The notes beneath the pieces were generated by a model. It did no database searches, was not told where the DNA came from, and was given only the letters and a program-made list of their open reading frames with translations. A stretch of DNA of 64,000 nucleotides from Squalus acanthias (lineage: Eukaryota): the NCBI GenBank assembly GCA_030390025.1, contig CM059432.1, positions 90,584,001 through 90,648,000 on the forward strand, in the 5' to 3' direction. Positions within the stretch are counted from its first letter, which is position 1; each line of letters opens with the position of its first letter. The position numbers and the translations under genes are program-made. Of the stretch, positions 1 to 64,000 are shown piece after piece.

Positions 1-1119
1 TCCACTATTCCATGGTCTATAATATACTCCCAATAGAGTAACCGCACCCATCATATTTCTTAACTGTAAATGAATACATTTAGCCTGTATCATTCCTATG
101 TTCAAGTGCTGTAATGGAATCATTGATTAACACTGCCCCCATTTGTATAGCTGTGAGAAATTGTTAAGCAGAGGGTGGGAACATGCATGCAGAAGAAGAA
201 ATAATTAAGTGTGCGGTCACTCTGGGGCACTTGTTCATATCTCCTAGTGGTATTGGTTGAAACCAGGAAGTCGGTCTTCAGGTCATCCATTTGGATGGTA
301 AAGATACTACTTCACTTTTCTCTTCATTGAACTTCATCTGCCATTTGTCTGACCACTCTGGTAACCTGTCTATGACCTCCTTAAATCATTTGCATTCTTC
401 CTCACAATTTGTCCTGTATCAGCAAACTGATATCATGCCTATATACCTATCTCCAAATCATGCCTATAAGTGGAAAATAAAAAGTCTTATAAATCCTTGT
501 TATATTACTGCACTCATTCTACCAATCTGATGAACCATACAATTACATTCCCTTTGGTAGCATTGTGCCTTAATTTTCATAACAAATCTCTTATGTAGCA
601 TCTCTTCATTTTTCTTAGGCCTAGATTTTGCTGTCGCAGGGCATCTAATGGCATCTGCCATTAGTGAGACTTGCTCTTGTATGTTTAGGTTTTAACATTT
701 TTTGCGTGGCAAGTTTCTGGAAGTGCAAGCTAATAATGTCGCAGCAAGGGAAAGTGGGCATCTGGGACCTGTATGAACAGGGAAAGCAACTGAGTATCTC
801 TTTAACCAATCAGATTGCAGGATTGTGAAATAAACAGCGCAAGGTCTGAGAAGGAATTGTAAATTAGAGTGGGTGAAATCAATGTCAAATCATGTACAGA
901 AATAGAAATAAAGAGAGGGAAATAAATATTGGATTAAGAAAGAAAAAGAGACAGAAAGGAAAAGTAAAACAAATTAACATTTAAAATTTTACATTTTTAA
1001 AATCTCCAACAATTAAAACCTGAAGGATTGAGACTCCACACATGTAATAGTTAATTATCAGTGCCAGAGAGGTTGATTGGCAGTAATTAACACTTATCAC
1101 GTCATTAAAAGGATACTTA

Positions 1120-1554
1120 GGGCTGGATTTTGAATGACCCATGGAGTCGGGTTTGGAGGCGTGTGGGGGTTAAATTTGCGGGGTCGGGGGTCCCGACCCC
1201 ATCCCGACTCCACGCAATTTTGACAGAATCAGTCGCGGGGTTCCCGACTCCGTCCCGCCTCCAAGAGGCGGGAGAGGCCATTAAAGCCCTTAATAAGACC
1301 TAAATTGGCTCTGTAATGCCATTTTGAAACGTTTCAGCTAGTTTAACCCTTTTCCGACGTGAAGTACGCCTGATGTGAAACACTCCAGTGAAACCTGGCG
1401 GGAGCACAAGTGGATAGCTGATAGTCAGCTGCAGGTGCACTATTACAACGGAGATGTGATGAAGGTAGTAGTAGTATTAGGTCTGAAAGTCGCCTCTGAT
1501 GCTGCTGCATTGAATGTCTTCAGAGACTGCATGGCCTTTGCTGTGTGAGGACTT

Positions 1555-1592
<38 letters not shown>

Positions 1593-1826
1593 TCCAGGTC
1601 CACTCACAGCAAGTCCCTGACCTGCAATGCAGCAGCAATGATAACATCATCAAAGGCGACTTTCAGACTTAAACCACTAATTAGTTCATGGTTTCCCACA
1701 TGCTGGAACTCAATTGCCCAATTAAGTGAAAAGTGCATCATTCATCCACATTAATCTAGAGTCGGAGGGGGAACACGAAATGCGGATGACACGACCCCAA
1801 CCCGACCCCAAGACAAAATCCAGCCC
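1120..1826. mobile_element. Harbinger-type MITE nested in the family A copy
   Basis: Perfect 13-bp TIR gggctggattttg/caaaatccagccc; TTA target duplication at 1117-1119 and 1827-1829; internal (CT)n. Confidence 0.85.
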
Positions 1827-1975
1827 TTAGACTTGAAATGACAAGACTAAACTTTCCGTAGTGAGTTTAGTTCGTATCTACAATAGCAAAATACTGCGGA
1901 TGCTGGAAATCTGAAATAACAGAAAACGCTGGAAAAACTCAGCAGGCCAGGCAGCATCCGTGGAGAGAGAAACAG

Positions 1976-2012
1976 AGTTAACGTTTCAGGTCGAAGACCT
2001 TTCGTCAGAACT
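1976..2012 (-). ncRNA. Minimal hammerhead ribozyme motif, family 1 (3' pseudo-LTR)
   Basis: Minus strand reads AGUU-CUGACGA-A-AGGUC-UUC-GACCU-GAAA-CG-UU-AACU: intact core, 5-bp stem II, stem I AGUU/AACU, palindromic ACGU helix III. Confidence 0.8.
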
Positions 2013-2324
2013 GGAAAAAAGCAGGAAATGGAACAGATTTTAAAGCAAGTTTGGGGGCTGGGAAATGGGGGAGGGGATGAAAGAACAAAAGGGAAGGTCA
2101 GTGATAGGATGGAAGGCAGGAGAAGTAAAGAGGCATTAAGAGATATTCAAGGCAAGAGGAGGTGGTAATGGGACATGTTAAGGAACAAAGGATGGCTCTA
2201 GATGAAGTGTGAATTGCGCTGGCAGAATGAAGAACTGCTGCCATGTGGGAGGAAAGAAAAAAAGGCACAAACAAAAAGTGTGGTTAAAATATATATATAT
2301 ATATATGTGTGATAGGGGCCGAGG

Positions 2325-5039
2325 TTATGATCTGAAATTGTTGAGTCCAGAGGGTTGTAGAGTGCCTAATCGAAAGATGAGGTGCTGTTCCTTGAGCTTA
2401 TGCTGAGCTTCCGTGCAACAATGCAAGAGGCCGAGGACGGTGAGGTCTGAGTGGGAATGGAGCGGAGAATTAAAGTGACAGGCCACCGGGAGCTCGGGGT
2501 CCTCCTTACGGACTGAACGGAGGTGTTCCGCAAAGCGGTCACCCAATCTGCGTTTGGTCTCCCCAATATAGAGGAGACCACATCGTGAGCAGCGAATACA
2601 GTTTACTAAATTGCAAGAAGTACAAGTAAATCGCTGTTTCACCTGGAAGGGATGTTTGGGGCCCTGGACAGTGGGAAGGGGGGAGGTATAAGGGCATGTG
2701 TTGCATCTCCTGCGCTTGCACGGGAAGGTGCCGGGCGAAGGGAAGGGGTGCTGGGGGTGGTAGAGGAGTGGACTAGGGTGTCACGGAGGGAGCGGTCCCT
2801 ACGGAATGCTGAAAGGGTAGGTGAGGGAAGATTTGTTTGGTGGTGGGATCACGCTGGAGGTGGTGGAAATGGCGGAGGATGATCCGTTGAATGTGGAGGC
2901 TGGTGGGGTGAAAGGTGAGGACAAGGTGAACTCTATCGTGGTTCCGGGAGGGAGGGGCAGGGGTGAGGGCAGAAGTGCAGGAGATAGAACGGACACGGTC
3001 GAGGGCCATGTCAACCACAGTAGAGGGGAATCCTCGGTTGAGGAAAAAGGAAGACATGTCGGAAGCACTGGTGTGGAAGGTGGCATCGTCAGCAGATGCG
3101 GCGGAGACGGAGAAACTGGGAGAATGGAATAGAGTCCTTACAGGAGGCGGGGTGGGAGGAAGTGTAGTCCAGGTAGCTGTGGGAGTCAGTGGGCTTGTAG
3201 TGAATGTTTGTCAATAACCTATCCCCAGAGATGGAGACGGAGAAGTCGAGGAAGGGAAGGGAAGAGTCGGAGATGGACCATGTGAAGGTGAGGGAAGGGT
3301 GGAAATTGGAAGCAAAGTGAATTAAATTTTCTGGTTCAGGATGAGAGCAGGAAACGGCACCGATACAGTCATCAATGTACCGGAAAAAGAGGTGAGGGAG
3401 GGGACCCGAGTAGGACTGGAACAAAGAGTGTTCCACATATCCCACGAAAAGGCAGGCATAGCTAGGACCCATGCGGGTACCCATAGCAACACCTTTGATT
3501 TGGAGGAAATGAGTGGAGTCAAAGGAGAAGTTGTTCAATGTGAGAACAAGTTCAGCCAGGCGGAGGAGGGTGGTGGTGGTTGGGCCTCTGTTCAAGGAAG
3601 AAGCGGGGCGCCGTCAGGCCATCCTGGAGGGGGATGGAGGTGTAGAGGGATTGTACATCCATAGTGAAAAGGAGGCAGTTGGGGCCAGGAAACTGTTAAA
3701 GTGACGGAGGGCGTCGGAAGAGTCGCGGATGTAGGTGGGAAGAGACTGGACAAGGGGAGAAAAAATAGAGTCGAGATAGGAAGAGATAAGTTCCGTGGGG
3801 CAAGAACAGGCTGAAACGATGGGTCTACCAGGGCAGTCCTGTTTGTGGATCTTGGGAAGGAGGTAGAAGCGGGCTGTGCGGGGTTGGGGAACTATGAGGT
3901 TGGCGGCTGTGAGGGGAAGATCTCCAGAGGAGATGAGGTCAGTGACAGTCTTGGAAACGGTGGCTTGATGTTCGGTTGTGGGGTCATGGTCCAGGTGGAG
4001 GTAGGAGGAGGTGTCGGAGAGTTGGCGTTCAGCTTCCGCCAGGTAGAGGTCGGTACGCCAAACAACAACAGCACCACCCTTGTCAGCAGGTTTAATGACA
4101 ATGTCGGGGTTGGATCTGAGAGAATGGAGTGCTGCAAGTTCAGAGGGAGGTAGGTTGGAGTGAGTGAGGGGAGCAGAGAAATGGAGAAGGCCGATATCAC
4201 GGCGGCAGTTTGCAATGAAAAGATCTAGAGAGGGTAAGAGGCCAGAGGGAGGGGTCCAGGTAGAACGAGAATTCTGAAAGCGGGAGAAAGGGTCAGCCGT
4301 GCGGGGGGAAGACTCCTGGCCAAAGAAGTGGGCACGGAGGCGAAAGCAGCGGAAAAAGAGCTCAGCATCGTGCCGAGCTCGAAATTCATTGAGGTGGGGG
4401 CGTAAGGGGATGAAGCTCAGGCCTTTGCTGAGGACTGATCGTTCGGGGTCAGAGAGGGGAAGGTCAGAGGGGATAGTGAAAACGCGGCAGGGGGCGAGAT
4501 TGGGAGAAGGGGGGTCAGAGGAAAGTGAAGGGGAAGAAGGTTCTGGAGGGGCATTGGTGTTCAAGAGTTGATGAAGCTTGCGATCCTTGACATCAGAAAG
4601 GAAGAAAAAAAGTTTTTTGTTGAAGCGTCGGATGAGTCGAAGGATGAAATGGAACTGTGGACCTGGACAGCTTTGAGAGAGTGCGTTGGTGCTGCTGAAG
4701 AGAAAGGTCGAGAGTGTTCATGTGACGCCGCATGGCATTGAGCGTGGATCTCAAGATGCGGCGAGAGCAGTAGTTCGAGGAACGATAAATATCTTGGAGA
4801 TATTTGTAATCCTGGGTGGATCCGAAACACGAAGGGTGGAAGTTTAGGTGGAATCCACGTGGAATAAGTCGGAACCGGAGACAGTTGCTGAGGAAAGTAA
4901 TGTGGCTGTGAAACCGAGTCTTGGCAGATACCTGATCAAACACGAGAAGGGAAACTGAAAGCAATGAAGATGAACAAGGTTGAAGAGACAAATGGAAATC
5001 TCGTCGGAGAGAAGTGCAGAACTTCTTCAAGGTGGGCAT
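2325..5039 (-). pseudogene. Frameshifted Penelope polyprotein: RT + Cys-rich linker + GIY-YIG endonuclease
   Basis: Motifs IKPADKGGAVVV, FYLLPKIHK..PGRPIVS, GVAMGTRMGPSYA, RYIDD, LPFLD, YKPTDSH; CKRRRCNTC at ~2693-2720; IRCSRCGLLYIGETKRRLGDRFAEH and TLQPSGLN. Split over several frames. Confidence 0.93.
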
Positions 5040-5174
5040 TCCTAGAAAAGAGGTGGCAGTGAACCAAACACTAATACAATAGCAAAACACTGCGGATGCT
5101 GGAAATCTGAAATAACAACAGAAAACCCTGGAAAAACTCAGCAGGCCAGGCAGCATCCGTGGAGAGAGAAACAG

Positions 5175-5211
5175 AGTTAACGTTTCAGGTCGAAGACCTT
5201 TCGTCAGTACT
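5175..5211 (-). ncRNA. Minimal hammerhead ribozyme motif, family 1 (5' pseudo-LTR)
   Basis: Same core as 1976-2012; one substitution in stem I (AGUA instead of AGUU). Confidence 0.7.
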
Positions 5212-6597
5212 GGAAAAAAGCAGGAAATGGAACAGATTTTAAAGCAAGTTTAGGGGCTGCGAAATGGGGGAGGGGATGAAAGAACAAAAGGGAAGGTCAG
5301 TGATAGGATGGAAGGCAGGAGAAGTAAAGAGGCATTAAGAGATATTCAAGGCAAGAGGAGCTGGTAATGGGACAGGTTAAGGAACAAAGGATGGCTCTAG
5401 ATGAAGTGTGAATTGCGCTGGCAGAATGAAGGACAGTTAGTATCTACCGTGCAAGTATAGGATCTTCACGCTGCTCAATGCATTTGAATGGGGAGCCAGA
5501 CAGCGAGATGTGTTTTCGCGAAGCTAACGAAGCAACTTGGACAGCAACTTTTGGATATTCGCCATTAACCGCACATCTGCCCTGAAGTTGTTGAACCATT
5601 TGCGTATAAGTAATGTCGTTAGCCTCACTCTTATTTTGAGAGCAAAATCTGTCCCTTTATCTTTTATTGCTCATGTACATGTTCAGCTCCTTAGCTGCGG
5701 TGTGTTGCCCATGCCCAAATTCAGTATTTTTCTTTCTCCTTTCCTTACTCTCCAACGAGAGAAAACAAAGGAATACTGTTGCAAAGTAGAGCTATCCTGT
5801 AAATAGGTGTTTTATATTTTAATGGATTCCTTTCACTTGTACTAAGGCTGCTGGAATAGCAGCACTCTCTCGTTGAAGAGCAAAAAGGAAAGGGAGTAAC
5901 AGTGAAAACCCATCATCAGCAACAACCAAACAGAGTGGGAATACAGAGAGAAACACATGGAGGAGCAGGTCAAGAGTGGGTGAGGTAGATTGTAAGATGC
6001 TGTGAGCTGTGTTATGAATACTGATGGGATTGTGAAATGAGAATTATCTGTGGTGTAGTTGGATGACTAGACACTGCATATCTATTGCCAGATTAAAATG
6101 TTGCATGGTGTATTAAGTTTTTACTTGGTGACAGGAATGTTGCTATCATTAGCCGATTTTACTGGAGTATCTTTAATGAGCCAAATATGTGCATATGTTA
6201 AAATACTTGAATTATTAACAGACAATAAGTCATTCACTTTTATTATTTTAATGTTTTACTATGATATTTGTTGACAAACAATGACTTAATTAATCATTAT
6301 TATTCACCAAATTATGATGGTCAATTTTACCTGTTTCTGCTTTCATAATTAGCTTAAATCTGAACTCAAGTTTTAGTTCTAGCAATACAATATTTTAGTC
6401 ATGTTAATTATTGTAGGTGAGGTATTATTTGTGATTTAAACATTAATAGAGACAGCTTGTAATTGGCTTCTTTCATACGTTTAAAATAGTTCATTAATTG
6501 GCTATAGTTGCAATAAACGTATAGCTTACCAAACGCAAATTTGCGTGTCTTCTTCATAAGATCATTACACACTAAAACATTTGTTTCCTAATTAAAG

Positions 6598-6750
6598 GTT
6601 CAAAAGAAGAAAGTTACTGAACTGAAAGATCAAATGAAACAACTTCAACAGCAATACAATGAAAAGGTGGAGGACAATGGACGCTTACAAGCCCGACTTG
6701 AAGCTTGGATGATCACTGCGCAAAGTGAACAAGATATCCTTTCAAATGAG
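6598..6750 (+). CDS. Internal exon A of a long coiled-coil protein gene (VQKKKVTELKDQMKQLQQQYNEKVEDNGRLQARLEAWMITAQSEQDILSNE)
   Basis: Acceptor ...ttcctaattaaag and donor GAG|gtaatt; 153 nt, phase 0/0, no stops, heptad-like Q/E/K/L pattern in non-repetitive AT-rich flanks. Confidence 0.85.
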
Positions 6751-6832
6751 GTAATTTCTTGAATTTTTAATAAATATTCAGACAAATGTATCTGAAGTTA
6801 ATTTTTATCATTTTATATTTATAAATCTATAG

Positions 6833-6916
6833 GTCTTTTGTAAGGAGGACATAATCCATAAACTACGAATGAAGCAACTAGGTCAAGATGAAAAATGTAA
6901 TATAGCAGAAGAACAG
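6833..6916 (+). CDS. Internal exon B (VFCKEDIIHKLRMKQLGQDEKCNIAEEQ), followed by a GC donor
   Basis: Acceptor ...aaatctatag after an 82-nt intron; ends CAG|gcaagt; 84 nt keeps frame with exons A and C. Confidence 0.75.
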
Positions 6917-7215
6917 GCAAGTTTCTTAAATTTTGTTTGGTGTTGATATAGCTTGTCATGCAAACAATTTTAATAATTGAAACTATTTTCAATCTTAAAA
7001 TAATTACATCAAATTCAATAGACTTTATTAAATTCTAAACTGCTTTTATGCTATAAATGCAAACTTATACATCCCAAACAAATGCCAGCTTATGTTTATG
7101 TGTTGTACCAATATATACTCCCCCAATATTTTTCCTCATCTAGCAGCCTTCACTTATTCAAGAGAAAGTATTGGCTATCAATGGAGAGAACCATTATGGT
7201 CATAATAGTTTTAAT

Positions 7216-7976
7216 GACCCTGAATTTCCGATCGGAGGCTTCCTGCGTGCGGATGCCTCCGATCGGAAAAAATCGACGCACTTACCTGCTGGCCCGGTAG
7301 GTCCCGAGACTTTCGCTCCTGGGCCTCACCACTACGAAATGCGCAGAGACCCAGGTATCCCAGGGGCGCATGCGGTTCGCAATCACCCCTGGGATCACGT
7401 GGGGCATGGGGAACCAATCAAAGAAGGGAATCCCCCTTCACACTTTTGACAGGTCTCTACGCACAGAACTGTCAAAAGTATGAATGGGGATCACATTTAA
7501 AAACACAGTTAAACATTAAATAATTCACGTATTTAAAATTAGTTAAAATTACATTAAATTACATATTTTAAACAAAAATTTAATTTTTTGAAAAAAATAA
7601 TTAAAGTTTTTTATGGGGCTAAAAATAAACTTACCATTTTTAAAAGTATTTTTAAATTATAAACGAGTGGAAAAAAATGTATTTTATTTATTTTTTTAAA
7701 CTCTTATGCTGGAAAAAGCTGGCCTTACGCCTGCTTTTACCAGGTGTAAGATTTTTTAAGGTTTTCAGCGGGCGGAAGTTGTGCAGAAAGCGGAACTCTC
7801 CACCTGCGGAGGCCCTCCTCCCGGGCAGGCGGATGATCTGTCAAGAGGATTCTTGACAGATCGCAAGTGCCGGGTTTCATCGCGTGCACTTTGCATGCCT
7901 GAAACTGGCACTTGCGCGGCCCCTACGGGTGTGTACACACCTCGTACGAACCTGTGGGGGTCGGAAAATCCGGCCC
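7216..7976. mobile_element. Harbinger-type MITE, family C
   Basis: Imperfect TIR gaccctgaatttccga/tcggaaaatccggccc; AAT duplication; GC-rich arms with AT-rich core; similar to 16942, 48430 and 63115 copies. Confidence 0.8.
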
Positions 7977-8434
7977 AATACTTTTTGACACTGACCCCAA
8001 GATGGCACCGTATTGTTTTCCCTTCCCAGAATCTATTAAGTGCCTCCCATGATGTGATGCATCAGTTCTTTTCTCCATTGTCAGGAGTGCAAGAAAGGGA
8101 AAAAGATCAAAAGGAGGATGAAGTAGAAAGAATTAAATTGACAGAAAATTTGAGTCGGGATTGACAGGCATGTATGTGAATGCACAAAACATTTAAAAAC
8201 TCTTTTTTCAGATGAAAGCAATGTTCCCTCTAATTGTTTTTTTCGTGCGTGGTCCCTTCCCAGCAGCAACAGCTTGTGAGCAGCCTGTGCAGGACCTCTG
8301 GATTGATGCGCAGCCGAGCACACGCGCACCTTAGGGGAAAGTTGGTTAGAAGCATTAATTACCATGGAAGGGTTTGACATAGCAGCTATAACACAGTCGT
8401 GGTTGATGTTAGGGCAGGACTGGTAACTTAATAT

Positions 8435-8655
8435 AGAAACAGGAAATGCTGGAAACACTCAGCAGGTCAGTCAGCATCTGTGGAGAGAGAAACAGAGTTA
8501 ATGTTTCAGGTCAATGACCTTTCGTCAGAACTGGAAAAAGTTAGAGATATAACAGATTTTAAGCAAGTGCAGAGGCAAGGAAAGGGGGGAGAGGGAAGGA
8601 AAGAACAAAAGGGAAGGTCTGTGATAGGATGGAAGGCAGGAGATATAACTTAATA
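8435..8655 (-). mobile_element. Solo Penelope pseudo-LTR fragment with hammerhead motif (~8496-8532; helix III mutated to ACAU)
   Basis: Similar to 1920-2125; 16-bp TSD actggtaacttaatat at 8419-8434 and 8656-8671; inserted in an old CR1 endonuclease remnant. Confidence 0.85.
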
Positions 8656-8934
8656 ACTGGTAACTTAATATTCCTAGTGATGACATTTTCAGAAGAGATA
8701 GGAGAGAAAAAGTGAATGGCAGTAGTAATTCTGTTGGTTGTGTTGGGACAGTGTCTACACGGATAGGGTTAAGAATAGGAAGGAAACTGGTACAGCAAAC
8801 AGCGAAGATGAAACACGGCAGGTTGGAGGAGCTTTGTAGACAATAAGAACAATAGGGAAGTAACATTGTTTTTTTTTAACTATTCCAAGATAGACTGGAA
8901 TAAAGGAATGCATGTGGTCATACTGAGGATCAAT

Positions 8935-9561
8935 GGGGTAGATTTTTGTCTGGGCTCGCTTTTGGGACCAGACTCTGTGCTGCGGAGGCAGCACGCGCCC
9001 GAATCAAGAGTTCCGACGATCTCAGGAATTGGTCCTCGGACCTCAATTAGATATTCAGGGCAAGCTGCCAGCGCCTGTCGCGCCTCCCCAGGCAACTTTT
9101 CCCTCGAGAAAAATCAATTTCGGGCTGCCTGCTTCGCCGACAGTGGCCCTCAAGTAAATTCCGGGAGGCATGTTGGAGTGGGCAAAGCGATGGGCGGGCG
9201 GTGGGTAGTGATTGACATGACTATAGAATCAGCAGGAGCACTCCTGCTCATCCTGTCCATAGAAAGGTTTTAAACATTTTTTTAATTAAAACTTACCTTT
9301 AGTTGGCAGTTGCAGGGCCCGTTGTAGAATCCAAGCAGGATAGGTGTTGGGAAATTTTTTACATAGGTGTTCTTCAACAGGCGTTAGGTCCTTAATCAAA
9401 ATATTCAAGGGACTTTTCGCCTGTTTTAGGCGTCCACCTTGGATGCCAAAAAATGGGCCCTGCATTTTTAGCAGTGGGATCAACACCTGCGCAGATTGAT
9501 AAATTGGTATGCTTTGCGCCCGTTTTATATCCGAAAAATGGGCACACACAATATCTACCCC
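8935..9561. mobile_element. Harbinger-type MITE
   Basis: TIR ggggtagatttt / aatatctacccc; flanks aat/agt. Confidence 0.65.
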
Positions 9562-10299
9562 AGTGTGTTTCTAGTCCAACAAGGAAAGAATTATTAAAAA
9601 TAAAAGCAGAAAATGCTGGAAATACTCAGCAGGCCAGGCAGCATCTGTGGAGAAACAGTTAATGGCCGGAATTTTTCTCACCTCGGCGGGTCCAGGGCAG
9701 GTGATGTCGGTGGCGGGTCGCGGCCCTGCTGCTTGCTCCCTCGTGCTCTGGAAAATGAATTTACGTTGATGGGGCTTGTTAAGCCTGCCCAGCGCGTTTC
9801 CCAGCCCAATTAGAGGAAGTGGGTCTGGTGACGTCATTTATGACGCGGCATCAGCCAATTTCCTTAAAGAGACCATGGTCAACTTTTTTTTGACAGTTAT
9901 GCTGTCAGTGTTCTGCAGCATTGAAGTGCTGCAAACACTGACAATGACTGCACAGAGGCAGAGGGCTGCACCCAGGTTCTCCCATATGCTTATGGAGGGA
10001 GTCACAGCACACAGGGAGGTCCTCTTCCCTTCTGATGGGTGGAAGAGACCTCTCCAGGAGAACAAAATGGCCTGGTTGCACATTGCACAGGAGGGCACAA
10101 GCAAGGAGGTGGTCAGGAGGACCTGGCTGCAGTGGCGCAAACCTTTCAATTATCTCATTAGATCACGAAACATTAGTACAAAGCCACACTCAACCTCATG
10201 CTGCTGTGCCTCTCATCACGTCCCCATCACTCTGCCTTCCCTACCCTACTCCTGCACATCTTTACTCACACCAACTTACCTTGCACCTCCACCCATTCC

Positions 10300-13200
10300 C
10301 ATAGCCTTGCAAATTTTTTTCCTTCAGGTACTTATCCAATTCCCTTTTGAAAGCCATGATTGAGTTGGCCTCCACCACCCTTTCAGCAGTGCATTCCAGA
10401 TCCTAACCACTCGCTACATAAAAATGTTTTTCCTGATGTCGCCTTTGGTTCTTCTGCCAGCACCTTAAATTTGTGTCCTCTGGTTCTCGACTCTTCTGCC
10501 AATGGGAACAGTTTCTCTCTATCTACTCTGTCTAGACCCCTCATGATTTTGAACACCTCTATAAAATCTCCTCTCAACCTTCTCTGCTCTAAGGAGAACA
10601 ACCCCAGCTTCTCCAGTCTATCCACGTAACTGAAGTCCCTCATTCCTGGAATCACTCTTGTAAATTTTTTTCTGCACCCTCTCTAAGGCCTTCACATCCT
10701 TCCTAAAGTGCGGTGCCCAAAATTGGACACAATACTCCGGTTGAGGCCGAACCAGTGTTTTATAAAGGTTCATCATAACTTCCTTGCTTTTGTACCCTAT
10801 GCCTCTATATATGAAGCCCAGGATCCCGTATGCTTTTTTAAGCGCTTTCTCAACCTGCCCTGCCACCTTCAACGATTTGTGCACATATACCCCCAGGTCT
10901 CTCTGTTCATACACCCCCTTTAGAATTGTACCCTTTAATTTATATTGCCTCTCCTCGTTCTTCCTACCAAAATGTATCACTTCGCACTTTTCTGCGTTAA
11001 ATTTCATCTGCCACGTGTCCACCCATTCCACCAGCATGTCTATGTCCTCTTAAAGTCTATCACTATCCTCCTCACTGTTCACTATACTTCCAAGTTTAGT
11101 GTCATCTGTAAATTTTGAAATTGTGCCCTGTACACCCAAGTCCAAGTCATTAATATATATCAAGAAATGCAATGGTCCTAATACCGACCCCTGGGGAACA
11201 GCACTGTATACCTTCCTCCAGTCCGAAAAACAACCGTTCACCACTACTCTGTTTCCTGTCATTTAACCAATTTCGTATCCATGCTGCCACTGTCCCTTTT
11301 ATTCCATGGGCTTCTACTTTGCTGGCAAGCCTATTATGTGGCACTTTGTCGAACGCCTTTTGGAAGTCCAAGTACACCACATCAACCACATTGTCCTCAT
11401 CAATTCTCTATTACCTCATCAAAAAACTCAATCAAGTTAGTTAAACACGATTTGCTTTTAACAAATCCGTGCTGGCTTTCCTTAATTAATCCACACTTGT
11501 CCAAGTGACTGTTAATTTTGTCACGGATTATCGTGTCTAAAAGCTTCCCCACTACCAAGATTAAACTGCCTGGCGTGTAGTTGCTGGGTTTATCCTTACA
11601 CCTTTTTTGAACAAGGGTGTAACATTTGCAATTCTCCAGTCTTCTGGCACCACCCCCGTATCTAAGGAGGATTTGAAGATTATGGCCAGTACCTCCGCAA
11701 TTTCCACCTTTACTTCCCTCAGCATCCTCAGATGTATCCCATCCGATCCTGGTGACTTATCTACTTTAAGTACAGCCAGCCTGTCTAGTACCTCCTCTTT
11801 ATCAATTTTTATCCCATCCAGAATCTCAACTACCTCCTCTTTTACCATGACTTTGGCAGCATCTCCTTCCTTGGTAAAGACAGGTGCAAAAGTACTCATT
11901 TAGTACTTCAGCCATGCCCTCTGCCTCCATGTGTAGGTCTCCATTTTGGTCCCTAATCAGACCCACCCCTCTTCTTACTACCCATTTACTATTTATATGC
12001 CGATAGAAGACTTTTGGATTCCCTGTTATGTTAGCTGCTAATCTATTCTCATACTCTCTCTTTGCCCCTCTTATTTCCTTTTTCACTTCCCTTCTGAACT
12101 TTCTATATTCAGCTTGGTTCTCACTTGTATTCTCAACCTGACATCCTCTTTCTCTTTTGTCATCCAGGGAGCTCTGGCTTTGGTTGCTCTACCTTTCCTC
12201 CTCGTGGGAATGTACCTCGACTGTACCCAAATCATCTCCTCTTTAAAGGCAGCCCATTGTTCGATTACAGTTTTGCCTGCCAATCTTTGATTCCAATTTA
12301 CCCGTGCCAGATCCATTCTCAACTCACTGAAATCGGCCTTCCTCCAATTAAGTATTTTTTCTCTAGATTGCTCCCTGTCCTTTTCCATAGCTAATCTAAA
12401 CCTTATGATACTATGATCACTTTTCCCTAAATGTTCCCCAAGTGACACATACTCTACTTGACCCACCTCATTCCCCAGAACCAGATCCAGCAATGCCTCT
12501 TCCTCGTTGGGTCGGAAACATACTGATCAAGAAAGTTCTCCTGAACACACTTCAGAAATTCTTCTCCCTCTCTGCCCTTTACACTATTACTGTCCCAGTC
12601 TATATTAGGATAGTTGAAGTCCCCCATTATCACTACTCTATAGTTCTTGCACCTCTCTGTAATTTGCTCCTCTATATCATTCCCACTAGTTGGTGGCCTA
12701 TAGAATACACCTAGTAGTGTAATGGCATCTCTATTATTTCTCAACTCTAACCAAATAGATTCTGTCCTTGACCCCTCCAAGACATCCTCTCTCTCCAGCA
12801 CTGTAATATTCTCCTTAATCAATACTTCCACCCCACCTCCTTTCTTTCCTTCCCTATCTTTCCTGAACACCTTCTATCCAGGAATATTTAGTACCCAATC
12901 CTGCCCTTGTTTGAGCCAGGAATATTTAGTACCCAATCCTGCCCTTGTTTGAGCCAGGTCTCCGTTATCGCCACAACACTGGCACAGTTTTAAAGAGTGT
13001 GCAAGGACAGAGGGACCTGGGAGTTAATCTGCATAGGTCCCTGAAGGTGGCGGGACATATTGAGAGAGTGGTTAGCAAAGCATATGGGATCTTGGGCTTC
13101 ATAAATTGAGTACAGAAGTAGAGAAGTTATGCTGATCCTTTATAAAGCGCTGGTTAGGCCACAACTGGAGTATTGCGTCCAGTTCTGGTCACCACACTTT

Positions 13201-15300
13201 AGGAAGGATGTAAAGGCACTTGAGAGGGTGCAGATGAGATTTACCAGAATGGTTCCGGGGATGGGGGATCTTAGCTACAAGGACAGGTTGGAGAAGCTGG
13301 ATTTGTTTTCATTAGAGCAAAGGAGGTTGAGGGGTGATTTGATAGAGGTGTACAAGATTATGACGGGTTTGGATAGGCTAGAGAGAGAAAGGCTGTTCCC
13401 ACTAGTTGATGGTACAAGGACTAGGGGACACAGATCTAAGGTTTTGGGCAAGAGATACAGGAGGGATGTGAGGAAAAGCTTTTTTACGCAGCGAGTGGTG
13501 ATGACCTGGAACTCCCTGCAGACGGAAGTGGTGGAAGCGGAGCCACTCAATGTTTTCAAGGGGAGGCTGAATAGGCACTTGAGGGAAATAAACTTGCAGG
13601 GCTACGGGGATAGAGCGGGGGAATGGGACTGACTGGATTGCTCTGCAGAGAGCCGGCGCGGACTCGATGGGATGAATGGCCTACTTCTGTGCCATTATGA
13701 CTCTATAGCTCCATGAGATCATATTCCGACATGTCTATTTGCGGCTGCAGCTCATTTACCTTATTTACCACACTTCGTGCATTCACACACATGCACTGTA
13801 AACCTATCTTAGACCTTCTTGTATTCTCTCTTAGTCTGACCCCACCTAATACCGCACTATTTCTTACTTTAGTGCTGTCTGCCTCTCCCAATCCTTTGTG
13901 CACCTTGTTTCTCCTTTCTAATGCTACATCCTAGTGCCCATCCCCCTGCCAAATTAGTTTAAACCCTCCCCAACAGCACTAGCAACCGCCTGCCCCCCCG
14001 TGAGGACATTGGTCCCGGCTCTGTTGAGGTGCAACCCGTCCGGCCTGTTCAGGTCCCACCTCCCCCAGAACCAGTCCCAATGTCCCAGGAATCTAAAGCC
14101 CTCCCTCCTGCACCATCTGCCCAGCCACGCATTCATCTGCTCTCTCCTCCTATTTCTATACTCACTAGCTCGTGGCATCGGGAGTAATCCAGAGATTACT
14201 ACCTTTGAGGTCCTGCTTTTTAATCTCTTTCCTAGCTCCCTAAAATCTGCCTGCAGGACCTCGTCCCTCTTTCTACCTATGGACCACGACCTCTGAGAGT
14301 TCACCCTCCCCCCTCAGAATGTTCTGCAGCCGCTCAGTGACATTCTTGATCCTAGCACCAGGGAGGCAACATACCATGCTTGAATTACGTTTGCAGCTGC
14401 AGAAACACCTGTCTGTTCCCCTAACTAGCGAATCTCCTATCACTATTGCTTTCCTCCCCCCTGTACAGCTGAGCCACCTGTGGTGCCGTGGACTTGGCTC
14501 TGGCTGTATTCCCTAGAGGAACCATCTCCCTCACCAGTATTCAGTCTTGGTTAGAGAGTGAGATGCACTCAGGGAACTCCTGCACTACCTGCCTCATCCT
14601 CCTTGTCTGTTTGACGGTCACCCATTCCCTCTCTGCCTGCACACTCTTACGCTGCGGGGTGACCACCTCCTGAAACATGCTATCCACATCGCTCTCAGCC
14701 TCACGGATGCACTGCAATGACGCCAGCTCCTGCTCAAGCTCCGAATGCTGATGACACTTCCTGCACATGTGGTTGTCCAGGACACGGAAAGTGTCATGGA
14801 GTTCCCACATGGCACAAGATGTGCATTCTACGGGACCGAGGTGCCCTGCCATGCCTCTATTTAATAGACTATTAAGTAACTTAACAGAAATAAACTTAAG
14901 ACTTAAAAAAAGTCACCAGCTACTCATGAATCAGCTCCTTTCCTTGTGCTGACGTCACTTACCTCGCTCCCTGACGTTCGCGTTCCCTCTGAGCTCTTGG
15001 GCCTCCCTTTATCTGCGGCCGCCTCCTCTCACTCCCCCGCAGGTCCACTCTTGTGTCTGTTACCTTAGAGGCCTTGGGTTCTGTGGCTCCAATCCTCCTT
15101 TTCAGTCAGACATCTCACCCGCCTTCCTTCTCTCCACCGAATTCCTGCGCTCACCAAATTCCTCCAGTTTGCTTGCGATTCACTCCATTTGCCTTCTCCC
15201 AGCTGTGTCTCCAGGCTCTGTGCTTTTTCAAACTAGTGCCTAATATATACCTTTTGAGAGTCAAACAATCTACAACTACTTAATCAGCTTCTAGCTCACA
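10300..15300 (-). mobile_element. Near full-length CR1-clade LINE, decayed (ORF1 Zn-finger/coiled-coil + SGNH esterase; ORF2 AP endonuclease + RT)
   Basis: ORF1 pieces VECTSCAMWE..CRKC and KVVISGLLP..DGLHLN; ORF2 pieces NARSVVNK, GVFYRPP, MGDFNYP, LDLVLGN, KSPGSDGI, YLDFQKAFDKVPH, VPQGSVLGP, KFTDDTKL, LYKTLVRPQ. Outer boundaries approximate. Confidence 0.92.
12979..13703 (+). mobile_element. 5'-truncated CR1 3' fragment inserted antisense into the endonuclease region of the larger CR1
   Basis: ORF 13129..13632 LYKALVRPQLEYCVQFWSPH...RGDLIEVYKIM...TRGH, then 3' tail gaatggcctacttctgtgccattatgactctat. Confidence 0.9.
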
Positions 15301-16160
15301 CCTTTTACCATGTACTCAAGCAACCACTTACAGCTGATGCTGTAGGGATGCTTTCTGTTGTTGGTGTGGGTTGGTGCCAACCTGGTGCATCATGTGGCAG
15401 CCAGGGTGTACAGCATCAAGTAAAGTAAATGTGGCCATGGTGAGGTGATCCCTGGCCTCCTGGGCAGCAATGTGCTCGGGTGCTAATGCCCTCTGTCCTG
15501 TGCAGCATCAAGTGATTGCGAAGAAGGTTGGTGTTGTTGTTGGTGCTGCTGGTGTTGGGGCTCATCGTGGTCGGATTCTGAGAACCAAGGGCACCCATAC
15601 TGATGGAATAGATGGCAGGTGAAGTAGAGATGACAGAAGCATTCTGTCAATGGTGAGAGAGTTCTTCCAATGAGAGTGGATGGAGAGTGGAAAGTGGAAA
15701 GCCTGCAGAATCTGTGCTTGAAATGGACTGAGAAACAGCTTGTGGCTGAGGAAAGTGATGATCTGTCAGGTGGGAGCTTTTACTGTACATTTGAAGCTGT
15801 CAGATAATCTGCTGGAGCAATGGCCATTCAACTCCCGCCTCAGGTTCACAGACGTGGTCCCCGAGCAGTGTGGACCCCGTGGGCGAGCAGTTAAAGTTAA
15901 AAGGTAAGGTTAAAAGCATTATTAAGGGTCTGTCAACAACCGAATAATTGGTTTACATAAGAAATAGGAGCAGGAGTAGGCCATATGGTTTAATTGGGTC
16001 GCCCGCCTCTACGGGTCGGGTCGGATCGGAGATCACACACGCGCCTGTGGGAAAGGCGCGTTGCGGCGCGTTGACAGCGGGGTCCTGTCCCGCTGTCAAA
16101 AAAAATCAAATTTCCCACCCGATCTCGCCCGTTGACCCCCCCCCCCGTAAAATTCCGGCC

Positions 16161-16868
16161 TATGTTTCAAGTCGTTGACCTTTCATCAGAACTGTTACAG
16201 ATGTAACAGGTTTTAAGCAAATACAGAGGCAGAGAAAGGAGGGTTGGGAGGAAGGAAGAAAAGGGAAAGTCTGTGATAGAATGGAAGGCAGGAAAGATGA
16301 AATGACAAAAGCGATGATGGTGCAAGGCAAAAGTGGGTGGTAATGGGACAAGTAAAGAAACAAAAGATAGGTCTCTCAGATGGGGAAACAAAAAGCAATG
16401 AAGATGAACAAGGTCAAAGAGACAAACGGAAATCCCATCGGAGCGAAGAGCAGGACTTCTTCAAGGTGGGCATTCCTGGAAGAGAAGTGGCAGTGTTGGA
16501 TTAAATACTAATGCAAAAGCAAAATACTGCGGATGCTGGAAATCTGAAATAAAAACAGAAAATGCTGGAAATACTCAGCAGGTCAGGCAGCATCTGTGGA
16601 GAGAGAAACAAACTTAACGTTTCAGGTCGATGACCCTTCGTCAGAACTGGAAAATGTTACAGAAGTAACAGGTTTTAAGCAAGTACAAAGGCAGGGAAAG
16701 GGGGGATGGGAGGAAAGAATAAAAGTAAAGGTCTGTGATCAGGTGGAAGGTAGGAGAGATTAAGTAACAAGTAACAACAGAAAATGCTGGAAACACTCAG
16801 CAGGTCAGGTAGCATTGTGGAGAGAAACAGAGTTAACGTTTCGGGTTGATGACCCTTCGTCAGAACGT
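16161..16868 (-). mobile_element. Non-autonomous Penelope derivative: tandem pseudo-LTRs with three hammerhead motifs (~16161-16193 split, ~16613-16650, ~16831-16866)
   Basis: Order is pLTR, ~120 nt matching the ORF start (compare 4958-5062), pLTR, partial pLTR; cores CUGAUGA/CUGACGA...GAAA; the left part of the first pLTR lies at ~9595-9663. Confidence 0.85.
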
Positions 16869-16941
16869 TCTGCGTTAGGGAAGTTATCCCCGGTGTCTTG
16901 GCCAATATTTATCCCTCAATCAACATAACAAAAAACAGATT

Positions 16942-17626
16942 AGCCCAGATATTCCGACCGCAGGCCTCCCGCGGGCGGAGGGCTGCGATCTGGAAAAATC
17001 TGCGCCCTTACCTGAGGGCTCCCGGGAGGCGCACAGTTCCGCTGCTGGGCCTCTCCAAACTCCAAATGCGCAGGGCCCACGTATCCCAGAGGCGCAGGTA
17101 GTTCGCAGCGTCCCTGGGATCACGTGGGCCATGGGGAGCCAATCAGAGAAGGGAATCTCCCTTCATACACTTGACAGGAAGACCTATCAAATATATGAAT
17201 GGAGATCACCCCCAAATCATAGTAAAACGTCAAATAAATTAAAAAAAAAATCACATTTTTTAAATGACATGAAATTACATAAATTAACTATTTTAAACAA
17301 AACGGGGCTAAAAATAAGCTTACCTTTCTTTAAAGTATTTTTAAATGATAAATCAGTGGAAAAACTTTTTTTTAAAACTTTTTTCAACTCTTATCCTGGT
17401 AAAAGCAGGCCTTACGCCTGTTTTTACCAGGCACAAGAATTGTAAGTGTTTTCTGCGGGCGGAGGGTCTCCAAAAAGCGGAACTATCCGCCCGCAGAAGC
17501 CCTTCTCCCGGGCAGCCGGAGGATCTGTCAAAAGCTTTCTTGACAGATGGGAAATGCCGGTTTCCAGTGCATGCGCTGTGCATGCCTGAAACCGGCATTT
17601 CCAATGTCCCTACGGGTGGGTACACA
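16942..17626. mobile_element. MITE family C copy (right end lost), inserted in a DeuSINE 3' half (~16876-16941 and ~17627-17792)
   Basis: Colinear with 7216-7976; the flanks join into the SINE sequence seen at 55338-55560 (reverse). Confidence 0.75.
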
Positions 17627-17795
17627 ATCTGGTCATTATCACATTGCTGTTTGTGGGAGCTTGCTGTGCGCAAATTGGCTGCCGCATTTCCCACATTGCC
17701 ACAGTGACTACACTCCAAAAGTACTTAATTGGCTGAAAAACGCTTTGAGACATCCGGTGGTCGTGAAAGGCGCTATATAAATGCAAGTCTTTCTT

Positions 17796-18035
17796 ATTTC
17801 AGATTTCCAGCATCCGCAGTATTTTGCTATTGAGATTAAATAACAAAAGGGATGACAGTGCAAGGCAATAGTGGGTGGTAATGGGACAAGTAAAGAAACG
17901 AAAGATGTGTCTCAGAGGTGTAAATGGGAATAGAGAATCAGCACCTCCTGTCTGGAAAAGATGGGGGTAGAGGTTATGATCTGAAATTGTTGAACTCAAT
18001 GTTGAGTCCGGAAGGCTGTAAAGTGTCTAATCGAA
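17796..18035 (-). mobile_element. Penelope 3'-end fragment with a short inverted pseudo-LTR piece
   Basis: 17965-18035 matches 2320-2375; 17796-17832 is the reverse complement of the pLTR end. Confidence 0.7.
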
Positions 18036-18720
18036 GGAAATAAATATTGCTCGATTTAGATCTTGGAAATGAATTGGGACAAATAACTGATGTGAGAGAA
18101 GGAGAACAATTGGAAAATAGTGACCACAACACAGTTAGATTCAATGTTTGAAAAAAGATAATAAGAAGTCAGAGATATGGATGCTAAACTGGATAAAAGG
18201 CAAGTTCAATAAGATAGGGAGGGGTCAGGCCTCAATTAACTTTGCAGAAGGGTTTACAAACAGAAGTCCAGATCAGAGATGGAGAATCTTCAAATTTGAG
18301 ATGGATAAAATGCAAAGGTGAAAAGGGAAGGTGCATCAAAGGATAGTGTTCTTTGAATAAATAGAGAGATTAAGACTAAACGGAAACCTTAAAGACAGGC
18401 ATATAATAAAGCTAGTGCTAACAATGCTGAAGAAAATCATGAGGAATGTAGGAAGTGTAGTGGGAAGGAGAAAAGTAGAACGACTAAAAGAAAACTTAAA
18501 AAAGACTAAATAATATAAAAGGAAATAGTAAGAGCTTGTATAAGCATACTAAAAGGGAAGGGATAATTAGAGAGAGTGTAGGATGGCTCAGAGATTAAGA
18601 GGGACTCTAGTTTTGGAAGTTAAAAGTATGGTGGAAATATACATAAAATATTTTACATCAGTTTTTATAAATAATGATGACAGTGAGAATGTAGGTGTAC
18701 CAGAGGAGAATATTTAGTTT
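18035..18720 (+). mobile_element. Old, degraded CR1 ORF2 remnant
   Basis: Traces of LLDLDLGNE..Q, GEQLENSDHNTVRF and YFTSVF, as in the CR1 at 11561-12493. Confidence 0.6.
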
Positions 18721-19065
18721 GGTTCCATTTGTAAGCTGCTTTATTCCACATATGTGCATCTCATTTCCTGTCTCTTTTTTCCACTTACCTTTTCTTTACT
18801 CCCAGAGGTTAGGAGGCCAGTACAACCCTGCTGAGTGTCTGGGACCAGGGATCTCCCAAAAGAATGGGTTTAAAGAGTTTATTGATCACCAAGATAGGCT
18901 AACAAATTGCTTATTGTTTTTAATCTTTGGGGAAACAACTTCAAAGCGTAGCTCATTAGAATTTTAACCACCTTTTGGCTCACCGCTCTTTTCTAAAAAA
19001 AACTTGTATGAACACACTTTGGTTTAAAATCCCAACATCCTCACTGTTTTCCTATGGAAAAATGG

Positions 19066-20085
19066 GGGGCGATTTTAGACTTTTGCCCAAAATGGCTGCG
19101 CCGTCTGCCTGAAGCTGGTATCAGGAGGCCCGAACCATTTTTGGATTTTAATTACGCCAGTGAGCTGTGGACGCTGCCCTGCAGCTCACCAGTCATGGTA
19201 GGGTGGCAAATTGGCTGGCTCACATGTTGATCCAGCAGACAGGTTGTGCCTCGGGGTGGGGGGTGTGCGGGGGCGCGTTGTTGGGTCGGTGGGCTGGGGT
19301 GGTGATTTCGGTGGCCAGGCTCACACGGGCTGTGAGCAAGCCGGAAGTCTTCTGTGGACCCAGGATTACAAATTTTTTCAGCCGTAGATGGTTTTTAGTG
19401 GTCGTGAAATTTGAGTCAGTTGTCATACTTTTGCACCCCATGAACAACATGTCAGATGCAAAATTTTTAATTAAATGCATAGATATACACCAGTTTAAGT
19501 ATCCAGTCCTTACTAATGGATCATCATTTATAATTCTTTGGGGTAGATTTTCCCCTGTGCGGACTTCTGGAAGTACTGCGCAATTGTCCTAGCAGGAAAC
19601 CATTAGCATTCGGCCAACGGGCTGTAGACAGAAGACGAGCATCCTGGGACAACTCGCCAGCTTCAGGCCACCTCAGTATTGGACAGCCCAGCTGGCCTTT
19701 GGATGAGAAGAAGGCGTGGGTCCAATCTCTGGATGGGGGAGCTGGAGCAGCAGCGGCTCAGGCTGGTTTTGTGGAGAATGCTCCTCCCGGCTTTACAAAA
19801 ATACAGTAAAACTGACCTGTGGGCTCTCCTTCGGCTGTTACAGGGCTGAGCATGCGCAATACTATCCAAAAAATGGCAAATGGGACCTATGCATGTCATA
19901 GTATACCAATTTGCATATTAAAAGGGACTATTGCTGACAGATATGGGCGGTTTGGCCGCCCAGCAGTAGACCCTGGGGAAGATTGCGGCAGCCACAGTGA
20001 TGGTACGTGACAGTAAGTTATTCTCCACCATTTTCGGGCCGCTACCATCCCATTTCCAATGGGCGGGTGGCCTCAAAATCTCCTT
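19066..20085. mobile_element. Harbinger-type MITE or composite
   Basis: Ends gggggcgattttag / ctcaaaatctcc; GC-rich relative to the intron. Confidence 0.45.
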
Positions 20086-20295
20086 CTTTATCTTAACATG
20101 AATTGATTGTCCTGTATTTATGTCCTAATTGGTTTTGTATTAGAAAAGGCTCAATTGAAAACATAATTTTGATATTTATTGACTCCTAACTTCAATTACT
20201 GACCTTTGAATATTTAATAATGATGTTGATGACACAGTGTACCTTTCTAAAAAATTATACTAGTCATTTATGTATTTACTGTCAAAAAATATTCA

Positions 20296-20452
20296 TGATG
20301 TGGAAATGTTGGACTGGGGTGGACAAATGTGAGAAGTCGCACAACACCAGGTTATAGTCCAACAGCTTTATTTGAAATCACAAGCTTTCGGAGCGCTGCT
20401 CCTTCGTCAGGTGAAGCTGTTGGACTATAACCTGGTGTTGTGCGACTTCTCA
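20296..20452 (-). mobile_element. 157-bp non-coding element with hammerhead motif, family 2 (~20378-20414), and partial terminal inversion
   Basis: 13-bp TSD caaaaaatattca (20283-20295, 20453-20465); minus strand UCAC-CUGACGA-A-GGAGC-AGC-GCUCC-GAAA-GC-UU-GUGA; ~20415-20453 inverts ~20329-20367. Confidence 0.85.
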
Positions 20453-21916
20453 CAAAAAATATTCAATCCAGCTTGTTTCATGGCATGTGATCCCACAAAT
20501 GTATTAAAACATGGTGGATTGCCTTGTTTGTGTTCCAGCAAAGTCCTGCTTTTGTATGGAATGTGTCCTCAAGAATGTAATGTACTTCCCAACCAAATTG
20601 GATTAACTTTGCTTTACTTTAAATCTCAGCCTTCTTTGGTTGTAATGCCAAAGGACCTTTTTATTTTCTGGGGAGAAAACATCTGGGCAGACACAATCCA
20701 TTCAAATCTTCTTGATACCATTCTGCCCTGTATAGTCTCTGAACATAAAATGCACTTCATTCAATAAGTATTCTTGTGGTTCTGAAATTTGAATGTTGCT
20801 GCTGAAACATTATCGCCAAGCGATTCTGCTTTGGGTGCAATCAATGATCTGGACGCAAATTGCGCTCAAAATTGCTAGTTTTGCAAAGTGAATTTTTTGC
20901 TCAATTTTCTGCTCAAACTCATTTGCATATTGCCAAACACAAAATCTTCCATGAACCAGTGCAATTGGGCAACGTTTTAGAACGTAATTTAAAAAAAAAA
21001 ATTTGCATTAAAAAATATTCCTTGATTGTATTTAAGAGTGGTAACCTGGTGCAGGTTTAGTAATACAGCTGAAAATGGATTTATCATAAAAAATAAGCAT
21101 TTTCAAACAGTGCCTAGTCCACCACCTGTGAGTAACCCGCTTTTAAATAACTGAAAATAACTTTAAAAAACTATACAGAACCATTTACTAGTTTCATTGG
21201 TGTATGGAGTCAGTTTCTTAGTAAATTAAAAAAAAATTAAAAAACCTTAAAGGGTGCCTTTGTGCCTAAAAAAAAAAGCTTAGTTTTAAGAGCCTCCTCA
21301 AAGGCCCGTAAACGGGCCCAATTAGCGGAAACTCATCATGGCGATTAATTTGATTTTGGGCGTGGCCAGTTTTGTGGGTGGGGCCGTTTTCAGTGCTTTT
21401 TTTTAAAGATCGCGGAAACTTGATTTGTGCTGGACTTAATTTGCGCTTGAAATTCCTCGACCTTTTGCGCTGGTTTGGCCGATTTTGGGTGAATCAGTGT
21501 AACCTAGGCCGATGTTCCTCATTATGGTATAGGAGCAGTATGATTTTCTTTTAACTTTCTTGCTGTTACAACCAAAACCAAGGTGCTAATTACTTTCCAT
21601 ATTTTAAAATATTGCTGTCAGTGATTGGTTTGACTCAATGTTGCTACATCATCCAAAATAATCAGAGTAGTTGAATTACTAAGGTGTTTTTTTGTCAGCA
21701 ATAAAAAGTTACAACTTTTTCTAAATGCATTTAATTATTTAGAGCTCCATAAAACAACATAGAATATACAGCACAGAAACAAGCCATTCAGCCTGGATTG
21801 TTAGTTAGGCTCAGTTATCCAAGATAGATTAGATCTTTCTGTTTTGTGTTTTTGAGCTGACATGATTGTCCAAATGTAACACTTGTAACTAAACAGCTCT
21901 TTGAAATTTATTTTAG

Positions 21917-22063
21917 ATGCAGCATCAAGAGAAGCTACTGGAACAATTGCATCAAAAATATTTGGCTGCAGTTAATATGGTTGAAAAGCAACAGCAAATG
22001 ATTAATTCTCTAGAACAGGATCTTCAAACCGCCGTGATTGCAGAAAGGGAAATGGCTACTGGG
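21917..22063 (+). CDS. Internal exon C (MQHQEKLLEQLHQKYLAAVNMVEKQQQMINSLEQDLQTAVIAEREMATG)
   Basis: Acceptor tttattttag, donor GGG|gtaaaa; 147 nt, phase 0/0, coiled-coil composition. Confidence 0.85.
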
Positions 22064-23351
22064 GTAAAACAACAATATTGTTTTTAAATACAGGAATTAT
22101 AACTGAATTATGAAAATGCTGTGAGGGTATATTCATTGTTAAATGGATAAGTGCAGTCCTTTGCCATTTTGTGTAACTAAATTATCTTAAAAGTAATAGT
22201 GTTCAAGAAAATAGTGCTTAAAAAATGCATCTCCTAAATATATATTGTTTCTTGGAATTACAAGCATGCACTTCTGTTTCTGAATCTCTATCTATAGCTA
22301 TATCATACATGAACTTTAAATGATGTTTGCCTTTTTTTGCTCTAGATTTTCATTGTTATGTGAATTGGTGAGATGGTAGTGGACTTGAGTGTATTTGGGA
22401 GGGTGCGACTGGAAGTGTTTCAGCTGATTTGACTGTATCGTGTAAATTTGCTTCGAAAGTAACCCATGTTAAAAAGATGATCTCCCACTTTCCAGACAAA
22501 AAAATCTTCAAACAGTAGTAGCCCTACCTTCAGGCAGCAGTACATCCAAGTTTCAACTCTAAGTCTGCAGAAGCTCGCATTTCAATACTGGATCCCCTCT
22601 CACTGACTCTAGATTTGTTGCTTTCTCCTCTGGTTCCTGGTCTCCTATTCACCTTTCTCTGGTTTCTGATCTCTCACGTACACCTCTCTCATTTATTGAT
22701 CTTTCCTTCCCCCATTATGTAGGCAGCAGTGTCTTAGTCAGGTATCCGAGGGAGGGGAGAGGGCAACATTTAATTCAAATATAAACATGTTGTGAAATTT
22801 GTTCAAATATGCGCTTAATTGACTGCTTTTTAAATTTAAAAGACATTTAAATTTGTTTCTGCTTTTCTGGACAGTATTTCTCAGTCTGGCTGCTTCAAAG
22901 TATACAATCTGTCTGAAGCTTTTGGAGAGTAACAGTCATATAACATCTATGAGCAGTAAGAAAAGTAAAAGAACTGCTCCATTAGAATGCAATAGTTGTG
23001 ACTTTTATTTTCTACTTACTTGAGATAATTAAATTTAATAACTATTTTAAATATATGTTGCTATTCCTGCTGTTCATTCACTCTTACTGTTTAATAAATT
23101 TGTTTGCCAGTTGAAGCCTACATCACAATTTAATGTAGTAGTATTTTCCCATCTTACAAAGTTAAAGAAGATCATGTGAGGATACGTGATATAAGAAGCA
23201 AGCCAAAACAATGTTATGAGGGTTCTCTATTCAATCCCAGGGTGTGCTACAAATTTACCTAGATATTATGGCAAAGTGAAAGGATACTGGGACATAGGGA
23301 GCAACAGATCACCTAAGGGTTGTGGTCGATGAAAATCCAAAAACATATCCA

Positions 23352-24012
23352 GACTGCGGAACACCTCCGTTCAGTCCGTAAGGGGGACCCCAAGCTTTCG
23401 GTTGCCTGTCACTTTAATTCACCGCTCCATTCCCACTCAGACCTCACCGTCCTCGGCCTCTTGCATTGTTCCACGGAAGCTCAGCGTAAGCTCGAGGACC
23501 AGCACCTCATCTTTCGATTAGGCACTTTACAGCCTTCTGGACTCAACATAGAGTTCAACAATTTCAGATCATAACCTCGGCCCCTATCATATATATATAT
23601 TTTTTATCCACACTTTTTGTTTGTGCCTTTTTTCTTCCCTCCCACATGGCAGCTGTCCTTCATTCTGCCAGCGCAATTCACACTTCATCTAGAGCCATCC
23701 TTTGTTCCTTAACCTGTCCCATTACCAGCTCCTCTTGCCTTGAATATCTCTTAATGCCTCTTTACTTCTCCTGCCTTCCATCCTATCACTGACCTTCCCT
23801 TTTGTTCTTTCATCCCCTCCCCCATTTCCCAGCCCCTAAGCTTGCTTTAAAATCTGTTCCCTTTCCTGGTTTTATCCAGTTCTGACGAAAGGTCTTCGAC
23901 CTGAAACGTTAACTCTATTTCTCTCTCCACGGATGCTGCCTGGCCTGCTGAGTTTTTCCAGCGTTTTCTGTTGTTATTTCGGATTTCCAGCATCCGCAGT
24001 ATTTTGCTATTG
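23352..24012 (+). mobile_element. 5'-truncated Penelope copy (GIY-YIG C-terminus + pseudo-LTR)
   Basis: ORF 23320..23574 AEHLRSVRK...TLQPSGLNIEFNNFRS; near-identical reverse complement of ~1882-2535. Confidence 0.9.
23878..23914 (+). ncRNA. Minimal hammerhead ribozyme motif, family 1, sense to the host gene
   Basis: agtt ctgacga a aggtc ttc gacct gaaa cg tt aact; predicted cleavage after U23910. Confidence 0.8.
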
Positions 24013-24429
24013 TCCAGAATATAAGATTGTTTTAAAAAAAGAAATCAACCATATGCTTTCTTGCCCTTTTACTGCTGTCTGAATCTCTGTGTTTTGGTGT
24101 GCGGAAACTGTATCCTTTTCCTAGAGTGAGGGGAGGTTAGTGGGATAGTGCTTAGATTCGGTATCTGAAGTATATAGTGAAGTGTAGAGATCTACAAACG
24201 GCCTGTTGATTTTGTTGAGGTCACAAGTAGATTGCCATCTACTTTCCTACAGATGCAGTGGGTCTGCTGTAAAGTATTTGTTTAAAATTTTCTGTGCTTA
24301 TCGTCTGCCCATAGTATTTTGCTCAGTAAACGGAGGAGTTTTTCTGTGTCTGTGGACAGCAGGTTGTTTAGCTCCCATCTGGTCTGAATCAGGGTTCTTT
24401 CAGTCACTTTGGACTTTATTTTTATTTTT

Positions 24430-24660
24430 GGGCAATAGGCAACCCATTTACATGTAGGTCAAACTGGACAGATCTCTTTCTCGAAGGACATGAGTGAACC
24501 AATTGGACTTTTTTTTATAACAATCCAACAGCTTTTATGGTCATTTTCCTTGTGCTAGCCCACAAATTACCAGTATAATTAAACTTAATTTCATAACTTG
24601 CTATGGTGGGATTTGAATTTGTGACCACTAGGTTGCGAGTCTAGCACTATAACCATTACA
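24430..24660 (-). mobile_element. Degraded tRNA-derived SINE; related head at ~62948-63056 (+)
   Basis: Minus strand has A-box-like taatggttatag and B-box-like aattcaaatcccacca; similar to 62955-63050. Confidence 0.55.
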
Positions 24661-25011
24661 CTTGATTACGTTTAGAAGGATTTACAGTTGGTGTACTGTA
24701 TTCATATGCATGTAGGCTACATTCCAAACTTGAATCCTCCCCAGCAAAAAAAAATAAGTTCAACTAAAACTGATTTTTATTTAAAAAGTATGCCTATATC
24801 TGAGTAAATAAGCGCCGAAATAAGGTACATGCTAGTAGAATAGGTAGAAAATTACAATATATTTTCATATTCCTCTCTTTATTTAAGTGATCATTAACAT
24901 AATTTGTTGCATGCAACTATGCCGTTTCTCACGTCAGCTTTATCCCTTTGAGACCAATGTTAGCTTGCAAATTATTTTTATGAAAGTTGGCTGTCATTTT
25001 TCTTTTTACAG

Positions 25012-25179
25012 GTGGCTCTGTGTGAAGAAACCATTAAACATTTGCAAATGGAATTATCTTCATTACATTCAGCGCAAGACTTGGACAATAAGACCATTAC
25101 CCATAAGAAACAGATTATCAATGAACTACAGCAAGAAAGTGATTCACTGAAGCAGAAATTGAAAGAAGCGCTATGCAAG
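25012..25179 (+). CDS. Internal exon D (VALCEETIKHLQMELSSLHSAQDLDNKTITHKKQIINELQQESDSLKQKLKEALCK)
   Basis: Strong acceptor tttttctttttacag, donor AAG|gtggga; 168 nt, phase 0/0. Confidence 0.85.
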
Positions 25180-25391
25180 GTGGGATGATATATAATAACT
25201 ATGTTTGTATTACATTAAGTATCTATATCCTATGTTAAAAATCTAACATAGGATACGCACTTCCTGTCCACAAGGCTTACTTTCTATTATCAAAATTTTC
25301 CTCCGCACTTGTGTGCCAATTTTTGCCATTGTTAATTTTTGAGTCCACATTTCCTATCCAATTTTGCTGTGTCAACTATCACTCGTCACAG

Positions 25392-25548
25392 TGGCCAGGA
25401 ATTTATTCGGAGCTGCTGCCGCTCCTCTGCTGTAACTTTACAGGAACTGTGGCGGAAAACCTATTTATGTGCCTAAATGGTATTTCCGTCGCAATTCTGG
25501 CAAAGTTACAATGGCAGAACAGGACCAGATCCGAGAAAATTCTAGGCC
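25392..25548. mobile_element. Short Harbinger-type MITE
   Basis: Ends ggccagggaattt / aaattctaggcc with further internal inverted similarity. Confidence 0.55.
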
Positions 25549-26547
25549 TGTGTAATTACAAGCTAAGTGGCACTCTATTACGCTTTCCCACAAATCACTC
25601 AAAACACTTTCTGAACAAAATTTTCTGTGCCCTTTTCTCAGTAATTGGAATTTCTAATGTCTAAAGTAAGGCGCCAAACAATAATTTTTTTTAATTTACA
25701 TATTTCACATTAACATTATGAAATTTACCCATTACATTTTCTTTTGTATCTTTTATTGCCCTCATTAAAGCCTTTATTTATGGCCATAATCTCCCAAAAA
25801 TCTGGGCTTAAACTTGATATATTTTGCCTGGAGCTGTGATTCTGTTAGCTGAATGTAGATTTTATAGTCTGAGAAAGTGTAGTGTTCCCAATTTGTCAGG
25901 ATGCATCCGTACCATTTAATCAGCTGACCTGCTGGAATATTTTTCTTTAGATTCTAGTAAATTCTGCTCAACTATTATTCAGAAATATTTGAAGAAAAGC
26001 TAGAGGACAAACTTCAAAAGCTTTATTTACAGAAAGTTTTAATTTTTTTAACAGAAAGTCTGTTTGTCTGTGTTAGTTAGAAAAAAGGACAGACATGTTA
26101 TAGCTATAGTTTTGTGTTCTATAAAGTACATAAAGTGTATTAAGCTGAGAGACGCGAAAATCCCTGGGCCATGGTCCCACTTGTTATGTAGGATTATGCC
26201 GCCTTGCCTTCCGGTGCTGACTTCAGTAGGCATCATCTTACTTGGCATATCAGCTTCCAGTAATGCACCAAATCCCGACTGAGCCAGGGAAGTGGAAACT
26301 CTCAGTATAGGGCATTCACAACCTCGGGCCGCTCCCTGACTACATTGGATTTGTGAGGGAGGGGATTAAGGTTCTGCGCCTTACAAGCTGGACTGGGGCC
26401 TTGCTATTTTCTGGTGAGTTCCTCTGGACTCTCACTAGAGTTATGGTGGGAGTCCGGCAGAACCTCCAGGAAGTTTGCGGCCTGTGCCTTTCCTCATTCT
26501 AATTTGTGTTCATTTTCAAATAAAATTGAATTTTAAAGCAAACATAC

Positions 26548-27075
26548 AGGGACCGAACTTCACTTGGGAAAATCGGTGTTAACAGGGCAGTAAGGGCCTC
26601 AAAATTGGGTCTTATTGCTGTGTTAACCCCGACGTTCCGACCTCCGTCATTTTGAAAGGGGCCTACTTTTGGGCAGCCGGAACGCCCGCCTGAAACGGAT
26701 GGTAGTCTTTTCCATGCAAATTGGGGTCCTAATTACACAATTAGGACCCCGATTGCAATTTTCAGGGACACATGGGTGAAGCTTACGATGCGAATGCTCT
26801 GCCCATGTGTACTGGCATTCTGATCAGGATATGGCCAGAATTTCTTTTTAAATTCTATTTTTGTGGAGCTGGCAGGAGACTGTCCCCCCTCCCCCTACCG
26901 AAGACCTACCTGTCGGCTTCCCAGCTGGCCAACATTCCTGATGCCCTGGGCATGCGAGCTGCATCGAGATGCCTGTTTGGTGTCTGCAGCTTGCATGTCA
27001 AATTCAAATGAGGTTGGAGTCTCAAAATCATGGCCGCTGGCACGAACAGCCGCCAAAAAGTCAAAATCAATCCCC
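26548..27075. mobile_element. Harbinger-type MITE
   Basis: Ends gggaccgaactt / aaaatcaatcccc; internal hairpin ggggtcctaatt...aattaggacccc. Confidence 0.5.
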
Positions 27076-27799
27076 AAGTGTCTCATTATCACCTGTGTTA
27101 TTTTAACAGTTAGAACATAGAGACATTCTAATTAGTGTCACCTGTGACACAGGCAGAAAACAGAGACAGAATCAGTAAATAAAAACAAGTATGTTGAATT
27201 TGCACAGTAGACAGAAAGTCTCTAATTATCATATGATTACCACCTGTGTTTTGTTAGAAAATGTAACCATTCTAATTACAAACAGCGGTCAGATGCAAAG
27301 ACATAAAGAATATATAATTAAAAATATTCAAAGCAAAATACGCCATGATATATAATTGGATTTCTACAAGGTAACTGCAAGGGAGACTCCTTAACTTATA
27401 AGTAATCTTTTTGGAACATTTTAATCCTCTATAAATTATGTAACAAATTATGTATTAACTTTCATCACAGTTAATCAGTGCTAATTCACTGAGTTAGCTC
27501 CTTTAAAAAGACGTTGGTTAATTATCTGTCAGGAAGTGAAATTGAAGGTTATAGAGTTAGATTTAGCTTTTGGTGAGTAAATAGTAATGGAATACTTTGT
27601 TATGTTTTTCATTATACAGATTCTGCCTGGTACTTGGTTTACCTTAAGTTCTTTTTTTCTTCTATCAGCAATTTTGACATTCTTTTTATACTTCAGTATG
27701 TTTGTACAATTTTACTTATGCACTTCAAACTGGCTTTCCTGGTGATCTGCTCCATAGCACATTCAGTCACACTCGAATAGTTGTTCTGCACCCCAACCT

Positions 27800-28085
27800 A
27801 TTTAAGTGTAAAATCAAGAAGCACTTTTTCACACAAGGGGTAGAGGAAATATGGAACAGTTTCCCCCAAAAGGCTTTTGTTACTGGGCCAATTGAAATTT
27901 TAAAGAGTGAGATTGATAGATTTTTGTTAGATAAGGGTATCAGGAGACAATATACTTTGATCGGTAAGGGTATCAAGGAATAAGGAACAAAGATGGGTAA
28001 ATGGAGTGGAGGTACATATCAGCCATGATCTAATTGAACAGTGAAACAGGCTCGAGGGGCTGAATGGCCTATTCCTGTTCCTACG
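27800..28085 (+). mobile_element. CR1 3'-end fragment
   Basis: KHFFTQGVEEIWNSFPQ...KSEIDRFL and tail ggctcgaggggctgaatggcctattcctgttccta. Confidence 0.8.
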
Positions 28086-28705
28086 AAACAAAGTTTACTT
28101 CATAAGTATAATTCACACCTTCCTTCATTCGACACTAGATTGAAATAAAATGTGATGAAAATTTACCTTGGATTTTAGGCTTTTTTAAATAGCCTATTTG
28201 TTTATAAGGATACTAATTGTTTATAGCAGGGCTTACTAGTGTTATAATTATTTTCATTTTTAAATAACTAGGTCAAATATTAACATATCACTTGTTTGAC
28301 CTATTTATATTACAATATGATGCATTATTGTACTTCTATATTAGTTATATATTTATTACTATAACTATGTATATTCATTATATATTACTATAAATATGTA
28401 AATATAAATATTATATAAATATAATATAACTAAATAGATGCAGGTTTTCTACTCTCATAGGGGAGTTAATCTGTGGACCTCTGCATAAAATGTTTTGCAA
28501 AGATGTTTTCTATGTTTAAAAGAAGGTAGTCAGAGATTTAATATGTGGAGCCTCTTGGAAGAACTGGTATTCTTCTAATTACATCTCTTATCAGTGCTTT
28601 GTGGAGTATTACTTTATTTGTATATCAACAATAACCAAGGGTGAATAATATACTTTTTAAAACAAATTATTGTTATGAAAATACAATTTTTTTAATTACT
28701 TTTAG

Positions 28706-28885
28706 TTGAGCGATAGTGAAGGACAAGTTAGCACTCTGGGCTTGGAAGTAAATATGTTGAAGATGAGATTGGTGGAAAAGACTGATCTGGTTCAAAACCT
28801 GGAAGACCAAATTCTAAAACAGCACGAGTCCTTAAACAGAGCCAGTGAAACTCTCAGAGGTACCAAGAAGGCAGCTGGTAATAAG
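28706..28885 (+). CDS. Internal exon E (LSDSEGQVSTLGLEVNMLKMRLVEKTDLVQNLEDQILKQHESLNRASETLRGTKKAAGNK)
   Basis: Acceptor ttacttttag, donor AAG|gtaaaa; 180 nt, phase 0/0; coincides with ORF 28706..28912. Confidence 0.85.
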
Positions 28886-30699
28886 GTAAAAACTGTCACG
28901 AATCAAGAGTAATGCATCTCCATATGAAAGGGGGGATCCTGATTTGGGAAAGATTTGCAGGTTGACCTGTTCCTGAATATAGGAAGCAATAGTTAGCATC
29001 AATGATTTAAGGTCTATAACCACAGCCCACATCATACATAAAACCAAAGCATTTTTCAGATACAACAGGATAAATTCAGTGATCCCACACTTCTAGCAGG
29101 GAGTTACATAGAAGGAGTGTTGGATGGAGATAGGGCTACAACACTGTAGCCTCAATTCTCCCAGCCTTTGGGCAGGGCTGCCTGCAGGGAGGATGAGATT
29201 TACCCTTATGTTTAAAAATGATAGTAAAAGAATACACATAAATTTAGTATTCATAAATGTATTATACAATAACTAACAAATTAATTCTATCTTTGGCTTT
29301 TGAGAAATGTTGCTTTGTTTTCATTCATTCGGCTTTCAGATACAAATGGAAAGACTAACATCTAAAATGAGTAGGTCCCTTTAAGATTTAACATCATAAA
29401 GTGGCATGACAGCTGCAAGGTTTTCCCCCACCACATATTGTATAAGCCTCATTTTTCCCATTATTGGCACTTTCATTGTAACAAGGACAAAAAATTTCTA
29501 AAGCAACACTTATACAGTTGCTACACATTTAAAATTTGGTCCTTTACTAGCCAATCCCTCATAGCATTGTACATGGGAGGGGGGAATAAAATTCAACTTA
29601 GGCGCAAAAGGGGTGATAGCAGATCAGCCGCCTTTATACATCCCGCCGAATTTTCCTTTCCATTGACTTTAGAGAGAATATGGCCTTCAGTGACTCCCTT
29701 TCCATCCCCTACCCCAGTCGCTCATGCTTCCCCATCCCCTTGCTCCCATTATGTCCCCAACCAATTTACCTTCACAACCACTTTCAGTTTCTACACCCCC
29801 TCACACATATTGCTACACCTACTCACTCCCATCTAGGTTACAACCTACCTCTTCTTTGAACTACCTGTTCATGCCCTGCATTCTTTGTACCCCCTTGCTC
29901 TGCTGTCATCCACCTGACCCTTACCCTTCCGTCCACTCTCCTCTACTTCCACCCACTCTCCTGAAGAGCAGGTGTTGAGAGACCAGAGGCCCCCTCAACA
30001 TGTTTGTCTCATACCCTACTCCTGCTTATCTATTTGCCTCAAATGAGGAAAGAAACTGTCTGTCTGCTTTTCTTTCCATTTGTGTCTTTCTGTCTGTCTG
30101 GACTCGGTTTTAACTCCTGGGCAGAAATGCAGCAAAGAGAGTGGTTGGTTACATCTAGGAGAGGAAGATTTTGGAGGGAATCTCCCATGTTGCAGCTTGA
30201 AAAACTTTCTATGCTTTAGAAAGATGATCTTTATTAATCTTCAACTACCACCTATTGCCCCAATATCTGTACTTTCTAAAATAATGTAAGATGCTGATAC
30301 CTTACAAATTATCACTGGGACGCTCCCTGATGGCTCAAATAATTTATCTAGTGAGCAATGAGTTTATCTAGTGAATAGTTGAGTTATGTAAACCAGGAAG
30401 GTGCAAGACTTGATCCTGTAGTAAAGGAAATAAAGTTAGCTCACTTCACAATGCTTTAAGGTGGTCATCCCAAAATCAGCACTTTCAGAGGACCAGAAGC
30501 AGAATGCCAGGGAATCAAGCCCAGGGAAATCTAAACAAAAAAGGGGGACAAAGTCAAATCAGTAAATGCATTTCAACAATGAAGTGGGGATATGATTTTT
30601 AAAAAGTTTTCCTCACAACAGTTTTCAGTTGTATTAATTATAATAATCAGAGAATCTATACACTAACATAGGCATGATTGCACTGCACAGCTGGTGAGC

Positions 30700-31050
30700 C
30701 ACACAGAATAATGAGGTCCTGGATTTAATCTCTGGCCTGTGCTGAGTTAGCTGATCTCAGCCGTGGTGGCATTTGGCCTGCTGCAGTTGGTTTGATTGCC
30801 TCTGGGCTAGGGAGAGAATAATTGTCCAGAATTCTTGTTCCTGCACACTTTCTGACTCCTGCTAGAAATGTACATGTGTGTGGATGTTGGGTGAAGACAG
30901 AATTGGGCTTAGCTGTGATATCCCCCTCCCTCATGCCACCACGGGCACTCACTGTCAAGGTTTGCATTGTAGGGTGACTTATGCCTGTGGAACCATATCC
31001 TAAAAATGCCTTGAGAAAGGGAGAGGAGAAAATTGATAGAGAAAAACAAA
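30700..31050 (+). mobile_element. LF-SINE-like element (degraded)
   Basis: ctgtgctgagttagctgatctcagcc...ctgggctagggag...tgtgtggatgttgggtgaagacagaattgggcttagctgtgat...cactcactgtc...gtggaacc...gaggagaaaattg follows my recollection of the LF-SINE consensus order. Confidence 0.65.
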
Positions 31051-31269
31051 ATCAAAAGAATCCTTCCCATTATTTTTTTCTAGTATGACAAGATGTCTCC
31101 CATGTTTTTAAAACCTGGTTCAAATGTGACTTATATTACCAGTGGTGGCAGAACTAAATAATATCTAAAAGTCATCCCTTATTTATGTTAAAGGTATTCA
31201 CATCCAATAACTGGCTTAATAGGTGTTTTTAGTCGATTAACAATAGGCATGTAAAAAAAAGTATTGTTG

Positions 31270-33020
31270 GGATGAGGGTGAGGCTGACCAAGCTGCATTT
31301 ATTGCCCATTCCTAGTTAAACTAGGTGAATCTTCGCCTAAAACCGCTGTAGGCCTTGTGGTAATGCTGCTCTTACAATGGTGTTAGGTAGGGAATTCTAG
31401 AATACTGACCCAAAGTTGATGAAGAAATAGCAGTATATATCTGAATTGGGATGGTGTGTGACTTGAAGGGGTCCTGGAGGCGATCATGTTCCCATGATAT
31501 TGCTGCTGCTTGGTTGTAGAGGTCACAGGCCTGGTAGATTCTGTCAAAGTAAACTTGGTGAGTTGATGCAGTATATTGGATAGTACATAAAGCAGCCAAA
31601 GTGTGCCAATGATGATGGGGGTGGATATTGAGCTCAGTGGCAAGGGTGACGATCTGTCCTGGATGGTATTGAGTTTCTTGAGTGTTGTTGCAGCTGCACC
31701 TATCCAAGCAAGTGGCGAGTATTCCAGCGCACTCCTGACTTAAACCTTATAGATGTTCGAGAGGCCTTAGTGGGTCACAAGGTGAGTTATTCGTTGCAAA
31801 ATACCCAGCCTCTGCCCTGCTTTTGTATCCATATTGTTGATATGGCTGGTCCAGTAAAGCTTCTGGTCTGTGTTTAGCCTCAAGATATTGATGGTTGGGT
31901 ATTGAGGGGGTGAGGGGGTGGTCATATGAGGAGAGGTTGGGTAGATTGGGACTCTACTCATTGGAGTTCAGAAGAATGAGAGGCGATCTTATTGAAACAT
32001 ATAAGATTGTGAAGGGGTTGGATCGGGTGGATGCGGGGAGGATGTTCCCGATGACGGGTGAGACGAGAACTAGGGGACATAGTCTTAGAATAAGGGGCTG
32101 CTCTTTCAAAACTGAGATGAGGAGGAACTACTTCACTCAGAGGGTGGTAGGTCCATGGAATATGCTGCCACAAAAAGCTGTAGAAGCTACAACATTAATT
32201 AAATTTAAAACAGAAATAGACAGTTTCCTAGAAGTAAAGGGCATTAAGGGTTACGGGGAGCGGGCAGGAATTTGGACATGAGTCTAGGTTCGGATCGGTC
32301 ATGGCCCTGTGGGTAGTGGAGCGGGCCCAGGGACTGTGTAGCCTGATTCTGCTCCTATTTCGTGTGTGCAATTCTGTTAGATGCAGGAGATGGTTCTGTG
32401 ATAGATAGTAGATTGGCGGTTAGGATCAGATCAGCCATGATCTTATTGAATGGCGGAGCAGGCTCGAGGGGCCGATTGGCCTACTCCTGCTCCTATTTCT
32501 TATGTTCTTATGTTCTTATGTTCTTATTCAGCACTCGTGGTGCTGTTTAAGGCCAGGGAGAGATAGTTGGGCCTTTTCTTATTGCAGATGGTCATTGCAT
32601 GGCACAAATGTTGTGTGGCATGAATGTTACCTGTCACTTGTCAGCTCAAGCCTGGATGTTGTCCAGCTCCTGCATGGGCTGCTTAATTGTTGGAGGAGTT
32701 GTGAATGGTGTTGAACACTATCGAATTGTTAGCGAATGTCCCACTCCTGACCTTGTAACAAAAGGAATGTCGGTAATAAGCAGCTAAAGATGTTTGGGCC
32801 AAGGATGCTGCCTTGAGGAACTTCTGCAGTGATGTCTTTGGGCTGCCATGATTGACTTTCAGCAACCACAACTATTTTTCTTTGTGCCAGGACTGAACTA
32901 GGGTTGCTCTGACTTGATAAAAATGGGGAAGAGAGGAATATGCAAGCCATGAAGTTGCAGGTTGCAGTTGTATACAATTCTGGTGATAGTGATAGCCCAG
33001 AGTGCATTGTAGTTGGCCAA
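31270..33020 (-). mobile_element. Decayed L2/CR1-group LINE 3' region, interrupted by a CR1 fragment
   Basis: EVPQGSILGPNIFSC and DQKLYWTSHIN..KAGQRLGIL in minus ORFs; the 3' UTR is repeated at ~40345-40420. Confidence 0.65.
31905..32527 (+). mobile_element. CR1 3' fragment with 8-nt tandem tail (ttcttatg)n
   Basis: ORF 31895..32281 SYEERLGRLGLYSLEFRRMRGDLIETYKI...TRGHSLRI; tail ttcttatgttcttatgttcttatg. Confidence 0.9.
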
Positions 33021-34196
33021 TTTTGGGTTGTTAGATCTGCCCTTAGTCTATCCAAAATGGGCGTGAAGTTGGCTGAGGGGCCATGCCACCCTCCCAAACT
33101 TGGCGTTCGGAAACCCGAAGCATTTTGAGATCACACTGCAGCTCACTGGTTGTGGGAGAGCGGGAAATCAGCTGGCTCCTGGGCTGAGCCGTGCGCCAGG
33201 TTGAGCTGGGGGTGGGGGTGGGGGGAAGCCGATCCCAGAAGGAGGTGAGCACGTGCACACAGAGATTCAGCATGTGCACAACACTAGCTCTGTCCACTTG
33301 CAGTTCAAATTACGATCGGGGTCTTACAAAGGTGTAAGCCACTAGTTTGCATATTTGAACAACCTCTCACCTGAAAAAGGCAGGCATGTCATTTGGCCAT
33401 TTACAGGCCCACCTGAAAATTGCAAGTGGTGACCAAAGTAACCCACCCCCCACCCAACCAATTTTTCAGGCTATGCAGTGGTCACCCCACTCAGTGCTAT
33501 TGTGGACAGACAAGTAAACCAACAAAGAAAAATGAAGTCTGGATAAAACCATGAAAATTAACTTGAATGCTAACGGTGGTGTTTTCTGATTGACAGTAAG
33601 TCAGCATAAAAAATAATTTTCAACCGATTTTCACGAAATAGTTCTAAATATGTATCAGTAAATAATGGTTTCCTCCCAAAATTGAGAAAATAAACTTGAA
33701 ATTTTGCATCATTTTCTTACCAAAAATCAGGTGCATGGCAGTTTGTGCACATTGTTGCCGTCATGGTTGCGATGAGCATACATTTCTGCACATGAAAGTG
33801 GCCGTGTAGTTTGGATTTTTTTAAAGGGGACCTGGATCATCTTTAGGTATTGCTGAGAGGATGATATTCTTTATTCTGCCTTAAATGTCTGTCTTCATTT
33901 TTGGTTGGGTACAGAACAAGGACAGCAGTGCACTGACAAAATTACCACACTTGGGGCTGAATTTTGCCGGCGCGCAGAGTGCGGGTTTGGAGGCGGGTCC
34001 GCTGTCAAAATCACTAAGATTGACAGCAGGTCGGTATCCTGCTGTAAACCCGCCTCCTTGTCAGTTTCCCAAGTGTCGGGTCTGTCATCCCGGAAGAGAC
34101 CCGACACCAAAGCGGCGGGTCAGCCAATTTAGATAGTTAAAAGGTTGTTGAAAGTGAGTTAAGAACCATTTTCCCATGTACTTACCATTTTACCAG

Positions 34197-34922
34197 GGGG
34201 GCTAAATTCGGTTGATTTGTGCCTCCAGTTAGCACCCTAAGAGCAAATCAACTAGTGCCTGGGCGCGGCGCCGCTAACGCCTCCCGCGAAATTCAGCGGG
34301 TGGTTAGCAGCGGCGCTAACCGTTAGTGCCGTGCGGCGCTGCGACGCCGGCGATGATGTCATCACTGTGCACAGCGCCCCGTTCGTGCCCCGGCTGTAAC
34401 ATTGGGTGGTGCCCCCCGACTTACCGCCGGACGCTATGTCCGCCGGGGTCAGGGGGGGCCTACCTGCGGCCGGGGCAGCACTAGTTAAAGGGGAGGTGCG
34501 GGTGGCCATTTTTGTTGCTGGCCGCCTGCCAGCACCTGCCCCTGTTGCTGTCCCCGGCCCCCGTGAAGACCCCCCGCGGGGTGCCAGCTGCTCTCCGTGA
34601 GCCCGACACTCCTCTTTAGTGCCGGGCTCGTTTGCCGGCATTCCTGATCCCTGGTGGCCCAGCTGGGCGCCGGGACGCGCTGCGCCAGGCCCCTCCCCTT
34701 TAATAAGGGGAGGAAGGCCTGCAGTACCGCGGCACATAGTGCCGCGATATTGGCTCGCAGCGCCCCAAGAGGGACGCATGGCGCTTCCAGTAGCACCCCT
34801 CCTCCCTCTCGGGGCGCTACCTGGGAAAATCGGCCGTGGGGGCGCTAACTTTTTTTGGCCACTAAAATTAGCGCCCCGGTGAAGATAGCACCCCAAAGGG
34901 GGCGCTACCCAATTTTTACCCC
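34197..34922. mobile_element. CpG-rich MITE nested in the Harbinger left arm
   Basis: Ends gggggctaaatt / aatttttacccc; CAG duplication at 34194-34196 and 34923-34925; repeated ggcgcta/tagcgcc motifs. Confidence 0.75.
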
Positions 34923-35233
34923 CAGGTTTTTAATGGGGTTCCCGGAGAGCGAATATCACGTCAGGTAAGCATGGCGTGTTCTCAATGAGTCTCCATTGCT
35001 GTGAATCGGTGACAGCTACAAAAGTGGTCTAAAAGCTACCATTTCACAGCTGTTCACTTCCCAATCTTAGAAGCTGGAGCCTTGATGATTTGGAAGCCAC
35101 TTTTGAGGTTTATGCACTTTTGAAGTGTTTGCAGTAATCTGTCTATCCACTGTCACCTCCTTGGAACAACCTATCTCAACATTGACAGATTAGTGCTGTC
35201 ATCTCAACTGCAGCAGCCATACATCACATCACA

Positions 35234-36462
35234 ATGGGCACGATTTATGCTATATCACCTTGATCCTCTGATTCTGATGACGATCAACCGCAGCAGCAGC
35301 AGAACCAGCCACACCAGCAGCAGCAACAACAAGAGCGCCAACCTTCTCCTGAATCACCTGATGCTGCACAGGGCAGAGGGCATCAGCGTAGGGCTGCAGG
35401 CCGCTGGAGGCGATAGCCACAAAACAGGGTATACAGGCAGAGGATGAGCTTCCTCAACCTGACGGAGCAGCAGTGCTTCAGGAGGCTCAGGCTATTGCGC
35501 CAGGTCATCGCCGACATTTGCACATTGCTAGAGCAAGACCTGCAGCCCAGAGGAAGGGGTGGACACCCCTTAAAGTCACCATGGCCCTCAACTTCTTCGC
35601 CTCAGGCTCCTTCCAGGCATCTGTAGCAGACCTTTCCGGCATATCGCAGTCGGCCACCCACACATGCATCACACAGGTCACTGATGCCCTCTTTAACAAG
35701 TCTGCAAATTATATCCATTTTGTAAATGATGAAGGCACTGTCAATGAGTGTGCGCTCGACTTTGCAGCTGTCTTCCCACGGGTGCAGGGCGTAATCGACT
35801 GCACACATGTGGCCATCAGGGTACCCCATCACAACCCAGTTGCATTTGTCAATCGCAAGGGGTTCCACTCCCTCAACGTGCAGCTGGTCTGCAACCATAG
35901 GAAGATTATCATCCATGTGTGCGCCAAGTTCCCTGGCAGTTGCCATGACACGTACATCCTGCGTCAGTCCACCGTCCCTCAGCTCTTCGCACCGCCAACC
36001 AGACTTTCCAACTGGCTGCTTGGAGACGAGGGCTATCCCCTGAAGATGTGGCTCATGACACCTTTGAGGAGGCCAGTAAATGAGGCTCAGGAATGTTATA
36101 ATCAAAGCCACATCTCCACTAGAAGTGTCATTGAGCAGACAATAGGATTGATCAAAATGCGCTTCAGATGCCTGGACAGATCTGGAGGAGCTCTTCAATA
36201 CGCACCAGCCAGGGTCTCCAGAATTGTCGTGGTCTGCTGCGCCCTGCACAGCATAGTGCAGCAGCGAGGATTAGCACTGGATGAGGAAGATGACGCAGAG
36301 CGCACATCCTCTGAGGAGGAGGAGGAGGAGCAGCATGACTCTGAAAACGAGGATGAGGAAGACTTGGAGAAGGCGGAGGTGCCATTACGAGCAGTACGTG
36401 ACCACATTGCTGCCCGTGACGCCAGGGATGCCCTAATCAATGGCACATTTATATTACTTTAA
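35234..36462 (+). pseudogene. Harbinger DDE transposase (HARBI1-like nuclease), disrupted near the N-terminus
   Basis: [56 protein letters not shown], acidic tail. The frame from ATG 35234 has two stops and a frameshift near 35570. Confidence 0.9.
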
Positions 36463-36741
36463 AAGCTCAGACATGTGTCTGCCACAGGCATACGCAGGCT
36501 GCCATTACCTCACACCAACAACATAGAGCAGTCCAACAATGACCATGTTATTCTTTTCACTCTCACCACCATTGGTGGATGTGAAAGGAGCCCTGACCAT
36601 TCACTCTGCCACTTCCATTTGAGCACACACATTAGTCACTGACTGCAAATATTGAAAAATAAATGGTTTATTACAGCTACATCATAGAATTTCAACATAA
36701 CATTAATAATCAAAAACACACCCGTGTGACTACCCTTGTGA

Positions 36742-38658
36742 CTATTTGTGTGGGATCTTTCTTTCCTGAGTGTTTCTATGTGCTGCTAACCCTGTGGCTT
36801 CAGCAGAGGTAGACACAGCCTCCTCGACTCCCTGCTGCGTCTGCTTAGACACCTTTGGCGGTCGTCCTCTGGGTTTACGAGCCCGTGAGGACCCCGCCAA
36901 AGTCTGCTGTTCCTGCAACTGTGCAGGGGCAGACTTGGCCATCACTGTCCGGGGAGGCATCTGGGGCTCTGATCGAGGGGTTGGTAAGGGGGTGAAAGTG
37001 TGAGCGCTTGGAGAGGAGTCCCCTCTTCCATGTCCTCTCCCACCATCATCTCTCTCATGGGCCACCCGCACTTCCCTGCTAGCAAGGAGCTTGAGAGCAC
37101 CTTGCTGCACTTCCGTGGGGCCATGAGGGCCCTCGTCTATACTGACACTCTTTCTAGAAAGGGCGTCTATAAGCCTCTGGTTTCTCTCCTCCATAGATGC
37201 CCAACTACTTTGAAGTGAAACCATGTTGTCATGAGACTGGCATGTTACGTCCTTCATGCAGGTGGCCATCCTATCCATGGAGGAATTTATAGTTGCCAGT
37301 GAGTGCGTCATGGTGGTGCTCATGTTGGAGATGGACTCCTCCATTCTCTGCACACTCGCAGTCACCGCGGTCAAGAAACCTGTCAGAGCCTCCTGCACTT
37401 GTTCCTGCAGCTCCAGGATCGCCCTCTTCCTGGATGGTCCCTGAGGCGCAGCATCTGCATGCAGCTGAGCAGAGCTAGGAGACTCCTGCGCCCTCCGACA
37501 AGGAGTCTCCACTGCTGTTACTGTCTCCACCATCTGCTCTTGCTCACCTGTGATGTGAAATACACCAGGTGACAACACTATTCTATCTCGCGAGATACCC
37601 ACCGTGGCGTGTGTCTCTGCGCTGGTGTTGGCTTGCCGTGTATGAGGTGACGCTGCTCCCTCAGGCAGGAGGCTTCTCTGAGGAGTCTTGTTGCTCTTCC
37701 TTCTGGACTGTGGGCGGGGAGGCCTCTTGATGGACCTGTGGGAGAGTAAAGACAGCATTTAAATATATCAGATGTCGACTGCATATCCACATGATGAGCA
37801 TTCATTTTCTGGTGACGTCAGACCCCATATGAGTGACTGATGAAAGACATGCAAGTGTATGGAACATAATTATGTCGCCAGGTTCTTCTAATAAGTCCCT
37901 CTCTCCGTCTCCCTCTCTCCGTCTGGTCGACCACTCCTGCTATATCTAGTGCTGCTTCCTCTGCTGTGGTAAAAAAGGCCATGCATTGAGGTCCTCCTCC
38001 GGTTCTCTCCCTCTCCCTCTTATTGTGGGCTCTCTTTTCCTGCAAGGAGGGAAGGAAGAGAAGGTTGAGTGAGAGTGATGGAATGAATGTAAGGAATGGA
38101 TGGGTTACATCTTTAGAGGGAGAATATGATGCAGTGGGGTGCAAATACCAAGTTGCCTCCTTTTGTGTTGTTAGTTGATGTCATTGCATAACAATGAGGG
38201 TGAGTGTGAGGGGTGCATAGTAAGATGGGGACGTGATAATGTAGATAGAGAGAGAGAGGGATGGATGAACGTCCAAGGGATGGTGGGTTGAGTAACGGTA
38301 TGTAGGAGGAGGGATGGCAATGCAGAGTGGTGGGGATGTGATGAAAGGCACAGCAGCATTGAGGTAAGTGTGGCTTTATACCGACTTTTCTTGATCTTAG
38401 AAGATCATTAAACCTCTTGCGGCACTACACCCAGGTCCGAACCACAACTGACATTCCTGTCACCTCCTGCGCTATCTGCAGCCACGCTGTCTTCGTCTGC
38501 TGGGGAGGCCTCTTCCTCCCGTCCGTAGGGAAGAGAACCTCCTTACGTGCTCTCACTCCCTCCACAAAATGATGGAGCGATTCCTCACTGAAGCCAGGCG
38601 CTACTCTTTGACGATGGAAAGACATTATGCACATCTGCACACACTGACAGCAATGCAT
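36742..38658 (-). pseudogene. Harbinger Myb/SANT-like DNA-binding partner, three exons (~38658-38386, 38039-~37878, 37735-36742)
   Basis: Exon 1 APGFSEESL..EGVRARKEVLFP..KTAWLQIAQEV..RTWV*CRKRFNDL; acceptors ccttgcag and ctcccacag; exon 3 has a coiled-coil and a KPRGRPPK AT-hook-like motif. Confidence 0.85.
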
Positions 38659-39639
38659 TAACTGAACTCACAAGTGAATGCAAATGGGGCCATAGCCCTT
38701 TTACATATACCGGCAAGAATTGTGTCATCCAATGACGTCACCAGACCTGTCCCTTTTAATAGGGCTGGGATACGCGCAGGGCAGGCTTAACAAGACCCGT
38801 TACGGTAAGATCTTATTTTTCAGCGGGATCAACTCAGCAGCAGGGTCAACTCAGCAGCGGGGTCTCCACCCACCACCCCCGCCATTAAGCCGCCCAGGTA
38901 GGCGAAATCGTGGCCTAATAGTTCCCTAAATAATAAGATCATCAATCAAAAGTTGACTCAGGTCACACATCAAGACCTCGTTTATCAAAAGTAAGATCGC
39001 AACTGTTCCCCTGTGCATAATCGCCAACAGTTTTTATTATCCCACCATCATAGGGTCAAGTAAGTGGTTGGAGCCACAACATTAAATATAGGTTCTTTAG
39101 TTTTACTTTGAATTTGGAAAAAAAAGTTTCTAGGGATTAAATGAGAATCTAATGGTGTCCATGAACTGTGTAAATAATTGAAAGTTATCATTTAGCTTAA
39201 TTAATGGGCAGTGCCACCGCGGGCTAAGGTTAACGGCTGCCAGCAAAAAGAGTGCAGGCTGTTGCTGCCTGCTGATTTAAATGTTTAAATGAGCGGAGCG
39301 CAGAATCTATTGTGCAACGCACTCTTTCCGGCGGTAACCTCAGCAGGAGGCCAAAGGTTGCATCTAAAGGATCGGTGCGGCGGTCTCGGGCAATGTGCTG
39401 TTTGGGATAATTTGGTGAAGTCTCCTGGGTTTTGCTGGGTCAGGAGGTATCGGGTCTGCTCTTGGAGGGTTGGAGCATTGTCTGTTGTGGCACACTAGGA
39501 GGCATTTGTTTGTCCATTGCTCCCCTCTTACTTTCTCGGACATTTGTCTGGGTCTTGTGTGGGGTTCACAAACGGGTACCAGACTGCCTGGTACGCCCAT
39601 CTTCACTAGCTGCCATAGGTCCATGGTCGTGTCTATTTG

Positions 39640-39744
39640 CAACACCAAATTTCTGATTGGTCCCCTTGGAGGACAACACCAGATTTCTGATTGGTCTCCT
39701 TGGAGGACAACACTAGATTTCTGATTGGTCCCCTTGGAGGACAA
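39640..39744. repeat. Three tandem ~34-bp units, each with a CCAAT box on the minus strand
   Basis: ccagatttctgattggtc(c/t)ccttggaggacaaca x3. Confidence 0.85.
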
Positions 39745-40665
39745 GACCTACCCAACAGATTGTCTGGAATGTGTAATTTGATCCATTCATTGTGACAGCC
39801 AGGCTGCAGAGCTCACAGTGCTAACACTACTGCTTTCTGAGAATAGACAGGGCTCACCCTCTCGTGTTTGGAGCACTTGCAGCGCTCACACTGCTGAGTT
39901 CAGATAGGAAGGGATGAGGCCATGGAGGGATTTTAACAAGAGGATGAGAATTTTAAAATCAAAGTGTTGGTGGACAATGTTCCCCTTAATTTTTTTGGGG
40001 GTGCGCGCGTTCCCTTTAACGGGCAATGCGGCCCATTCAAAATTTCACACATGCGCAAAATCTCCCATTCAAAAGCCGGTAAGCGGCCTGCACAGAACCT
40101 CCAGACAGCATCGCGGGAATGTTGTTGGTGGACCATGAGCCAATGTAGGTCAACAAGCACAGGGGTGATGGGTGAATGGAACTTGCTGCGTGTTAGGATA
40201 CGTGCGGCAGAGATTTGGATGAGCTCAAGTTTATTGAGGGTGGAAGATGGGAAGCTGGTCAGGAGAACATTGGAATAATCGAGTAAATATAATGTTATGC
40301 ATGTTGTAGGACCAACACAGAATACGCTCTCATTTTTAAGAATTCATTTATTTATTGCCCATCCCTAGTTGCCCTTGAGAGGCTGGTAGTGAGCTGCCTT
40401 CTTGAACCGCTGCAGTCTGCGGGGGGTTGAGGAGAGGTCGGGAGAATGTGGTGCAGGTGTAATGAGAGTGGGCGTGGAAGATCGTGATCCAGGCCTAACA
40501 GAGGGCAGGAGAACGTGATCTAACATCCCATCTGGATCATGTTCTTGCACTCATTTCAACCCCCCCCCTTTAGACCTGGATCACGTTCTCCCCCCCCCCC
40601 CCACCCCCACTGTTCTCACCGTGCCCCCCCCGCCAACAAGTTCCTGACCTCTCCCCGAGCTCCTG

Positions 40666-41767
40666 TGTAGAGATTCGCGTATCTCTGTTAAACAGGATCG
40701 AGTGCAAACCAATATGGTGGGTATATTGTGTTTAATCGGAGTTTAGGACGGAATATAACACACTAGTAATACAGCAAAAACATATGACCGTGACAAGCAG
40801 CTGGTACTGGACCCGATCGGACAGACGTCTGGTGTGCGTGAACAGTTCTCTGGCTTCCGGCCTCTCTCTCTCTCTAGGGCCTTCAATGATGAGCGTGGGA
40901 TCACTCTCAAGAGTGTTCGACCAGCCCAACTTCTCTTTGCAACTTCTGATCGGCTCTCCCCTCCACCGTCTGTGTGGGCAAGCATTCGGGGTGTCACTTT
41001 TATTCTCTTTTAAGGGGTGGGCCTGAGGCCAAATTATTGACAAGACCATTTAACCTATAGAGGTTCCTCTAAAACCTCATCATCCAATAACACATCAAGT
41101 TCTTTGTCTCGATTCTTGGATGAAAGCCTTCCCCAAAAGGGGATCTCATTACTTCATCCAATTTGTCTTATTGTTTAATATTTCTGAAGGTTCTTCCTTT
41201 GGAATTTGTGTCTTATCTCTCTTGTCTCTATCCTCCTTGACCCAGCAAGTACAAGGTCCGACCCTGTCCCTCTTAATCATGGCCCCAGCCAGAGCTGTCA
41301 CACTTTAGCCAGTCACTATCTCACCTTCATCTAGCAAATGGCCCATTCTAAGATGGATACCTTAGCCTCCTCAAATTCCTTTCATTCTATGTCTTTTCCT
41401 AATTAACTTTTATTTATCTTCGCAAGCAGTTCTGCTAAACAAACTCCAAATTCTATCTGTAGAGATTATAATATGGTTATTAGTAATAATGGAAGAAACA
41501 TAGGTTAGGCCTTCACTGGCCAAATTAAAGATACACTAACAAAGTCAAAACCCTAACTTACAAACAACAGCCAGCTAGCCTGGCAGGGCCATCCTATGGG
41601 CCCCTGTGTGGAATGTTTATGCCTCACCTAATCTAACTGATTAAAAAGACTGTCTCAAATTCTAATGCATGTTTTCCAGGAAAACAAAACTTAATCAGTC
41701 CCCTTACTTGTCTCGAGCCGAAACATACAGTCATTTAAACACAGTATTATTCGTGTAGCCATATACA
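40666..41767 (-). mobile_element. Possible solo LTR (~1.1 kb)
   Basis: TGTA...TACA inverted termini; interrupts a pyrimidine-rich repeat that resumes at ~41770; no matching TSD seen. Confidence 0.3.
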
Positions 41768-41769
41768 TT

Positions 41770-42125
41770 GTTAGGCACCCCTAGCTTCTAACACCTGATC
41801 TTCTCTCCACCCCCGCACCACGTTCCTGACCTTCTCCCCTCGAGTTCCTAACCACCCCCCTCTCCGAGCTCCTCCTTTTCCGAGCTCCTGGCTCTCTCCC
41901 TCCCTTTCGATCCTCTCTCCTCTCTCCCCCCCTTCAATCCACTCTCCTCTCTCCTCTTTGATCCCCACTTCGATCTCCTTTCCGCTCTCCCCTTCGATCC
42001 ACCCTTCAATTCTCTCTCCTCCCTCCTTTGATCCCCTCTCCTCCCACCCCTTCGATCCTCTCTTCTCTCCCCGCTTCGATCCCCTCTCCTCTTTCCCCCC
42101 CACATCCGATCCCCTGACCTTCTCT
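41770..42125. repeat. Pyrimidine-rich degenerate tandem repeat (cttcgatcc-cored units of ~20-25 nt)
   Basis: Repeated ttcgatcc/ttcaatcc cores separated by ct-rich spacers. Confidence 0.7.
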
Positions 42126-44423
42126 GCATGGAGCCGAGGAAAATGTGGCAGTGCAGGCTGCAGCCGCCACACTGTTTGGTACTGCGCATGGGCAACCGGA
42201 TCGAGTGCGCGTGCGCGACCGGAACGAGTGCGCCTGCGCAGTACCAAACGGGCGCGCATGCGCAGAGGGGGAGTCAAAAACGCTGTGCAAATAATCACTC
42301 TGTAGGTCCACAGCTGTTTCAGCCAGATGTTTGCTGTGTGGAGGTTTGTGCTCCACCATGGTGCTGGAGGGGGAGTGGGGTGTGGGTGCACCATCTTGCA
42401 GCTAGCAGTGACAGTGCACTAGCCTGCGGATCACAGAGGGGATTCATTCCCTGGTGAGTGGGTCTTAAAGCACAGGCTCAGATCTGGAGCGTCTGTGACA
42501 TAAATGTCGTTAAACTGTTGCATGAGAAATCAATTGAAATAAATTTAAAAAGGGAAACATGAACCTCTTGGTCAGGAGATTACTGGTGTAAATCGTGCAG
42601 CAGAAAGTTCAGTTAAATTTTTAACAAAAGCAGACTTTTGAAGAACTCTTGGTGAGAATATGGTGTTAAGCCTTTTAAAAACAGACTTCCAAACTTTGCA
42701 TATTATTTTATTACTTCCTAAACTAGAAAACACAATGTATAAAATTTCAGGAAATGCAGCTTTGATTTTTTTTCCTGAGATTCTTACAACTGTAATACAG
42801 TGCAGTTTATTTTAAAAGTATTTACCTCCTGTAATGTTTGACTGACCAGGGGGAGATTTGATGCATCTCATTGGAAGCAGTTTTCACTCCAATTACATAG
42901 TCTGAGCTCTCCATTGTTATCAGTTATCTCAGCAGCTGTTTACTGTACACTACAGCTTTCTCCCGGCTCTATGCGTTGTCCACAGCTGCACGCACGGGCG
43001 TGCTTTGGAGAGAGCGGTAAGAGCAGTGGCGAGGTCAAAAATGGATGAACGTGCGTCAATTCGGCATTGCACGATGATTGACGTCACGCTCCTGGTAATT
43101 AAAATACTTACGGCAAGCGCAAGCAACGGCAGCGCTGTCGACCTGCCCAATATGGCGGCCATTTTTTCTACAAAACCGGCCTTATCGGCCGGCGTTAAAG
43201 TATCGAATGTCTAGGCCAAAATGTGTTTCCATTTTGTGTTTAAGGCTCTTTATCAAATAAAGAAAGAATAGTGTTTTGTTTAAATATATTATTTTCATCA
43301 CGATCATATTTCACGTGATAAACATAAATTCTGTCAGGCGGAAATAGTTTATGAATGCATATAATAACTCACTGATCTCAAATAAACAAAATTTAAATGT
43401 TTTTGTTGTGATTTGCTGTTTCCAATATATTAAGATTTCCCCCTGGATTATGTAAAATTATTTAGATGTTTACAGGTCAGCTATGTTTGAAATACAAAGG
43501 TTGTAGACTTAGTTTCTAGTGTAGATTATGTTCATCATTTTAAATAGTATATACATATTCATTAGGTGTGACCTTGATGTTTATATAGGCCCCTAAAGCA
43601 ATTATTCAACTGGATCAGCTTAAAAATAATAACAAAAAGAGGACAGAAATGTTTGAATTCATGCAAATTACAGACTTTGAGCAGTATTAAAAGACTGGTT
43701 GCTGTTTAATGAGGGTGGTAAAGAGTAGTGGTAATTAAATCTTGACATACAATTATAAAGCACACATAGGAACAAACCTACAATGTGATATAGAATGAAA
43801 AGGACAGTCTCCAAAAACTTGCATTATGCTCTGTCATCTGAGACTATACTTCATGAGTGCAGGGTGAAGGTCAAGGAGCTATCTTAACTCCATCAATCCT
43901 GTGGACAGTTACAAATGACCTTTCACTTCCCATAAGACATTCAATATTCTGAATTGTTGGGATACATTTTTCTGTGTTTAGAAAATGGGGAAATAAAAGC
44001 CTTTCATGCTGCTAAAGGCGCAGTTATTGCAGGATCTTCTGAATGGTTCATTCACCCTGTGTGCTGATAGAAACTAATATCTAATTTACACCGACTGAGT
44101 CACATTCTGAAAAATTGCATTTCTAAAGTTGTTATTGAAACCATAGGTAAACTTTCAGCATATAGAGTGGGTTATTAGTCACTACATCGGACATGTTATC
44201 ATTCTGAAAAGAAACAGGGAATTTGTGCACTTTTTATGTGAGTTGAAACATTGGAAAATAAAAATGCAGTTCATTGTTCAGCTGTGAATTATTTTCACTA
44301 TTTGTATAGAAAAAGTATAGTATTAACCTCGGCATAGATGAGCAGGGTATTTGTAGATTGGGAGTGTAAAGACCTCAAAAGAAAAATTGTACTGTTGAAT
44401 TATCTTCCTTTTTTGTTTTATAG

Positions 44424-44507
44424 ATTCATCAGAAAGAAAGTAAACTGTGTGGTTTGCAAAAAGAGCTAGTGGTGGCTCAAAAGCAGTACTCTGCCTGCTA
44501 TGAAGAG
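44424..44507 (+). CDS. Internal exon F (IHQKESKLCGLQKELVVAQKQYSACYEE)
   Basis: Strong polypyrimidine acceptor cttccttttttgttttatag, donor GAG|gtaata; 84 nt, phase 0/0. Confidence 0.8.
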
Positions 44508-44644
44508 GTAATACATTTTATGAATAAATAAACTTTAGAATGTTTTTTCATGACAAATTGGTTATTAAGTTTCATGCTTTAATCTTATAAAACAGTTTGT
44601 ATAATGGTTAGGATAAGGACATATTATCCATCAAATTTTACAAT

Positions 44645-46730
44645 GGTCCAGATTTTGCTGGAGCAGGGCATCTCGCGGCATGCCCTGTTAGTTATACTTG
44701 TTCGTGTATGTTTAGATTTTAAAGAATTTTATCCACAAAGTTGCTGGAAGTGCGAGCTGATAATGGCGCAGCGAGGGCAACAGGGCATCTGGGACCTTGG
44801 TGAACAACAGGACAAACAGTGTATCTCCTTAACCAATGAGATTAAAGGATTGAGAAATAAACAGAGGATGGACTGAGAAGGAAGGTGAATTAGAGTGGGT
44901 GCATTCAATGTCAAATCAGGTAGAGAAAGAGAAATAAAGAGAGGGAAACAAAGATTGGATTAAGAGAGAGAGAAAGCAAAAGTAAGAAAAAAAATTAAAT
45001 TTAAAGTTTGACATTTTTAAAATCGCCTAAAACAATTCACAACCTGAAAAATTGATAATTGATCACTTATAATTGATAATTTTATGAGCAAGAGAGGTTG
45101 ATTGGCAGTCATTAACAATTATCACATTGCTAAAAGGGTACTTACACTGTTGGGGCTAAAAATTTGATTGCCCCCCAAAATGGGCATGGGGATCACGATG
45201 CGCAATCAACCCGTGTCCGCGCAAAGTAATGCAGGCAGCACACAAGCTTCATGCTGCCTACTAATTATAATTATTGTGCCGTGCAGCCCAGCGCTGAACG
45301 CGCGGCAGAGTGGCTGCACGACTCAGCAATGGGCCCAAGTTCGTGCGAGGCTAGCACCAGTTAAAGCTAGCCTGCACTTCTTAAAGCCAGCCTGCACCTC
45401 TTAAAGGTGCACTCTGGCTGCAGCAGGTGCTGGAAGTTGTTGTAGAGGAGTGTGTAACCTACAGGAAGAGTGAAGATGCCGCAACATGGCAGAGCGAGGG
45501 TTCCCAGATTTTCTGATGCAGCACTTGTGGCCCTGGTGCAGGAGGTGGATAGGAAGAGACATGTCCTGTATCCACAGGGGGCCAGGAAGCCCTCCAGACA
45601 AACTGTGAGAAGGCAATCGGAGCAGGTAGCCATCGTGGTCAATGCCAGCAGTGTAGCCTCGAGGACCTGGATGCAGTGTCGCAAGAAGTTTAACAAACTC
45701 ACACGAGTGGTCATGGTCAGTGAATTCATCTTAAAATGTCATATCCTTACAATGAACCACTAGCCTCACTGCCCAATTCAGTACCGCTCCCCACCCCCTT
45801 CATTCACCTGCCAACAATCTCTATCAATCACGATTCATACCTCACATTCATAGCTTCACCTCACCCTCACAGACACTTAGCATTGCTGCAAGCCTCACAC
45901 CCACATCTTACCATCAACCATGATAGGCACATCACCCAAACACATTGCACCACACTCACTGACACACTTCACTCTCTTGCAGGACAAGGTGGATACAAAT
46001 TACTGCACCCAAGTCTAGGAGCAACTGGTCTGAGCAGAAGCCTTGAAATAACCTGTCACACCACTCCCTGGAAACTTCAGCAACTTCAAATAAGATAACA
46101 GACCACCAAACACTTGTACAAACTCACCAAGAGCCAGTAGGAATCAATCAGCAACTAACCTGAAAGCAGTTAATGATCCCTTTAAATAGCGCTGGTGGGG
46201 GGTCCTTCCTGCTGCTGAACACATGTTCAGCTCTGCGTCTTTAAGAGAGGGCATTAGCTATAGGGTTGAGGTCGAAAATGACAGCGCTGGCATCAAATCA
46301 GCATTGCACGCTGATTGATGTCACGATCTGCATACTCTGCATACTTCTAGCGCATGCTCCCCACGCTAACGACCTACCCAAATTGCCGTCCGGCGCAGCC
46401 TGCACCAGAAATGTGCGCGTGCTCCTCGGACACCATTTTGGACCCGAATCGGCATCCGTAGCGCCGTGTCTAGTAATTTAGTGCCGTAAATTACTAGCCT
46501 TAACTTTCTGTGGCGAGTTTAATGGGCAATTAATGTGCAAATGCAACAACTTTGTGAAAATCGCAGGGTGTTTAAGTCCGAGATGCTGTTTTTGCGAAGC
46601 TAATGGCGAAGCAGTGCAAACCGGCCAGCAACTTGCGGCAATTCGCAATTTATGGAGTTTCTCTTCCTCGTCACAAGTTGCTGGCTAATTTGCGCATTAA
46701 TAACGGCATTTTTTCAGCAACGTCTGGGCC
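44645..46730. mobile_element. MITE family A copy with a nested Harbinger derivative
   Basis: Ends ggtccagattttgct / agcaacgtctgggcc; 44645-45150 colinear with 618-1119. Confidence 0.75.
45152..46486. mobile_element. Deleted Harbinger derivative retaining a Myb/SANT exon (45476-~45716, +)
   Basis: Ends ggggctaaaaattt / aatttagtgcc; MPQHGRARVPRFSDAALVALVQEVDRKRHVLYP...RTWMQCRKKFNKL, then donor gtcagt; acceptor ctctcttgcag at ~45982. Confidence 0.75.
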
Positions 46731-47229
46731 ATTCTATCTCATTATGTCTTGCATGCATACTCTTGTTTGTGTACAGTGGACCATTTAAAAAATAATGGAA
46801 TCCTAATCAATTGTCCACAATTCACTAAGTGGTAAAAACAGAGGTAAAATGTTACTTCATTTGTTAATATATACACTTTTAAATTTGTATAATTAAATCA
46901 AAATATACATTATGCTTATTGTATTATCGTGTTACTAGGCTAAATAAAATAGATTATTGAGAAAGTGATTTTAAGGGTTAAATGCTTCTTTGGGGATATT
47001 TATTTGTAGTCCATCAATACACAAATGTGCAGCTTACAAACAGCAAGTTCTGGCACACATTGTGAAAGGCTAGTCTTGCTGTTGATCAAAAAAACTTCTA
47101 TGCGTTTTAGTCACAAATCTATATTGGGACCTGTTCTGAAACCTGGTGAGTCTCCCAATTGAGAGTGATGGCTCTGGATACCTCTATGACTTCTATGCTG
47201 ACACTTCCCAAAAAGGGCACTGGCTTCTC

Positions 47230-47790
47230 CACCTGGAGTACTGTGAGCAGTTCTGGGCACCACATCTTAGGAAGGATATATTGGCCTTGGAGGGAGTGCA
47301 GCATAGATTTAACAGAATGATATCTCAACTCCATGGGTTAAATTACGAGGAGAGATTACACAAACTAGGGTTGTATTCCCTGGAATTTAGAAGGATAAGG
47401 GGTGACTTGATCAAAGTTTTCAAAATATTAAGAGGAACAGATAGGATAGATAGAGAGAAACTATTTCCACTGGTTGGGGAGTCTAGGACGAGGGGGGCAT
47501 AGTCTACAAATTACAGCCAGACCTTTCAGGAGTGAAATTAGGAAACACTTCTACACGCAAAGGGTGGTAGAAGTTTGGAACTCTCTTCCGCAAACACCAA
47601 TTGGTGCGAGGTCAATTGTTAATTTTAAATCTGAGATTGATAGATTTTTGTTAACCTCAGGTTTTGAGGTATATGAGGCAAAGGCCTCATATACCTCAAA
47701 TATGGAGTTAGTTCGCAGATCAGCCATGAACTCATTGAATGGCGGAACAGGCTCGAGGGGCTAAATGTCCTACTCCTGTTCCTATGTTCT
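47230..47790 (+). mobile_element. CR1 3' fragment
   Basis: HLEYCEQFWAPHLRKDILALEGVQ...RGDLIKVFKIL; CR1-type tail. Confidence 0.88.
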
Positions 47791-48429
47791 GATGGAAAAT
47801 GTTACAGGCATTTCAAACATGAAAAATGTGATCCAATAAATAAGTGAAGTTTGTAAATTTGATGTTGCATTATGTTATTTTACTTTGTTTAGGAAATGAA
47901 CTCAGTGGAGAATCCTGACTGAAAGGATTGGAATTCTTTAATTGGTTAATCTTTTTTATTGGTAGCATTTCCTGATGACCAATTTTTGATCTGTAGATTT
48001 TGAACTTCGTGGTTGGTGGTTTTCATTACTACTTGTTACATGCTGATTGATCCTACCTGTTCAAAAGTGTGATACTCAAGTGTGATTGACAAAACACAAG
48101 CTAGATGCAAATTGTTAGTATATTTAGTGTTTCTACCAAGGGAATGGAGGGCATCTGTGCCAGGACGAAGCAAGTGGTGGGAGTTGGAGTGTCTGAGGAT
48201 GTGGGCAGAGGAGGGACCTTAGTGGGAGGGGGTAATTGTGGGAAATGGAGTATGCAAGTGTCTGGGAATAATCAATATTGTGGTCTGGGGATATTCCTAA
48301 GAGATGGTGAGTTAAGTGATTGGAGGGAGTTGGGGGAAATAGGAGGAGTCTGCCTCTAAGGACCAAACACTTGTCTACTTTAATCAACAATAAACTGAAT
48401 AAATAAACCATTCCATGTATATAGTTCAT

Positions 48430-49169
48430 GGCCCAGAAATTGATCTCGCTCTGTTCCCGCGGGGGTAAGCCTTCCCCGCGATGTCTCACCTCGCTTGTGC
48501 TTTTTCAGATCCAGCTCGCACGAACTTGATGTTCCAGACATCAGCTGTGCTGGGCTTGCGTATCCCAGCGGCGTAGTGAATTCGTGCGAGCTGTGGGATC
48601 ACGTGACTCAGTTAGAGCCAATGGCAGCACACCATCTTCCATTCATAAGATTCACAGACCTGCTGTGAAATCTATGAATCTTACACCCCCCCAAAATAAC
48701 AGCTAAACCTCAATTAAATAAAAAAAAACATCACATTAATAAAATAAGTATAGTTAATTAAATTAACCATTTTAAATAAAAAATTAAATTTTTGAAAAAA
48801 TTTAAAATCTTTTAAAAAGTTATAAAAATAAACTTACCTGTCTTTAAAGTCTCTAAAAAAGATATACCTGTAAAAAAAAATTCAAAAAAATACTTAATTC
48901 ACTACTTACCTTCTTAAAAGCGGGTCTTACTCCTCCTTTTTACATTTCCAAAATCTTCAGTACTTACCTGCGCGTCCAAAGCATGAAGTGCACAGCGTGC
49001 GCGCAGCCTGTAGCGCGCACGCGATGCACCCAAGACCCGCCCCCTTTTCAGAAGAGCAATTGCCGGTTTTCAGCGCATGCGCAGGGCATGCAGAAAACCG
49101 GCAATTGGAGTGGGAATACGCGAGAGTACGCAGTGCGTACTCTCGCGTCCCGGGATCAAGTTTCGGCCC
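48430..49169. mobile_element. MITE family C copy
   Basis: Ends ggcccagaaattgatc / gatcaagtttcggccc; very similar to 63115-63877. Confidence 0.8.
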
Positions 49170-52100
49170 ATTATTTACCATTCACACCATTTAGTTCAGA
49201 AAATTTCAAAACATTATGTTTCACTTTGTTTTGAAGTTTTTATACAGAAATAAAAAAGAGGGGAATGTGGTTTACAAACAGCTAGTTTTGGAATCCACTG
49301 TGAAGGGAAAGATTCTAGAAGTAAAATAAAGAGTGGAGGGGTTTGTTGTAATTGACATGGGCAGCAGCTGATCAGAAGGAACCCAAGGCATTACAGAACA
49401 AATGGCCAGCAAAGCCCAAGGCAGCTATTCAAGCTCGAGCCAAGTACGCCAAGTTGAGCCTCAGACTTACAACACGGTAGTAGGTTACTCAAGAATATGT
49501 TTTCTAGGAATTTGCAGCATGGTAAAGATAACTCGTATTTCAGAGATATTCCACCTGCATCGTAGTTCCCTACTGTTACAACAGCCTCCAGTTCCAGCGT
49601 CTTATTTCTAATGCTTCTCTCGTCAATGTTGGCTCCTTTCACACTTCCCATTGTCTGACTTTTCTTGATTTCAGGTACATGCAAGTCTCTCTGGGTATTT
49701 GTCTCCATATTCACCAGTTGGCCACCTTCTACCTTACGATCCATCACATCTGAGATTCTGTTTTCTACCTGCCACTGCCGCCTCCCCTTCTATTGCGTTT
49801 GAATAATTTCCGATAGTCATCTCAATGTTCCTTCCAAATCTCTGTTTTTACTTGGTTCAGATGCAGCCGTCTCTCCTGTACTTGTTACTTTTTCTTCTGG
49901 AAGCGTTTCCAGTTATTTATCAAAACAGTACTGATGCCATGCAGCTCATTTTGCATCCTAAGCTTTCTTGGTGAATTCCCCTCCTTCCTCATGGCATGGA
50001 AAATGTACAAGTTGGAGGTAGGCTCCTAATATTTAGCAGTACTGGGGAGGAGGGTGGGGAATAGCAACACTTGGTGGCACTCTGGGGCTTTGGTAGCACT
50101 GTGGGTAATCCTGTGCTCTAGGGTAGTCCTGGGATTGAGATTTTGGTGTTTGGCAGTATTGGAGTGGTGGTTCTGAAACTTCACAGCATGGAGAGGGAAG
50201 TACTCTTGTGGTTTGACACCACTGTTTAGGGCGACCCTGAGGTTTAGCAGAAATGTGAAGTGGCAATCTGGAGTTTGGTAGAATTTGGGGTGGATTGTGA
50301 AGTTTGGTTATTGGTGGACTCCTGATGCTTCCTCTTTTTCCATTGTTACCGCCAGGAGGATGATTTTTTTTTGGACAAACTGAAGTGTATGTGGGATGCC
50401 TACACTCAATTTTTGTAGGTCAACTTATTATCATAACTTCAGGTGAAGATTTGGATGACTGTACGGAGGAAATTAGGGGTGGGAAAGGAAAAAAGTATGT
50501 CATTCAAATTTAAAAGAATGGAGATAATTAAAAAGGAGTGTCCCAATAGGGAACAAAATTTTGAAAGCTTTTGGAAAGCCGCAAAAAGCACTCTAACTGG
50601 ATATGAGGCTTTGCACGAAGTGTGTGCGAGGAGGGTTACACTTTGTGGACTCCATAGTATCATCATCATAAGATCAAGGTTGCAGCATTCTCTGTTAGAA
50701 GTTGCAGCCACCGCTATTGCCACTGGATGATCCCGCCCTATGCTGCATGGTAGCCACAGAACTTACAGCAGGGGACTGAGACAGCTCCCATAGATTTTCC
50801 AGGCCAGAGTGTTTTGCAAAGATTTGCTTGTTAAGTTAGGCAGAAGTGGAACAGTATCATATGTGATAATTTCAATGGCAATTTGGCATTATGGACATAA
50901 CAGAGAGGTAGAAATGAGGCCAGCTAAATAATAATTGTTAGCTGCTATCAACCACCAGCTCAATATTTACAGAGTTGATTAGATAAGTAAGAGAGTAAAT
51001 CCGAGAAAAGGAAAAGGCATTGATTATTTGTGTTAATGTATCCAGGACAAGAGAAGGCCATCAACCCCACAGGTGCTCACTTCCATCTCCATCTGATTTC
51101 ATTTCCATGTATCAAACACTTTGGCCCAGATATTTAAGGGTGTGGAGGAGGGTGTAATTGGCCGAAGAATCCGGCATGGGTAAAACTTTCAAAATAAATT
51201 TCAAACTTACATTCTGGTCCTCTTCTGGCCCAGGATCTGGCTCCCGACAGGTGTTGCCTGACAGGTGAGCTGACACTGCCCCCCCGCACCCAGGCCTCTG
51301 GTTGATATTGCTGATCAAGTCCTGACGACATCATCGAACCCAATCTACATATTTAAAACAGGACCCCGCTGCCTTCCTGCTCAAAAGAGCAGGTTAATAT
51401 GGGGACACGCCGTGAAGGAAGCAGGATCGATTGGGGGAACTGACACCCATTATTTTAACTGCCCCCCAACCAGTTTCAGCCAGGTGGGGGCAGTTAAACA
51501 TGAGACCTTCATTTCCCCTCTATTTCATTCTGGATGGGATACAAGATACAGTTTGTTGTTTTTAAAAAAAAAATGAATCTCTCACCTCTAGCCTCCAATC
51601 TCTCTATCTCTTTCAGCTTTTCTTGCTGCCTGCTATGTTTATCTACATAGCAGTCACAGCATTTCTTAAGTTATTTGTTGTGTGAAGCAATTTGAGACAT
51701 TTCAACATGATTAGATGCTATATAAATTCAAGTTTTATTATTTATTGTTTCTTTCCTATTTTAATAATAGCACTGAACTTTCCTCTCTTGTTCCTTCTAA
51801 ACTGAAAATACATGTTTTTACTCCTTCCTGCATCTTTACTTTATTGAATTCAATACTGATTGCACTATTTCCTACTCCAACTCATTCTTTCCCAAACTGG
51901 AGGGTGAAATTGTTCTTGGGCAATAGTGAATCAGGAGCTCATTTTACACCCTGTCTGATTTTCTTTTCCATCCACGAGGTGTAATACTGACTACTATTGC
52001 CTGTTTTGCACTACCACCCAAGACCAAATTCACCCCTCATGACACCTTCCTTTCCTCAGCAATGGGACCTGAAAATTGCATCAGGCGGGCCTTGGGCATC

Positions 52101-52446
52101 AATTGGGTAGCCAAGATTACCTCACGATTTTCAATTGCTGGCCACCCATTTTTCAGGCAAGAAATGAGAGGTGAACAGTTGAAAATCTCCCCCATTGAGC
52201 AGTGAATCCACTAGACTCCTTGGGCTCTCTCAACTTCATCCATAACTCTTTCAGCACTATTCATGAATTATAAATGTTGCCCATTTTTGCTCCTATGCTT
52301 TACAGTGTCAGCATTAAATTTCATCTGCCATTGTTCGGCCCACTCATATATTTTGTAGAGCTCGTTATGCGATTTCTGGGCTGCTTCCTTTGATTCTAAT
52401 GTCCTTTTGAGTTTGATATCATCTGAAAATTTTACCAATTCACATT

Positions 52447-53772
52447 GGCCTGGATTTTGCGATCGGAATAATGGTGAGGCTATCAGCGCACATCGTTATT
52501 ATGGAGTAAATCAGACAGCAACTTACGGCGTCCACACATGCGCAGTATAAACACGGCAATCAGGAAGTTGCTGTCCGATTTGCCCTGCTCCTCCACAAGC
52601 TTTGCTACACCGGTACCTCGCCGAGAGATTCAGCATTAAAATATATGAAGGGTGTGAATTTACGGTACTTGCCCACTAGTTACCCACTAAACATGCCAGA
52701 AAATTCAGGTGTAAGTGAATTTTTGATGGCGTGATAAGCCTTAATTACTGGCAAACTACCTCTCTGGCACTGAAAATTTAATTTGACAAGTGTGGAGACA
52801 TTCCTTCAGATTTTAATTATTGTTGGAGATTTTTAAAACATTATAAAAGAAAAAATTCTTTCTGTCTCTTTTATCTCGCTTTCTTAATCCCAGCTTCTTT
52901 TCCTTCTCTTTAATTCACTTTCTGTACATGATTTTACATAGAATTAAATATTCTAATTTATACTTCCTGGTTTAGACCCTCTGGGGGAATTTTCACCCCA
53001 AAAACGGGTGGTTTGGGTCGGGTGGGATGTAAAAATGTTAACAATCTCAAAACCTAACCCAACACGCCCACTTCCAGTTTTGACGGGGGGGGAGGGGGAG
53101 TGGTGGTGGGCGAGCAACATGCTCCTAGGAGGCAGGTTGCTTATTTAAATATTTGAATGAGGCTGCGTGCCTCAGATTATTTCTCCATTTTAGATTTTAC
53201 CCTGGCCGGCCGGGTTTCCTGGGCTGCGGGAAACCTGGCAGCTAAAGGGAGGCGAGGACTGCTGCGTGGAAGAGCTCAGTGTCCTTCCAGCATTGCTTGT
53301 GGGCCAGGAGGAGCTAACCTGCAGACCGCCCCCCCCCCCCCCCCGCTGCGATCGGACCCCTCCCGCCTGATCCGATTTTCCCCCACCCCCAGCCTTTTCA
53401 ATCCCTCCCTCCTCCGATGCCCGTCAGCCAACTAGCCTCTCAATCTGGTTAAACTCGGCAGGACCTGGGGGGAACCCGTTCTTCTGTGTTTCCAGAATGC
53501 AAATGTCCCTCTCGCTCCGTCCCTGCCTCCCTGTTAATATCAGGGCCTGCGTGTCTCAGTGAGGATTCTTCAATCTGATTGGATGACGAGCTACGTTGTT
53601 GCTTGGCCTGCTCACACACACGCCACAGATCCCTTGTAGAGGGCATTATGTTTAAAAGGATCTCTAATAACCATAAGTTGCCATGCAAAAGCCTACAAAA
53701 AGTTTGTGGGCAGCTGTAACCATAATGAATGTGGCGTACTGTTCCTTCGCCACTGGCCGCAAAATCCAGGCC
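52447..53772. mobile_element. MITE family A copy (reverse orientation) with a nested GC-rich insertion from ~52983
   Basis: Perfect 15-bp TIR ggcctggattttgcg/cgcaaaatccaggcc; flanks att/aat; sits in a decayed minus-strand CR1 RT (~52300-52445, ~53775-54370). Confidence 0.8.
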
Positions 53773-55337
53773 AATGAGTTTCAGCATGCAAGTCATTAAT
53801 TGGAAACAGTAGTGGTCCCAATCTTGACCCTCCAACCTGCAGCCTGACATGACCCCTAAACGAATAGCCACTGTTTTCTACCCTTCAGCCAATTTCTTGT
53901 CCATACCCAAGTTTTACCATGAATCTCACAGCTTTGAGCTTAATTGATAATCTCTTGTATGGAACTTTACCAAATGCCTTTTGGAAGTCTAAGTATAGAA
54001 CACAGTTTACCACAGTCTACTTGGGTTGTCACTTTCTCAAAGAAATCAAGCAGGTTGGTCAGGCACAGTTTTTGCCGTCTAAAGCCATGTTGACTGCTGT
54101 TTACTAATTATAGATAATTCTTCAATTTATTCCATTACTTTGCACAGAATTGAAGACTAATGGGTCTGCAGTTACCTGTGTCTGTTTTGTGACTTGTTTT
54201 GAATAGGGGCACCACATTAGCTTGTTTCAAACCTATTGATATCTCCCCGTGTCCATCGACACCCTCATAATAATTGTCAGTGTTTCACAAATTTCCTCGG
54301 TAGTCTTTAAACACTCCAGGATAGATAACATCTCCCCAGAGGATTTATTTGTTTTGAGCCTTTTCAGCTTGTTGGGTCTTTCAACTTATTCATACCGCAG
54401 ACTTGAATTATGTTCTGGTACTCTCTTTTGGGGAGGGTCTGTTGTTCATGTCTTCCTTCAGAATATTTTTCTATGTTTCTATATTTACTATCTCATGCTC
54501 ATCATCAAGCCCATTGCATCTTTTAATACTTTCACCTCTTCTCAGACAGTCCTTTTGCTATTGTAGTACTGAGAAATCACCCCCATTTATTTTAAGACAG
54601 AAAAATTGTGGGCTGGCCAATACACAAGCAGAAAATTCCAGCTGTACTGTTTTACAAGAATTGCAAGTGTGAGGAACATCATGAATGAAGAATAAATGTA
54701 ATTTTCTTACCTTTAGTCTTTTTTGGATTAAATGATATACGTAACATATTCTTCACTCTTTTCCTTGTTTGGGCAAAAGTGCAACCTCAAAAGTATCACA
54801 AAAGATAGCCACCCTTAGAGATTTTCCAATTTGTATGCTGACTTTACCATGCTATTTGGATGATAACTCTATTTGAAATTTGAAGAACAGTATACGTAAT
54901 GGTACATAATCTACCTTTACTGGTAGCTGCAGTTTTTATCCCTTGTGGCTTCACAAGAAATGCAGCTTGTCTGAAAATGTCTAATCATAAATAGACACGC
55001 CATGAGGGAGAGTTCAGCTCATTTTAATATTCATTTCAATGTCACAGAAACAGGAACACTTTCACTGACACATTACAAGGTTTTATTTTCATATACTGGC
55101 ATATAACCATCTGAAACCATGGAAGGTGCTTCAACCTCGTCAAACAAATCTGATTGCTTATTAATGGAGATGTAAAACAGCAGACAGGTACACACACTTC
55201 ATCACAGAGTCTGAACTTTGACGACTCTTCTTGTTTCATTACAAAACATGATTCTGCTGTTGAAGAGACAGTCTATTGTAGAAGAACACAGCATTTCAAG
55301 AGTGACTCTAGAAGGCTGATTGTGATTGGCTTTGTAT

Positions 55338-55797
55338 AAAGAAAGAAAGAAAGACTTGCATTTATATAGTACCTTTCACGACCACCGGACGTCTCAAAGC
55401 ACTTTACAGCCAATTAAGTACTTTTGAAGTACTGTTGTAATGTGGGAAACGCGGCAGCCAATTTGCGCACAGCAAGATCCCACAAACAGCAATGTGAAAA
55501 TGACCAGATAATCTGTTTTTTTTGTTATGTTGGTTGAGGGAGAAATATTGGCCAGGACACCGGGGATGACTCCCCTACTCTTCTTCGAAATAGTGCCATG
55601 GGATCTTTTACGTCCACCTGAGAGAGCAGATGGGGCCTCGGTTTAACGTCTCATCCGAAAGACGGCACCTCCGACAGCGCAGCACTCCCTCAGCACTGCA
55701 CTGGATTGTCAGCCTAGCTTTATGTGCGCAAGTCCCTGGAGTGGGACTTGAATTCACAACCTTCTGACTCAGGCGAGTGGGCTACCAAATGAGCCAC
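55338..55797 (-). mobile_element. Full-length DeuSINE (SacSINE1-like); partial second copy at ~55805-55990
   Basis: Minus strand: tRNA-like head (tggctcatttgg; gaattcaagtcc), Deu-like core gccgtctttcggatgagacgttaaaccgaggcccc, tail ending (tttc)n. Confidence 0.8.
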
Positions 55798-56219
55798 GTT
55801 GCAAAGCGTTTTACAGCCAATGAAGTACTTTTGAAGTGGAGTCACGTAATGTGGGAAACGCGGCAGCCAATTTGCGCAAAGCAAGCTCCCACAAACAGCA
55901 AGCTCCCACAAACAGCAATGTGAAAATGACCAGATAATCTGTTTTTTTTGTTTTGTTGGTTGAGGGAGAAATATTGGCCGGAACACCGGAGAAATAAGGA
56001 AACAAATTCTTGATTTTTGTACTTTCCACATATTCTTTGTAAAGCTTCAGTGAATGGCAGTTTAAATTTTATGATACTAAATAAAGTTGGGATAATGTGG
56101 GGATTACATGATGTGTATTTATAGAATCATAGACTGTACAGCACAGTTAACAGGCCTTTGGCCTATCAATTCTTTGCTGATCTATTTCTCCATGAAACCA
56201 GCGATGGATGACCAAAAAA

Positions 56220-56810
56220 TTGATTAAAATAGAGAAAATAGAATATGAGAGTAAACCAGCAAGAAATGTAAACAAAAAATTGTAAGAGCTTCTACAAGTA
56301 TATAAAAAGGAAGAGAGTAGCAAAAATAAGCATTGGTCCCTTAGAGGCTGAGACAGGGGAAATTATAATGGGGAATAAGGAGAGGGCAGAGACTTTAATC
56401 AAATATTTTCTCTCTGTCTTCACAGTAGAAGACACAAAAAGCATACCAAAAATAATGGGGACCCAAGGGGCTAATGAGATTGAGGAACTTAAAGTAATTA
56501 ATATCAGTAGAGAAAATGTACTTGAGAAACTAATGGGACTAAAAGCTGACAAATCGCCATGGCCTGATGGCTTACATCCTAGAATTCTAAAAGAGGTGGA
56601 GGCAGAGATAGTGGATGCATTGGTGGTGATCTTCCAAAATACCCTAGATTCCAGAACGGTCCCAGCGGATTGGAAAGTAGCAAATGTAACCTCGCTATTC
56701 AAGAAAGGAGGGAGAGAGAAAACAGGTCAGTTAGCCTGACATCAGTCGTCGGGAAAATGCTGGAATCCATTATTAAGGAAGTGGTAACAGGGCACTTAGG
56801 AAATCATAAT
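56220..56810 (+). mobile_element. CR1 ORF2 fragment; continues at 60545-61440 after inserted DNA and a deletion
   Basis: KSPWPDGLHPRILKE, VPADWKVANVTSLFKKG, VSLTSVVGKMLESII. Confidence 0.85.
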
Positions 56811-59800
56811 GGCCTGGAATTTGCGGTCAGCACACTCCGCAGAAGGATCTCGCAATCCCTGTGTCGAGAAGGTCGGGTATGCCGACCTTCAATTCAATTT
56901 AATGGACTGTAGTGGGGATTCCCTTGGTCGAACTGCTGTGATGTCAACAGGCTGTCTAAGCAGCCAATCAAAAGGCAGAATTCTCACACAGCGAACAAGG
57001 AAGTGAGTAAGCTCTTAAAATTCTAACTTTTTTAAATAGTAAGAGCAAAACAAAAATTGGGGCTCTCACATGGGGAAAAGGCAAACCTGAAATAAAGATG
57101 GACAAACTTTTAAAAAAAGTTCGTTAAAATGTTTTATTTTTATTAAAATGGACAGATTTCACACTGCACAAAATTAGAATTAGTTTTCCAGGCCTTTGAC
57201 ATTTGTTTAGCAGTCAATACGCTGTTAAAACCCCAGTTACACCTTTGGGTCTAACTGTTAGTGGGGAATTTAACAGCGTACTTACTGCGGAAGAGCCGAA
57301 GGTCTTGTCAGTTTTAATGATTGATGAGATTTCACTGATTGCCAGCTCTGTGGGTGGGGTGGGGGGGGCGGGGTGGCAGGGCACAGCCCCGCCAATTTCT
57401 GCGCTGTCATTGACAGACCGCAACCTCGGGATTTCCGCATGCGCCAAACGACAGGACAGGTTGTTAAGGCTGTTAACAGGTTGTTAACTGCCTGGTTAAT
57501 CGTATTTTAAAGGGCTGATCATATTTTCGCGGTTTTTCAAGATGCTGCCCGCCTTCATCAAAACACGCCTGGTGAATGGAGACGTGTTCACCTCGGACCT
57601 CAATAGTTGACAGCTGCTCGAGCAGCTTTAAAGCGGTCCTGCAATGCCTCATTCTTTCACATGCCACAACTTAGTGGCTTGAGGTTTGGGAGACATTTTG
57701 GTGTTCAATTAAGCTTGTGAGATTAGAGTCTGACATCCATCTGCTGTGTCAGCTCCTTGGAACACCCTCTGGCTACTTTGGCACTTTTTCCGCTCACAAC
57801 CTCCATTCCTTGACTGAGATATCTACCAGCGGTATGGGCTCCATTTATTTCCTCTCATCGTGGTCATCATAATCGGAGGAGCAACAGCTGCGTGGCTCAG
57901 CGCAGAGCTTCCTCGGAAGAAGAGGAGGAGGACGAGGAAGAAGAGGAGGAGGAGGAGGAAGAAGAGGAGGAGGAGGTGCGCCTTGCGGGCCCTTTTGTGA
58001 CCAATGCAGCATCCCTCCAGTTCACTGCTGTCCGTCAAGCAAGGGATGCACTCTGCCATGCCACATTTGCATAAGCTCACTCTTCAACCATGTGTGGCTA
58101 CCATATGGCTCTCTAATTGTAGGCGGCCTTCCTCCAATGTCATACATCATCTCTGCTATAACTGGTTCTTTCCTATCAGTTTCACCATCATCATTACAAA
58201 TGCAAGTCGCCCTGAGCCCTCAATGCACATTTGCCATTTCCCAGAACACATAGGCCACACATTCAACTGTTTGCCATCGCTTTTGTTTACTACATTGACA
58301 AAAGGATCACAATGCAAACTCTTAAGTAGAAGCAGAAAAATCATGACAAAACAGCCAAGTGAGTCCCCTTGTGACTATTTGTGCTTTATCTTCCTCTTAC
58401 GTGTGTTTCTACGTAGTGATTCCCCTGTGGCTTGAGCAGATGTAGAGGCACCTTGCTCATTTGGATGCTGCGCCTGCTTAGACGCCTTTGGCGGGCGTCC
58501 TCTGGGTTTGGGAGCCTGGGAGGGCTCTGCAACAGTCTGCTCTTCCTGTGGCTGTGCAGGGGCTGAAATGGCCATCTCAGTTGGGTCTGCAAAGTGGGTC
58601 TCTGAGCGAGGGCTTCGCAGTGGCAGGGTCATGTGTGCACTTGGAGAGCTTGTTGGCTGCCACCAACATCCCTCTCATGGGTCAGCTGCACCTTAGTGCT
58701 AGCAAGTGGCTGGAGAGCACCTTGCTGCACATCATGGGTGGCCATGAGGACCCGTAACTGTACTGGCAGTCTTCATAACAAGGACGTCCATGAAGCTCTG
58801 GTGTCTCTGCTCAATAGCTGCCCATCTCTCCTCCAGAGAAATCAATCTATTTTGAACAGTCACCATGTTTTCGTTACTCTGGCGACTTATGTCCTCCATG
58901 GAGGTTGCCATCCTATCCATGGAGTTACGTTCATGCGCCATTGCCTCCACAAAGGCAGTACTCATGTTAGAGATAGACTCCTCCATTCTCTGCACACTCA
59001 TACTTACCCTGGAGGCAAACCCTTCCAGAAACTCTTGCACTTGTTCCTGGAGTTTCCGAACCGCTCTCTTTCTGGATGGCCCCAGAGGCACAGTGTCTGC
59101 ATGCAGCTGAGCAGAGCTAGGAGAGTTCTGCGACCTCCGATGAGGACTCTCCACTGCTGTCGCTGTCTCCACCATCTGCTGATGCTCACTTGTGAGCCGT
59201 GATACACCAGGTGACAGCACTACTCTAAGTCGCGAGGGCCCTGCCGAGGTGGGCGTTTCTGCGCTGGTGCTGGGTGCGCTGAGTCCTGGTGACGCTGCTC
59301 CCTCAGAGGCTGCAGGTTCCTCTGAGGAGTCGTCTGGCTCTTCCTCCTGGACAGTGGGGAGGTGGGTGCTCGATGGTTCTGTGGGAGAGTAAAGGCATGA
59401 GTTAGACATCTGATTTTGATGTAGCAGACACATCCTTTTGTGCAGATGATACAAAGGAAATCTCTATGAACATCATATGCTATTGTAGTCAATCATGAAA
59501 TCTAAATGAGAGGGATGAAACTCTATTCTGTCACCGTCTTCGTCTAGTGGGCCCGTCTCTCCATCGCCCACTTCCAGATCCTCGCCACCTCCGACGATTT
59601 TGTGCGCTGCCTCCTCAGCACTTGTCAATGTTGCAAAGGTTGGTGTGCCTCCTCCTGTCTGTGCTCTCTCCCTCTTATTGTGGGCCATCTTTTCCTGCAA
59701 GGTGGGACACAAGCAGAGTTTCAACCACAGTGATGGAGTGTGTGTGAAAAATCCCTAACTTAGAAGCTTAGAGGGAGACCAAGATGGAGTGAGGTGCCAA

Positions 59801-60543
59801 GAGGAAGCGAGCTCCCTGTGCGTTGTTCGTTGTTGTCAATGCATAACAATGAGAGCGAGTGTGAGGGGTGCATAGGCAGGATGGTGAAGTGATTCAGTAC
59901 AGAGAGAGAGATGGATAGGTAAGGGTGCAAGGGAAGTAAGGGTAAGGTGGATGTGAAGGAGCATGCTTACAAAGCAGAGTGCTGGTGATGAGAAGAGAAG
60001 GGAAGCAGATTGAAGGTAAGTGTGATGTGATACTCACTTTTGATGATCGCAGATGATCATTAAAGCATTTCCTGCACTGGATCCATGTGCATGAAAAAAC
60101 GGACCTTGCGCTGACCTCCTCAGCAATGCGCAGCCAGGCTGCCTTGGTATGCTGAGGAGGCTTCCTCCGGCTATCTGGAGGGAAGAGAATCTCCCTGCGC
60201 CCTCTTACTGCCTCAACAAGAGGTTGGAGGGACTCCTCATTGAAGCGTGGAGCTGCCTTACCTCTGGAAGCACTCATTCTTGCTCTCACACATGCACAAA
60301 CCAGCAGAATCAAGAACTGAAAGGCTGAGGCTGCATGGGACCATTAAAAGCATCTGCAATAATGACATCATCAGAGGCGGCTAACAGACCCGATCCCAGT
60401 CTTTGGACCCGCCAGCTCGCCCCAATGAACTTAGCAAGGCAAGTGAATAAAAATTTCAAAACCAGAGCGAATCCAGCCGGCAGCGGCTCCGGACCCCGCC
60501 CACCACGCAACCCGACTCCAAGCCGCCTCCTGAAATAAGCCTC
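56811..60543. mobile_element. Harbinger derivative or composite: transposase almost entirely deleted, Myb/SANT gene retained
   Basis: Left end ggcctggaatttgc; 57892-58074 matches only the acidic C-terminus of the 35234-36462 transposase (RASSEEEE...ARDAL); the facing minus-strand gene parallels 36742-38658. Confidence 0.7.
58375..60277 (-). pseudogene. Harbinger Myb/SANT-like gene, exons 60277-60038, 59694-59535 and 59378-58375; one lesion near 58732
   Basis: MSASRGKAAPRFNEESL...KAAWLRIAEEV...TWIQCRKCFND; donors gtgagt and gtgaca; acceptors ccttgcag and ctcccacag; exon phases 0 and 1 join in frame; C-terminus KPRGRPPK...RKRKIKHK. Confidence 0.85.
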
Positions 60544-60655
60544 AGAGAGTTAGCATGCAGGAACAGCAAGCAATTAGGAAGGCAAATGGCATGTTAGCCT
60601 TTATTACAAGGGGGTTGGAGTGTAAGAGTCAGGAAGTCTTGCTATAATTGTACAA

Positions 60656-60866
60656 AAGTGAGAAGTCGCACAACACCAGGTTATAGTCCAACAGCTTTAT
60701 TTGAAATCACAAGCTTTCGGAGCGCTGCTCCTTCATCAGACTTCACCTGACGAAGGAGCAGCGCTCCGAAAGCTTGTGATTTCAAATAAAGCTGTTGGAC
60801 TATAACCTGGTGTTGTGCGACTTCTCACTTTTGTCCACCCCAGTCCAACACCGGCATCGCCACATC
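60656..60866 (+). mobile_element. ~210-bp palindromic non-coding element with hammerhead cores on both strands (family 2)
   Basis: 12-bp TSD ataattgtacaa (60644-60655, 60867-60878); arms 60652-60739 and 60747-60834 are reverse complements with one mismatch. Confidence 0.88.
60743..60779 (+). ncRNA. Minimal hammerhead ribozyme motif, family 2
   Basis: tcac ctgacga a ggagc agc gctcc gaaa gc tt gtga: stem I UCAC/GUGA, stem II GGAGC/GCUCC, palindromic AGCU; predicted cleavage after U60775. Confidence 0.8.
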
Positions 60867-61460
60867 ATAATTGTACAAGGCATTGGTGAGACCACGCCTG
60901 AAGTACTGTGCACAGTTTTTGTCTCTTTATCTGAGGAAGGACATACTTGCCTTGGAGGCAGTATAACGAAGGTTCACAAGATTGATTCCTGGGATGAGAG
61001 TCTTGTCCTATGAGGAGAGATTAAGTAGACTGGGCCTATAGTCTCTGGAGTTTTGAAGAATGAGAGGTGATCTCATTGAAACATACAAGATTCTGAAGGG
61101 GATTGACAGGGTAGATGCTGAGAGGTTGTTTCCCCTGGCTGGAGAGTCTAGAACTAGGGGGCATAGTCTCAGGATAAGGGGTCGGCCATTTAAGACTGAG
61201 ACGAGGAGGAATTTCTTCACTCAGAGGGTTGTGAATCTTTGGAATTCTCCAGCCCAATGGGCTGTGGATGCTGAATTGTTGAAATAGATAGTTTTTGGAC
61301 TATGGGGGAATTAAGGTATATTTGGATCGGGCAAGAAAGTGGAGTTGAGGTCAAAGATCAGCCATGATCTTATTGAATGGCAGAGCAGGCTCGAGCGGCC
61401 GTATGGCCTACTCCTGCTCCTGCTCCTACTTCTTATGTTCTTAATCCTACTCTTCTGCTC

Positions 61461-61890
61461 ACATAGAAACATAGAATCTAGGAGCAGGAGTAGGCCATTC
61501 GGCCCGTCGAGCCTGCTCCACCATTCAATACGATCATGGCTGATCATCCAAATCCAGTACCCTGTCCCTGCTTTAATCCCCACAGTACACATATCCCACC
61601 CTACCCCCGTAACCCCACGTATTTAATTCCCCCTAACATATCCCATCCTATCCCCATAACCCCACATATTTAATTCCCCCCTAACACTAAGGGTCAATTT
61701 ATCATAGCCAAATCAACCTAACCCGCACATTTTTGGACTGTGGGAGGAAACCGGAGCACCCGGAGGAAACCCACGCAGACACGGGGAGAATGTGCAAACT
61801 CCACACAGACAGTCACCCGAGGTCAGATTCGAACCCGGGTCCCTGGCGTTGTGAGGCACCAGTGCTAACCACTATGCCACCGTGTTGCCC
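61461..61890 (-). mobile_element. V-SINE (HE1-like): tRNA head, V-domain, CR1-derived tail
   Basis: Head with A box tggcatagtgg and B box ggttcgaatc; core gtgtggagtttgcacattctccccgtgtctgcgtgggtttcctccgggtgctccggtttcctcccaca; tail matches the adjacent CR1 tail. Confidence 0.88.
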
Positions 61891-61894
61891 AAAC

Positions 61895-62215
61895 ACTTTA
61901 AATAGAATGGATTGGAGGGACCTATTTCCCTTAGCTGAGAGGTCAATAACCAGGGGGCATAGATTTAAAGTAATTGGTAGAAGGATTAGAGGGGAGTTGA
62001 GGAGAATGTTTTTCACCCAGATGGTGGTGGGGGTCTGGAGCTCACTGTCTGAAAGGGTGGTAGAGGCAGAAACCCTCAGCACATTTAAAAAGTACTTGGA
62101 TATGCGCTTGAAATGCCGTAACCTACAAGGCTGCGGACCAAGAGCTGGAAAGTGGGATTAAGCACAGATACGATGGGCCAAATGGCCTCCTTTTGTGCTG
62201 TAAATTTCTATGATC
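61895..62215 (+). mobile_element. CR1 3' fragment
   Basis: LFPLAERSITRGHRFKV...FFTQMVVGVWSSL...GKWD; tail gggccaaatggcctcc. Confidence 0.8.
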
Positions 62216-62518
62216 CTCTAATTCTATGAATTTAATACTCCTGGTTTTCAAGCAACTGTCAAAATCCATTTTAGAACAATTTGTAAACACCTCCAGCAGT
62301 GTCTTCCTTTCCTGCCTCTTCACAGTTACCTCCGGAGTTCCCCAAAGATCTGTACTGGCCCCTCCCCTTCCTCATCTACATCCTGTGCCTTGGTGATATC
62401 ATCCAAAGATATGCGGTCAATTTCTACATGTATGCTGATGACACCAAGCTCTACCTCTCCACCACCTCTCTCCCTGTCTCTCTTGATCCCTGCACTGCCT
62501 CCGTGTTGTCAGACTGCT

Positions 62519-62945
62519 GGGGGGAGAACTTGGATAAGACATGAAAATGGGTACAGGGATCGCAGTGCATGATTAACTTGCACCCGTTCATAGCGTTGCA
62601 GGCACAATGTGCTGCCTGCTCTTTTAAATGATTTCTGCGTGTAGCCAGTGCTAGCCATGCTGTTCATCACGATATCGTGAGTGTCTAACTCCACTTAAAG
62701 GCAGCCTGCACCTCTTAAAGAGGAGGTGCATTGTGGCTGCAACAAATGGTGGGAGTTTTTTCAAAACTGAATCAGTGCTGTGATACTTTAAGAAATGACT
62801 AAACATGCGAGAGAGCGCGCACCAGGGTTTTCAGGCAATGCACTGGAGACCTTGGTGGAAGACGTTGAAAGGAAGAGAGATGTCCTGTATCCACAGGGGG
62901 ACCGGAGGCCCTCCAGGCACATGCTCAGGAGGCAATGGGAAGATA
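62519..62945. mobile_element. Truncated Harbinger end with the start of a Myb/SANT exon (62795-~62945, +)
   Basis: MTKHARERAPGFSGNALETLVEDVERKRDVLYPQG; upstream ttaaaggcagcctgcacctcttaaag is shared with ~45380-45405. Confidence 0.7.
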
Positions 62946-63114
62946 CCTGGTATGGTAGCATAGTGGTTATGTCACTGGGCTAGTAATCCAGAGGCCTGGA
63001 TGAATGATCCAGTGTAGTTCAAATTCCACCACGGCAGCTGGGGAATGTAAATTCAGTGAAATGGCATAGCAAGCAATTCAGTTGTACAAAACTGCTATGG
63101 AAAACAATAATAAT

Positions 63115-63877
63115 GGCCCAGAAATTGGACTTGGAGGCTTGCCGCAGGGGTAAGGATCGCGCGCGATCTTACCTACCGCGCCTGCCTTTATGTTTCGGGC
63201 CCACACGAACTTCGGGTCCCGGGCCTCTCCCTGGTGCCGGCACGCAGTGTGTGCGTGTCCCAGAGGCGCAGTTAGTTCGATGCGACCTCTGGGATCACGT
63301 GGGACATGGAGAGCCAATGGCAGCACACCATCTTTCATTCATAGTTTTGACAGGAGAACTGTCAAAACTATGAATACAAATTGCCCCCAAAAGAACAGCT
63401 AAACCTCAAATAAATTTAAAAAAACCCATCACATTAATAAAATAACTATAGTTAAATAAATTAACCACTTTAAACAAAAATTTAAATTTTTGAAAAAATT
63501 TAAATTCTTTTTAAAAGTTATAAAAATAAACTTACCTTTCTTTAAAGTCTCTAAAAAAGATAAACTTGTTGAAAAAAATTTAAAATAATACTTAATTAAC
63601 TACTTACCTTGTTAAAAGGGGGTCTTATGCCTCCTTTCTTCATGTGTAAAATCTTCAATACTTACCTTCGCGTTGAAACCTGAAAAAAAACCTAAGTGTG
63701 CTGCGTGCGCACAGCCTGTAGTGCGCACGCGGTTCACTTAGGAACCGCCCCCTTAGCAATATCGAAAGTGCCGGTTTCCCGCGCATGCGCAGTGCATGCA
63801 GGAAACCGGCACTTCGGGACTGAATACGCGAGAGTACACAGTTCGTACTCTCCCGTATTCAGCCGAAGTTTTGGGCC
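63115..63877. mobile_element. MITE family C copy
   Basis: TIR ggcccagaaatt / aagttttgggcc; AAT duplication at 63112-63114 and 63878-63880. Confidence 0.82.
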
Positions 63878-64000
63878 AATAAGAATAAAACCAGACGAGC
63901 CACCCAGCATTGACCGAGGCACCGGCTTCGACCACGACAACGGCTCACCCAGCCCAGTCGACCCTGCAAAGTTCTGGGGACATCTGGGGACTTGTGCCAA

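Follow-up and report, generated by a model that had tools for sequence, protein, structure and literature searches.

Minimal hammerhead motifs and the probable RNA template of a decayed Penelope-like element in Squalus acanthias

Which RNA is copied by a Penelope-like element that carries a hammerhead motif in each of its two pseudo-LTRs (pLTRs)? The question is raised by a locus of Squalus acanthias (assembly GCA_030390025.1, contig CM059432.1, positions 90,584,001 to 90,648,000, forward strand; these 64,000 nucleotides are called the window, and all coordinates count from its first letter). Template processing, circle formation, regulation and the part of a mere passenger are all still considered as roles for the hammerhead of such elements. 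The initial annotation had proposed that the two pLTRs form a double hammerhead that excises a unit-length, possibly circularisable RNA, which is not a new proposal but the model published in 2014 (Cervera and De la Pena, 2014; PMC4209133, available in part). Taken by itself the locus is unimportant, being one decayed copy of an abundant repeat; what it offers is a limit on the template, since its target duplication and the places where short copies end point to an RNA that was either uncut or circular and not a linear excised unit. We consider it quite probable that this is a dead Neptune-type Penelope-like element of a family whose main template is uncut RNA, whose ribozyme is off by default and in which cutting is a minor event.

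The insertion, its coding remnant and the host gene

The element and its flanks comprise the following features.

1882..5434, minus strand: whole insertion, a partial-tandem Penelope-like element of 3553 nt (upstream pLTR, ORF, downstream pLTR), delimited by pLTR alignment and flanking duplication
5435..5447, minus strand: upstream target-site duplication of 13 bp, 12/13 identical to 1881-1869; its last 2 nt also fit the element
1869..1881, minus strand: downstream target-site duplication, matching the upstream copy; its first 3 nt could equally belong to the tail of the element
5075..5434, minus strand: upstream pLTR, which repeats the 3' end of the element with its tail but is truncated on the 5' side, 97% identical to 2235-1879
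1882..2235, minus strand: downstream pLTR, the native 3' end, from the pLTR alignment
1882..1960, minus strand: structured stretch that follows the ribozyme and has the optional tail at its end (fold z -2.56)
about 1913-1882 (downstream) and 5110-5075 (upstream), minus strand: optional tail, placed by loose-end clusters at 5110 and 5070-5076
2289..2306, minus strand: (TA)n tract within the 3' untranslated region; the copy at 23.6 kb has it too
2325..5039, minus strand: decayed reverse transcriptase (RT) and GIY-YIG reading frame in seven pieces, from tblastn with the intact relatives P0095, P0002 and P0003
2694..2720, minus strand: C-X4-C-X2-C zinc-finger-like linker between RT and endonuclease, its three Cys invariant in 10/10 aligned proteins
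2328..2620, minus strand: GIY-YIG endonuclease remnant with CCHH residues, its first tyrosine lost
23355..24013, plus strand: 5'-truncated sister copy of the same subfamily, 96% identical to the pLTR, with an intact hammerhead motif at 23882-23910

The 13-bp duplication is present at both ends (12 of 13 bases identical; an equally good match occurred in none of 3000 random flank pairs), and therefore the 3553 nt from 5434 to 1882 were inserted in one event. The insertion is 1.11 units long and shows the partial tandem arrangement with pLTRs and an optional tail of 30-40 bp. The pLTRs are direct repeats of about 355-360 nt with 97% identity; compared with two other copies in the window, four substitutions appear private to the upstream pLTR, and five plus one 3-nt deletion to the downstream one. 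On the minus strand, 1960-1882 is predicted to form a 9-bp stem that closes two hairpins, followed by a further hairpin, and may be where the element's protein binds and primes.

The reading frame retains the single-ORF order of RT and C-terminal GIY-YIG with CCHH residues, together with a DKG motif, and its likely start codon is the ATG at 5039. The two hammerhead motifs do bracket this RT/GIY-YIG frame, as had been claimed, but the frame itself is not intact, being broken by six frameshifts (near 4720, 3690, 3585, 3092, 2820 and 2740). The first GIY tyrosine is replaced by Asn (2603-2601) in this copy only, the change at 2603 being private. No Pfam family matched the seven ORF pieces at E 0.01, the best result (GIY-YIG, E 0.019) falling below the cut-off, whereas RVT_1 and GIY-YIG are both recognised in their intact relatives. 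Of 1158 candidates, 515 are related to the RT piece; among those with a name, the best matches are proteins of sharks and rays at 64-76% identity. Nothing meaningful came out of PDB sequence searches with the pieces of RT and endonuclease, and no match was confirmed in viral contigs searched with relative P0021.

A CX2-5CxxC linker between RT and endonuclease marks Neptune and is shared with Nematis (PMC8557442, available in part). Only Neptune and Poseidon are reported from the sampled vertebrates in the accessible part of bioRxiv 10.64898/2026.07.22.740005, and we therefore prefer an assignment to Neptune over Nematis, an assignment that comes from the linker and the reported vertebrate clades.

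The neighbouring host gene encodes a long coiled-coil protein, whose shark matches carry unstable names (PMF1-binding protein 1-like, EEA1-like).

6595-6753, 6833-6916, 21917-22072, 25009-25182, 28706-28906 and 44424-44516, plus strand: exons of the host gene, 76-100% identical to shark proteins

Taken together, the position of these exons (plus strand, from 6595 onwards) and the lack of a match in 1-6600 for the first 250 residues of one relative place the element antisense to the host gene and probably within an intron. A suspected further exon at 5847-5984 gave no match with five test proteins, of which one (P0123) was a valid query. Judged from its six frameshifts, the lost GIY tyrosine, a private change in stem I (see below) and its orientation antisense to the host gene, the present copy is dead, its protein-coding capacity gone.

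Two minimal hammerheads, their folding and conservation

5175..5211, minus strand: upstream minimal hammerhead with a stem I of 3 pairs, cut predicted between 5179 and 5178
1976..2012, minus strand: downstream minimal hammerhead, predicted cut between 1980 and 1979, core intact

The motif AGUU-CUGACGA-A-AGGUC-UUC-GACCU-GAAA-CG-UU-AACU was found in both pLTRs exactly as the initial annotation had written it (5211-5175 and 2012-1976, minus strand), and the single stem I change reported for the 5' copy was verified as A for U at 5208 (stem I position 2.1, next to the core). Both motifs contain the core CUGANGA / GAAA / UH in type I order (C3 at 5207 and H17 at 5179 upstream; C3 at 2008 and H17 at 1980 downstream), and their spacing is the 3199 nt originally given. 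The downstream motif has a stem I of 4 bp and a stem II of 5 bp. In both, helix III has no intramolecular form and the palindromic stretch ACGU stands in its place; an extra A is present between positions 9 and 10.1. Since the upstream pLTR repeats the element's 3' end in truncated form, the two hammerheads are a single family trait seen twice.

A generic scan for minimal hammerheads gave 10 matches in the window against 1.06 +/- 1.1 expected from 100 shuffles, and a stricter scan (stem II of at least 4 pairs and a CG centre) gave five against none in 100/100 shuffles; in view of this excess, the motifs are not due to chance. Seven of the 10 generic matches belong to this element's family and three (20410, 60739, 60747) to a second family. 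Eight of the 10 are found elsewhere in the window than in the present element, and the motif is no peculiarity of it.

20382-20410 and 60711-60739, minus strand, and 60747-60775, plus strand: second minimal-hammerhead family, with stem I UCAC/GUGA, palindrome AGCU and G-C at 10.1-11.1

The covariance-model search suggested in the initial annotation had a negative outcome: in 1-8000, with E values up to 10 admitted, Rfam gave three chance-level matches and none to a hammerhead family, as expected for a motif without helix III. A metagenome scan with the 21-nt tail motif found nine loci, all nine matching the motif itself only and taken as chance.

The presence of minimal type I hammerheads in the pLTRs of Penelope-like elements, taken as established in the initial annotation, agrees with the available text of PMC4209133, which describes such motifs (min-HHR) in both pLTRs about 3 kb apart as well as many solo copies, reports them from Xena, Poseidon and Neptune elements of fishes and includes a coral Neptune element with motifs 3033 nt apart. 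The traits given there are a type I core, no helix III, palindromic 15.1-16.1/15.2-16.2, an extra base between 9 and 10.1 and a short helix I. The shark motifs are the same in core, absent helix III, palindrome, extra base, short helix I, pLTR location, spacing of about 3 kb and numerous solo copies, whereas the shark subfamily has A-U at 10.1-11.1 instead of the usual G10.1-C11.1 (recurrent, but not part of the descriptor). No shark is named in the available text or in two of the supplement files of that paper. The motif also resembles the small Penelope-like hammerheads of Lunse, Weinberg and Breaker in its short palindromic stem III; these, as described in the accessible part of a review that also repeats the excision and circle model (PMC6765202), have an extremely short palindromic stem III and cleave as dimers.

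Stem II is predicted to be stable (pair probability 0.93-0.99) and stem I to be unformed in context (0.00-0.03), the monomer preferring an inactive hairpin that hides the core by pairing UGACG with CGUUA (-9.1 versus -5.9 kcal/mol for stems I and II). That the motif can only fold as a dimer thus stood for helix III, which is formable only between two copies, through the palindrome ACGU here and AGCU kept in the second family; it did not stand in the sense of a favoured dimer, as the unaided active double hammerhead is predicted ~13 kcal/mol above the best two-strand fold (nearest-neighbour energies omit the non-standard contacts of the core and show direction, not size, and this value overstates the barrier). 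Pairing of A14 with U17 is predicted to be able to extend helix III unproductively. Because each core of the dimer joins the enzyme strand of one copy to the cut site of the other, the upstream stem I change would weaken cutting at the downstream site.

Across the window copies the core is more conserved than the flanking pLTR sequence: at 11 core positions in five other copies, 0/55 were changed against 29/330 in the following tail (p 0.02, indicative only, the copies being related and not independent). Covariation within this element's family did not exceed that of shuffles (149 of 500). A comparison of the two families shows concerted change of both stems (I and II) and of the palindrome (ACGU in this family, AGCU in the second), with 21 cells changed on both sides (0/500 shuffles; two lineages only), while the core is unchanged. 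Within the family, two of seven copies have the palindrome broken at its CpG (ACAU), and pair 10.1-11.1 is A-U in five of seven, G-U and G-C occurring once each in older window copies. The change at 5208 is private, the other letter making up 98-99.8% of contig depth in four of four sequencing runs, and each pLTR has decayed by about 1-1.6%, stem I included. Since the motif decays after insertion, as seen in the broken palindromes and the private 5208 change, selection on it would have acted while the families were moving and not on the present copies.

In both motifs the 5' strand of stem I is overlapped by a pyrimidine tract with CAG at its end (5232-5209 and 2033-2010, minus strand), which resembles a splice acceptor; for Drosophila Penelope an intron end is reported at the corresponding place (PMC4209133, in its available text). 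No splice joint at the CAG site occurred among the 15 joints listed for the aligned contigs, out of a set with 690 further joints.

End points, insertion length and the RNA template

Contigs of four sequencing runs were aligned to 2241-5450. These are contig data, which cannot show RNA ends, and the depth values add up contig depths and do not count copies. Of the 24 sequencing runs listed, none is recorded as RNA, 18 being RNA by guess only. The largest of the aligned runs gave a depth of 2.5-5.7 million over 5023-5236 and of 35-60 thousand over the 5' ORF (about 50-150x). Depth rises again over 2348-2668, the endonuclease end of the frame, which is the usual excess of 5'-truncated copies. 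Among the loose ends listed, those with unrelated flanks cluster at 5110 and at 5070-5076, 35-40 nt apart, and those on the opposite side at 5206-5212, the 5' edge of the ribozyme, where the private mismatch of the reference at 5208 piles nearby ends onto 5207. No unrelated-flank cluster at the cut site (5178-5179) was present among the 24 entries listed, from a set with 4621 further entries. Short family copies are abundant in the aligned contigs and, among the ends listed, keep the whole core and do not start at the cut site, and none of the seven window copies that span the motif (0/7) starts there. One piece at 9660 that seems to do so was set aside as evidence, as it abuts the 12-bp inverted repeat of a later insertion, its partner abutting the other half of a motif at 16161.

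The only biochemical study concerns PAc, an active Poseidon element of Anolis carolinensis with a pLTR-ORF-pLTR structure and a hammerhead (Frangieh et al., 2024; PMC11167929, available in part). According to that source, hammerhead cleavage is protein-assisted, uncut RNA is the main template, core mutants do not alter insertion in vitro and RNA-seq reads do not end at the site. The two insertion end points of PAc, 30-40 nt apart, define its tail, and the shark loose ends at 5110 and 5070-5076 match this; in contrast, the PAc ORF begins inside stem II, whereas in the shark element about 140 nt separate the cut site from the beginning of homology, and the shark copy is Neptune-type and dead. 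Priming in the tail is shown for the anole element; for the shark family we infer it from the two tail end points.

Tail priming on a doubly cut linear RNA would yield a cDNA of only 70-100 nt without a core, while the 3553-nt insertion between the target duplications encloses two whole, uncut ribozymes and so must have come from an uncut tandem transcript or from a circle that the RT went round more than once. The linear unit-length RNA of about 3.2 kb, put forward initially as mRNA and RT template, is thereby already contradicted as a template, and we hold it to be very improbable. The excised unit does include the two tail sites and the probable start codon (5039); against this, the copy lacks coding capacity, the insertion exceeds one unit, none of the seven motif-spanning window copies starts at the cut site (the 9660 piece abutting a later insertion's inverted repeat), the upstream change would weaken the predicted downstream cut and in vitro the anole element works from uncut RNA (PMC11167929, available part).

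The other form of the published proposal is that in intact members the two motifs form a double hammerhead and release a 3199-nt RNA, which is ligated to a circle and copied for more than one turn, as put forward in the available text of PMC4209133. An insertion of 1.11 units, pLTR differences seemingly private to each side, as expected from a single RNA stretch, and a conserved core all agree with it. An uncut tandem transcript predicts the same DNA, however, and fits the private pLTR differences as well; dimer cleavage in vitro is low and monomer cleavage is absent in the accessible text of PMC4209133, the anole core mutants and RNA-seq reads speak against it (PMC11167929, same limit), and Naiad elements spread without the motif (PMC8557442, in its accessible part). 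We therefore rate this circle as unlikely. Junction reads were rejected as a test for circles, as a ligated junction re-creates ordinary pLTR sequence. That the ribozymes of the present copy were co-opted to cut host RNA is barely credible: the downstream core is intact, but with host exons on the plus strand the pre-mRNA of the host gene contains the motif only as its complement, and both pLTRs decay at about 1-1.6% each with stem I included. Most likely the present copy does nothing.

Our preferred reading, uncut RNA as the main template, has its own weak points, in that the anole element belongs to another clade (Poseidon) and a circular template would leave the same DNA. On this preferred reading, the element would be transcribed as a longer-than-unit RNA; its RT-endonuclease would nick DNA and prime reverse transcription in the tail, 70-100 nt after the ribozyme; and the RT would read straight through uncut ribozymes, giving the 3553-nt insertion and the very many short ribozyme-plus-tail copies, both of which are seen as DNA structures. 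By default the ribozyme would be off, as a monomer without helix III predicted to fold into the core-hiding hairpin. Slow cutting would occur only when two copies pair via ACGU, probably with the element's protein, as suggested by PMC4209133 and PMC11167929 (both available in part), and would be a minor processing or regulatory step and not the source of the main template.

A more speculative extension, which we think quite doubtful, is that the shark family has a non-autonomous unit of 100-135 nt, made of an uncut hammerhead and tail, with its 5' end fixed at the pyrimidine-tract/CAG. Its ribozyme would stay hairpin-locked until a tail-bound protein dimer pairs two copies, and splicing or transcript start at that place would switch stem I. 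Such a fixed 5' end would be like the intron end described for Drosophila Penelope. If true, this would join the dimer and the protein-assisted results in one mechanism and offer a very large natural set of copies; the very abundant shark family would in any case allow a genome-wide count of template-informative ends.

Non-LTR retrozymes carry a type I hammerhead derived from the pLTRs of Penelope-like elements and occur in one chondrichthyan genome (bioRxiv 10.64898/2026.07.22.740005, available in part). They are non-coding tandem units of 51-972 bp, whereas the shark element has a 3199-nt unit with a 2.7-kb coding remnant between its motifs, which rules out such an identity.

Neighbouring repeats

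In all three second-family copies the start lies only a few bases from the core, and the pair at 60.7 kb is arranged head to head, flanked by inverted copies of their tail. On the minus strand of 16161-16866, three older motifs of this element's family lie within 700 nt together with pLTR pieces, resembling a short retrozyme-like tandem array but with uneven spacing (219 and 455 nt). The motif halves at 16161 and 9660 (minus strand) seem to be one motif split mid-way by a later insertion of ~6.5 kb with 12-bp inverted repeat ends. A small inverted-repeat element (1116-1830; 17-nt arms) adjoins the 3' end of the Penelope-like element and contains another inverted pair (1477-1672), which encloses a (GA)n tract.
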